From Convolutriloba macropyga (Eukaryota), in NCBI RefSeq assembly GCF_964194025.1, contig NC_134476.1, forward strand, positions 65,100,001 through 65,164,000: a DNA stretch of 64,000 nt, written 5' to 3'. Within the stretch, counting starts at the first letter, position 1. The number at the start of each line of letters is the position of its first letter. The translations under genes and the position numbers were made by a program. Below, one piece after another: positions 1 to 64,000 of the stretch. The notes beneath the pieces are model-generated. The model was not told where the DNA came from, did no database searches, and worked only from the letters and a program-made list of their open reading frames with translations.

Positions 1-120
1 GAGCGGGAGGGGAATAGTTCGAATCCCGGAGTGATCGACTAATATTTCACTCGTAAAAAAATTTAACCAAGCTACAGTCTTTGAATTAAATTGCTTCGCT
101 TGTTGTTCGAGAGCAATTAC
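1..120 (+). mobile_element. tRNA-derived SINE-like fragment (5' end outside window)
   Basis: B-box gttcgaatccc at 18-28 followed by ggagtgatcga and tail ttcgagagcaatt. Confidence 0.55.
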
Positions 121-980
121 GGGCCTAATTTAGATTGGTATATAATAAAAATTTGATTTTTTAAAAGAAAAAATTGTAAATTTTACTTTTATAATACAGA
201 TTGCAGAATTTCAAAATTTAGATATTTTCAATTTAAACTGGACCATTGAAGAAACACCTCATTTCTTAACCGTTTGCTTTGGAACCTGAGATAACTTTGC
301 TGATGGGAACTTACCAAATCTCTAGTAAAAATTAATAAGTTAAAAGTCAGGTAAGAGATATCATAGCTTTTTGCAGCGATTTGCCAAAGAGTAAGAGTTT
401 TGAGGAAAAAGAATTATTATTCGTACTGATAAAATTAATAGCAATACAATCTTTGTACTTCTAACTGCAGTAATTCAGCTTTGTGTTTCTGTTATTAAAA
501 AGTTATTCCCACTGTACAGTTATTCTTATTTAATTTTTATCGCAAAAAATTTTGAATAATATTTTCGTCACAAAATTTTGTACTTTTCAAGTCCGTAGAG
601 CTTTAGTTTGTTCTTCCATAGTAAACTCTTATATTTTGATTTTCAGTTTGGTACAAAAAAAGCAAAGAATCGAAAACAATTGTACTGTTGAGCGATGCGA
701 AAACTGAGCTATAAGAAAAACAAGTTTCGAAAAACAACTTAAGACAAAATGGGATCAATTTTCACTGGAACCAAATTCTGTACTTATATGAATCGGCCAG
801 CAATGGATTCGAACCAGTACCTCTTACTTGCAATCCTAGCGTGCAAACTTTTGCACAAACTGGTCTTAAGTTTTCGAGCTTGGTCACAACTTATAATCCA
901 TAATCTCTAATCTTGTTCCTCGGGGGGTCCTATATTTATCCATGTATAAGTTGATCAAGTAAAACATCTTGTTAAGCTTT

Positions 981-1271
981 CCCGTACCTGCGGCTCAGTG
1001 ACAATCAGTACTGATTCTGAATAAATTCAGAGAAGTTGCAAGTTTTAGTACTGATACAGACGGATTTCAGAACCAACTCTTAAGTGATTTCTGAATTTCT
1101 CTGAATCAGAGCAAAATTCAGAGAAAATATTCTGTATTCTTCTAAATCAGAAGATAAATCAGAATGAATCAATGAATTAGCTCTGAATCAGACAAATTCG
1201 GTGCAAATTGTGACATGAATTAGACTCTGACTCAATACTGAATTTGCCTTACGGTAAGTTACTGGTACGGG
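981..1271. mobile_element. Small TIR element with ctgaatcaga subrepeats
   Basis: cccgtacc...ggtacggg termini; internal motif similar to the insert at 30845-31125. Confidence 0.45.
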
Positions 1272-4200
1272 TCGTCAAACTTCTCGTAAACACAATTTAC
1301 ATTAGTTTGTTGTTTTTCAGCCTTATAACATGCTATCAATATAAACAAAGTACAAGAGCTATGAAAGATCGGAAATTCAAGAACATCATCTGTTTTTTCG
1401 GAACAGTGAATTTCTCGATTACTTTTTCAGATCATTCAGTACCTCGCGTCTGATTGGTCGACAGCGATGAATTTATGTAATTTCACCGCTACCAGCCGAT
1501 AATTTTTTTTGTTCCGACCCCTCTTGAGGGGTAGGAACAATATACTCAACGGGGTTTTTTTTTGTTCAGTCAATTTTCACCGATCGATATATTCATCGTA
1601 GAGAGTTGTGAGTGGTATCATTAAAAAGCTCGTCCAGCGTAGAATATAGAATTAAAAAGATTTTTTGAACTTCGTTTTCTACAGAGAGTTATCGAGACTT
1701 GAAGTTTTGTGAATAGTAGACGGAAATCCGTTGTTTTTATTCACATTTTTGCGGATTTTTGACCAAATTTTCACCAATTTTGCTAAAATTTGTTAATTTT
1801 TGTAGCGACAATGTTGTTGGGTTTACTTTTCAGTATAGCGGAAGCTTGCCGATTGGTTTTATCCGAGTTGTTCGGTTATCGTGGTTTCAATTTTTGTGAT
1901 TATTAGACCGTTTGCGTTATTTTTACTCAATTTTTCCGGAATTTTTGCCTAAAATTTTGTCAATTTTTGCTAAATTATGTAAAAATTGCTAACAAAAACA
2001 CTATTGAATTTGTTTTTGGAGAAAAAAAGTCTTGTTGACTAATTTGATTTGATTTTTTGGCTAATATTCTGGCTAAATATTTCAAAATTCAGCCTTTTTT
2101 GTCAAAAATTGCCCGAAATAAGCTTCTTTAGTCCACTTAGACCATAATTTGCCGGAAGTTCACACCCAAGACAACTAACACAATCATTCTACACTCCAAA
2201 AGGAAACTAGTCGTACTTTCACTTCTATTGAGAGTAGTCTGGAATTAAATTTTTGCCGTTTTGCTATCTTTTTACTCTAGGATTATCAAAAAAACAGCAT
2301 TTATTTCTGATCTTTTAACTCATAAATTATCTAGATCTAACACATTCGAAATTATTGAGTGTTCTCAATGAAAAAACAGCAAATAACAGGGCAGGTTTTG
2401 GCCCAATCTTGGACTGTTACAGTCCAAATATAATTCAAATTGTATAGGTCGGTTTTTTTTTTAAATTCGATTTTTTTTTATGTTAATTAATGAACAGAAC
2501 AATTCAAATCAAAGCTTACCTTTGATAGCTACAGATGACTTACTAATAAGTTCTCAATCAATGTGTTTTGTCTTTTTAACGGAAACATTATGATCGTTTT
2601 GACTTTTAAAGATGTTTGATGTTTCAATAAACAATGGCTTATTGAACAGTCACACTATTTTTCTTTTAATTTGGTCATTTTGTAGCTTACTGTCAGCAAA
2701 GAAAGAATGTTTTTTCAGCCTCTTCGTTTTTCTAAACTAAAACTTTTTATGTTTCGCGGTTTTACGCGTTAAGTTATGGCTCTCTGGCGCTGATACTACG
2801 AGATTTCAGTTTGTTTTCGATTTTAAGGCATTGGCACCTTTTTCACGTTTTTATTTCGTTTTGTCACATTATCAGATAATGATAGTTTTCAAATTACAAT
2901 AATGGCGTTCAAAAAAGCACACAATTGAACATAGAAGGGTCATAGATTATGGTTTTAATGAGACCAATTTTTATGCTTCAACAACCCTTTCTCGAAGAAT
3001 TTAATTGAATTTTTTACATTTGTCTTTAACTGTAGATTTTACTTTGCCTTTTTAGTCGTATGAAAATTCCTGGATAATAACGGGTCTGCTTGATTTTTTA
3101 CGGTAGAAAAATTGAGCCGATATTCTGATTTGAGTAGATAGCTGATGGTTTTCATGACTTTGAAAACAATTGTTTTCACAAAATAAAAAAAGACTTTTTA
3201 ACTTCGCATTTTGGCTCTCTTTTGTCAATTTCTCACCTAGTCTCGTTAATTACATGTCACATAAAACATTAATATCCTTGGGGGAAGGTACAAGTGTACA
3301 AAAGTTAATGTTTCTGAAGAAATAGTTATGAATTTACTCGCTTCGACACGGGTTTTCTGGAAAAAAGTAATAAAATTTGATTTATGTCTATAATTGACGT
3401 TTTTTTTTGTAGATGTAAATTATGTGCTGAATAAATGCAGGTCTCAAGCGCTTCTTCTGAACGAACAAAAAGACTTATTTAAATCTTTCTTTTTGTATCT
3501 GATGGCTTTCCTGACTTTAAAAATAATTTTTTCAGAAAAACAGAAAAGTCTTACTTAATATTGTTGTTTCTTTTTTTGTTTACTTGTTTGAGATTCTCAT
3601 TAATGAGTTATTAAGAGGTTGCATAACACATTATTGGCGTTGGGGAAAGTCTCAATTGAACAAATTTTGCGGCAAAAATCTGACTTTACGGCTTCGACAG
3701 CATTTTCTCGCAAAGTTTAATTGAATTTTTGTTTGTTGTCTCCATTAGTTGTTCTTTTTGTAACCGCATAAAAAATCGGTTGATAACAGGTCTTACTGCC
3801 CTCCTATAAAACCGTTTGTGATCATAAACATCTTGGATGTTTTCAATTGCTATGTAATGGTTTTCATTACTCAGAAATTAATTGTTTTTAAAAATGTAAG
3901 CCAACTTTTTATTTCTGTTTTTTTTTCTTTTTTGTCTAATTGGTACCGAGCCTTTTTATTGAGTGATCCCATATCTTTTCTAGTAAGTAAAAGTTATTTT
4001 GGTTAAGTTTCAGTTTTATCTGAAGCTATTTTTTCTTTGGTATTAAGTTTTTCTTTGTAAAAAAATGGACACAAAATTTTGGATGTAATTAATGTTGTTA
4101 TTGTTGTTTAATTTTGTGTTCGTCTTCACTTGTTTTCTTAATAATGGTTGATCTCATCAATCTTATGTGACATTTTTTACTACACTCAGTTATTTGCGTT

Positions 4201-4508
4201 GCACGCGATTTTTTTGTTCAGACAGATTTCTTGAAAAAAACTGTTCCTAATTTGGTAGACATTTATGCCAAAAATGTGGATGAGCGGGGTCGGAACTTTA
4301 TGTGCGAACGCACATTACCGAGCCTCCTTGTTTCACTATGCATTCACCGCCTGATTTTTGTAACTTCACCGCATTCACACCTTATCTTACATAATTTTGC
4401 GTTGAATGGCGGTGACACCTCGACCCGGGTCACAGTAATTGCTGGAATTGATCACAAAGTTATTCAGCCCTTCGTTTTCGACAAAATTATTCCTTTTTGT
4501 CTGTTTAG

Positions 4509-4729
4509 GAAGAAGACGTGGAATATTCGCCTGTTCCTCAGCCCTCACTCTCGTCTACTCTCTCATGTTTCTAAACACTCATCCATGCAAATTGCCCAAA
4601 AGTGTGTCTGCAAGAATTCTCGCTTATGTCTGGGCGGGTATTGCTGTGCTGGTGGTGGCTGCTTACACTGCTAATTTGGCATCCTTCATGACTGGCAGGT
4701 TGACTTATCTGGATCTGGATATCCTGAAG
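4509..4729 (+). CDS. GRIN3-like: iGluR exon: M2 pore loop and M3 gating helix
   Basis: tttag acceptor at 4508; translates RRRGIFACSSALTLVYSLMFLNTHPCKLPKSVSARILAYVWAGIAVLVVAAYTANLASFMTGRLTYLDLDILK; donor AAG|gttgga, phase 0. Confidence 0.92.
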
Positions 4730-7700
4730 GTTGGAATCTCAATGTTTTCTAAAATGAGAGAAAGAAGCCGTTCTATTCACAATCAATGAAATTTCGTCAT
4801 TGTAGTCATATGATGATGTGTGATGGCTTATTTGTGTTGGAGAGAATTTATATAGCCCTGCATTTGAAAAATTTAAATCTGAACTTAAAGTTGGTTTTGA
4901 GATAAAAGCGTGTTAATTTAGGAATTTGGTGTTAAATGTGTGTAGCTTCAAAAAACGTGTGTAATAACTTTCAATAAAAACGTACGGATGAAAATGTGTG
5001 TATATTAATCTTAACTTACAGAATTCGAGTTAAAAAGCATTTTTTTCTGCTTAAGAAATGCCGCATACCTTTTATTTTTTTTTAAAAAAAAAAGGAAAAG
5101 AAAATTCTTTAAGAAGTATTGAAGTATTTTTTCGAGTGCTATCTAAAAATAAATACTTCATTAATTGCTCGGAATCAACCTTATTATGGGAGATTATAAG
5201 CTCAACTTTTGCTCGTGCAGTTTTAGCCGATCGATATAATAATATAAATAAGATTTATACAATAATTTAATAAGAGTTGTCGATCAGAAAGCTTTTCAAG
5301 TGTAGAAAACGGAGTTAAAGACAGTTTTTGAATTTCGTTTCTTTTTTAGAAGTTTTCGAGATTTAAATTTTTTGTGAACCTTACATTTGATATGGTTTTA
5401 TTCACATTCAGCACCTTTTTCAAATAAATTTAGGTCTTTTGTCAAATTGTGTCTTCTGTAAAAATTTGGATCAATTGAGACACCGGTTTTCTTGAAACCA
5501 GTTTACTTTTTGGTTTTCTAAATCAATTACAGACAATTTAGTTTCAAATCACAAATTCCACTAATGACAAGCCAAACTAAGTTCTAATTCAGGCCAAATG
5601 AAGATATATTATGTTATCAGAGAATAACTACGTTTTTTTGTTGTATACATTTTATGAAACCTTGAGTTTTGCCAGCGTTTGATATTTCTTTGCTTTTTCC
5701 TATAACTTAGTCTCAATAATCAAAAGTCCAATTGAAGTTGTAACGAAGTAATAAAAAACATCTTATATTTTCAGTTGATACCAAAAAGTTCAACCTTATA
5801 ATAATCGAAATTTGATAACTTCAAATGAACTTGTTTTCAAAAAACTATTAATGTATTTCGCAACTTTGCCAGTTTTTTTTAATCTTACTTCGGTTAATTG
5901 TAGCTTTGTGTCATGATTAAAAGTTGTGATCCACATTCTAGGTAAGCAAAAAACCTGCTTCTGAAAAAAAGCATTCTGGAATCCTGCTCCTGTAAGATTA
6001 CTTTTCATATTTTGTTCTTATTATGGGTTAATTTTTGTTATGACATCTGACTTTAGGTTGTACTCTTTGTTTTCTAAATTTTTCTAGCAGATAATTTTTG
6101 TGGTTAAAACAGAGTTTACATAATTCAAATTTAACCAATGCCATTTGACCCAATGTCATCTAACGATTGCTTCGAAAAGGGGTTGTCAGCCCCAGATGCC
6201 ATACTTCTAAAGCATTTGTCGTCCTCGCTAAGATCACTGCTTAACTGCGTCTCTGCTATGATTGGAGAGCTGCTATGGATGTTGGGCTTCTTTTGTGATG
6301 CGTCCAGTTACTTCTTTTTTCATTTATTTCTTCCTGACATAAAGAGTCAGATTGTCAATCATTTACAAGATTCTAGTTCTAATTTGAAGGACTCAGAAAC
6401 TTCTAATATCTCTTGATTCGCCAAACTCGAAAAAACCGAAACCATGTACTCTTGAAAAAACTAAATGCTGGTTTCAATTGGAGGTCAAGCGCAAGGTTTG
6501 CGTTGTTTGCGTACATTTGTAGACCGATTTCACATATCTTTCTGTTCAAACTCTGAATAATATGAAAATAAAAGACTTTGGTTTCTCTTGTATGATACTA
6601 TTCAACAAAATTTTGATTGCTGTTTTTTTTCCAAATTTCAGTGGAATTTTATGTGGTGCAACAACCTCCATGAGCTAACAAAAAACTTAATATTCGCTTG
6701 TTATCTGTTTTACCGGTGTCAAACAGACAGAATTCTTGAAATTGTGTCGGAATGTCCAAATTACTATAATGTTCGTCTCTTTTCGATTTTCTTTTACTTT
6801 TTGCCTGTTAAGGCTCAAGTTGATTGCTGATTGTGACGGGAAGGACAATTGTGTCGCAATATCTGACGCAATTGGCTCAAGGTTTTGCGCAACGATCATG
6901 TTATCCAAACGATTCTGCTCTGTTGTTTCCGTTTTCTTCATTCTGCCCACACTTTTTTCGCTTCAAGACGCCTCAGAATAACTTCATGGTGGTTTTCATT
7001 TTTTTGTGTGAATAGTTGCTCGTTGGCGGCAATGGCACTCATTTTGCATGTACTTGACTTCCATTTTGAAGACATCCGACGCTTTGTTGTTTTTTTTTTC
7101 TAATTTTCTGTGAAAATCATTGCCCCGAAATTATCTAGGTCGATCTATCTCTATGGGACGTACTCCGAGTAACTGCACTCAGTTTATGCGTTTTATTGTT
7201 GTCAAATTTTTGTCCCGAAAAAAGCCTCAAAATGGTTTAATAAATAAATTTTAATTTATATTTTTTTACGTCCTGTTTAAACTAATTAAAATGGATTATT
7301 CAATTTTTTGTTAATTGTTGACTGGTATCTAAAGCTTAACACCATTATGTTTTAAAAAAGTGCAATTTGTTACTCAAATCCTTGTTTGATGGATACCAAA
7401 ATGTTCAAATTATATTTTTTATTGGATTCTTAAGGTAATTTAGTTTTGGCTGAAATGGCATCGGATAAAATGGCTTCGGGTTTAATGCCATTGGGTAATT
7501 TGACCGACCTGACAGCAATTATTATAAATAATATTTATTAAAGCTAGTTGTTACATCCTGTATGACTCTTCGAGTTGTTTTATTAATTCGTTCAGCTATG
7601 ATTTGAGTTGCGATTTCGATTACTCTAACGTAAGAAAGGGAGCAAGAAGCGAGTGGATTTGCTGCGAGAATTTCCTTCACTCCAATTTTAGAGTGAGTGA

Positions 7701-8626
7701 GATTACGTTGTCTGAAAAAATGTTTCAATCTTTTTTTTCTCTTTCCTGTTTTTCCCCTCATTTTTTTTGTTTGAAACTCCTAGGCAATACGAAATTTTTG
7801 GTTTCTTGTTTAATTGTTGCTTTTTTCAAAAAACAATTACTTATCAATCAACAACCGACTATAGGGATTGAATTTCGAAAGAGAAAGAAAAGACGGAAAA
7901 AGAGATAAACAAATACTTGTTTGACGGCTTATTATTGCATAGTTACTGATGTTGACTGTTGCAGATTAATAATCCTGAGGTAATATTTTCTTATCCGTTT
8001 CTCTTTTCACTATATTTTGATGTCCTCCCGCTTCTTAGTCAGTTCTCAATTAGATTTATCATTTTGTGATCACGCCATCTTTCTCTGTATTCGATGTTAG
8101 ACAAACAAGCTCGTACGATGAAATAGTTTAGAATCTATAAAATGGATACATATTAATAGTTTATTCTGGTTATCATTTTTTTCTATTCCATGGCGAGAAA
8201 TTCCCTCAAATATGGCCCAGATTAAGTGCTGTTTAATTTGAGGCTCTATTGACTATAGGTAAAATAAATATTCCGAAAAAGAAGCGGAAGATTAATTGTA
8301 ACCTGGACTGTAAGTTTGATAAGCATATCACTATTTATAGTCGAGCGTGATTTCTGCGTCAGATAAAAAAAACGAGCCAAATTGTGAAGTGATTGAACCC
8401 ATCAATAAATCAAAAGTTAGTTTTCTAGTATACACCGGTTTTGTTCAAAATTATGAACACAATTTTGACGAGAAACCTGAATTCAACTGTTGTGGTGTTC
8501 CGCAAGGCAATTTATAAGCGCAATATTCTTGAGAACATGAGTTAAAGTATTGTGGTCTTCCGCAAGGCAATTTATAAAGACCATATTTTCTAAATCTTGG
8601 GTTAAAATGTTGTGGTGTTCCTCAAG

Positions 8627-8772
8627 GTTCAGAAACTGATGCACTCAATAAAATATGGAGCAGAGGAGGACTCTAGTGCCCAGAAATATATCACAGAACA
8701 GTGGCCTCACTTAGCCAGAGGAATGAGGCAGAACCTAGTGTCTGGATCCACTGAAGCCATCCAGCGGCTCAA
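8627..8772 (+). CDS. GRIN3-like: iGluR exon: start of S2 ligand-binding segment
   Basis: VQKLMHSIKYGAEEDSSAQKYITEQWPHLARGMRQNLVSGSTEAIQRL(K); donor aa|gtgagt, phase 2; an in-frame alternative acceptor would start the exon at 8633. Confidence 0.88.
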
Positions 8773-8802
8773 GTGAGTTCAGACAATTTTGATACGAGAA
8801 TT

Positions 8803-8966
8803 GGATCTTTTCCGTTTGTGCCCCCCAGGTTAGAGGGTGCATATTATTTGCACCTCTAAACGCACGTGCCATATTTTTTATAATGATTTACCATGTAATG
8901 TCACTTGCTCTGTAACTGGGGGGAGCATAACGTACTGGGGGGGGGGAACACAAACGGAAAGGACCC
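8803..8966. mobile_element. GG...CC MITE (Merlin-like)
   Basis: TIR ggatcttttccgtttgtgcccc / ggggaacacaaacggaaaggaccc; TSD cgagaatt/cgagaaat. Confidence 0.8.
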
Positions 8967-9215
8967 CGAGAAATAATGGCAAATAGTTCATTTCAGTACT
9001 GAAGCTGTTTTTCCGCAAGAACAGTTTAAATAGCCTAAATGAGGGTTTGCTTAGTTTTGTTCATTATCAATTTTTGTGGAACTTACATAGATACCAAACT
9101 TGTTAGACATGATATTGGTAAATGCTAGTAAGAAACTTGTCTTTTAAAAATCATCAGTTATCGGCCGAGGGAGATTTATGCTATTCGTTGCCTTTTATTT
9201 TGTCATTCATTTCTC

Positions 9216-9397
9216 GGGTCTTTTCCGTTTGTGCCCCCAGCTTAGTGGGTGCATATTATTTGCACCCCCCCCCCCCCACACCCCCCCCCCCCGTTCCATA
9301 TTTTTACATAATAACTTATTATGTAATGGCACGTGCCTGTAAATGGGGGTTGCGTAGCGTACTGGGGGGGGGGGGGGGGCACAAACAGAAAAGATCC
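9216..9397. mobile_element. GG...CC MITE (Merlin-like)
   Basis: Same TIR; perfect 8-bp TSD catttctc. Confidence 0.9.
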
Positions 9398-12336
9398 CAT
9401 TTCTCTAAATTATGCAAGTTTTAAATTTCGAGCAGAAACTCGTGACACGTGCTAGAAGTAATGGTTAAGTGACTCTGCTTGAAGTCACTGAGAACTTCTG
9501 GCGTTTATCGAGAACCGCGAAGTGGTTCTCGATAAACGCCAGAAGTTCATCGAAATGACTTCTGCAGAGTCACTAAGTCATGCCTAAAACACGAAACACG
9601 TACGTTTTAAAATGACAAAAGCGAACGAAACTCAACTTCTGGCTAAGTAGCAACCTCTGGCGTTTTGACTTCTGGCACTGCAGACTTTCGGCATTTTACA
9701 ATTTGCACGTGAGTGTTTTAATATAGACTCGGTAAAGCAGCTATTTACTAAATAATGATTGTGCCAAATGTTTCACTTTAAACTATTTACTCGGGTGAAA
9801 AAGATCGGGCCAATGAGACAAATAATTATGAACAGAAGTTGATTCTAATCTGCGTGTAGTCATTTCCAGAGTTGGAAAATTTGTTCTTATCTGATGTAAA
9901 AAAAAACAGAAAAACAACCATTTGATATGTCATATAGTGGATTGGTATCAATTAATGGTATGGAACGCTACAATTACAAAGTCCGGTTAAACACATCGAA
10001 ATTGAAGAATAAATTACCCCAAAAAGTTCGGTATCACAAGCAACTAACGCTCTTAAATAAAATTTCTTGAGTTAAAGTTTTTTATCATGTTTCATGCTAT
10101 ACTTTATTTTATCATGTTTCATGCCATACTGTCCTAGGTACATCTTTCATATGCTCGCGCTCTCCTTGAGAAAGTTTCAAATGATTTTTGAAGATATTTC
10201 ATATATTTTCATATAAGGCGCCTGTAAAGCAACTGATTTCTGAGAAATCGCAAAATGCATGCTTGGATTTTTGTTAAATATATGATCCTTTGGGATTTTC
10301 AGCAATCTTTTAAAAGCTTCGAATTTTTTTTTGTAAGGGAAGCAACGTTTCTTGTGATCTTCATATGAGTTAAACAAAACAATATATAACTTAGTCTGAA
10401 TAAAAAAAGAACAAATGCACTAAAATGGCTTCCAAAAAGTTGAATGATAAGCAAGCTTAGAATATACGGTATTCGCCAAACTGTTATTTTTCGTGCAATA
10501 CAGCTAAAAAAATATACCGTTTTAGAATTTACTGAAACAAAATATTCGGGTTGATTATCATACAACATTCCTCGAAATCTTACAGGGATCGATATAATGC
10601 TGTACTCTGTAAGAATTAAATCTGGCTTTTTATCTGCTAGCAGTTAATTCCAGAGTTGAAAAATATATTTTTATCTGATTTAAAGTAAAGAAAACACCAA
10701 CCAATTAGACTCCCAACTAGAGCATAAGTAACAATTGACGAGCGTTGAAAGAATGCTATGGCAGAATACGATCAGAACTATTTAGTTTTTATCCATTTAT
10801 TGCGTTTAACATCTTGTCTTAAAAGCGCTCGAAGTCTTTCAAAAATATAAAATTAGTCTGGTTAAAGTCTCTTGGTTTGACCATGTTTATGGCATAATGT
10901 CCTTAGTCAATTTTTAACAAAAAATGGTACTCTCGGTGTGAAAAATTTTCCGATGGTTTTTTAAGGATGCTTAATTTTTTATATTTGACACCTGCATGAT
11001 TTAACGCAACTAATTATTAAGATATCACAATATGTAATCAAGAATATGAGTTTAAAATCTAATCTTTTCAAATGTTCAGTATTTTTATATTTTAAAACGA
11101 TATCATTTCCCAAATCGACCCAAAAAAAAATTAAATGATTTTTTTAGTTTGTGTACAAAGATTGTACTTGGAAATAAATTATGATTTGCATGACACAGTA
11201 TATAATCTTCGGAAGGCCAAAGTCAATAACTTGGTATGGCTAGAAAATTATCCTAAGTTCTTAAACGTTTTACCATATTTCGTGAAATCGAAGGTAATGC
11301 AAACTCCTTCGCCCGGTTGCCAATCTTTACCACACTGGCAAGTTTTATCTAGTTTCTAGCAAGATAAAAAAAGAAGTATTTGCTTGATGAACGATATTGC
11401 AACGCATTTTTCTTATCTATACGGCCTCAAAAATAATCTTGTTGTCCCCAAAAAACATTCATAGATGCCATATCTGAGAACATAAATAATCTCTTTACTC
11501 TTCTTAACCATGAAAATCACGAAATCAGTCGAAGCTATCGGCTGTATACATTTCCAGCCTAAATTCGTATTTTCTCTGTCTTCATCATAGTCAGAAAAAA
11601 AGAAGCACGTTTTTGCAAAATTTATATTTCAGCAGTGTTCATAGGAAGTTCGAGCATTCTAAAATCTATAACTGCTATAATCTGTCATTTTGAAACCTAC
11701 AAGTGCTGGTTTTGAAAAATGTTAGAAAACACAACGAGGACTGTTCATGGTTTCTTGGATGTCACAGCAAGTGTGTAGTAACATTTGCTTCATCAGAAGG
11801 TTTTGATTATAGTGTTTCGAAAGATTATAAAAACACATGTTTTTGTATATTTCGATATATTGCTATATATTTATATATTTATATATTTATATATATATAT
11901 AAACACATGTTTTGTACAAAATTTTATAACAATCTCTTTCCTCTTAAACCCTGCATTAAAAACTTTTTTTCTTAGAAATATCTTGAAAGGAAAATATGAA
12001 TTCAAGCTTTTTGAATTTTGAATAACTTGCAAAAGGAAGTGTTAGGGGGTCTGAGCAGGCACAACTTGAACATCTACAAGTAATGCATTCGAAACACCGC
12101 TTTGTGTTTGCCAATCTTGCGTGCTAACCTTTACGCCAATTTGTCTTCAGCTCACGAATTTGGACATCTATCGCAACCCAATTAGTTTGTCTTAAATACT
12201 GAGTTAGTTTGTCTTAAATACGGCAAAAAATTTAATGCTTTTAATTCAGAAATGGAACATTGGAAGCGTTTTTACATTTTTTGGACTGAAATAGTTTAGC
12301 TTTAATCTGGCAAAAAATTTAGTGCTTTTAATTTAG

Positions 12337-12499
12337 AAATGGAACACTGGACGCGTACTTTGGAGATGCCCCAATAGTGTTCTGGGATGCGATCTCAGAT
12401 CCAGAGTGTAAACTGTTGACAGTGGGGGGCACCTTCGGAGACGACTACTATGGCATCGCCATCTCAAATGACAACATGCATTCCATATTCTTCAATCAG
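12337..12499 (+). CDS. GRIN3-like: iGluR exon: S2 core
   Basis: atttag acceptor; NGTLDAYFGDAPIVFWDAISDPECKLLTVGGTFGDDYYGIAISNDNMHSIFFNQ; donor cag|gtcagt; phases match both neighbours. Confidence 0.92.
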
Positions 12500-13649
12500 G
12501 TCAGTTTTAAATTTAAAAAATAAACAAAATTGACAATTAACTTTAAAAATCCTTTTTCGTCACATTTTTTTATGTTGGAGCGTTAAGGTGGGCGAGTGGG
12601 GGAGGGGGGTGGGTGGAGTTAAGGGTTGGAGAAAGTATTGTGAAAACGTCTCGTATAATAACAGAATTGAGTTATTTTATGTGCCAAGTTTTGGAGATTA
12701 AAATTTGAATTAGTATGATGGTACGTGATTAGATAATTGCCATCTATTCTGTGCCCCTCGTGTCGAGGTTTCGGGAAAACGAAAAGAGACGAAATCCGTT
12801 TCTTGATCATAAAATGGAGGTCTTTGTCATGTAAACAGAGTTCAAGTTTTTCATTGGTATAACCCAACTTAACTTCTACAAAACTGAATGTCAAGGAACT
12901 TTGATGCGTCAGAAACTGCAGACGTGGAACTATCCAGTAATTCTCTATCAAAAGAGTTCAAAAATTCAAAAAAAAAAACATTATTAGGGAAAATAATTAC
13001 GATTCATTTGTAATCATACAGGGATCATATTTTTTCGATGGTTACATACTTGAAGCTGCGGGGAAAATGTTATGATTTTTAATTGCTCTTGAACGAAGTT
13101 CATAACAATTATTGTAAACGTGTGTGTCTTTTTACGACTCGAAGAGGAGTATTGAGATTCTACAGGGTTTGTTTTAGCAGAAAGCAAGTTTTTTCAAGGC
13201 TTGAATTTTGACTTCTTTCTGTTGGAGCATTTACCTCCGTTTTTGATTGTTGACTTCTGTTGTCGGCATTTTTAAAACACTTTAATGTAGTTTGTTGGGC
13301 TACTTTTGTTTGTTTTCTCTTGTCTGTTTTGATGTTCTGATTTCGGTAAGGTTAGGTTAGAGATTATAATGCACGACGATTCGAGTGGTTTCCGGTATTC
13401 TACCGGCTATGTTTTTTAGCCGAAAGCAAGTTTCTTCATAACTTGGATTTTGACTTCTTTCTGTTCGAGCAATTAACTTCGTTTTTGATTGCTGACTTCT
13501 GTTTTCGAACATTGTCTTTGTTTAACAGTAGCTTCGTTTGTAATGTATAGTAATTTGGAACTGCTGGTTATTGATCAATGTGAAGAGGTCATTTTAAGAT
13601 TTTTTTTCCTTTATAAGTCACCCCTAATTATCTAAACTACACTGCACAA

Positions 13650-14016
13650 ACCCACCTCCCCTACCGCATATCTACTATCTGCCCCCCCCCAACACCTACC
13701 TACCCCCCCACCCCTCCCCACCACCCCCCCCCCCAACTTACACCCCACCTACCCCTAGCCCCTCCCTTCACCTAGCTACCCCCCAAATACCCCCCACAAC
13801 TACCCCAGCACTACCCACCTCCCCAACCTATCTACCCACCCAGCCAGCTATCTACCTCCCCCCCCCCCGCCCCAACTTACGACCCCACCTAACCCTACCC
13901 CCAAACTACCCCCTCCCTTCACCTAGCTACCCCCACCTACCCCCCCAAACAATACCCCAGCACTACCCTTTTCCCAACCTATCTACCCACCCGCCGCACC
14001 TAGCTCCCCCGCACCT
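13650..14016. repeat. C-rich degenerate minisatellite (ccccacctac-like), two ~160-bp superunits
   Basis: Visible C-runs; flanking ~125-bp direct repeat at 13261-13386 and 14024-14147. Confidence 0.85.
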
Positions 14017-16133
14017 AAAAAAATGTCGGCATTTTTAAAACACTTTAATTTGGTTTGTTGGGCTACTTTTGTTTTTTTCTCTTGTTTATATTGATGTTGT
14101 GATTTCGGTAAGGTTATGTTACAGATTATAATGCACTACGATTCGAGTTTTTTATGCAAAAATTTCGCTTGACAGTTTCGACTTTTCGAGTGACTTCTAC
14201 GCCCCTGATTATTTCGCTTCGCGTGATCTAAAATTCTCTCTCAATCATAATTTCGAGCAACTGAACTAAATTGGTGGCAATTTAATACAAGAAGGCAAAT
14301 CAAAAGTGCGCCGAAACTGCTGCCATTTTTCACTTTAAATCTTAATAGTGGTAAATGTTAACCTCTTATGTGGTTATTTGAAGCCGTCTATTGAACTTCT
14401 TAGTCCCATTTAGACTCCCCCCCCCCCCGACTGAAGCAGGCTGTAATTGATTAGAGCTCCCTCTAGTCGTTCGAGAGCAATTCTTCCGACGTTTAGTCGG
14501 TTATGTTTATTAAACCATACATGAGATCCGCATGACCTAAAAAATGGTTGACCCTGGACCCCAAGGTACATACAGATCTGCCAAATCCAGATAATTTTTC
14601 AAAAACTGATGGGTTTTAAACTGATTTCTTATTAACGTATAATATATTCTCTGATCCTGTTTAACTAATAATTAATCCGGAAACGCAAAAAACAGGTACT
14701 ATTTCATCTATTTAAAACACCCGAAAAAACTAATAAAATTCTGGCTCGCAAGTTTTTGGTTTAACATTTCAAGTCAACGATATTTTTTTCATAAAAGTCT
14801 CCGTTTAAATTGTTATTTTATGTGCTTAAGGACACTTTTCGACTGTAAACAACTTGAATTTAGACTTTTCAAATCTTGGCCATGGCTAGATAAATGACTG
14901 CCAAGTAAAAAACTGACAGGACCGTAAACCTGGCTTAGTAATGAACAGAGATTTGTAATGACAACTGCCTAGAAATGAAGTTCACTCGACATTGTGTCAT
15001 AATCCTCCCTATATCCAAATACTGCACAATTTTACTCAACCTTGATAATAGTAAAGTAAATCATTCGCTGTATTATCGCTCCTGATTTAGTGAACTGGTT
15101 TATAAGTCTCAAGCTTAGATAAAATTATGTTGGGTAATAAATACTTACAATTAAAAACAATTACCTAATACATACTGTAATAAATATACGTCTGTTAATA
15201 GAGTACTTGATACCTATTATTTATTACATACTGTTTGTAAAAAAATAATAGGTATCAAGTATTCTATTAACAGACAGCTCTTTGTTCTTAAAGCAACAGG
15301 GCTTACCGAAACTTTCGAGCTGCACAAATTTGTACTTATAAGCTGTTATCAAAACGAGCGTTAAATGTGTTGTGTGAAATATATCATAGCTAGCACTTAA
15401 AAAATTTCTCACTTCTCAATTTTTGAGTAGTCAATTTGGATAAGCTTCAATCGCAAAATAACTTAGACGGAAATTTTCAAATTAATGGACGAACTGAATC
15501 TCGGCGTGGCAAGAGTATTGTCATTTTTCAACTCAGAGGTTTCTCTGGCTCTCAACTTTGTGTCAATAGAGAACCATCTCTCCCACAAAAAGTCTTGGAG
15601 AGATCCATTTTTAGTTACCGGATTGTGTTGTTTATACTTATATGAGTATCTGAAGGATGCAGGATTTGACATTTAATCATAGAAATGTATTTACCAAATG
15701 GTGTTTCAGTATTTGTTCAACAATTTTTTTTTTTAAAAAAGTGTCAATTAATTTAGGACTCTCATGTTGTAAGAAGCCAAACTTTCGTGTGACTCAAGTT
15801 ATTATAAGTCTTTGTGACCTTAAAAAGTGTTTAAAATTAAACTGTGAAGGTGCCTCTACGGTTACAACTAGGTCCAGCTTTTACTCTAAAAAATGTCTAG
15901 GTAAATATGCCTGCGACGTTTGCAGGTAAGCAAAATTGCAGGTAATATTACCTCAGTAAACAAAGTGAGAAAAAGTGAGAAAACAAAATAAGAAAAGAAA
16001 GTGAAAAGAGAGTGCGAACAAAATAAGAGAAGAAATTGAAAAAAGAGAAAGAAAGAGAGAGGAGAAAGTTAGAAAAGGAACAGAAGAAAACGAGGAAGGC
16101 AAGTGAGAAAAGAAATCAAAAAAGAGAGAAAAG

Positions 16134-16577
16134 GGATCTTTTCAACAATTGCCCCCCCCCTTTGGTACCTAGTAGAGAATCGCCACCCCTTTTGTGCTAT
16201 ACTTTACCACAATATTAGTTGGCCTACAGTTTAGATAGCCGAATATCAGTTTAAGTGCAATTGCGGACCGCCGTTCACGGCCATGCCTCTCACGCGCTGT
16301 GGGATGTAATCCGGAAATCGCGGGTCGGTTATCGCGGCGAAGCCGCGACGCGCGCGAAGCGCGCCCACCGACCCGCCAGTCGGAAATTCTTTTCGCTTTG
16401 TATTCCAATTCGGCTAATTGCCCTAGCATGGCGCACTTTATTCTATCCAGTTTAACACAGTATGAGCATACACGGAAAGTTTAGTCGTCTCTGATTGGTT
16501 AATAAATCGCTCGCTTAAATTCTATTCAAGAATAGGCCCCCCTTTTGCAAAAGGGGGGGCAATTGTTGGAAAGATCC
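16134..16577. mobile_element. Longer GG...CC non-autonomous DNA transposon with CpG-rich core
   Basis: TIR ggatcttttcaacaattgccccccc / gggggggcaattgttggaaagatcc; perfect TSD gagaaaag. Confidence 0.9.
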
Positions 16578-17238
16578 GAGAAAAGAATTAGCGAAAAGAA
16601 AGTTAGAGAAGAAAGTCAGAAAAGGAAGTGAGAAAAAGGAGGAAAAAAGTCATAAAAGAAAGTGAGTGAAGAAAATCAGATTTTGAGAATAGATCCCAGA
16701 TATATAACAAATCCGTCTAAAAATTTCATAAACACCCAAAATTTGCGTAAATTCAGGCAATTTTTCCTGTGTGAATACTTACCACGATTTTTTTGTGCGC
16801 AAACTTCAACTCCCTTTGTTATGGTACCGCACAATTTTTTGTGCTTTCATCATTTGCATATCCTTCCATGGGAAAAGCTGGAAATAGCATTTCCCGTCCA
16901 AAACTTCATTAAAATAGCGAGAATATTTATGCTAGGCTGTTGAATAATAGGATCAATAGTTTTTTTTTCTGAAGAAATCGAACTTATTAAAAACTCAATG
17001 TGTAAAATGCGATTTCATTATTTCTTCATATTTGTTCTCATGTTGTATTTCCCTTCCCACTATGGCTATTTTTCATTCTGTGTAATCTTTTAATCGCAAC
17101 GAGCTTTGCTCTTTTTTCAAATTGAAAAGACTAAATTATGCTGATATTCTGACGTTGAATTTGTGCATACATTATTTGAAGAAAATCGCACATAAAAGTG
17201 TTCGAATTCAGAACTGAATGTGAAATAATGATAATTTG

Positions 17239-17411
17239 GGATCTCTTCTGTCCCCCCCCCTCCCCCCCCCCAGTGTTTTTCACGCGAAGTTACAAATTTT
17301 ATGAATATAACACTTTACTATGTAAAAATATAGCACGTGCGCTTGGGGGCGTAAAAAAATATAAGCCCACTAAGTTGGGGGGGGGGGGGGGTTGGCAAAC
17401 AGAATAGACCC
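17239..17411. mobile_element. GG...CC MITE, ggatctattctgtt subtype
   Basis: TIRs plus TSD ataatttg/agaatttg. Confidence 0.8.
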
Positions 17412-17614
17412 AGAATTTGTTTAGTTTTGGCGGTTAATAAATTGTTGGTTATAAATTAAACCAATACTGGTATTCGGCTTTTCATCCTTTTGGCTACAAT
17501 TGTTGGCGTCCGATTATTCAAAATCTGAAACTTATAGCCGAAATTCAGGCACCCCCAAAGATTAATAATTAATATTTGACTGATGTGTACTGAAAAACTT
17601 GTTCTCAATTATAG

Positions 17615-18462
17615 ATCGCAATTANNNNNNNNNNNNNNNNNNNNNNNNNNNNNNNNNNNNNNNNNNNNNNNNNNNNNNNNNNNNNNNNNNNNNNNNNNNN
17701 NNNNNNNNNNNNNNNNNNNNNNNNNNNNNNNNNNNNNNNNNNNNNNNNNNNNNNNNNNNNNNNNNNNNNNNNNNNNNNNNNNNNNNNNNNNNNNNNNNNN
17801 NNNNNNNNNNNNNNNNNNNNNNNNNNNNNNNNNNNNNNNNNNNNNNNNNNNNNNNNNNNNNNNNNNNNNNNNNNNNNNNNNNNNNNNNNNNNNNNNNNNN
17901 NNNNNNNNNNNNNNNNNNNNNNNNNNNNNNNNNNNNNNNNNNNNNNNNNNNNNNNNNNNNNNNNNNNNNNNNNNNNNNNNNNNNNNNNNNNNNNNNNNNN
18001 NNNNNNNNNNNNNNNNNNNNNNNNNNNNNNNNNNNNNNNNNNNNNNNNNNNNNNNNNNNNNNNNNNNNNNNNNNNNNNNNNNNNNNNNNNNNNNNNNNNN
18101 NNNNNNNNNNNNNNNNNNNNNNNNNNNNNNNNNNNNNNNNNNNNNNNNNNNNNNNNNNNNNNNNNNNNNNNNNNNNNNNNNNNNNNNNNNNNNNNNNNNN
18201 NNNNNNNNNNNNNNNNNNNNNNNNNNNNNNNNNNNNNNNNNNNNNNNNNNNNNNNNNNNNNNNNNNNNNNNNNNNNNNNNNNNNNNNNNNNNNNNNNNNN
18301 NNNNNNNNNNNNNNNNNNNNNNNNNNNNNNNNNNNNNNNNNNNNNNNNNNNNNNNNNNNNNNNNNNNNNNNNNNNNNNNNNNNNNNACTTCTGCACAAAT
18401 ACAGACAGAATTTCTTCCTAGACAGATTGAGAGAAAAATGGTTTATAGAGTCCAGAACACAG
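17615..18462 (+). CDS. GRIN3-like: iGluR exon: end of S2, interrupted by assembly gap (5' boundary uncertain; firm part 18387-18462)
   Basis: After gap: LLHKYRQNFFLDRLREKWFIESRTQ then cag|gttagt; before gap an acceptor tatag|atc gca att (IAI) fits the few missing residues. Confidence 0.75.
17625..18386. other. Assembly gap (762 N)
   Basis: Run of N. Confidence 1.
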
Positions 18463-20742
18463 GTTAGTTCACCCGATCACATTAATTTCAGGTTGAAAAG
18501 GTCAAATGATAAAGGCGCAATTTATTGTGGAAGTATCTCATATTTTCGAGTCAAATTTCGGCTTCTCCAACATAATGTTGGAAAAGCCGATATTTGACTT
18601 GAAAATATGAGATACTTCCAGAATAAATTGCGCTTTTAATAGCCCCGATAGCGATAGCCGACTGGAGCTATTATTTGCCGTCTTTTGATTTTTTAACAGG
18701 GTTTGGTTTCCTATTAAGACGCTGTCTTTTATCGACTCGAATATGAATAATTTGGGAGATAATTTGGGAGTGATTTTGAAATAGGAAAAGGCAGTGCATC
18801 CTAAACTTTGTTGTTATATGCCCGCTTAAAGAATTTCAAGAGTGAAGCACGAAATCAATGGTTACTTTTTATCAAGCTTTTTCAATAGAGGAACAAAAAA
18901 GTTTACACAAATTTTCTACTAGACAACTTAGATGTTTTTCATTGAGTTTGAAAAGTTTTCAGGCTAATTTAGCCGGTTTTGGCCTATGGTTTTTGTTTCT
19001 AGCTTTTTGGGAATAGAGTTCGTAGTTTTTCTGCAATAACCGATTCATCACACTTCTTTTCGGATTCACTGTTTTAAGTGAGAAAATCGGCACAAGTTGA
19101 GAAGAACGTAACCATTTGCCTTAATCTCTTATTTTTCTCACTTTTTTTGAAAACCAGAAGAAATTTGAGTTTAGTTTTAAAGGTTTTGAATTGATTTTTA
19201 CTGTCTGAGTTATGAAATATCCTCACTTGAGAGAAGATTTTTCAATGTTATTTATAGCAGCATTTTCCAATTAGCTACTTCATATTTTCAATTAGACTAA
19301 AATTAGTTTTTCTGTAAATGTTTGATTCAAGACTGTTTGTTCTGTTGCCTTGAATTGCTAGAGTAAATAATAGTTATTTCAACGGCCAATTTTTGCGGTG
19401 AAGATGGCTTTTTGAGTCAATTCCATGGATCATTCAGCTATGTTTTGTAAGATGAGCTCGCACCTCTTGCCGATTTCTTCGCACCTCTTTCCACCTCTTT
19501 CCACCTCGCACCTCTTTCCAAGGGGCTTAGTGACCTGACACGAGGGCGCATGCGACGGGTGCTCGGCACGAGGCCCGAGGGTGACCAAGATTTTTTTCGA
19601 GCGTTTTTAGAAAACCAAAGTGTACGAAAGTGTTGAATTTCATTTGAAATAGGAGTTCAATTTTGCAGATTATTGAAAGAAAAATTTTTTTAAAGCTATC
19701 CAGGAATGGAAATTAACCAAAGTTCTCCGTCTCTGATAGCGGAGCAGCCGTTTATTGATAGCGGTTCAATTCAAGTAATGAAAGTCTTTTTGTCCTAAAC
19801 TTAGTGTCCTATTGGACACTAAGTTGAGAAAAATTAGACTTTTACTTCTTCAACGCTAGTTCAAACTTTCAAACTAACCTCTCTGGCTCGAAGTTTGAGT
19901 GACCGGAAATCGCACCCTGGGTTCTCTATTTTTGCTTTGAGCTGAGTTTGTAATCGCTTTTTGAATTATTATTCAATGCCAGTTGGAATTAATTTTGAGG
20001 CCTAGTATTTGCTTCATAATTGGTTTTTTGAATTGTTTTTTAGATGTTGTGCTGCTTTTTTCTAATTTTGTTCTCAAGAGCTTTCATTTTTAAGGATTTG
20101 TGAGACGACACTTATTTGAAACGCAGCTGGTTTTGATTCAGGCAATTTTTAAACTTAATAGCGTGCGTGTCTCTTCTTTTGCTCTTATTGACACTAGTCT
20201 TTTTTTCATGCCCGTAAACAATTTCTGGGCAAACATTGACTACCTCAAAATGAGTTTTTTCACTCTCAAGCACCTAGCGAATATTCCGTTGATTTGACGA
20301 ATCAGAAACGAAGAATCAACACCAACTGATTCAGTATTAGATTGCAAATTCTCAGATTTTACCGTTCAATTTTTAAGTAGATATTTGTGCTCTGTGCATT
20401 GAAATCACCCCGTTGTCTCATCTTACTCACCTTGCAACAAATTTATAATTATTTTTTAATACAAAAACAGCAGCGCTCAAAATTGCGGGCTGACGAATTA
20501 AATTATCTGGACATGACCGTGCATTTAACGTCGGTGTGTGTGTGTGGGGACGGGGGGTAGTAGCCTCCCTGCAGCAGACAATAAGTATCGAGTAAAATTT
20601 CTACCACCTCATCCGGGTTAGAAAATTTAGACTTGATCTTCGTCCGCGAATGATGCTAGGAAACCGGTCTCTTTTTGTTTTTTATTAATTAATCAAGTCT
20701 AGATTTCTATAGTCAATTTTTTAGTATGTTTTTTATATTCAG

Positions 20743-20937
20743 AACTGTCTCTCGGACGATGTAGAGCACAGATCTCTGGGTCTTGACAACGTGGCAGGAC
20801 TCTTCCTAGTTCTGGCTCTCACCATCCTGGTATGTGTCCTGATTCTGATAATGGAACATGTCTGCTACAGATACATTCTGCCCCGACTTCCACATCAGAC
20901 GAACCCAGACAATCGATCACTCCTATTTGTCAGTCAG
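20743..20937 (+). CDS. GRIN3-like: iGluR exon: pre-M4 cysteine, M4 helix, proximal C-tail
   Basis: ttcag acceptor; NCLSDDVEHRSLGLDNVAGLFLVLALTILVCVLILIMEHVCYRYILPRLPHQTNPDNRSLLFVSQ; donor cag|gtgtga; 195 nt, phase 0-0. Confidence 0.93.
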
Positions 20938-20959
20938 GTGTGAAAACAATTCAGATCAA

Positions 20960-21132
20960 GCCCCCCCCCCCGTACCTTTTGCGCCCCCCCCCCCCCATTT
21001 AAAGAGCCATTACATAGTAATTCATTATGTAAAAACATGATACGTGCGTCTGAGAGGTGCAAATAATATGCGCTCACTAAGCTGGGGGGGGGGGGGGGGG
21101 GGCTGGGTGTTACACACAAACGGAAAAGATCC
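20960..21132. mobile_element. GG...CC MITE with left TIR largely deleted
   Basis: Right TIR cacaaacggaaaagatcc; perfect TSD cagatcaa on both sides. Confidence 0.8.
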
Positions 21133-21193
21133 CAGATCAATAATCTGATTCCTGAACAAGTTTTGTTATTGCATTTCTCTCAAAGGAAAGTTT

Positions 21194-21356
21194 GGATCAA
21201 TTCTGTTTTGCCCCCCCCCAGTGTTTTTTACGCACCCAGTCACAAATTATATGTTGTTATATAGCACGTTACGATGTAAAAAATAGCATGTGCGCCTCTG
21301 GGCGTAAAACATATAAGCCCACTAAGCTGGGGGGGGGGGCAAAACAGAATAGAACC
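21194..21356. mobile_element. GG...CC MITE, ggatctattctgtt subtype
   Basis: TIRs; degenerate TSD gaaagttt/agaagttt. Confidence 0.8.
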
Positions 21357-21531
21357 AGAAGTTTATAGAAATGGTGTAGTCACAAATGGCTTTTGTAAGC
21401 AAGCCTTTGCTTGACAGTTTTCAATTTTTTGATGACTTTTGTGTCCCAAAGTTTACTATATGAAGCATTCACTATATTAAGTAACTAAGCCCGAGTCGCT
21501 GCACTATTAAAAATTGAATAAAAAAATCCTG

Positions 21532-21702
21532 GGATCTTTTCCGTTTGTGCCCCCCCCCCCCCCAGCTTAGTGGGTGCATATTATTATTTGCAACCCCCAG
21601 ACGCACTTGCAATATTTTTACATAATGATTTACTATGTAATGACACGTGCTCTGTCACTGGGGGGAGCATAACGTACTGGGGGGCACAAACGGAAAAGAT
21701 CC
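21532..21702. mobile_element. GG...CC MITE (Merlin-like)
   Basis: Perfect TIR ggatcttttccgtttgtgcccccc; perfect TSD aaatcctg. Confidence 0.92.
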
Positions 21703-21864
21703 AAATCCTGAAATTGGTTTCATTGTTAAACAGATAAACATCGTGTAATAATTTTTTAGATCTATAATAAATTCTATTAGCATTTGAAGCCCACCCTAGT
21801 GAAATTATTGCCCCTGCTAAAGCAAGCTACAATCAACCCCCCCCCCTTCTGCCCCAACGCAAGT

Positions 21865-22760
21865 AGAGGTGACCAGACCGACTAGACCTCTGATCAGACC
21901 ATTTTCGACCGCACACCTGTGCATGGTGCGCTCAAATTACAAGGTCTGGAAAAGTGATCGAGCGAACTTTAGTCAGGACAATGTTCTTAAACTTGTCTGA
22001 TCAAAAAAGGATTCGACCATAAACTAGTCTCATCAGCAAATAATTCGAGCTCAATTAGGTCTGTGAAGAAACTATTTCGAGTAGTTTTTTTTATTTTTTT
22101 TCGGTTTTTTCACTGAGAGATGTTAACTCTGCCAGGAGGCAACAACACAGCAGCTTTCTTTTTGCAGACTTATCTAGAGTCTAGTGGTGGTGATGAGAAC
22201 CATGGGGTCTAGCAGATAGCAAATACTTGTCCCCTTTAGAAGAAAAATTGAATAACTGTAAATCATGATGTTCTTCTTTGAAAGGTGTCCAATTTCGTCT
22301 ATCGAGTTAGAAAAATGAACCACTGGTATGCTAAATAAGTTACTTTCTCGACAAATTTTTAGCCAAATAGATTATTGAAAACATTGTTTTTATGAATTTA
22401 TTAAATTTTAGCAATATTCAAGGATTTGTTCATGTTTGATTAGTATTCTCTGACTAATTCGTACGCACCTGACTCTGATCGGAAACAACTTCAAACGCAC
22501 GTGACTCTATTCAGAAGTGATTTAGAGCGCAGTTTTTGATCAAGGGCAATTTTCAACGCGCTTGAAATGGATCAGAGGCGGTTTGGGCGGACTTGGGTCT
22601 GATCAGAGTTGGAACTGAGCGCAGATTAGTCTGATCGGAAACGACTTTCAACCGCATTGTAGTCTGATCAGAGAAAGATTTAGAGAGCGGAGTTTTGAGT
22701 AGTCTCATCAGAAATCACTTCAGTCTGGGTTGGTCTGATCAGAGGTCACCGTTGTCTCGG
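21865..22760. mobile_element. Non-autonomous element with internal ~30-bp tctgatcaga subrepeats; related fragment at ~24510-24790
   Basis: gacctctgatcagacc near the left end and ggtctgatcagaggtc near the right end; periodic motif through 22470-22780. Confidence 0.55.
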
Positions 22761-23910
22761 ACATTCGGATCAGAGAAGAATTCAGATCTTTACCTGAGAA
22801 GCAGGCTACAAAAGATTCAGTCCCCGCTTGTATTTTGAGAACAATTCGTCAGATGTTAGAATAACGATTATAGGCAACAAAGATGGTGTCATAATGATGT
22901 CGATTTGAGTTACTTTTTTCTTTTTTTACAATGGATTTAAAGCTGAAATTGAAATCTTTGTCTTTTGCTCTCTCTCAATTCAAATTAAGCTTGTAAGAGC
23001 ACTCAATTTTGAGTTTTTTGCATTGAAAAAAATCTTCAGTACATTTTTGAAATAGATTTTTTGATAGTTTAAAGGTGATCTGGAAAAGTATAGAAATAGG
23101 AAAAAAGTATAAGCAAAAAGTAAATTTCTTGCCTATCCTATCCAGGTTTAGAGTAGAAGGGGCGGGGGCTTTCTTGAATAAAATTACGCTGTGGAGCTAT
23201 TTTCTAGAAGTCGATAAAAAATTTTCGTTAGTCGAGCAAAATAATTTTTTACGCCCTTTTGGATCAAGCATCGTCTTTTTATGGTTTCAGAAAAAGTGTT
23301 TGAATAGTCCAGATCGGGTGAGCAGAACTTTTTCCTTGAACTGAACTAAATTTATCACGTTAGTCTGATTTATTTTCAAATCAGGAAAATTTTTGGAATT
23401 TATATTGCTTCTGCAAATTCTGAAGCAGCAACGGAGCAAGACTAAGCAGCATTGCGCCAGAGCAATCCAACTCAAAAGACGACTGGAAAAGGACAAAATA
23501 CGTGGACTAGAATGACATAACGTTTGATTGAATGAGACCATATACTTAACTGTTTGGCCTAATTCTCATAGATGATAAAATATGGCATACTGGCCCCACT
23601 TGTTGATTACGTTAAACGTTAAATGTGCTGAACTTGGCATTTTGGGTTGAGCAAAAGTCCAGCGTAAAAATGGAGTCCAGCCGAAGTCACGCATGAGAAT
23701 TTGAGTCGAACAGAAGTCCAGCTTGAATAGTTTTGGTCTGGCTAAAGTCCCCCCTCCCCTCAAAGTAGAGTTTAAAAACCTTTCATAGGCTAATTGGGTT
23801 GCGCGGTCTTTCCATGCCACTTTTTGGTCGATCGTGGTATTTTGATGAGTTGCGGTCTATTCCTGGGTACTCCTTTTTCCTACCACCTTAACAAAGCAAA
23901 TCGACTACAG

Positions 23911-24079
23911 GGATCTATTCTGTTTCGCCCCCCCCCCCCAGCTTAGTGAGCATAAATTTTTCATGACCCCCAGGCGCACGTGCTATTTTCCTACATAGTA
24001 ACACGCTATATAGAACATATAATTTGTAACTGGGGCTCATAAAAAACACTGGGGGGGGGGGGGGAAACAGAATAGAACC
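23911..24079. mobile_element. GG...CC MITE, ggatctattctgtt subtype
   Basis: TIRs; perfect TSD gactacag. Confidence 0.9.
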
Positions 24080-24129
24080 GACTACAGAAGGAAGTATGAA
24101 GTTTCACTAACGTGCTGCTATTTTTTTAG

Positions 24130-24235
24130 AAGCTTCATCACTTAGTGCTGCAAAACGGTCTGAACAGATTAGAGAAGCAAGGATCATCAGAACAATCGGC
24201 CAGGGAGTCTCACCAAACCAACAATTTCCTCAACC

Positions 24236-24269
<34 letters not shown>

Positions 24270-24465
24270 CCCGAAACCAATCCTTAAAGATTCCAGAAAC
24301 CCGTCCAGACATTCCATGGTCACCCCTGTTGCCTCTAGCGGGGAAGGGCGAGGGGGTACAATGGGCAAAGGGGGGCCGAGAGGGGATGCTTATCTATACA
24401 GTGAACCCCTTTTGCAGTCAAGTCCGCTAAGTGTGGGCCACAAAATGCGGGAGGCAAATGGGGAG
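24130..24465 (+). CDS. GRIN3-like: iGluR exon: cytoplasmic tail with polyQ(11)
   Basis: tttttttag acceptor; KLHHLVLQNGL...REANGE continues the SQ|KLH motif; donor gag|gttagt; 336 nt. Confidence 0.85.
24235..24267 (+). repeat. (CAA)11 coding microsatellite (polyQ)
   Basis: Pure CAA run in frame within iGluR tail exon. Confidence 0.95.
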
Positions 24466-26384
24466 GTTAGTTAGACATTCGCTCATTTTTTTTTGGGGGG
24501 GGGGGGGGCTGCAGAGCCCTGGTTGAGGTTCCCGACCACAGTGACCTCAGATCAGACTGTCCTAAAGCATTCTCAGACTTTTGCCAGAAATTGTCATCAA
24601 AACTGCCTCTGATCAGACTCGACCTCGACCATTGTCCAGAAGTAAGTCTTTGACCAGACGGGCTGTCACTTGAAATTTTTTTGACTAGATTCGGGTCACA
24701 GATCCAGATAACGACCCTGGTACTTTGACCGCATATAGTCTCATCACAGGTCATTTTGCTCTGGGAAAACAACCTGGGAAACGTGGTTTGATTACAGAAT
24801 TAAAAGAACTACAATAAATTTTAGCGCCCGGGTTCAACTACATAAAAGAATCTTTGTAACCATACAAACTTATATAAGGTTTTATGGTTTCTTGGTATGC
24901 ATACCAAGAACATAAAAAATAGTGAAGATAAAAACACTCGAATTGTTACGTTATAGATAACAGAATATGAAAACTTAATTCCCGTCTGGTAGCTATATGT
25001 GATGGATGGAATATATGGTTTATTCACTCTTAGTCATATAAGGACGAACAAAGTTTTTTTAATAGCCGCGAAGCGATAGTGGCTATTATTGGGGACATCG
25101 TGGTTTTTTACATTTCAAAGAATTTGAATTGTATTGCTGCGCTGTCTTTTTTTAAAGATCTGTTCACGCGTTTTTCGACTTTTTCACGTCAGTTAGAAGT
25201 CAAATTAGAGTGGTGATTTTGGTCACACTGAAAGAGTAAAGGGTGCAAAAAATTAATTAGGATTGAGGGGTGACTTTTGTCAAAATAGCTTTAAAATGGA
25301 GTGAGAAATTGGTGTTTGAACAATTTGGTGGTTTTTGAGGTGGATTTTTTTCAGATGCGTCAATTTGACTTATGTTTTCAGAGTTTCCTCTCTTTCAGTG
25401 CTTTTAGGACGGTACATGTGCGTTCTATTTTTGCCTATTTGCTTTTGCTTGGATTCATTAAGGGATCAGCTTAAACTTTTTATGACTTTGCCACAATTTG
25501 CTGTCATAAAACTTTAGTGATATTTAGATTTTGCCCTGTTTTAATATCTGTTGTCTTATCACATAGTACCATTAATGACAGGTCTGATTGGTTGCTAATG
25601 AGGCATAAAAGAACCTAATTAACGGCTCGAGTTATTAGATAGAGGTTTTGATAACTTTGACAGTTTAATCATTTGATCTCATTGGCAACATTCTGTGATG
25701 TTGCTAATATGGGTTAAGTTTATTGATTGAACCATTTTTATTCTGCTTTCAAGCTACTGCTTTCAATGACTTTGACACAAATTGTTTTCAATAAAAATTA
25801 GAGAACTTTGTTAGATTTGCGAGTTTCTCTTTTCCACTTTGTCGTGGTAACTCATTCTCATTATCGACAGGTCTCATTGGTTGATAATGAGGCATAAAAG
25901 AACCTGATTAAAGGCTCGAGTTAATAGCTAGTGGTTTTCATGACGTTGACACTACTTTTTCTCAAAAATTTTGAGTGCTTTTTTTAGTTCTGCAAGTATT
26001 TATTGTAGTTTTTGAAGTATTATCATTTAATTTCATTGAGGACAGACTAAGAGGGATTAAGTTTATCAATTTAATCATTTTTGCTCAAAGCTAGTGCTCT
26101 CTATGACTTTGAGACTAATTCTTTTCAATAATATTTATCAATTTTTTTGAGTTTTTCTTTTCAACATTTTTGTCTTAACTCTTAATCTCAATACTTATAG
26201 GTCTCGTTGATTGCTAAAAAAGCTTCAATTAATGCAAAGCATTTCACTTCATAGCTATTGCTTTTTGTAAATTATACGCTTGTTCGTTTTGTTAAAAAAA
26301 TCTTTTTGATTTTTTAGTTTTGCTAGTATTTGTTGTACTTGTTGATATCTTATCACTTAATGTTATTGATGACAGGTCTCAACG

Positions 26385-29300
26385 GTGTTGATTGAAGACT
26401 CAAATAATTGATGTAATTGCATTTTTCTGTAGCTGTTGCGTTCTATGACTTTTATATTAAGTCATTTCGTAAATTTTCAGCGAGTTTTATCGCGATTTTT
26501 GGTTATTTTTGTTTTAACTTTTCTCTTCTACATTTAATGACAGGTTGCTAATGAGATAGAGGAAAGTAGTTGGCGAATTGAATACAGAGCAGTTGTTTTT
26601 TGTTGTTGATCCTGTCTGTCCATAAAAGCCGAATTTTTACTCCTCCTTGTTTTTGTTGTTCTGTTGTTGTTCTTTTGCTGTCTTTTTTGCTTATTGCTTC
26701 AGTTTGTTGTCTCATTGCAAACAGCTCTCAATTGCCTTCGAAAGCGGAAAAACTGATTCTTAGGTCATTAAGTAATTCAATTCTTTGGATTTTTTTTCAG
26801 GACTTGTCCTGCTAAATTTTTAACTCGTCGTCTCCATCCACGGTTAAAATTTGTATGCGTGACGTCATTTCTGCTTTTAGCTCAATTGCGTGACATACCT
26901 CACTAAAAAAACAACTTCGGAACTCACTTATGGAATTTTATGAACACTTACTAGTTAAAGATGAATAGGGTGTATCTAAGTAGTGCCAAACATATATGCC
27001 CTTATTGAGCATTAGTCTCGAGTTTTTGATTTCGAACATCAATTTTCGAAACGCTCTTTTAGTGTTTCTTTCATATAGACCGTTTGTGTCATAACATTGA
27101 GAGTCCGAATCTAACCCAAAAAGTCTAGTAGTCTATTAAAGGACTGGTGATTGATTTGTTTATCTTAATTCTTTTGTTGTTTCATTTCAAGGAAGGCCAC
27201 AAGCGCCTACAGCTGTTATTTTCTGGCAAACTGCCGGCTATTTTTTTTGAAATTCTCTCGCTCATGCGGTAGAGCATCCTAAACAAAAACTTTAGGTGAT
27301 GTAAAATGTTTAAACAGTAATTTATCTCAAATGGACCAAGCAGGAAATTTAGATGGACCTATAGGTTTGTTTCGTCTAACTGCCTTGAATGAATCAATGG
27401 ACCGTTTTTTGGTTCCGTACCGGAATTTAACGGATTGGGCTGGATATTTAATGGTTTCTGCATATTTCTAGTTCATGTTTCCTAGTACAAGAATGTTCCT
27501 ATTTCCTAAGCACAGAGAAACGGTAGGTTAAGAGGTTTATATTTTTAGACTGAGCGATATGAGCTTTTAAACAAAATATTTTCGATTAATCATACCAATT
27601 ATCAATACAAAATTTGCACAGCAAAAATACCTGTTAACAGAAATATAGGAGCAATCAGATCCTATTTCTCCCTATGAGAACAAACAGCCACATTTTCAGG
27701 ATTATGATACTAATAAAATAGATTATGTGATTAATAAAATTAATATTTGAAGGCTTGTGGATATTTAACACGAAGGTTATAGTCAGAATAATTTAGATGT
27801 TCACTAAGAAAACAATTTTTCCTCCATTGTTTATTTTGTGCTTCAATTGAATTTTTACGAAATCTGTTAAGAAGACACTAACACTAGAGATTAAAAAAAT
27901 TGTCTTTAGTTTCAAAAAGCTTTGCTAAATTTTCCTGGTTAAGAACTTATCTAGGCCATGAAATCTCTTCATTTATTTGCAATCCACGTGTCACGCAAAG
28001 CGAAATCATTTTTGTCTTTTCTGATAAAAACTCTTTTTAACTAGAGCGTCATTTACAGTTGGTTTTATTCCATTGGAGTGGGAAGTCTGGTTTAGAAATT
28101 CTCTCATTCATGCGGTAGATCAATATAAAGGAAAATTTTAGGTGAGGTATAATCACTCAAAATTTTGAGTGATTATACCTTGAAGACTCAAATAATTGTT
28201 GATTGAAGACTCAAATAATTGTTGATTTAAGACTCAATTAATTGATGTAATTGCATTTTTCTGTAGCTGTTGCGTTCTATGACTTTTATATTAAGTCATT
28301 TCAAAAAGTTTCAGCGAGTTTTATCGCGATTTTTGGTTATTTTTGTTTTAACTTTTCTCTTCTACATTTAATGACAGGTTGCTAATGAAATAGAGGAAAG
28401 TAGTTGGCGAATTGAATACAGAGCAGTTGTTTTTTGTTGTTGATCCTGTCTGTCCATAAAAGCCGAATTTTTACTCCTCCTTGTTTTTGTTGTTCTGTTG
28501 TTGTTCTTTTGCTGTCTTTTTTGCTTATTGCTTTAGTTTGTTGTCTCATTGCAAACAGCTCTCAATTGCCTTCGAAAGCGGAAAAACTGATTCTTAGGTC
28601 ATTAAGTAATTCAATTCTTTGGATTTTATTTGAGGACTTGTCCTGCTAAATTTTTAATTCGTCGTCTCCATCCACGGTTAAAATTTGTATGCGTGACGTC
28701 ATTTCTGCTTTTAGGTCAATTGCGTGACATACCTCACTAAAAAACAACTTCGGAACTCACTTATGGAATTTTATGAACACTTACTAGTTAAAGATGAATA
28801 GGGTGTATCTAAGTAGTGCCAAACATATATGCCCTTATTGAGCATTAGTCTCGAGTTTTTGATTTCGAACATCAATTTTGGAAACGCTCTTTTAGTGTTT
28901 CTTTCATATAGACCGTATGTGTCATAACATTGAGAGTCCGAATCTAACCCAAAAAGTCTAGTAGTCTATTAAAGGACTGGTGGTCGATTTGTTATCTTAA
29001 TTCTTTTGTTGTTTCATTTCAAGGAAGGCCACAAGCGCCTACAGCTGTTATTTTCTGACAAACTGCAGGCTATTTTTTTGAAATTCTCTCGCTCATGCGG
29101 TAGAGCATTCTAAACAAAAACTTTAGGTGATGTATAATGACTAAGCAGTAATTTATCTCAAGTGGACCAAGCAGGAAATTTAGATGGACCTATAGGTTTG
29201 TTTCGTCTAACTGCCTTGAATGAATCAATGGACCGTTTTTGGTTCCGTACCGGAATTTAACGGATTGGGCTGGATATTTAATGGTTTCTGCATATTCCTA

Positions 29301-29995
29301 GTTCATGTTTCCTAGTACAAGAATGTTCCTATTTCCTAAGCACAGAGAAACGGTAGGTTAAGAGGTTTATATTTTTAGACTGAGCGATATGAGCTTTTAA
29401 ACAAAATATTTTCGATTAATCATACCAATTATCAATACAAAATTTGCACAGCAAAAATACCTGTTAACAGAAATATAGGAGCAATCAGATCCTATTTCTC
29501 CCTATGAGAACAAACAGCCACATTTTCAGGATTATGATAATAATAAAATAGATTCTGTGATTAATAAAATTAATATTTGAAGGCTTGTGGATATTTAACA
29601 CGAAGGTTATAGTCAGAATAATTTAGATGTTCACTAAGAAAACAATTTTTCCTCCATTGTTTATTTTGTGCTTCAATTGAGTTTTTTACGAAATCTGTTA
29701 AGAAAACACTAACACTAGAGATTAAAAAAATTGTCTTTAGTTTCAAAAAGCTTTGCTAAATTTTCCTGGTTAAGAACTTATCTAGGCCATGAAATCACTT
29801 CATTTATTTGCGATCCACGTGTCACGCAAAGCGAAATCATTTTTGTCTTTTCTGATAAAAACTCTTTTCAACTAGAGCGTCATTTACAGTTGGTTTTATT
29901 CCATTGGAGTGGGAAGTCTGGTTTAGAAATTCTCTCATTCATGCGGTAGATCAATATAAAGGAAAATTTTAGGTGAGGTATAATCACTCAACAGT
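26385..29995. repeat. Near-identical tandem duplication, period 1834 bp; a further diverged ~0.8 kb sub-copy extends to ~30745
   Basis: 26600 and 28434 segments are near-identical and colinear over ~1.8 kb with scattered substitutions. Confidence 0.92.
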
Positions 29996-30797
29996 ATTTC
30001 ATCTTAAATGGACAAAGCAGGAATTTTAGATGGACCAATAGGTTTGTTTCTTCTAAGTGCCTTGATTAGATCAATGGACCGTTCTTCAGTTCCGTACCGG
30101 AAATAAAAGGATTCAGCTGGATTTTTATTGGTTTCTGCATGTCAGTACAAGAAGGTTTCTAGTTCCTACGCACAGAGAAACGATAGACTAGGAGGTTTGC
30201 TTTTTTAGGTTGAGTGATATGATCGTCAATTAAAACATTTTTGGTTCAATATCAAACCAATATATCAATAAAAAGTTTACACGAAGAAAATACCAGTTAA
30301 CAGAAAAATATGAGCGTTCAAATACTGTTTTTACCTATCAAAAAGAACAGCCACAATGTCAGGATTACGATGATATTAAGATAAATTTTGTGATTATTTT
30401 AATTATTATTTGAAGGCATGTGAATATTTAACACGAGTGTTATAGTCAGAATAAAAAATATGTTCACTTAAATAAAATTTTCCTCTAATTTCCATCTGCT
30501 ACAATTGAATTTTTACGAAACCTGTTAAGAACACACTATCATTAGCGATACAAATTTTCTGTTTAGCTTCAAAATTCTTTGCAAAATTTTCATGGTCAAG
30601 AAACTCATCGCGGCCATGAGCTCTCTTTTATTTATTTGCAATCCACTTGTCACGCAAAGTGAAATCTTTTTTGTCCTTTCTAATGAAGACACTTTCTAAA
30701 TAGAGCGTCATTTACAGCTGGTTTTATTCCATTGGAGTGGGTGGTTTGGCATTTCTCTCCATTAAATCATGAACTGCTAAACTGTTAAAATAATCTT

Positions 30798-31267
30798 GGA
30801 TCTTTTCCGTTTGTGCCCCCCTCTCCCAGCTTAGTGGCTGCATCCCGGATGATAGTAACATAGTAAATCAGCGCTGAATCATAGCATTTCTCAGTCTGTG
30901 TTTTTACTATGAACTTTTATGATCATGTCACTTTTTACTATGATAAGTGTAAATTCAGACAAAAAAAAGTCTGTTCAGTGTAAAAACAGCATTGAATTCT
31001 TAAACTTAGCTTAAACTGTTCAGAATTGTTTTTCAGCCTTGTTTCTCTGATCAGAGCTCATAAAATAGTATTATAAATCGTTATAGAAAAAAATACCTCA
31101 ACTTAACTCTACTTAGAGTCTGTATTTGCAACCCCTGTCTGGGGGGTGCAAATAATATATATTATTTGCACCCCCCCCCCCCAGACGCACGTGCCATATT
31201 TTTACAAAATGAATTACTATGTAATGGCGTATACTCTGTAACTGGGGGGCACAAACGGAAAAGATCC
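30798..31267. mobile_element. GG...CC MITE carrying a nested ~280-bp insertion
   Basis: Perfect TIRs; TSD ataatctt/ataatttt; family core interrupted at ~30845-31125. Confidence 0.85.
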
Positions 31268-31313
31268 ATAATTTTTTCCTCATATTCTGTTATTTGAGCC
31301 GGTTTGATTCCAG

Positions 31314-31538
31314 CCGGTGGCAGGCTTGGCTCTAACAGTACAAATCCCCCCGCCTCATTCCGGAAACCAGACTGCTGTTGGTGGGGGTGGGGGTGGTCCG
31401 GCTGCCCTCTTCACGATATCCCCCAACTCGTCTTCCAGTGGCAGGAGCCACTCTCTTCCCAGAAACTCATTCCAATCTCTGGCCTCTTCCGCAGCCACAA
31501 CGAACACAAACCTGGCCAATCAGCCAGATAGCCAACAG
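31314..31538 (+). CDS. GRIN3-like: iGluR exon: low-complexity cytoplasmic tail
   Basis: ttccag acceptor, 225 nt open GC-rich frame PVAGLALTVQIPPP...QPDSQQ, donor cag|gtaaaa. Confidence 0.8.
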
Positions 31539-31640
31539 GTAAAAATTCAGAAAAAAAATCTCCCAACGGGTCCCGAACGAAGTCTATAGCAACTATTGTA
31601 GTAATGTTCGTCTGTTTGACCGTTTCGTTCTTAAATAGTC

Positions 31641-31820
31641 GGGTCTTTCCCATTATAGCCCCTCCCCACGAAATTATAGCCCCCAGCCGCCACCCCACGA
31701 AATTATAGCTCCCCCCCCCCCCCACTTATGGTATATTGGTATATTTACCATGATTGGTGGGGGGGGGGGCTTTAGGTTATGTGACCACTAAGCTGGGGGG
31801 GGCTATAATGGGAAAGACCC
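31641..31820. mobile_element. GG...CC MITE, gggtctttcccattatagccc subtype
   Basis: Perfect TIR gggtctttcccattatagcccc / ggggctataatgggaaagaccc. Confidence 0.85.
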
Positions 31821-32055
31821 GAATATTTTTTCACTTAATTGAGCTATCGAGTGAATTTTCGAGTGATTTTCACGCTTGACTTCATCATTTTTGATCTCAT
31901 TGGTTCTCTCGTTCACACTTTTAATCAGCTGAACTGAAACTGCGGCAGTTAACTACTAAAAGTCAAATGAAATTTGAGCAAAAAGCGTTTTCACTATTTC
32001 CACTAAAAACCTTTATAGTTGTAAAGTATTTAAAAAAATAAATAAATAAAAATAG

Positions 32056-32225
32056 GGATCTTTTCCGTTTGTGCCCCCCCCCCCAGCTTGGTGGTTGCAT
32101 ATTATTTGCACCCCCCAGACGCACGTGCCCTATTTTTACATAACGATTTACCAGGTAATGACACGTGCTCTGTAACTGGGGGTTACATAACGTACTGGGG
32201 GGGGGGGCACAAACGGAAAAGATTC
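32056..32225. mobile_element. GG...CC MITE (Merlin-like)
   Basis: TIRs; perfect TSD aaaaatag. Confidence 0.9.
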
Positions 32226-32265
32226 AAAAATAGATTGAAAATAATGCCAACTTTCTACGTTTTAG

Positions 32266-32585
32266 GATCTTGATCAGCCCGATGGCCCCCCTAACACAAA
32301 CCAACCCTTACTGCCTAACACGGGTGGTGGTAGTGAAATGAGCAACCTAACAGGTCCCCACCAGAGCTACCATCCCCTCCCCCTCCCCCACCCACATCAC
32401 CAACCACCCCCCTCGTCCTCTGTCCCACCAATGTACGCAGCTGCAAACACAGGGGTGAGAGACAGGCCGAGTGGTCGGAAGACTTCCTTCAGAGACAATC
32501 ATCAACAGAGCCAAACACAGCCACAGAATGCCACCCGATTTGGGCAACAGCCGGGCAGTGCCACCCAAACGCCACTGTGTTCAAG
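32266..32585 (+). CDS. GRIN3-like: iGluR exon: P/Q/H-rich cytoplasmic tail, ends at a GC donor
   Basis: ttttag acceptor; DLDQPDGPPNTNQPLLP...QTPLCS; donor AG|gcaagt, phase 2. Confidence 0.75.
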
Positions 32586-33659
32586 GCAAGTACCCCGGAA
32601 ATTCCAGAGTCGAGTGAAAATTATACTGACTCGTAACAAGTGATCATGATAGATTCTGCATCCTTAGAATTATAATATATGTTATGCTAAAAGCTGGTAA
32701 TTTTTGAAATGTCGGACACCGTTTATATCGAACGCTTTAAAAAATTTGAATAAAAAAATTCTTGTAATTTACCAAAATTTTGCAAATAACCTTTTCTTTA
32801 ATGCAACTTAGAATCTACCTGCAATCACTTAGCATTACCTGCATTTCTAGGTAAAATTACCTAAAAGTCATCTAGAATTTAAAGTTATACCTTACCAAAA
32901 TTTTACCTGCAAAAAAAGTTTCCAAGCTAGTTCTACCCGAAATTTCCACAGAATCTTTGCAGGTAGAACTAGCTAGAATTTTTTTTGAGATTATGGCTGA
33001 TGAAAATTTCGACAGTTTTGATATGCATTTCTTGATAGCTTTTGAGAAATGCCTTACAATTTTCATAACAGCATAAAATGGCTACGTGACATTCTTCTAT
33101 CTCAGATTCATGCAAGGTGGTTTGGAACAAAAACAAGCGAAAAAGGGCCCTGAATTTGCAACCACCGCTAAATAAAGTTCTCAACAGCAAGTGCAAATAA
33201 AGAAGAAAGATTGTTCTTAAGATTCACAATTTTGTACAAGACTACAAGACTTTCCTAAAACTTAATTTTGGGATTATAAAGTAAGACAGAAAATGCAATT
33301 TTAAACTATTGCGAAAAAAATATAAATACCAACAGTGAGGATACAAAATTTCGATTGTTCAAACTTTGTGGTCAGACTTACTTTGAAACCCTATAACTAA
33401 TCAATGAGACAAATTGCCCGCACTTTAATCAGAGTTTTTATTTTTGCGTCCGTCTATGTAAAAATCTACAACACAATATAAATCTTTTTTTCTGAGTTTG
33501 CAGGTGATTTCTAGGAAAATTATTCTAGGTCAAATACGCATATTTTGTTGTTGCAGGTATAAATTTTGATTATTTTTCACCCAAATTTTGCTAAGCTTTG
33601 CATTTGTATTTATTTTTGTGAGACAATTTGGGATAAAAACAAAGATTGCTTGAAAGATT

Positions 33660-36030
33660 CTTGCAAGATAATAAATTTTTGGACCACTAAGATACGAACC
33701 CAATGAGATGACTCGTCCCAATTTGTATTCACTTAGTTTCACCAAACATGTTCTCCTGCTTTCGGGGTTCACACACGTTCTTTGGACCATTTCAATCTAT
33801 GATTCCATTGCGGAAGGTATTTGCGAGCCCATCTTTTCTCGGGTCATGGTAGCGTTCACTGAATAGGAGGAATGGTGCAGGCGCTTTTTCTCGTACTAAC
33901 AGGAAATGATTGGGCGTGGGTGTTGTCAGATCCTCTGGGTCGCCATTTACTGCTTTAAGGGGTTTTGCGTTGAGAGTTTGCTCTGCGAGACAAAGTGTTG
34001 TGCTGAGCACCTCATTCGATGTACATCGGTTGTACATCGGTTGTCCAAGATTGCAATCGTGACTTTGTTGCATCTTCGGACCAGTATATCCCAAGCTACC
34101 AAAGTGTAGCGCCCGGGTGGGTTGATTTTGCAAACAATTTTTTCCTGATCTAAGTCACTTTCGACCTTAGTTTTGTAACATTCGTCCATGAATGCCTTCA
34201 ACTCGCTAGCTGCTCCAAAAAGTTTTTCGCCATTGTTGCTGTTGATGGCACTGAGCTAGCAAAGTCATTCGATGAATCTTGTCACTGCAGCTAAACGTGA
34301 TTCTTCTTTCAATGTCAATGCCACTTTGATATAAACTGCTCTTTGATGTTTCATGCGCGATGTTTTGGTCGGCCGTTTTCTGAACCGACTCATTAAAAAG
34401 TACCCTGTTTCCACCACCAGCAGTTGACTTGGAATCATCGGTGTTACGAACTCTTGGTATGAATTTTTCATCGCAAAGAATTAATTCCTCCAATTTTGCA
34501 CTTTTTGCTTTCAGTAGAAGTCGGTTTTCTTTGGGGTTGACAGTGTTTCCGGCGCTTTATGTTGGAATCACTGTGTTCATGAGGTTGAATATTTGTGCAG
34601 CCAATGAAGTCCTCTTCTGCGGTTATGAGCACATTTCTGAAGGAAAGTTTCTGTCAATTTGACACACTCGTCAATCTTTTTGTACGTTTTGCTTACAGGA
34701 GTTGTTATGATTTCCCTCTCAAAGTTTCTTAACTCTTTTTGTAGCACAAGTTTACTTCAAACTTTTTGTCTCTGGCCGTCTTGTTTGTTGATGAACACAG
34801 TGCAGTTGAAGTGGTTCGTCAACCTGGTTGGTCTCGTGCATGAGATTGGATTTTTAGACCATTTCAGAGATGAGTTAAAGGACACCCAATCCTCTCAGAA
34901 TCAATCCGGTTCGGAATGCTTTCCATGTGTTCAGCGAGTTCCTTCGTTGCCTATTTTGTGAAATTAAGGTTTCCCCTGAAGTTCTTTTATGGTCAATAGT
35001 ATTTTGATCCGTTTTGCAAGCTGACGCTGGCTCTGCTACCGCTAAGGGTTAACTGCTGTCACTTTTTGTGCTGCATTGTTTGCTTGCTTCGGTAAATTTT
35101 GTCTTTAGTGAAGCAACTTGAAGACGTTGTACTTCTACTACCCCATATCTGACAATTGGAGCACTGGAATTGGACTATTTTATAGCTTCAGTTTTCTGTA
35201 CTTGTTATTTGTTGCCTCCTTAGTCCGCACAGTGTATTCTTCATGGACAGGTCTTTAATTTGTTGAATTACTTTGCACAGATTTCTGACAGCTTATTTCC
35301 AGGTGTTATGAGGTTTACCGTTGAGAATTGAACATTTCAAACTCCTCCACACTCTGACCAATGGTATCGGAAAGTTCCAGAGTACTTTTCTCTGAGTTTT
35401 GAATGTTTGTAAGATTCTTTGCTCGTTTCTACCCTTTTGAGAAATTCTTGTTGAAAGAAAATTCGATACCTCTTCCTCTAGTTGAAAAGTCAACTAGACC
35501 ATTTGGCAGTTGTTGGATTTTAATGCTGACTTATTTGAAGTGTTAATCGTTTCGATCAATGTCTTCTCTGATTTATATTTCGATCCTGTGATGACCATAG
35601 TAATTTCTAAAATGTTTTGTCTCAAACTTCGGAGTGACGTTCACGTAACTCTTTATGTTTCATGGTGAGACTTGCCATGTTCAGTCCAGACGATTTTGCT
35701 GGGTTAATAGCATAAACATCTTTTTGTTAACAGTCATTGATTTTGTTGCTTTTCTGTTACCCATGTCAATCAATGCGCTTAAACGAAACGTTCAATACTT
35801 GTCTACTCTTATTCGATAACTCATTGCTTGATCCAAACGAATCGCCGTGTTCTGTCGTCCGGGTGTCCGGATTCCTTCGCCAAAATGAATAGAAGATTTC
35901 TGGTTATTATTGTTTTCGGGGTCCGTGTTGATGTTTGGGTCGTATTGCTGGTGTCCGGGTTGTATTGCTTGTTGTCTGGATCGGTGGAGCAAATGTTGCG
36001 GCTGCTCAAGAATCTCAGCGGAACCTAATC
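33660..36030 (-). mobile_element. Decayed, internally deleted Bel/Pao LTR retrotransposon remnant in last iGluR intron (boundaries approximate)
   Basis: EVLSTTLCLAEQTLNAKPLKAVNGDPEDLTTPTPNHFLL matches the Bel/Pao integrase C-terminal motif (E..LN.RPL....DP.D...LTPNHFL); downstream KLGRVI; fragmented gag-like ORFs upstream; LTR pair not identified. Confidence 0.8.
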
Positions 36031-37038
36031 TTCAAGGCCTGGTTCAAGAATTTTAAGCCGCGGCACTTATTTCGAATGACTAAATTATGATAGTTTTTTT
36101 CCTAACTTCTTGTAAGAAAGCTCAACTAACATTGAAACTTTGCAGATCTTTGCTATCTAGAAACACTTTACACAAAAACCTAAAGTTGATGAAGAATCAG
36201 TTTATAGTCTAAAAGAGAGCCAACTGCTCTTTTTAACAGTTTCCAACGGTTCTAAGCACAATTTGGTTGCACTACCCAAAAGAATCGGTTAAAGTAAATA
36301 ATCAGTCAATTATCGGTTTTAACTTCATCGTTACTCGTTTCTTATTGGTTAATCGAGTTAGTGACCTAAGAAAGTAATTGCGTAGTAAAAGTCAAATTGT
36401 TGCCCTATTAGCTTTTGCTGACATAAGCAAGACTGATACATATGTATTACTGAATGCTTCAAATGTATGACATTTGACCATGAATAAACACCTAAAGGAT
36501 CATAGAATTAACACTTCATAAAATTTATCAATAAATGACAAAATATCGAAAAATGCACTTTTTGCAACATGTATGTGCTAATAGCCACACTTGTAGGTAT
36601 GATGCAATACTTTTCGTTGGGTCCATGTACAGCTTAGGGGTTACCCTAATTGCATGCCTAAACCTTGGTTCACTCAGGGTTTCTTATCTCAAAATGGGGG
36701 TGGGGTGTTCAGAATTTTAGTTCCAAATTGTAAAATCTTTCAGTTTTGGGAATTTTTGAGTTTTGACGGAATTTCAATTTTTAGAGCTTTGAATCCGTTT
36801 CTCTTGGTCTGATGGCTCAAACTTCTGTTCATTATTGGCGCCAACAATCTTTGTTATGAGTTTTCGTTCTTAAACTTGTTTTAAATTAACTTGAGCACAT
36901 TTTGAGTTATTGCCAACTTAATTTCAAAATCTGACTCTGGCGATAACTCTATATAGTATATCGAAAGATTGCATGAAACCCAAAGTTAAGAGTAAAGTAA
37001 CCCCAATTCATAATTTGAAATCTGTCTTCCATTTTCAG

Positions 37039-37315
37039 CCCAGTTCCAGACTCCGCCAATATTCCACAAACAAACAACATCAACAACTTTTCCAACACTG
37101 AACTATGCCCTCATAACAAACGCGTACCTACCAATCCAAACAACATGTTGCTAAACCAGCCAAACCAGAGGAGTCACACACCTGCGAACCTCCCGGATGT
37201 AAGTCATCTATCACAGCCAACCAGAAGAGAGAATGTTCGCAATTCTATTCATGGAAATTCTAATTCAGAAGATGCTGCAAATAATATTGAGCAACCCTAC
37301 ACTACAAGATTATGA
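37039..37315 (+). CDS. GRIN3-like: iGluR terminal coding exon ending ...EQPYTTRL*
   Basis: ttttcag acceptor; phase-2 frame open for 91 codons to TGA at 37313-37315; ends in class I PDZ-type motif T-x-L. Confidence 0.75.
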
Positions 37316-38062
37316 GTAATGCTGCTGTTTTTTAAGTCTTGTTTCCTCTTTCAGAAACTCTATGAAAGTCAATCTTTTTAAGCTTTGCTGATACAGAAAT
37401 TGACACAAAGACACGTAAAACTGTACTGTTTTAGTCGCTTTTGCTCGTCCAACTTCGGTTTTGCTTTTTTGAAGAAAATTTTTTTGAAGTCAATATTTAA
37501 AATTTTTCAAAAAAAAAAATAAATGCACGATAAGCGGTCAAAAATATTGCATAAAATTGCGGTTATTGTGTTGCATTCGGCGAATACATCGGTGTGATAT
37601 AATAAAGATAATAAAGAGACAAAATTTCTAAAAAAAGTTTGAAGGCTTTGTTCGCAAAGTTGCCATCCGTTTAATCCTCGTTAAAAACTTCTTCAATTAA
37701 TAGTCAATTGAGTCACTTTTTGAAAAAAAATTGCACCACTTTTGGTATTTTTTTCCATATTTTATAATTAGGCTGGCTCAGTTAAACAGAAATTGAGATC
37801 ATTAAGACAGGTGACGTGCCAACAAAACTTTTGGGTGGTTGGGTAAATTATCTTTTTTGTTTCAATTACGTTCAATGCCTAAATACATCACAATTTCAGA
37901 AAATCTTGAAGAAAAGCTTGTCGAAAAAAAGTTCAACTAAAATTTTATTTCATGCATAACCATTATATTCGTTTTTTGTTGTGTAGATTTCAGCAAAAAA
38001 AATCAGACATCTGATAGAGTACAGTCATACCCAACTAATTATTTTTCATATGAATTCCCGAA

Positions 38063-38781
38063 CGCGGTGGACGCAGAACAAGCCAAAATAAGACTGCGCA
38101 TAGTTTTTGCAATCTTTTATGTATTCCAGTGCACCATGGCAACAATATAAGGTCATTTTTAAGAGATCTGGAGATTTGTAGTGCCAACGGACTACTCCAT
38201 GACAGAGCCCCTCATCCGCTTTAGAACGTAATCCGGAAACTGCGGGCCGGTTATCTCGAAAATTTTTGGCTTAGTTGACTTCATTTTAAAAACTCGGCTT
38301 TCTTGACTATCGGCCTGCTTGACCACTTAATTTTTGCTAATCCCATCTTCTTTATGCGTTAAAAACGGTAGCAGTCAAGCAAGCCGATAGGCAAGCAAGC
38401 AGAATTTCGAAAATGATGTCAAGTAAGCCAAAAAAATATGGGGTACCCGTACTTTAAGTCGCCCCTAGTGGGCGCGCATAACGCGCGTCGCTGCTTCGCC
38501 GCAATAACCGGCCCGCGGTTTCTGGATTGCATTCCACAGCGCATGAGAGGCATGGTCATGGACAGCGGTCCGCTGATACCCGTACCCCTTTGATGTCTAT
38601 AAATTGACGGATTTTTGTTTCTTTGGAGCATTGAATACATTATGCACTGTAAAACTATGCGCAGTGTTGGTTGTAACGGTTAACCATGTATTATTTCTGA
38701 TAGATTACATATTTATTACATAATTTTCGGCTTGCTTTTATGTCGGCTTGCTTTTACTTCGGCTTACTTTGCGTTCACCGT
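38063..38781. mobile_element. Foldback-like element with long imperfect inverted arms
   Basis: cggtggacgc..aagcc / ggctt..gcgttcaccg; actgcgcatagtttt / aaaactatgcgcagt; inner hairpin ctatcggcctgcttgac / gtcaagcaagccgatag. Confidence 0.7.
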
Positions 38782-39384
38782 TGAAAACTATCATCCATGC
38801 GGAAACAAGCTTAATTGTTCGCTTTATTCCCATAATGAACCTCAAATCAAGATCTTTTTTTCTTGAAAGAAGAGATTAAACTTTCTTGGAAACGTCTGAA
38901 AGAGGAAACATTTTTTCATCAATTTTGAACATTCCACCAGACCAATAATGCCATTTTATATCTAACACTTCCGACAAGCTTGATTTCATTGTTTATTGTA
39001 AATTTCAACTAACATAAAGCCCTGCAAAATTGTTAACATTTCATTTTGCCCAAATTCTTCAATCAAAATGGGAAAAACTTTGCTTTGAACTTGTCGGAAT
39101 GAAACTTAACTCTCAACTGAATTTGATTACAAGTTTCTTTCAAAAATTTCTGCAACATAAAGCGACATTATTGCTGCAAGTCAAATCTTTGCAACGCTAA
39201 TAATAGTTTAAGAGTTGTTTTAAGATCTTACACGTGTAATGATCAACTTTTCACACATATTGTTACAAATCCGTAAGTAAAATGAAACTTTATATGGGAC
39301 GAGATCAAGATCTTGCTAAAGTTGTTCAGTTTTTATCAGAAAACAAATTTCAAGAATTAGACAACTTGGCAATGTTACATTTTA

Positions 39385-39597
39385 AGCCAGCGCCCCTATG
39401 AATTAAAAAGGATCATTTGTTCCATTTTACCTCTTTTCACAAAACGGGTCTGAACATATGTATAAAGGTCATTACAGTGTGGCATATTGTGAAAAAAAGA
39501 ACAATCATACTAATCGTTAATTTCACAGTATCTCTGTCCTTTTATCGCCGAATTCCAAAAATTAGCACAATATCAATTAAAGTTAGGGGCGCTGGCT
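39385..39597. mobile_element. MITE-like element
   Basis: 14-bp TIR agccagcgccccta / taggggcgctggct. Confidence 0.6.
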
Positions 39598-39934
39598 AGT
39601 TATGTACCAAGTTTAGTTTGTTCACTGGACCATAATCTTTCTTTAAACTGTCTTCGTAAATTCATCAAAAAGCTTTTAGATCGCGGCCACAGTAAATTGA
39701 ATTTATTTTAAATGAGCGCAAAATTCAATTTGAAACCCAATTTTGATCAAATTAGAATAATTATGATTTGTGAATTAAATTTAATCGTAAATTGTATTAT
39801 ATATATTTCGCTTTAAATGTCTTTATACTGCTTTAGTTTCACATTATCTCGATGTTTTTATGTCGCAAAGATGAATTTAAACTTCGCATAATTCTATTTT
39901 TACTAAGCTGGAGAACTAAATTGACTTACTAAAA

Positions 39935-39937
<3 letters not shown>

Positions 39938-39990
<53 letters not shown>
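39938..39990. repeat. (AT)n microsatellite
   Basis: Direct observation. Confidence 0.95.
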
Positions 39991-39993
<3 letters not shown>

Positions 39994-40905
39994 TGTATGT
40001 GTGTGTATGAAAATTTTTGATAAAAAATATGATGACCGATAAAATTTAAATTTAAATGACATTAATTACTATATTGATTTGAGACAAATTTTCTGAAAAT
40101 ATTGAATTTGGACTTAGATTTTATTTGTACAAAATTCAGTACCCTTTTCAATTTTTGTTTTTCAAAATTCCCAGCAATTCTCGTTTCCATTTTCGCTGAT
40201 CTAAATTTCTCCCTCATTACCATTTAGTTCCATTTATGGCGCAACTTTTAGTTCTCATTTTTTTGAACTAATTAGACATAGTAATAATTACTCTCAGACG
40301 AGTTAGAAATACTGGAGCCCAACTTTATTTGTTCACAGACTTAATTCGACTCGAGTAGTCTTTCACAGCATTACACCTTTAATTAAAGTTGGCAATTAAA
40401 ATGCGACTTCAATTGGTGAAACTAAATTTAATCACAAATTCAAATTGGTCCAATTCTTGATTTGATACCCGAAAAGTTGAGGCGACAAATATAATTGTAG
40501 GTGATAATTATATTTAATTAAAATGCCGAGTTAATTGTAGCCAGTGGGATTTAAAATTCAATCCCAGCTTTTCAAATCGTTTCACTTAAATTCATTCTAA
40601 GGTTTGCCGTGGGTTTAATAACATTACATCTCTTGTACACATCGAACTTAATAAACTTAATAAAATCTTGACCAAATTTGAAAAACCAAAACATCAAACA
40701 CAAACAAACATAACATAATTTTGCCACACACAAAGTTACCCAATTCTTATAATTCTCAAATTCAAAAAAAATAATCAAATTGACAACGTTTCTCAATTTT
40801 TCGTAATTGACAACTTTTCTCAATTTTGTGAACAAATTATTATAAAATAAACGTTATTCTCGCTTCATTCATAACTACTAACCCTAGCTGTTATAACCAG
40901 TTACT

Positions 40906-41691
40906 ATGACGACCCTAAGAGCGACTTCAATGGACTGTGGGTGTGGTAATCAAGATTGTGAAGATTCAATAAATACAATCTCTCTGCTAGTTGTGAACCC
41001 AATGCGAGCACCTCTCGTCATCGAACTCCTCGAATGGGCAACTTTCCGCGACCTCTACCACGAAGTGTGCGCAAGAACTTGCTTACCGCGCTCGTCCTTC
41101 AAACTCTCCCACGATCGAATCGGAGTTCTTTCTCCTGAGAACTTCCGCCAAATGGTGGATTGTGGAATTACAAGTGGAACTAAAATCCACCTGGGTGTTA
41201 ACATGCAGACTGGAACTTACAGTTCGGAGCCGAAACTGAAGTTTAACGAAAAGTTTATCCGGGAACGCGTGAACAAAATGACCCCGGATGAAGTACAGCT
41301 ATTTTTCCGCGGGAAATACACCCTTGATTTCACAATTCCGCCCATGCCCGGGTTAGAATTTTGCGGAACAGCTCAGTTTATTATGAGGCGACCAATGAGT
41401 AACAGCCCCCCGCAGTTTCTGACCTGTTTTGAGCGTCTTACGCCCAAAAGGGAAATTACCCACGACGCGTCTGGCAACAAAAAGACTGGAAAAATTGTCG
41501 GGGTCGATTCAAGCGTACAATTGTGTACGCTGCTTTTGAAAACTAAATTGAGCCAGGATTTCTATGACTCCCAAGGAATGCCCGCCCGGACGATGGAAAC
41601 GCTGATTTCGATGTTTGAGGGATTTTTGAACTTATTCGAGAACAGGAAAGACAATAACAGCGGGGGTAGCAGTTCGAAAAATACTTTCTGA
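40906..41691 (+). CDS. MIDN-like: Intronless midnolin/stuxnet-like protein (Ubl + Catch1 + Catch2), 261 aa, lacking the C-terminal basic helix
   Basis: Only long uninterrupted ORF in the window, GC-elevated; ubiquitin-fold pattern (ISLLVVN...CGITSGTKIHLG); KMTPDEVQLFFRGKYTLDFTI resembles Catch1 ([21 protein letters not shown]); QDFYDSQGMPARTMETLISMFEGFL resembles Catch2 ([25 protein letters not shown]); AATAAA near 41922. Confidence 0.75.
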   Translation: MTTLRATSMDCGCGNQDCEDSINTISLLVVNPMRAPLVIELLEWATFRDLYHEVCARTCLPRSSFKLSHDRIGVLSPENFRQMVDCGITSGTKIHLGVNMQTGTYSSEPKLKFNEKFIRERVNKMTPDEVQLFFRGKYTLDFTIPPMPGLEFCGTAQFIMRRPMSNSPPQFLTCFERLTPKREITHDASGNKKTGKIVGVDSSVQLCTLLLKTKLSQDFYDSQGMPARTMETLISMFEGFLNLFENRKDNNSGGSSSKNTF

Positions 41692-44600
41692 GAGCAGAAA
41701 TTCATAAAAATTTGATTTGAAACATTTCGGTTTTAGTTTCGCTCTAGTGTCGTGATTTGTTGTGACGTCACAAACTTATTTTGATGCCATTCAATGGCAA
41801 AAATATACAAAGCAATTTCTCCGTTATAGTCGTATCAGTTTTCATTTTTAATATTTTCAGTTTATTTCAAAGAATTTAGTAAATTTATTTCAATAATTTC
41901 AAAGAACGAGTTTTTGTTATGAATAAACAGCAATTTTAAATTACTGCAGTTTAATAACAAGATTAACTACAAGCACGATTTTATCTTAAAATATAAACAC
42001 TATATTCAAAAAAAGATTGATACGACTATAATGCAGAAAGTTCCTCAATTTCCGCTCGTAAAAATAATTCGTGTACTAAAAACTATTTGAAACATAAAAA
42101 ATTTAAAACTTTTAAAAGCACAAAAAAAAACTTTCGCTACTTGAAAAGCAGTGATTTTGTTTTTATTTGTAGTATTGTCCTGTGTTTGTATGATCATTGT
42201 CAAGTCTTGTGTTGCGTAATAGTTTTGTGCTATGGTATTTGATAAGAAAATGTTCTAAACGCCAATTTTTTCTCGCTCAACTTAACTTCATTAATTTAGA
42301 GAACAGAAGATCAGAAATTACCTTAATGAGAAAAAATCGAGCAATATTAGTTCAGTTTGTCACATCCGTGATGACTGTTAACAACTTGTCAAGAAAATTT
42401 GATTTCTAATTATAAGCGTTTTTTAAGACAAAACGGTTGTTATAATTTGAAAATGAAGCGGAAAAAAAGGTAGAAAACATAAAAACTTCGAATAAAATAA
42501 TTAAAAATTAACTATTAGAAAACTTGAAACAAAATTTGAAAAAAATTTAAAAAAACAACTATTGCATATTTCATTTTTTAATCAAAAAAATGAGATATGC
42601 AATAGATAATTTTAAATTAGTTTTTCTTATAACCCTCTAAGCTCTTTCCAAAGAAACGTTTTATGCATAAGGAAAAATTATCTAATCTTCGAAAAACAAT
42701 GCTTGCATCCAGAAACCTCAAAAGCACCTCAAATACAAGTATGGAATAAATACGTACTTTATTATAAGGTCTGTAAAATATCTTAGTTCACAAATGACAA
42801 TTGTCTCCATAACTGCGTTAAAGACCTTCATTATTCTATTGTAGGCACAAAATTAATAACTTTTTTCTCGCACTTATGATAAAATTTCTAAAGATCTCAA
42901 AACTAATTATTGATTTGAATGTAAACATGAGTAGAGGTAAAAAACATCGAGAAGATAAAATAATTTCATTTAAGTTCATCCTCCAGAGATGTTTCATTAT
43001 GCTCATCCTAAAAGTTTAAAGAAACAATATCGGAGTGCGAAAGAAAGCGTAAACGTCTTATTATATTATTAAAGCAATAACCTTTTTTTAAGATAATCAC
43101 GAAGATTAGAATGCAAAAAATGTTCATTCAAGATATTCTCAGCAATTTAGTTATTTTTGCACACCTAATGATGACAAAAAAATCTAAGCTTCTGTCTACT
43201 GTCAGAAAGATAATTGCGTCTTTTTCAGAACACAGATTCAGTTTTTCGTGAGCATTCACACATTGCTATTTTGAAGTTTTATTCTGCTCACGCAAAAAAA
43301 AAAACAAAACATTTCGGCAGTTAAAAGGACAATAATGGCAAAAGATTACTTTTGAAAGGCTCTGTCGTTTCGTAATTCCAATTAGCAGTTTTTGGCCAAA
43401 ATTTGAAGCCTTTTTGAGCTTTCCCTTCAATCGACAGAAAATGGAAAACTCTATTCAATCAGTTGGTTTTGGTGTTGAAAAATTATACAAAGGCACGACT
43501 ATTTATTCCAGAAAACCCCAGGCAAGCGTAAAATTCACAAAAATATTTATTGTTGGAACTCCGAAAAATTGAAAGCTGGAACAGTGTTTGATAGTGAATG
43601 GGCTGGCAATAACTTGTAGAGAATTATTCTACTCAGATGCGAAAAGCCTTCTAATAGAACAAATCTGTATTCGTTGGAAATTTTTTGTTCCTGAAAAATG
43701 CGTCAGTAGTCAATTTGTCAAAAAATTTGGGACAATCTGAGACAGTTTTCTTCTAGTTTCAACATGCTCTCAAGATTAAAGTTCTATTTCTTCACCTGTT
43801 TTGCTGAGACAATAAAGGTATTTGCTGTGCCAAATTTTTTGCTGAACGCGTTTCATTTGACTATTAACTCGAGGACCAATTCGAAAAATTTTCTTGCTAA
43901 AAATTTGAGCAAACATTAGATTAAGTGATGCACCCAAAAATTTATTCCTTGTTCAATTATACCACATGTCTCACTCTAATATCTTTAAATCATTTTTAAT
44001 AAAGCACAAAGATCTCTCCTTAAAAAGGCATTTCTCAATTTAGTTTTTGCTGATTTTTTATGTATCTAGAACGTGATTTTGGTGTTCATGCTTGTAAATC
44101 TTAGCTATTATGAGTACTAAAAAACCAAAAAATATCTTTAAAATTACGTCATTTAGTAACCTGTATATATGAAAGAAATATCAACTTTTCAAACTCTTCC
44201 GATAATAAACACGTAAGATTTAAGCGATTATTCTACCGCTTTTTTCCTTAATATTTAGTCAAACCACTGTAGTTAACCACCCAAAATAATTTTTGTGTGA
44301 TACTTGTAACCTTTGCTTCTAAAATTTTGCTCAACAAAAAAGGACATCCCGACACTTGAACATGTTCAGCAATTTTCATTAGAACCTTCCCTCTTAGTCA
44401 TTTCAAAACAGTAATTCGAAGCAAGCAAAATTTTTAGCAATAACTACGCCGAATCCTATTTGTTCGCAAAGGAAAAGTCCTAAAATATAGATTTGAATGG
44501 TTACGGTTATAATAGCAGAAATTTCCTCACAAAAACGTTTGCGAGAGTAGAAAAGTACACTATATCAAAAATCAACTGTACCTAGGAGTTTGTCCCTGAC

Positions 44601-45840
44601 ATTTTTGTATAGAACAAACATAATAACGAGCGACAAAAAGTGCACGTGCTGTAGGAAAAAAATTGGATCTGTTCTGTTCCGATTGATCTAAAAACCTATG
44701 TATTCTCACGCGATTGATCAAAAAACCTATGTAGAAAGCACTGACAAATAACGTATACATAGAGATCAAGTTGCAGTGTATTAGAAGCCAGATTTTAATT
44801 TTTGGCGTTTGACAAAATAGTCATAACAAAAACAAGGCAAATAAAAATTTCGAAAACAACCGACATAATCAGAGAAGCAATTCAAACATTATACCAAACA
44901 GAACCAAATTGAAACCGAAACTCCTTTTTTTATCCACAAAAGTTCCTTACCAGAATTAATTAAAAGATTTGATTGGAAAATTTAAATCATTGTCGCAACG
45001 GCAAAGATTTCACTAATGACACCATTGAAGCAAGAAACTACAATAATAATTCCTTTATTAATCAGAAAATAACAGCACATTTTTGAAAATCCAGATAATA
45101 AACTGATGAACAAAACATCATGAAATCCGTAAACTGCAAAATTTTGTTTTATTGGAAACAGATCTGGTAAGTTTCAAAAATAGACAAATGTTTTCTAAGA
45201 TTGTCAAAGAACAATTAAACATTAACGGATATCCTGGCTAATAAAATTCAAGCAAATTGAACTATATGATAAGAAAAAAACGAAAATTAAATTTTGATTC
45301 CCTCGAAAACAACTGATTTTTTGTTTATGCATTCCAAAAGAAATTTTTCTTGCTCAAGCAATTTTAAGCAACTGTGAAACCAAGTTTCTCCAGGAAAAGT
45401 TAAACAGATGCACATCAAAAGCCTAAAGGCGAAAATTAGCTCATTACCAAATCCCTGCCCCACTAAATTTCAGAGAAATTGAATATCAGCCCTTTCAATA
45501 TCAAAAAAGTCAAAAAACTTGAGAGTAAGACCAAGAAAAATTCCTGGTTAAACTCCAAGAATAAATAGGAGTAGGTGCAAAAAAATTATTCCCTCTGCAA
45601 CGAATTAAACGATACCACCTGCAAACGAAAGATTAAATATCCAAGGAAAATGATAAATTTTAAAACATAAGGGGCAGATTGCCGGAAAATAGCCGCCGTT
45701 GACGCGCTTGGTGCACATCGGGATTACAACAAATAAAGAAGAAACAGATTGCCTGATTTTTTTTCTGTTCTTCTTTTCAGTGTCACAAAATGCTCTAATT
45801 TGGCGTGCAGTTTGTCAGATTCTAAAACTATACTTAGTTC

Positions 45841-45966
45841 GCATCTTTCCCATTATAGCCCCCAATTATGGTATAATCAATCACCGTGATGGGGAGGGGG
45901 GGGGGGGCTATACTTCATCTGACCACTGAGCTGGGGGGGGGGGGGGGGGTATAATGGGAAAAAACC
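45841..45966. mobile_element. MITE, cccattatagccc subtype
   Basis: TIRs; TSD cttagttc/cttaattc. Confidence 0.8.
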
Positions 45967-46336
45967 CTTAATTCAACTTCTAAATTGAAAACTAATAATC
46001 TAAATACCAATGTCAGCTAGCAAACACTCTAATGACCTTTGATAAACTAATTCTCAATGACTTAATGACCGGACCTTATTGGTTTATCCCGTTTTTGAGT
46101 TTGATATTTTGAGTTTGACAGTATTCACAATATTGCGTAATTCTATGCGTGAAAGAATTTAAAAGCCACTCAGTTGAAACAGTGAGTGAAGTAAATCAGA
46201 AGTCAAACGTGAGAATCGTGACTTATGTAAAACGAAAAAAGTGCCCAAAGGGTAAAGTGAATTAAAAAGGAGCGTACCTAAGAGATAGCCGTTGAGCCGT
46301 TCTGATGTCCATAAAAACGGAGCTAATAGAAAAAAG

Positions 46337-46420
46337 GGAATCTTCCCCTTTGTGCCTCCCCAGCTTAGTGAATGCATATTATTTGCATCCCCCAGACGCA
46401 CGTGCCATATTTTGAAAAAT
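46337..46420. mobile_element. Truncated copy of GG...CC MITE
   Basis: Family core cccagcttagtgaatgcatattatttgcatcccccagacgcacgtgccatat; right end missing. Confidence 0.7.
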
Positions 46421-49400
46421 GTAATTGGAAAACCTGTACATTTCATTATTCATCGTTGAAAGCTAAGTTTAATTATACAGCCAACCTCTTGCTATCAAAG
46501 ATGAAAAAAAGAATCCAAAGAAGTGAAACATTCAAACAATCGCCATAATTGGAATATGTGTAAAATCTAATTAAAAATAAAAGCCGACTAACGTTGGATG
46601 AAATTCTCTCGACGAAAAGTTCACGCAAAAGAACGACACACACGTTTACAAAAATTGCTAAAATCTTCCGTCAAGGACAATGAAAATCAGCACCCATCAT
46701 ATACAATGGCAATCAATTCGTGAGTAGTCAAAAGTATGCTGCCATATAAACTAAACCAAAAAAAATCGGCTCAAAAACCCAAAATATTAAAAACCAAAAT
46801 GTAACCAAAATTTTACATATGAGCCAATTATCCACTGTAGCGTTTTTCTAAATAACATCTTGTTATGAATTCAGAAAAACTATTTTCAAAATCTACAAAA
46901 AGTTCAGCTAGGTCAAAACGCTTTATAAAAAACCAAGCGTTGAAAAAATGGTCAGAAATCATAGGTTGCACAGATACTGATTGCGTAAAAAACAAAGCTA
47001 GCAGAAAATTTTCATGCAGTAACTCATTAGAGAGGCCTTGAGAAATTAGAACTCGGCAATTAAATCTGCGATTACCTAAGCTAACCTGAATTATTCCAAA
47101 CAAAACTTAAATTTAGTACTGAAGAAACAATAATTTTTTCGTTCTGGCGTCACAGCTATTAAGAAAAGACACTTTTCTTTTAGACAGGAAACAATAATTT
47201 TTCACGGCAAAAAATTGTTTAATACCTAGCCCCAAGAATATTTAAAGAAAACAGATATCAGTCGGAACTTTTACAGCGAGAAGTAATCACAGCAAAATCT
47301 GTGATTCATCATATTAAATAAATTGCAAGTTTGTGGGAGATTGCTAGAATGCGGACAATACACCTGAACAAACAATATTTCGAGTTAAAAAACAATCCCG
47401 CTATTAATAAACATAACCAACTAACGTCGGGCGAATTGGTATCAAACGACCGGCGAGCAGTTGGCTTCGTCAGTAGCTAATCACGATTTAGTGAGGCTAG
47501 GTTTAGCTTGCTTCGACCCTTCAAATTTTCAGTTTTCTAGCCTTGTAAATAAATCAAATAAAAACCATATATTTTTAAAATTTGCAAAATTCAAAAGAAA
47601 AGCTTCCAAATTTTGCAGTGAAAAAGTTCAAAACTATTTTTTCTCTCTGGAGTTATTTTAAGTAACCAATCTGCAAGACTTGAAAAGCTTCGTACAGTAA
47701 TGATGGTCAAAATCATTAAAGGACAAAAAACTTCTGAAAACAATTGCAAATTTTAACAAAGTCTTGATAAATTCAAAAAATTAAAATCTTCAAAACCAGT
47801 TGATTGTCTCAAGAGACTATCTAGTATCCATATCTCAAGCTTTGAATAGTTTCACTGGCTCATAAAGATCCATAAAGTTGGAACACGATACTAATTTTAA
47901 GAAATATTGAAAAAATTTTATCAAAAAATTGCTAAGGATGGAGTCAATAATATATTGATAACCATTCCAATAACACTAGAAAATATGCAACAGCTCATCG
48001 TCAAATCTTGAAGGAGGTCCTTAGTACCCTGTTGCCGGAAAAAATAAAAAAATCCAAAAGATTAAAAAAAACTTTGCAACCATTTTTTAAAAATTGCTGA
48101 CATTAAAATCCTGAAAAACGTTCTATTACATCTACAAGCTATGCATCCACCTAAAATCAAACCCCAGAGGACGTTGTGGATCCTGAAACCTAAAACAAAT
48201 GACAAAATTACAAAAAAAATGCAAATTGCATTAAAAACTGCTAAAATTGGTGATAATAAAAGTTGAAAACTAATCCATGGCCAAAAACATCCCATTACTT
48301 TTAGAAACTATACAGTAAACTATTGTCAAACCCTAGAGAAGATTCCTTGGTTCTTGAGGCTGTATAAACCAAAAAACCGACAAACATTTTCAAAAAAATC
48401 TTGAAAAAATTGAAAAATTTATCAAAAAAAATGCTAAAACTTGTGATATTAAAAAGTTTAAAACAATTCCATGGCCATTAAAAATTTTTCAGTGACTTAT
48501 TATTAAACGCTTAAGGAGGTTTTCTGGCCCCTGGGTCCGCAAAAACCTGAATAACGAAAAATAATTATCAAAAAATAGAAAAAAATTGTCAAAAAATGAT
48601 GAAAATCGTTTAAATGTTGAAACCAATCCACTAGCACTAGAAACTATGGAGTAACCCATTAACACGCCGTAGAGGAGGTTCCTTGACACACAGGGCTGAC
48701 AAACTCAAAAAGTTACAACAATTTTTTAAAATCTTGAAAAAAAATTGTGAAAATTAGTGTAAAATTGCGGGTTTTTAGCGATCGGTTGTTCAAACGTAGC
48801 GACGGTGGGTGCCCCGGGGGCTGATGGAGATGGAGGGGGTGGGCAACAGTGGGATGGGGGCAAGAGCGCGGTGGGGGCAATAGTGGCGGGGGGTCAAAAG
48901 TGGGGGTGTCTTCAACCTCTCTTCCTCCCTTCACACCATAAGTATAAGTCTCCAGAACAGTTTGAGCTGAAAGGCTCTAAGAGCACTTAATGCGCGCTAC
49001 CTGTTTATCCCGTTTTTGAGGACGAAAAGTCAAAAGCGTCAGACGAAAAATCAGTCAAGCGAAAAATCGCATAAATATAATTGCTACAAACTTCGTTTGA
49101 GAGCAATTAATTACAGGAGCAATGATTTTAGTTAACGCGAAGCGTTGTGGCCAGCAACACTTCCCAATGATGAATAGAGTTTGGAAGCAAAGAATGGTCT
49201 TAGTGATGTCATTTTTGAGCAGCGGTTGCAGAACTCGAAACTAAAGAACTCAAAATTTCATTGAAGTCGAATTTCAAAGAAGCACTGACGACCGTACGTA
49301 AAAGCAATAAATACGCGATTCCCTCAAATTCTCCGAGCGCCGATAAGACGTAAAGCAATAGACGAATTGGGAACTTTAAGACCTTCGTGAGCAGATCTTG

Positions 49401-52329
49401 AAATTTTTCCAGTCATTTGATTGTTCGGCTCCCTTTAACGTCCACTGTGAATGAACTTCCAATTGGAAATACTAATTTCTCGCTAAGAAAGGCTAAGCAA
49501 TAATAACAGGAAAAGGTGAGAATAAAATAATTAAATTAATGAAATGATGCTGTCTGTTTTGTTTGTTTAATTTAGTAAAAGAAGATAGGAGGAGCGAAAG
49601 GAGAAAATGACCGAATGTAGTCTTCATGTAGTGAGTGTGTCTACTTCACTTGTAGTTAAGTATCTTTAACAACAGGTCACTATATCTCTATGTTGAAATA
49701 TATTTCTGCACATTAAGTTTACACCACATACAATGGTTTATATCACAATTATTACTAAAAACTGTTTCCTTAGATTTATAAAACTTTTTTTTCTACTCAG
49801 ATTCTAGACTAACAACTAATATCTCGGGTATGTAAAAACAATATTTCGGTGAGAATTAACAAGAACTTGTTGACAGGCTTCTAAAAAAATGTATTTACTG
49901 TGTTTTCAAGACCCAGTTTTTCTCTAAATGGCTTTTTAAGTCATTCGGGAAGTTTGCGTATATCTGCGTTCAAATATTGCCCAGAGCAAACATTTCCAAA
50001 AAATTCAAAACTTGAAATTATGAATAATAAATCACAAATAAAATTACTTATTATGAAATCAGCCTTTTCGTATTAAATCAGCTTATCAAAGTACTAAAAA
50101 AAAAACAAATAACTTGCATCTTTTAAGCGTAGTGGAAACAGTTTCTATATCGACAGTATAGCGCCTGCCAATCAGAAATAACAAGTTGGCTATTTTGTCT
50201 CTTCTGATGAACAGAACAGATGAAATACAACACATGAATGCATATAACTTTTAACCACGGTAGTTTGAACGAAGGCACCAAACGTAACCACAACTAATAA
50301 TTCACAACAGCTTATCACAACACCTCAACACGTCACTTCTAATATACTAGTCACCTAAATTGGCATTAATAAGATCTTTTCTGTACGTTATGCACCGTTA
50401 TCTTTTCTGTACGTAAAAGTTCCGATTTTAAGTTTTAACCGTTTAAGTTGTCAACCTAGATATTTTTAGGATACCGAATTACCCAATAACCGAATTAAGA
50501 AATTAAGCCTTTCTGTTCCACGCTGAGACGACACTTGACAACGGATCTCTACGGTCTAATCGCGATTTTTCTGGTGTTTTCATTTAACTTTTTTAAATGG
50601 TTTCTTGATTTTTGTTGAAATGTTTTTTTTTCAAATGTTTTGAGCTTGAGAGCTCTTTTAACAGAATAATTGAACTGCTTTTGCTGGTGACAATCTAGCT
50701 TAACTCGTATTTTGAACGATTTCATAAAAATTCTTGATTTATTTTCCAAACCAGTCACAATAAAAATATAATTATTATTGACCAGTAAATGATCTAAAAT
50801 ACATGAAATAAACGAAATTTTAGCAGTGACCAAATAGTTATCGCGATCGTTCGAATTTCTTATAGCAATAATTATTTATGCTCAAAAACCGCAAACAAAA
50901 CTCAGTTACTTTGCGTGTTTTTAGTCGCAATGGAGAAAAGAGCAACTATGATTCGATTATTTAATGTCTTTTTTAGTATTTTTTAAAGTACCATTTTCAC
51001 AACCGACTATTTATTAGAAACTGATGTATATTTCGCCATTTTTTTCGCAATCAAGGCGACACCAGAAGTAGTAAAACAGTCGGGACCTTATCAGCTTAAA
51101 AACAGGTGTGTGATTTTAGGGGTGAGGTTACGTGAGAAATTGCAATAGCACCAACTGAACACTTGAAACCCACAATTACCGGCACAAAGAGGACATCATC
51201 TATATATATGGCAGTTTACAACTTGTGATTAATTATGAACAAACTACATGGAAAATTACATTACACGCATTCAGTCACACAAAACTTCAAAATATCAATT
51301 AAAAAATTTTTGGACAATTTTTTTTTGTATATCTTCACTGATTACTAAAAAAACATTTAATAGCTATTAAAATTTAATAGACAATGGAGGCTACAATAAA
51401 ATTAGACTAAAAACTTCAGATAACTTATCAGGTTTGCGTGACTGTTGTAAACAATAGATAACAAGATCGACTAATTTGAACGGATTTACAAGTTTTATAA
51501 ACCTAACTTGAAAACTAACTCCTTTTTGGGTTTGAGAGAACTTTTATTTATTCTGTATCTAAAATAGATATATTTGTCATAACATCACTCGAATGATACT
51601 TAGCTATTATCTGCATGGCGAAGATGACAATTTAGAATCAATGAAAAAATGAAGATTGCTGCTCGCAAACAAAAACATGTTTCTATTTAGTGTTACTATA
51701 ACTGCTCTCAGCAACATTTCTGCTCTCAGCGCGTGATAAACTTTTAAGCAACACAAAAAGCGCATTTTCTATTACACAGAAAATTTATCGGATTTTCCCT
51801 TTACACAAACACCCCCCCCCCCCCCCCCCTCTCGATGACCTCAAAATCTACCATCAATTAAGTCAAAATCTACCATCAATTAAGTCATATATGTCGAGAA
51901 TTGTACGTAGTCAGGTCAAAGTTGAATTCTATTTCAAAGGTTTTTCTTTAAATTTCTTAAAGAAATTTTTGTTTTTATCCCCCACCCCCGCCATATTCAA
52001 CAAGAATCATAGGACAACTGAAATGATTCGTTTTTAATTCTAAGACAGAGTGAATTATGATTTGCAATTTTCAAATGCCGCAATCAAAGCTCGTAGAATT
52101 TTTTTCTATACCAATTTCAATGTATTACTCGGAAGTAAGGGCGAATAAGGGAGAATTCCAGTGTGTCAAGTTGAAACTTAAACTGCAATTATATTTTAAT
52201 GCGTATTAGGCCAGTCCGAAACAAACAATTCACAATGATATGATCATTCAGCACGAACTGAACTCAGCTTTAGTTTCTTTCTATTTTCATCTTACCACCA
52301 ATGTTTTAAACTCTCGTTGGGTTCAAATT

Positions 52330-52512
52330 TTAGCTCGGCGGGTTGGCCGAATTCATGAGCTGACGTGCTATGCTTTGCAGGTTACTCGAATAGCCCATGG
52401 ATCCATGGCCGTACGTATGGCTGACAGCAGACCCCGCCAGAGGCAGTGAAGCGGAGCTCTTCGGGTCTGACAACGTTGCTTGAACCTGGCTCGGGTCTCC
52501 AGCAGATGCGAC
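52330..52512 (-). CDS. Terminal coding exon of the same unidentified gene
   Basis: tttgacag acceptor, phase 0; VASAGDPSQVQATLSDPKSSASLPLAGSAVSHTYGHGSMGYSSNLQSIARQLMNSANPPS* (183 nt). Confidence 0.75.
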   Translation of the reverse strand, partial: VASAGDPSQVQATLSDPKSSASLPLAGSAVSHTYGHGSMGYSSNLQSIARQLMNSANPPS

Positions 52513-52939
52513 CTGTCAAATTAAAAACTTCACTTTTTATAGATCTTTTTACTTTTAAGTGCCTCAAACGATATTTGCAGCCTAAAATATTCCAAAGAGA
52601 TTCCAATCAATCATGACTCGATTATCTCGTTCATTCTTTGTTGCTATTTAAACAAACATTAACCGAATAATGTCGGAAGAATGGCTCACAAACGACAGGC
52701 GATGCAATTTAATTCAGGTGCTGTAGCCTAGAGAAATTTATGGGTGCAAAAATAGTTGACCACGCCGGGATTCGAACCATGGACCAACACGTTTAAAATA
52801 ATTGCTACGAACTTCGTTCAAGAGCAATTAAACATGCCTTCTCTTCAGCAAAAGTATGACTGTTTATGTTTGTTTCATATGTAACATTTAGGAAACGATA
52901 GCTTTATAATAGTTATATAACAACACAGTAAAACCATAC

Positions 52940-53361
52940 TTGTCCCAAAGTGCCAGGGTGAACAGTCGAAGGCAACAATGCTGGGTTTGGAGCTACAAAA
53001 GCTGGCGCGTTTAACTGCTGTTGTGCTGCTTGAGGTATATACATAGGCGTCAGACCAGTTCCGTTCCCACCGAAGATTCCCAGAGCACCCGTATTTACAA
53101 CGGGGTGACCGAATGGGTTTCCAGCACCAGGATTTCCAGGAATTAAACCGGCAGGCGTCGGCTGATGTTGTAATGCGTTTGCAGGTGTGTTTTGTGTCGA
53201 GGCGGCTGCTACCATGTTAGCGTGAGGTAAAAACATGCCTGGTTGGCCCGGCATTTGGTGTACCATTGAGAAATTGACTCCAGCTGTAGTCGGCGCCGAA
53301 TGTATAGGCTGAATGGCCACTTGAGGCATGTAGAAAAGCTGTTGCTGTTGCACTGGTTGAC
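52940..53361 (-). CDS. Penultimate coding exon of unidentified gene; Q/P/A/G-rich low-complexity region
   Basis: ttttcag acceptor, open frame QPVQQQQLFYMPQ...HPGTLGQ, donor caa|gtatgg; GC-elevated. Confidence 0.8.
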
Positions 53362-54039
53362 CTGAAAACAGTTGAAAGGGTTTTAATCAATTAAAATACC
53401 CGACATATTGCCTGAAAATAGCCACTAACGCAATTCCAATAACGCAATTCATTTGAATTGAAAGAACAGAAAATGAAAATATGGATTGTTGTACGAAAAA
53501 AAAAACATAGCTGGCAAATTGTCAGAAAATAGCCGCAATAGCTTCGTAGATCCGTAGTCTCAAAAAGAAGGTAAAAAGACACACCAAAAAAGAAGCTTAT
53601 TCTTTTCATTAAGGGCTGAGATCTTAGATTTTAATTAAGAATCTGTATAACTTACTGTGCAACTTGCTGTTTTTATTTGCTGCTCTTAAATAACCTTCAA
53701 ATAGAGTGACAAGCACTCATTTGACTTTATCTCTTAGAATTAAAGCAAAGAAAAGTCAATTTCAGAGTGAGGAAGTCATTTTTAAGAGTGAGGTAAGTCA
53801 CGTGTGACAAAAAATTTAATCACGCGAATGAACAAAAAAAACTAGCTCCACTAAGAGTGAAAAATGACGTCACGCACGCAATTCAGTTGAAATTGCATGA
53901 ACGAATGAACAAAAAGCAGATTTGAAGTGGTTGTGACGTCATATGGTCGTAACAAAAATCTTGAAGACGAAAAAAAATCAAGAGAAGGCCAATAATAGCC
54001 TCAGCTATCGCTTCGCGGCTATTAAAACATTTTTAAGTG

Positions 54040-56850
54040 CAAACTATTTTGATTTCATTTTTAGTTAGGCATACAACTGTTTCCTAATGAGAGACTACCG
54101 GACTAGTATCAATACCAATGGGCACTAGAAATATTAACTAAAACTTATCAGATCAAATTTCATGTAGCGTGCAACTAAAATTGGGCATTATGACAATTCT
54201 AATTTTTGAATCTGTTTTTCGATCTTGACTGTTGCTGAGTTTGTTTTTTGAGCAACAGCTGTTTAAGAGCACCCTGGGAGAAGATTGAAACTAACCTAAA
54301 GAACAAAAAGATGCCACACAAAATATTGAACAATCTGTGAACTAAGGTAAAGCAAAATAAAAATTGTCTGACGAACAAAAAAACATAGCAAGATACGCCC
54401 TGAATTACAATTTCAAAAACTTTGTAGACTAAACAGAAATTTAGACCTAGAAGCTAACACCACTGGATTTAAAATCATGTAGAAAAACACATAAAAAACA
54501 TTAAAATAAATGAACAAAAAAAACACTCAAGAAAACATTTTTCCAAACACTGTTTTTTCACTCCAAATTCAAAAGACAAAAATCCACTCTAAGAAACCAC
54601 TGGATTTATTAAATCACTACCTGGCATTAAAAAAATCAAATTTGACTTCAAAAATTAAAAAAAAATGAGTAAACAGATCATAAAAAGGAGGCACCCCAAT
54701 AATTCCTTTAATTGCAAGGATGCGAGAAGACTGCAAACAAGACAATAGAAATACAAAAAGATTTCAGGCTAAATGCTAAACAAGCTCAGCTAACGTAAAG
54801 CAAAACCAATTTTTTGAAGAAGTAAAAAAAAGGCGGGATAAAAGCCGGCTAAAAAATGACATCGTCTAGCACTTAGCATAATCCACTTCCCTCGAAGGAA
54901 TTGTTTTGAATTGAACGCAAGAGGTCGGCTTGCTTGCTTTTAGCAAAAGCCTGCTAATATTTAGACACAGCCGCAAAGCGTTGTAGCAGAAAATGGTGGG
55001 CGAGACAAAGAGTATAGACTCAGTTGCAGTGCTTTGGGGGAGGGATAGACCTCCATTACTCAGCAATAAACTATAGCAGAAACTCATTGGATTTAAGAAA
55101 AAGTTCACAAAAAACATCAAAACAACAGTACGAAATGTAAAAAAAACCATTATCAAAAAACATTTTTTCAAACACCGTTTTCTCAATTCAAATCCAAATT
55201 CAAGAGAAAAAATCCTCTCTGCAAAGCCAATGGAATTTTTATTCACTCACTGAAAAATGACGGCACTCCAATAAGTGCGCAACTGTTGATCTCATGGCGA
55301 GGCAGTCTGGCATCTAAAATTGGTGTTTACGCGGTTATCTCGTCCCTAATTGTGACTTCGTTTTTCGATACTGATTCTCTTGATTCTAGATTGTTTTGCT
55401 GAGCCACTGCTGCTTAGAAGGACTTTGCAGAGAATAAAAGAAAAAGAAGCCAATAGAAAACGAAAAGATTTCACGCTAAACCCTTAACAAGCTGTGAACT
55501 AAGGTAAAGCGAAACCAATTTCTTGACGAAGTAAAAAAAATAGGGCGCGATAATAAACAGCAGAAAATATGAGAGCGTCTATCACTTAGTATAACCCAAA
55601 ACCCTTGGACAAATTGCTTCGAACGGAACGCAGGTTTGCTTGCTTGATTCTAGCAAAAGATAGCTTAAGACACAGCCGCAAAGCGTTGGGCGAGGTTGTT
55701 GCAAAAAATGGCGGGAGATTAAGGATTATAGACTCAGTGGCAGTGCTTTGGGTGGGGGGGGGGGTAAAACTCCATTACTCAGCAGTAAATTACAGCATAA
55801 ACTCACATTGGATTTGAAAAATAATTTAGAAAAACATACAAAAACTCGAAAACATTACAATATGGGAAAAAACACTACAAAAAAAAACACTTTTTCAAAC
55901 ACCATTTTCCCACTTCAACCTCAAATTCAAGAAACAACATTCCATTTTGCGAAACTACTGTATCTTTTACAATTCCCAGAAGGACTAATATCACACATGG
56001 AATTTGACTTCAAAAATCATAAAAATGTGGGAACAGATCATAAAAGACGGCACCCCAAAAAGTCCTTGAATTCTAAAAAATGAGCCCGCTATAGCAGTCG
56101 GCTGAGATAATTACTTCAACTACTGGCCTCAATAAAATATGCGAGGCAGACTGACAGAAATAGCCGGCATTGACACTCATAATCCCGATTGTGAATAAAA
56201 GAACAAAAAAGAAAATTGATTATTTAAAAGCGCGAACTTCAATGAAATCTAATTGTAGTTAGACATAATCTCGTTTCTTAGAGGATAGAGGTGCTAGTAT
56301 CAATAACAATAAGCATTAGAGATTGTAACTAAAGCTTATAAGAACAAATTTCAAGTAACGGGCATCTGAAACTGGTGTTTATGCGGTTATCTCGTCTCTA
56401 ATTGTGATTTCGTTTTTCGATACTGATTCTCTTGATTCTAGATGGTTTTGCTGAGCAACTGTTGCTTAGAAGGACTTCGTAGAGAATAAAATAAGACTGA
56501 AACAAGACAATAGAAATCAAGATTTCACGCTAAATACTAAACACGATATCACGCTAAATACGATGCAAAAATATAGGCGCCATAATAGCCAGCTGAAAAA
56601 ATGATATCGTCTATCACTCAGCATAACCCAATACTCTCTATCGAATTGCTTCGAAGAGACACGCGAGAGTTTGGCCTGCTTGATTGTAGCAAAAGCTAGT
56701 TTAAATTTAGACACAGCCGCAAAGCGTTGGGGGAGGTTGAAGCAGAAAAAGGTTGGCGAGACAAGGAGTATAGACTCAGTCGCAGTACTTTAGGGGAACG
56801 GTAGAACCCCATTACTCAGCGGATTCGGTTAACTGTACAGCTAGAGCCCG
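54040..56850. repeat. Three diverged tandem copies of an interspersed repeat
   Basis: agacacagccgcaaagcgttg at ~54963, ~55668 and ~56709 with homologous flanks. Confidence 0.75.
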
Positions 56851-57870
56851 CTAAAGTTCTAAGAGTGCTCCGAAGAATTTTAAAGCCCTCGGTCGTTATC
56901 AGTTTATCCCGTTCTTAAAAACGGAAAATCGAATTAAATCACGTGAGCTTAGGAATGTTAAGCAAAAGGGTTAAAACAGTCAGGGAAAAATCCATAACAT
57001 AGCAAGCAAATTGCCGGAAAACAGCCGCGGTAGACCCTTGTGGCACTTTTGGGTTAGATTCCGGACTCATTTTTATGAGGCGCATGCTCTCTAAAGAAAA
57101 AGCCCTCATAGAGCTTTTTCAAAATTAATTCTCGAAATCGAAACTCAAGACCCTAATAGTCAAGAATTAGTGCACATACGTTTGACACTACCTAGATGAA
57201 CACTATTGATCTTTAACTAGTTAAAGGTTCATAAAATTTAAGGTTCAATAAGTGAGTTCAAAATCATTTTTCGCGTGTGGAAAGTCAGGCAGATGACCTA
57301 AAAGCAGAACAAATGACGTAAAGCACACAATAATTTTAACCGCAAAGCCGTAGAAGTCACTGATATTGAAATAGTCTATGGTGGCAAGAATCATCGATGG
57401 AGATGACGAATTAAAAAATCAAGGATGTCCCCAATAATAGCCGCTATAATAGCTTCGAGGCTTTTGAAAAAACGTTAAGCTTTTGATGCTTTATTTTGAT
57501 TGAGAATCTGTTGATAAGAAACTTATTTGTTCGAGAAACTTATTGATATTTCTTATAGATGCCCTCAAATACACTTCCTTCCGGGTGACAAGCACTCATT
57601 TGACCTTATCTCTTTGGATTATAGTAAAGAAAACTCAATTTCAGAAGCAGGACGTCATTTTTGAGAGTGAGGTAAGTCACGTGTGACCATAAACTTGTTC
57701 ACGCAAATGAACAAAAAAATTTCGCTCAACTAAGAGTGAAAATGATGTCACACATGCAATTCAGCTGAAATTGGATAAACGAATGAACAAAAAGATTTGA
57801 AGCGATTGTGACGTCATATGGTCGTAACAAAAATCTTGACGACAAATAAAAGACATAAACCGACTAATGA

Positions 57871-58000
57871 AAGAATTGCTCTCGAAAGAATTGCTCTCGA
57901 AAGAATTGCTCTCGACAGGCGGGTGGAAAAACATTCGACCACGCCGGGATTGACCTACCGATCCCTAACCAAATGCACTGCTCACTCGGCTATCAGGCCC
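57871..58000 (-). mobile_element. tRNA-derived SINE-like copy
   Basis: Minus strand reads gatagccgagtg (A-box-like)...ggtcaatcccggcgtggtcga (B-box-like), then 3 tandem copies of tcgagagcaattctt; related to 1-120 (+) and ~52745-52790 (-). Confidence 0.6.
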
Positions 58001-59994
58001 TTCTTGCTATGCTTCAACCGATTTTATATTTGCAACAAGCTTTACTTCGGAGTGAGAGCAATGGAGATCCCTCAAAAATGAAGAAAAAAGCGTGAAAAAG
58101 TCACTTGAGAAGTCAAAGAATGTTCTAGAAGAAAGTCGCAAAAATGCTGAAGCAAAAAATTTGCAATAAAAAAGACTAACACGTTTGCAATAATTGCTCT
58201 GAACTTTGTACAAGAGCAATCAAAAACCAAGAAGCTGTCGCTTCTCGGCTATTAAAAGACAATAAACACAAAATTACAATAATTGCCTAAAACTTCGTTC
58301 CAGATCAATAAAAAAGCAACTGAAATAAGGAGAAGTTTTGGTACAGCTATAAGAGCAATCTCCAAATTTAACGGCTTTAAAACTTTGTTGAAAAAAGTAA
58401 GAAAAGAATTGATACATCAGAGGATGAAGACAATATTTCACAAGATATTTCCCTTTTCTCTCAATTCAATTAGAGAAACAAAGCAGGCGACCAAAGTCAG
58501 GCGAACGGCTTGCCAACGACTGGTTATTGGTGGGAATTGGTAATAGATAGATTAAGCTAGCGTCACTTAATGGGTACATGGGAAAGAAAAGATTTTCAAA
58601 ATTATCCTCCGAAACATAACCAACCGACTACTTTCGGGCAAATTGCTTTCAAAATAGTTGCGAGCGGTCAGATTCGTCAGTGGCTAGCTACGACTTAGGG
58701 AGGCCAGCCTTAGCTATGCAAGCATAGGGGAGAGAGGATGGGTGGTGAGCGCGGGTTGAGTCGCTAACGTGCGGGGTTACGGGTGGAAAGAGGTTGGCAA
58801 GATGGCTGAAGTGATGAGGTGTTAAGTGTGTGTGTGTGTGGAGAGGGGAGGTGGTTAAGTGAGAGGAGTTCAAATTCTCCCTTTACACCATGAATTTATG
58901 TCTCTCATACAGTTTCGGTGAATCGTATACTTAGAGAGTAGTGAGCTGTATTTTAGAGAATGCTCTCTGGAGCTTCCCTTTTTGTCCCGTCAGACAAAAA
59001 AATGATCAGATGGAAAGTTGGTAGTAAGCGAAATTGTATAGAAAATGCAAGCAGGACTAACAAAATTGCCACCAACTTGGTTTGACAACGAAATTAGCAC
59101 GAAATAAATTAGTAGTTTTAGTGAAACTTAAAAATAGAGGCTAGCAGAGGTCTAAATACATCTTAGAGCAATATTCTTATTTTCCTAAAGGACTTGAGAC
59201 CCTTGCGCTTAAGTGCTGGATAAGGGCTCAAGGTAACTAGGACTCAAATTCCAACTCTTAAGGTGTGTGAGGTGGCGGCTAAGTAGGGAAATAAACTCAC
59301 AAGTATGACAAGCGCAAGAAGATTAGACTAAATCAACTAAAAGAATCAACTGATGGATACTCGGCTTTATTGCACCCTGCTCCTAATGTCAGGGGATAGC
59401 AGCGGGGCATTTAGGTTCACTGGGCGACTTCACATGATTTCAGTAAAGTGAAACATAGCCTGCAGATTGCCGTAATAGCTGCCAAATAGACTTTCGTGCC
59501 GTATAATAGAGATAGAAAGATAAAGATCTAAGTTGAAATAAAAAATTGACGCCGCTCAAAAAGCTATGCAACAGATTTCAAACGTTAAAAATAATTGCAA
59601 AAAAATTGTCAAGATATTTTTAAAATTGCATTTATGAAAACACTTTTACTGAATTTTAAAAACAACGCCAAAAATGACACTTTAATTATATAACAAAAAG
59701 CAAATCCCCGAGGGAACAAAACATAGACAGCAGATAAGACTACCCTGACGTGCCGTATAATAGAGATGAAACAGATACAGATAAATTGAAAAATTTCTCA
59801 ACGCCGCTCAAAAAGTTATGTAAAAACATTCAGCAATAAATTAATAAAGCTTGTTATAATTTAATCCGCAGAAGCCCTTTTTATTAGGGACCTTAATTAC
59901 ACATATGAGTTCATTGGACGTTAATTTAATTCAAATTAAACTTAAGAATTAAGAAGCGCAAACGCTATTTTATTGAGTGAGTAGGTCACTTATG

Positions 59995-60032
59995 ATCAAA
60001 ATCTAATCACGCAAATGACTTCAAAACTTTTC

Positions 60033-60076
<44 letters not shown>

Positions 60077-60112
60077 CAAAATCTAATCACGCAAATGACT
60101 TCAAAACTTTTC

Positions 60113-60154
<42 letters not shown>
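59995..60154. repeat. Two tandem ~80-bp units each ending in (AG)n
   Basis: atcaaaatctaatcacgcaaatgacttcaaaactttttct(ag)n occurs twice. Confidence 0.9.
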
Positions 60155-60157
<3 letters not shown>

Positions 60158-60362
60158 GACATCACGCGCGTAAAAGCCATCAGTGAGAAAGAAATTATTC
60201 GGAAAATTTGACGTTATCAGCTTTGTGTGTGAACAAATGTAGAACGAAAAAAGAGCGTCAGACGACAAAACAAATAGTCGGAAGAATTCCGGAAACGACT
60301 CGAACCGTCAGAACTTTACAAAAACCGTACTTGCAGCCAAAACCAGAACTTTTTCTCTTAAA

Positions 60363-63300
60363 ACAGTCAACTTTTTACTTAACAGATTTGATTTTAAAAT
60401 TGGATAAAACTTACATAAAACTTACACTGCTGTCCAAACGAGAAATATTTGAGCATTGACATCATTAGAAAAATTAGAAATAAAAAAACCGACATCATTC
60501 AGTAACAATAAAAAACAGAATTGAAACATAAATTTGATTAAAAACACAGCCGCGATAGACGCGTTTGGCCTTCAATGCAATTGAAAAAACTAAAGAAATA
60601 AGATAGACAGATTGATCAACAGTCCTTTGATAGACCCCTAGACTTTTTGAGTTAGAATCGATCTGTCATTTTTATGAGACACATACGCTTTAGAAAAAGC
60701 CATTGGATTTTTTTTTCAAAATTGATATCCGAAAACAAAAACTCAGGCCTCTAATACTCAACAATTAGGGCATAAGTTTGGCACTATTGGATGCACACTA
60801 TTGATCTTTAACTAGCAAATGTTATAAAATTTCATAAAAGTTCATTTAATGATTTCAGAATCAGGTAAGTCACACAATGGACATAAAAGCAGAACAAATG
60901 ACGTCACGTACACAAATTTTAACTGCAAAGCAGTTGAAGTCACTGCAATTGGAAAAGTCAATTCCAAGAAGTCAGGTCGCAAGATTAATCGACGGAGAAG
61001 ACGAATTAAAAAAACACGATGTCCCCGATAGTAGCCGCTATCGCTGCACGGCTATTAAAAACTCAATTTCATTTTGCGCAAAATTACACTGAATTTCACC
61101 AAATTCATTTTTTGAAAATGTGGACTTTATAGTTTAGCAGTCAAGATTTTTTTAGTTTTGGAGTCACAGCAATTCACACAAAGTAGAAATTATTCAATTA
61201 TTGGAAGGATCTTAGGCAAAATCAATTCAAACTATTGCAAAATTTAAATTATTCACGAGCAAGATAAAACAAACAAAAAATACAAAGGCTCAACATAGTT
61301 AATTACTAAATCTGAGGCCCCAAAGTTTTTCGCAGAAAGTAATAATCAGCCATAACGTTCAAATGGAATTCCAGCGAATTATCAGTGCTGCAATACATCA
61401 AAACGCTAAAATATTTTATTTTATTCTCTAACAAAAGATAAAGCTACAGCAATTATAACTACAATTTTAAACGAACGCTTAACAATATAAGCAAGGCTGT
61501 GGAGAAAATGGACAATGTGTTAAACTAGAGAAACTTTTTTGAGAGTTAAAAACTAAATTCTAAAAAGAAGCAGAAAAACACACGTCTTTCATTCTGTAGC
61601 ATTGGATGCTCAGAAAAATACAGCCACCAGCCTGTCTCAATAAAGGAAAGGAAACCAGAGTTCAAAGATTTAAAATGAATTGCAAAAAAAATTTCAAAAT
61701 ATTTTTAAAATTGCACTTATAGAAACATTTAAACTGAATTTTAAAACAAAACGCCAAAAAATGACACTTTAATTATAAAGCAAAATGCAAATCCCCGGAG
61801 GAGCAATACATAGACGGCAGATAATAGTACCGTGATACGTGCCGCATAAAAAGATAAAAAAAGTTACAGATAAGTTGACAAATTTATCGATGTCGTTCAA
61901 AAATTTATTGAAAAACATTCAGCAATAAAATAATAAAGCTTGTTAAAATTCAGTGCGCAGAACCCTTTTCATTAGTGACCTTTATAACACATATGAGTTC
62001 CTTTGACTAATTCAAATTAAACTTGAGTTTTAAAACGAAAAAGCAGTCAACTTTTTACTTAACAGATTTGATTTTAAAATTGGATAAAACTTACATAAAA
62101 CTTACACTGCTGTCCAAACGAGAAATATTTGAGCATTGACATCATTAGAAAAATTAGAAATAAAAAAACCGACATCATTCAGTAACAATAAAAAAACAGA
62201 ATTGAAACATAAATTTGATTAAAAACACAGCCGCGATAGACGCGTTTGGCCTTCAATGCAATTGAAAAAACTAAAGAAATAAGATAGACAGATTGATCAA
62301 CAGTCCTTTGATAGACCCCTAGACTTTTTGAGTTAGATTCGATCTGTCATTTTTATGAGACACATACGCTTTAGAAAAAGCCATTGGATTTTTTTTTCAA
62401 AATTGATATCCGAAAACAAAAACTCAGGCCTCTAATACTCAACAATTAGGGCATAAGTTTGGCACTATTGGATGCACACTATTGATCTTTAACTAGCAAA
62501 TGTTATAAAATTTCATAAAAGTTCATTTAATGATTTCAGAATCAGGTAAGTCACACAATGGACATAAAAGCAGAACAAATGACGTCACGTACACAAATTT
62601 TAACTGCAAAGCAGTTGAAGTCACTGCAATTGGAAAAGTCAATTCCAAGAAGTCTGGTCGCAAGATTAATCGATGGAGAAGACGAATTAAAAAACACGAT
62701 GTCCCCGATAGTAGCCGCTATCGCTGCACGGCTATTAAAAACTCAATTTCATTTTGCGCAAAATTACACTGAATTTCACCAAATTCATTTTTTGAAAATG
62801 TGGACTTTATAGTTTAGCAGTCAAGATTTTTTTAGTTTTGGAGTCACAGCAATTCACACAAAGTAGAAATTATTCAATTATTGGAAGGATCTTAGGCAAA
62901 ATCAATTCAAACTATTGCAAAATTTAAATTATTCACGAGCAAGATAAAACAAACATAAAAATACAAAGGCTCAACATAGTTAATTACTAAATCTGAGGCC
63001 CCAAAGTTTTTCGCAGAAAGTAATAATCAGCCATAACGTTCAAATGGAATTCCAGCGAATTATCAGTGCTGCAATACATCAAAACGCTAAAATATTTTAT
63101 TTTATTTTCTAACAAAAGATAAAGCTACAGCAATTATAACTATAATTTTAAACGAACGCTTAACAATATAAGCAAGGCTGTGGAGAAAATGGACAATGTG
63201 TTAAACTAGAGAAACTTTTTTGAGAGTTAAAAACTAAATTCTAAAAAGAAGCAGAAAAACACACGTATTTCATTCTGTAGCATTGGATGCTCAGAAAAAT

Positions 63301-63720
63301 ACAGCCACCAGCCTGTCTCAATAAAGGAAAGGAAACCAGAGTTCAAAGATTTAAAATGAATTGCAAAAAAAATTTCAAAATATTTTTAAAATTGCACTTA
63401 GAAACATTTAAACTGAATTTTAAAACAAAACGCCAAAAAATGACACTTTAATTATAAAGCAAAATGCAAATCCCCGGAGGAGCAATACATAGACGGCAGA
63501 TAATAGTACCGTGATACGTGCCGCATAAAAAGATAAAAAAAGTTACAGATAAGTTGACAAATTTATCGACGTCGTTCAAAAAGTTATTGAAAAACATTCA
63601 GCAATAAAATAATAAAGCTTGTTAAAATTCAGTGCGCAGAACCCTTTTCATTAGTGACCTTTATAACACATATGAGTTCCTTTGACTAATTCAAATTAAA
63701 CTTGAGTTTTAAAACGAAAA
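60363..63720. repeat. Near-identical tandem duplication, period ~1681 bp; diverged partial copy at ~59560-59945
   Basis: 60849 vs 62530 offset; colinear identity with few SNPs/indels. Confidence 0.92.
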
Positions 63721-64000
63721 AGAGCGTCAGACGACGAAACAAAAAACCAAGAGCACCGCAATATAGCTCCTCTCAGCTTGAAGCTTCGCAGCTATAAAAA
63801 AGTTTTTCTAGTATTTAAAACCCAAAAAACAAACGAAACAAGAAAAAAAGGCAAAACTGGCAAAATCGGATTAACATTCATAAAATTTTTTAGAAACAAA
63901 GATACCTCACGTTAGAAAGAGGCGACCAATGCGTGAAACATCAAAAGGAAGTTACCACATGCACTGATTTTTGAAAATAAGTCCTTTTGAAAATTACAAA

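What the first reader, a model, noticed from the sequence alone, without database searches (positions are those of the whole stretch)
40906..41691. Intronless 'mini-midnolin' that keeps Ubl and Catch but lacks the proteasome-docking helix
Seen: an intact single-exon 261-aa ORF in an otherwise intron-rich neighbourhood. It has a Ubl pattern, then segments resembling midnolin Catch1 and Catch2 joined by a short (~35-40 aa) linker, and stops ~15 aa after Catch2. Established: midnolin (fly stuxnet) drives ubiquitin-independent proteasomal degradation by capturing substrate beta-strands with Catch and docking to the proteasome through a C-terminal Arg/Lys-rich helix that also carries the NLS. Inference: this divergent paralogue or retrocopy could catch substrates without delivering them (a decoy or stabiliser), act in the cytoplasm, or dock through Ubl alone. 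The strand aligning to the conserved Catch2 GVFSGTFSG motif is replaced by QLCTLLLKT, suggesting different substrate specificity.
Basis: partly seen in the sequence, partly recalled or inferred. Interest (0 to 1): 0.85.

Follow-up and report, generated by a model that had tools for sequence, protein, structure and literature searches.

The report
Helix-less mini-midnolin gene, divergent copy
This intact single-exon gene is a fast-evolving copy of an undescribed family of short relatives of midnolin. Midnolin feeds proteins to the proteasome without ubiquitin. The family keeps its ubiquitin-like and substrate-catching parts but lacks the tail helix that anchors midnolin to the proteasome and sends it to the nucleus.

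Summary
Window 40906-41691(+) is an intact 261-codon ORF, the longest real ORF in the 64 kb. Its GC is 0.47 against 0.26-0.28 in the flanks.

On its own it matches no Pfam family or PDB chain. An exhaustive phmmer search found about 12 full-length short relatives (E down to 1.5e-19), and a later search added six more (228-241 aa).

Profiles of this family hit human midnolin in the PDB:
- Ubl plus Catch1: E 2.5e-12.
- Catch1 plus Catch2, on the EGR1-Catch crystal chain 8vqp: E 4.4e-7.

An AlphaFold model built with the family alignment (pTM 0.69) has midnolin as its top Foldseek hit, both in the PDB and in Swiss-Prot models.

All members whose DNA was read are single ORFs. Nearly all complete members stop 2-6 residues after the last Catch2 helix. 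No alpha-Helix-C/NLS and no downstream exon was found.

The same assembly holds two more conventional paralogues, P0003 and P0026. The window copy sits on a very long branch and has lost the conserved FG-zipper motif, but it keeps the reading frame, the codon-position GC and the hydrophobic core.

Expression and function are untested, and no RNA run was listed. No family member carries a name in any source. This scan's notes on this genome hold no mention of midnolin.

Verdict: a real, new architectural variant of a known kind.

The parts
40906..41691 (+). Complete single-exon ORF, 261 aa plus TGA stop
   Evidence: Identical protein P0001 on a 232-kb contig of assembly ERZ25071359.
40969..41214 (+). 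Ubiquitin-like domain (residues 22-103), ending in the linker motif V-N-M-Q-T-G (97-103)
   Evidence: AF2 pLDDT about 90. Z 12-13 to ubiquitin and Z 12.3 to the midnolin Ubl of 9nkg. The family profile aligns LxVNIQSG to midnolin LVPTVEAG.
41227..41394 (+). Catch1-like half (about residues 108-163): two helices and two strands
   Evidence: AF2 gives H113-123, H127-134, E139-144, E153-159, with pLDDT 63-90. The family profile aligns to midnolin 114-157.
41395..41451 (+). Short Catch1-Catch2 connector (residues 164-182). It holds the family-conserved DPxFYxxxxER-type segment, much altered here.
   Evidence: pLDDT is below 50 from residue 173.
41452..41637 (+). Catch2-like half (residues 183-244). 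The strand region has lost the FG zipper (TGKIVG, then VDSSVQLCTLLLKT). It is followed by KLSQDFYDSQG and the final helix MPARTMETLISMFEGFLNLF.
   Evidence: HMMER alignment to the family. MAFFT alternative. The family profile aligns to midnolin 278-316. The final helix has pLDDT 72-87.
41638..41691 (+). Low-complexity C-terminal tail (residues 245-261) and stop; no basic amphipathic helix
40841..40846 (+). TATAAA 60-65 nt upstream of the ATG. A possible core promoter; weak evidence in AT-rich DNA.
41922..41927 (+). First AATAAA after the stop, about 230 nt downstream. A possible poly(A) signal; weak evidence.

Best explanation
The ORF is a genuine, probably still functional protein-coding gene. 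It is a highly diverged paralogue within a small, unnamed family of intronless proteins, mostly 205-241 aa. These are homologues of midnolin reduced to two of its three functional modules: the Ubl with its short [IVM]-x-[ST]-G linker, and a compact Catch domain (Catch1, a connector of about 35 residues, Catch2). The family ends just after the last Catch2 helix, so it has no alpha-Helix-C/NLS.

Shown here: the homology, the architecture, the single-ORF gene structure, the paralogues in the same assembly, and the unusual divergence of this copy.

Inferred for the family: the Catch domain captures beta-strand-forming segments of client proteins, as in midnolin. Without the helix that binds Rpn1 tightly and imports midnolin into the nucleus, these proteins cannot sit stably on the proteasome and are not confined to the nucleus. 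The linker that in midnolin lies in the Rpn11 groove is conserved. I therefore think the most likely role is a transient, Ubl-dependent catch-and-deliver adaptor (about 45% of my belief). A non-delivering holder or decoy is next (about 30%).

Inferred for the window copy: it has lost the aromatic/glycine FG zipper and evolves 4-6 times faster than its relatives. It most likely has a changed client range or a regulatory role.

The confidence figure covers the whole statement. Identity and architecture alone I put at about 0.9, a working gene at about 0.7, and the shuttle mechanism at about 0.3-0.45.
For: Real gene:
- Intact 261-codon ORF, chance about 6e-7 at its own composition.
- GC3 is 0.52 in a background of 0.26-0.28, the same as the family members in L002, L003, L006 and L007.
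- It keeps 30 of 53 family-conserved columns identically and 14 more conservatively.
- Single-copy depth.

Family:
- phmmer against 1.84 billion representatives gave 12 full-length short relatives, E 1.5e-19 to 1e-4. Six more of 228-241 aa came later.
- An HMM built without the window copy scores it at 122.5 bits.

Midnolin homology:
- Profile A1 against the PDB: midnolin 9mbo_A at E 2.5e-12, profile 6-142 on midnolin 27-157.
- Catch-only profile A2: EGR1-Catch crystal chain 8vqp_A at E 4.4e-7 over 7-129, and midnolin 278-316 at E 2e-5.
- The top 9 hits of A2 are all midnolin.
- Foldseek: top PDB hit 9wbg_f, midnolin with Ubl and Catch resolved, E 1e-6. The top 8 Swiss-Prot models are midnolins.

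No helix:
- Family stops lie 2-6 residues after ILDNLL-type helices, and L007 ends GGA CTT TAG with no GT donor.
- No conserved or basic-rich downstream exon.

Literature:
- Alpha-Helix-C (377-413) is necessary and sufficient for proteasome binding and carries the NLS. Shortening the Catch linker to 28 residues is tolerated (PMC10617673).
- The Ubl and its linker residues V99/V102/A104 dock on Rpn11, and GxFxG forms the FG zipper (10.1101/2025.02.22.639686).
- The C-helix binds Rpn1 at about 88 nM (PMC12888917).
Against: - No expression evidence. The four runs that hold the sequence behave like genomic DNA, and no RNA run was listed.
- No orthologue of this copy closer than about 31% identity exists in the databases, so dN/dS could not be measured.
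- The very long branch (2.18-2.25 against a median of 0.38-0.56) and the loss of the zipper also fit relaxed constraint.
- The window protein alone does not hit midnolin by sequence. The link runs through the family profile.
- The AF2 model is weak (pLDDT below 50) exactly over the Catch2 strands.
- In human cells, midnolin without alpha-Helix-C does not bind the proteasome. Delivery by the Ubl alone is therefore speculative.
- I could not test whether the genome also has a canonical midnolin.
Confidence: 0.55

Rival explanations
1. A relic under relaxed selection. This duplicate of a mini-midnolin gene has lost its substrate-binding motif and is drifting, but has not yet acquired a stop or frameshift. 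It does nothing.
For: - The terminal branch is 4-6 times the family median.
- The FG zipper is lost, with a 9-14 residue indel in Catch2.
- It retains the fewest conserved columns of any full-length member except P0013.
- No RNA run was listed, and no close orthologue was found.
Against: - At about 70% protein divergence, a neutrally drifting sequence would have acquired stops (chance of staying open about 1e-6 or less).
- It would also have lost its GC3 of 0.52 in a genome of about 27% GC.
- 14 of the 23 changes at conserved columns are conservative.
- The Ubl, Catch1 and the final helix still fold confidently.
Confidence: 0.2
2. A non-degradative holder or decoy. The family, and this copy, bind Catch-type clients without engaging the proteasome. 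That would stabilise the clients or compete with a canonical midnolin.
For: - Alpha-Helix-C is necessary for proteasome binding in human midnolin.
- One-arm constructs degrade poorly.
- The family lacks the helix.
Against: - The Ubl and the Rpn11-groove-type linker [IVM]-x-[ST]-G are conserved across the family and in this copy. A pure decoy would not need them.
- No evidence yet that a canonical midnolin coexists in this genome.
Confidence: 0.2
3. An ordinary full-length midnolin whose C-terminal helix lies on an unrecognised downstream exon.
For: - The neighbourhood is said to be intron-rich.
- ORF callers see only contiguous ORFs.
Against: - The stop position just after Catch2 is shared by nearly all complete members from several assemblies, with different stop codons and no GT donor at L007.
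- No conserved peptide and no basic-rich segment within 5-6 kb downstream in the window, L002 or L003.
- No GC-rich coding island until about 45.6 kb.
Confidence: 0.04
4. A Ubl protein unrelated to midnolin beyond the ubiquitin fold. On this view the Catch resemblance is chance.
For: - The single sequence gives no midnolin hit.
- Global TM-scores to midnolin models are low, about 0.3.
Against: - A profile of the post-Ubl part alone hits only midnolin chains at significant E-values. It hits both halves, in the right order.
- The low TM reflects domain orientation and disordered loops.
Confidence: 0.03

Closest known systems
Midnolin (human MIDN, Q504T8; fly Stuxnet)
   Same: - N-terminal Ubl followed by a short linker ending in a small residue plus Gly.
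- Catch1 and Catch2 halves in the same order.
- The final Catch2 helix with the G-x-P-x-R-x-[VI]-x-T-[IVL] ... IL-x-x-LL pattern.
- Midnolins are the top fold hits.
   Different: - No alpha-Helix-C/NLS (human residues 377-413). The family stops at about the equivalent of human residue 318-322.
- The Catch linker is about 35 residues and partly conserved, against 111 poorly conserved residues in human.
- Intronless.
- The window copy also lacks the FG zipper.
Miniaturised midnolin of the annelid Dimorphilus gyrociliatus (Nardone et al., bioRxiv 10.1101/2025.02.22.639686)
   Same: Similar size (about 245 aa), with minimal unstructured regions between the Ubl and Catch.
   Different: The annelid protein keeps a basic alpha-Helix-C. 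It localises to the nucleus, binds the proteasome and degrades EGR1 in human cells. The authors conclude that all three domains are necessary and sufficient. The family here has only two of them.
Engineered midnolin truncations (delta-alpha-Helix-C, delta-Loop3, Catch-only, EGR1-Catch fusion 8vqp)
   Same: The natural architecture here resembles delta-Loop plus delta-alpha-Helix-C. The Catch-only profile aligns end to end with the 8vqp construct.
   Different: Those are laboratory constructs. Delta-alpha-Helix-C loses proteasome binding in human cells. Whether the natural proteins compensate is unknown.
UBL-UBA shuttle factors (Rad23, ubiquilin/Dsk2)
   Same: A possible working analogy: a Ubl for transient proteasome contact plus a client-binding module. 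Ubiquilins appear among the Ubl-level fold hits.
   Different: There is no UBA domain. The client module is a Catch domain, which binds beta-strands rather than ubiquitin. This is a resemblance of principle only, and rests on my own knowledge.

Membership tests
Midnolin (Ubl-Catch-alpha-Helix-C adaptor) | N-terminal ubiquitin-like domain | tested here: met
   AF2 pLDDT about 90 over residues 22-100. Z 12-13 to ubiquitin and Z 12.3 to the midnolin Ubl. Profile match to midnolin 27-105.
Midnolin (Ubl-Catch-alpha-Helix-C adaptor) | Short Ubl-Catch linker whose V102/A104/G105-type residues lie in the Rpn11 groove | tested here: inconclusive
   The sequence pattern is kept: family I-Q-S-G, window M100-Q-T102-G103, against human V-E-A-G. 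The V99 equivalent is variable. Binding to Rpn11 cannot be tested with these tools.
Midnolin (Ubl-Catch-alpha-Helix-C adaptor) | Catch1 half (two helices plus two strands; human 112-156) | tested here: met
   The profile aligns to midnolin 114-157. AF2 gives H113-123, H127-134, E139-144, E153-159.
Midnolin (Ubl-Catch-alpha-Helix-C adaptor) | Catch2 half with its terminal helix (human 266-332) | tested here: met
   Family profile to midnolin 278-316 at E 2e-5. The window helix 225-244 aligns with pLDDT 72-87. The strands are poorly modelled.
Midnolin (Ubl-Catch-alpha-Helix-C adaptor) | FG zipper (F-x-G-x-F-x-G) on the substrate-pairing strand | tested here: not met
   The motif is kept as [YFWL]xGx[FY]xG in nearly all other complete members (not in P0013, and G-to-A in P0022/P0023). 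In the window copy it is K-x-G-x-I-x-G under MAFFT or C-x-L-x-L-x-T under HMMER.
Midnolin (Ubl-Catch-alpha-Helix-C adaptor) | C-terminal amphipathic, basic alpha-Helix-C that binds Rpn1 and serves as the NLS | tested here: not met
   The ORF ends 17 residues after Catch2 in a low-complexity tail. Relatives end 2-6 residues after Catch2. No downstream exon was found.
Midnolin (Ubl-Catch-alpha-Helix-C adaptor) | Promotes ubiquitin-independent proteasomal degradation of bound clients | not testable with these tools
   Needs reporter-stability and co-IP assays.
Short Ubl-Catch family defined here (P0003, P0004, P0005, P0007, P0018, P0024, P0026-P0031 and others) | Full-length collinear similarity, single ORF, stop shortly after Catch2 | tested here: met
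   phmmer E down to 1.5e-19 over residues 22-246. A leave-one-out HMM gives 122.5 bits. The window copy is the most divergent member and carries a longer tail.

The most novel reading that the evidence does not exclude
Natural helix-less midnolins are a distinct class of Catch-domain proteins. They would work outside the nuclear, Rpn1-anchored midnolin route, either as soluble Ubl-dependent shuttles or as beta-strand holders. This genome would run a small paralogue set in which one fast-evolving copy (this ORF) has swapped the FG zipper for a hydrophobic Leu-rich segment, so that it captures a different class of clients.
Probability: 0.25. Interest if true: 0.8.

Novelty: new variant of a known kind. 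Interest (0 to 1): 0.62.

Why it matters
[quoted passage not shown] It also leaves open whether other proteins use similar tricks (Discussion).

A conserved, multi-species family that naturally keeps only the Ubl and Catch would be a natural experiment on what the two-module unit can do without the Rpn1 anchor and NLS. The family has at least three loci in this one assembly.

It offers compact Catch domains of about 130 residues, with a short and partly conserved connector, for biochemistry and for degrader engineering. In this ORF it also offers a natural variant of the substrate-pairing strand.

It would also extend the evolutionary picture of ubiquitin-independent degradation in invertebrates.

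Tried and rejected
- Single-sequence searches of the ORF gave nothing useful: Pfam had no hit, the PDB gave only harmonin at E 1.3, and the word-indexed search of 5.8 billion proteins returned only the ORF itself.
- Single-sequence AF2 was useless, with pLDDT 36.
- The language-model atlas gave only generic Ubl leads. The structural atlas search also gave only Ubl-level matches.
- VIA-align re-ranking was dominated by the Ubl.
- AFDB fold clusters returned long proteins (467-891 aa) at ranks 1-3 and no cluster for the short family.
- RNA evidence: the four runs found behave like genomic DNA, with even depth across intergenic DNA. A second request restricted to RNA libraries listed none.
- The profile search in the word-indexed database added little.
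- Allele pairs of the paralogues (P0003/P0020, P0004/P0021) gave too few differences for a dN/dS estimate: 4 synonymous and 2 non-synonymous, and 1 and 3.
- Rfam found nothing in the window.
- Retrocopy idea rejected: no poly(A) tract is seen after the stop, no flanking direct repeat of 25 nt or more, and all family loci inspected are single ORFs.
- I could not identify the organism. The paper search for assembly GCA_013332895 found nothing.
- I did not paste the human or D. gyrociliatus midnolin sequences printed in the papers into tools, so no rooted tree with canonical midnolins was built.

Full report
**1. The observation**

Window 40906-41691(+) is an uninterrupted ATG-to-TGA ORF of 261 codons. 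Apart from artefacts that run through a block of N, it is the longest ORF in the 64 kb.

It forms a sharp composition island. ORF GC is 0.47, with codon positions at 0.46/0.42/0.52, against 0.28 upstream and 0.26 downstream. The chance of 261 stop-free codons is about 6e-7 at the ORF's own base composition and about 1.5e-9 at that of the flanks.

Contigs of four public runs from two samples cover the ORF and its flanks at the same depth (13-23x) and show no variant inside it. It is therefore single-copy genomic DNA. Those runs behave like DNA libraries, with even depth across intergenic sequence, so they say nothing about expression.

**2. Relatives**

Alone, the protein hits no Pfam family. 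It hits nothing meaningful in the PDB and only itself in the word-indexed database of 5.8 billion proteins.

The exhaustive phmmer search of 1.84 billion cluster representatives found 12 short proteins of 169-292 aa. They align over essentially the whole length (query 22-246), with E-values from 1.5e-19 to 1e-4 at about 30% identity. Three long bacterial fn3 proteins in that list are spurious local matches.

A search seeded with P0003 added six more members of 228-241 aa. An HMM built from eleven relatives without the window protein scores it at 122.5 bits.

No member carries a name or a UniRef source. They come from ENA and JGI assemblies, Logan contigs, and NCBI (one traced to an unannotated assembly).

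**3. The family is homologous to midnolin**

- A profile of the 13-sequence alignment hits human midnolin chains in the PDB at E 2.5e-12. Profile positions 6-142 lie on midnolin 27-157, which is the Ubl plus Catch1.
- A profile of only the post-Ubl part has the crystallised EGR1-Catch fusion 8vqp_A as its best hit. This is E 4.4e-7, aligned from profile 7 to 129, and so spans Catch1 and Catch2.
- That profile next hits full-length midnolin at residues 278-316 (E 2e-5) and isolated Catch2 chains. Its top nine hits are all midnolin.
- A profile of the Ubl C-terminus, linker and Catch1 aligns the family's L-x-V-N-I-Q-S-G with midnolin's L-V-P-T-V-E-A-G, and the following helices and strands with midnolin 114-157.

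The domain limits of human midnolin come from Gu et al. (PMC10617673): Ubl 31-105, Catch1 112-156, Catch2 266-332, alpha-Helix-C 377-413, NLS 402-413.

**4. Structure**

With the 18-sequence family alignment, AlphaFold2 gives pTM 0.69 and mean pLDDT 69.5:

| Part | Predicted elements | pLDDT |
|---|---|---|
| Ubl | residues 22-100 | about 90 |
| Catch1 | H113-123, H127-134, E139-144, E153-159 | 63-90 |
| Final helix | 230-251 | 72-87 |
| Connector and Catch2 strands | 173-204 | below 50 |
| Tail | 248-261 | below 50 |

Foldseek's best PDB match is 9wbg_f, the midnolin chain with Ubl and Catch resolved on the 26S proteasome (E 1e-6, 226 columns). The eight best Swiss-Prot AlphaFold models are all midnolins, from mouse, frog, human, fly, rat and zebrafish.

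Global TM-scores are low, about 0.3. That is expected for two flexibly linked domains and long disordered loops in the targets. VIA-align confirms the Ubl, with Z 12-13 to ubiquitin and Z 12.3 to the midnolin Ubl.

The two-helix, two-strand make-up of each half agrees with the description of the Catch domain by Nardone et al..

**5. No docking helix**

In the window protein the last Catch2 helix ends at residue 244. A 17-residue tail follows (E-N-R-K-D-N-N-S-G-G-S-S-S-K-N-T-F) with only three basic residues and no predicted structure.

Nearly all complete relatives stop 2-6 residues after the same helix. They use different stop codons in different assemblies. The end of L007 reads GGA CTT TAG, without a GT donor.

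I translated 5-6 kb downstream of the window ORF and of the loci L002, L003, L004 and L005, plus the short remainders of L006 and L007. The only peptides conserved between loci were between the near-identical L004 and L005. No basic-rich segment turned up in the window, L002 or L003. No GC-rich coding island follows the ORF before about 45.6 kb.

The family therefore stops at roughly the equivalent of human residue 318-322, about 55 residues before alpha-Helix-C.

**6. Gene structure and paralogues**

Every member whose DNA I could read is one contiguous ORF. This holds on long genomic contigs (L002, L003, L005, L010, L011) and on short ones (L006, L007). Intronlessness is thus a family trait, not the mark of a recent retrocopy of this locus. 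No poly(A) tract is seen after the stop, and no flanking direct repeat of 25 nt or more.

The assembly that holds the window's contig (ERZ25071359, ctg36268_40x) also holds:
- P0003 and its 99%-identical allele P0020 (ctg37782_54x and ctg30504_51x).
- P0026, which is 64% identical to P0003 (ctg36863_46x).

The genome therefore carries at least three loci. One caveat: the contig names suggest a metagenome-style assembly. That the three loci belong to one organism rests on similar coverage and composition.

**7. How this copy differs**

- It is 22-31% identical to every relative.
- Its terminal branch is 2.18-2.25 substitutions per site, against a family median of 0.38-0.56.
- Its position in the tree is unresolved. 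A clade with the paralogues from the same assembly is not rejected (p-AU 0.44).
- At 53 columns conserved in at least 75% of the other full-length members, it keeps 30 identically and 14 conservatively. Typical members keep 78-91% identically.

The main loss is the motif [YFWL]-x-G-x-[FY]-x-G. Nearly all other complete members keep it (P0013 does not, and P0022/P0023 have Ala at the last Gly). It aligns with midnolin F280-x-G282-x-F284-x-G286.

Nardone et al. show that this motif forms an 'FG zipper' with Y-x-G-x-F in strong substrates, and that swapping it re-targets binding. In the window protein:
- MAFFT puts K-K-T-G-K-I-V-G there, followed by a 14-residue insertion.

Either way both aromatic residues are gone.

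By contrast, the linker equivalent to midnolin V102/A104/G105 is kept as M100/T102/G103. In midnolin these residues are buried in Rpn11 and required for degradation.

**8. Functional or decaying?**

Arguments for a working gene:
- The open frame has survived about 70% protein divergence.
- GC3 is as high as in the conventional family members in a genome of about 27% GC.
- Most replacements at conserved columns are conservative, and the fold is retained in three of four structural blocks.

Arguments against:
- There is no transcript evidence of any kind.
- There is no orthologue for a dN/dS test.
- The branch is long.

I put about 0.7 on a working gene and 0.2 on a relic.

**9. Mechanism (inference)**

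In human midnolin, alpha-Helix-C is necessary and sufficient for stable proteasome binding and contains the NLS. It binds Rpn1 at about 88 nM. The Ubl docks on Rpn11 and places Catch over the ATPase pore. A Catch linker of 28 residues is tolerated.

A natural Ubl-Catch protein should therefore still catch beta-strand degrons. It would lack the anchor and the nuclear address.

The whole family conserves the Ubl and the Rpn11-type linker. I therefore favour a transient, Ubl-dependent shuttle that is not restricted to the nucleus. A non-delivering holder or decoy is the main alternative. The window copy, with a Leu-rich segment in place of the zipper, would bind other clients or act as a regulator.

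None of this is shown.

**10. Comparison with what is known**

The closest described case is the miniaturised midnolin of Dimorphilus gyrociliatus. It has a similar size but keeps a basic alpha-Helix-C and works in human cells. From it the authors argue that the three domains are necessary and sufficient.

I found no paper describing helix-less natural midnolin homologues. Searches for midnolin with 'Catch domain', 'metazoa', 'paralog' and 'midnolin-like' turned up none. This scan's notes on this genome hold no mention of midnolin.

The ORF fails two defining features of midnolin proper, the FG zipper and alpha-Helix-C. I therefore file it as a homologue with a new, reduced architecture and not as a midnolin.

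**11. Verdict**

Novelty: a new variant of a known kind. Interest is moderate to high for the proteasome field. It is limited by the lack of expression data, the unknown organism, and the open question of whether a canonical midnolin coexists in this genome.

Noticed in passing
window 38196-38790: A very high-copy element. Contig word depth is 7,600-17,900 against about 15-25 for the neighbourhood. It has two 59-nt arms in inverted orientation (38196-38254 / 38504-38562, 81% complementary). GC is about 0.44-0.49. There is no Rfam match. It is probably a dispersed SINE- or MITE-like repeat.
   Followed up: partly
window 40776-40830: Two tandem copies of a motif of about 26 nt (AATTGACAAC-[G/T]-TTTCTCAATTTT) lie 75-130 nt upstream of the ATG. 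One run (X2) has a contig with extra letters at a 40847 to 40797 joint, which suggests copy-number variation. It could be a duplicated regulatory element.
   Followed up: no
window 40930-40962 (residues 9-19): The N-terminus contains M-D-C-G-C-G-N-Q-D-C. From the internal Met9 it would read MDCxC, like the palmitoylated N-terminus of PSD-95 (recalled from memory, not tested). No other family member shows this Cys cluster. It may hint at membrane anchoring.
   Followed up: no
L004 / L005 (P0002, P0017, P0019 versus P0018): In one species group, P0018 stops just after Catch2 (…IRMVE*). The near-identical P0002, P0017 and P0019 read through for about 60 further, partly hydrophobic residues. This looks like a stop-codon polymorphism or assembly difference. 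For P0002 the locus did not translate back to the query.
   Followed up: partly
family alignment, connector after Catch1 (window residues 160-180): The short Catch1-Catch2 connector of the family carries a conserved L-D-x-P-[LM]-x-x-D-P-x-F-Y-x-x-x-x-E-R segment. It has no counterpart in the poorly conserved 111-residue human linker. It could be a structural element or an intramolecular pseudo-substrate.
   Followed up: no
fold searches: AN1-type zinc finger protein 4 (ZFAND4) aligns with the model beyond the Ubl: query 5-261 in Swiss-Prot models and 6-188 in the ESM Atlas. TM is low (about 0.3-0.38). Whether ZFAND4 has a Catch-like element after its Ubl was not examined.
   Followed up: no
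window 39922-40009: A (TA)n then (TG)n microsatellite. All short-read contigs break here.
   Followed up: no
window 41816-41847 / 42008-42039: A 32-nt inverted repeat (81% complementary, 160 nt apart) lies in the putative 3' region of the gene, around the AATAAA at 41922. It may be a small MITE.
   Followed up: no
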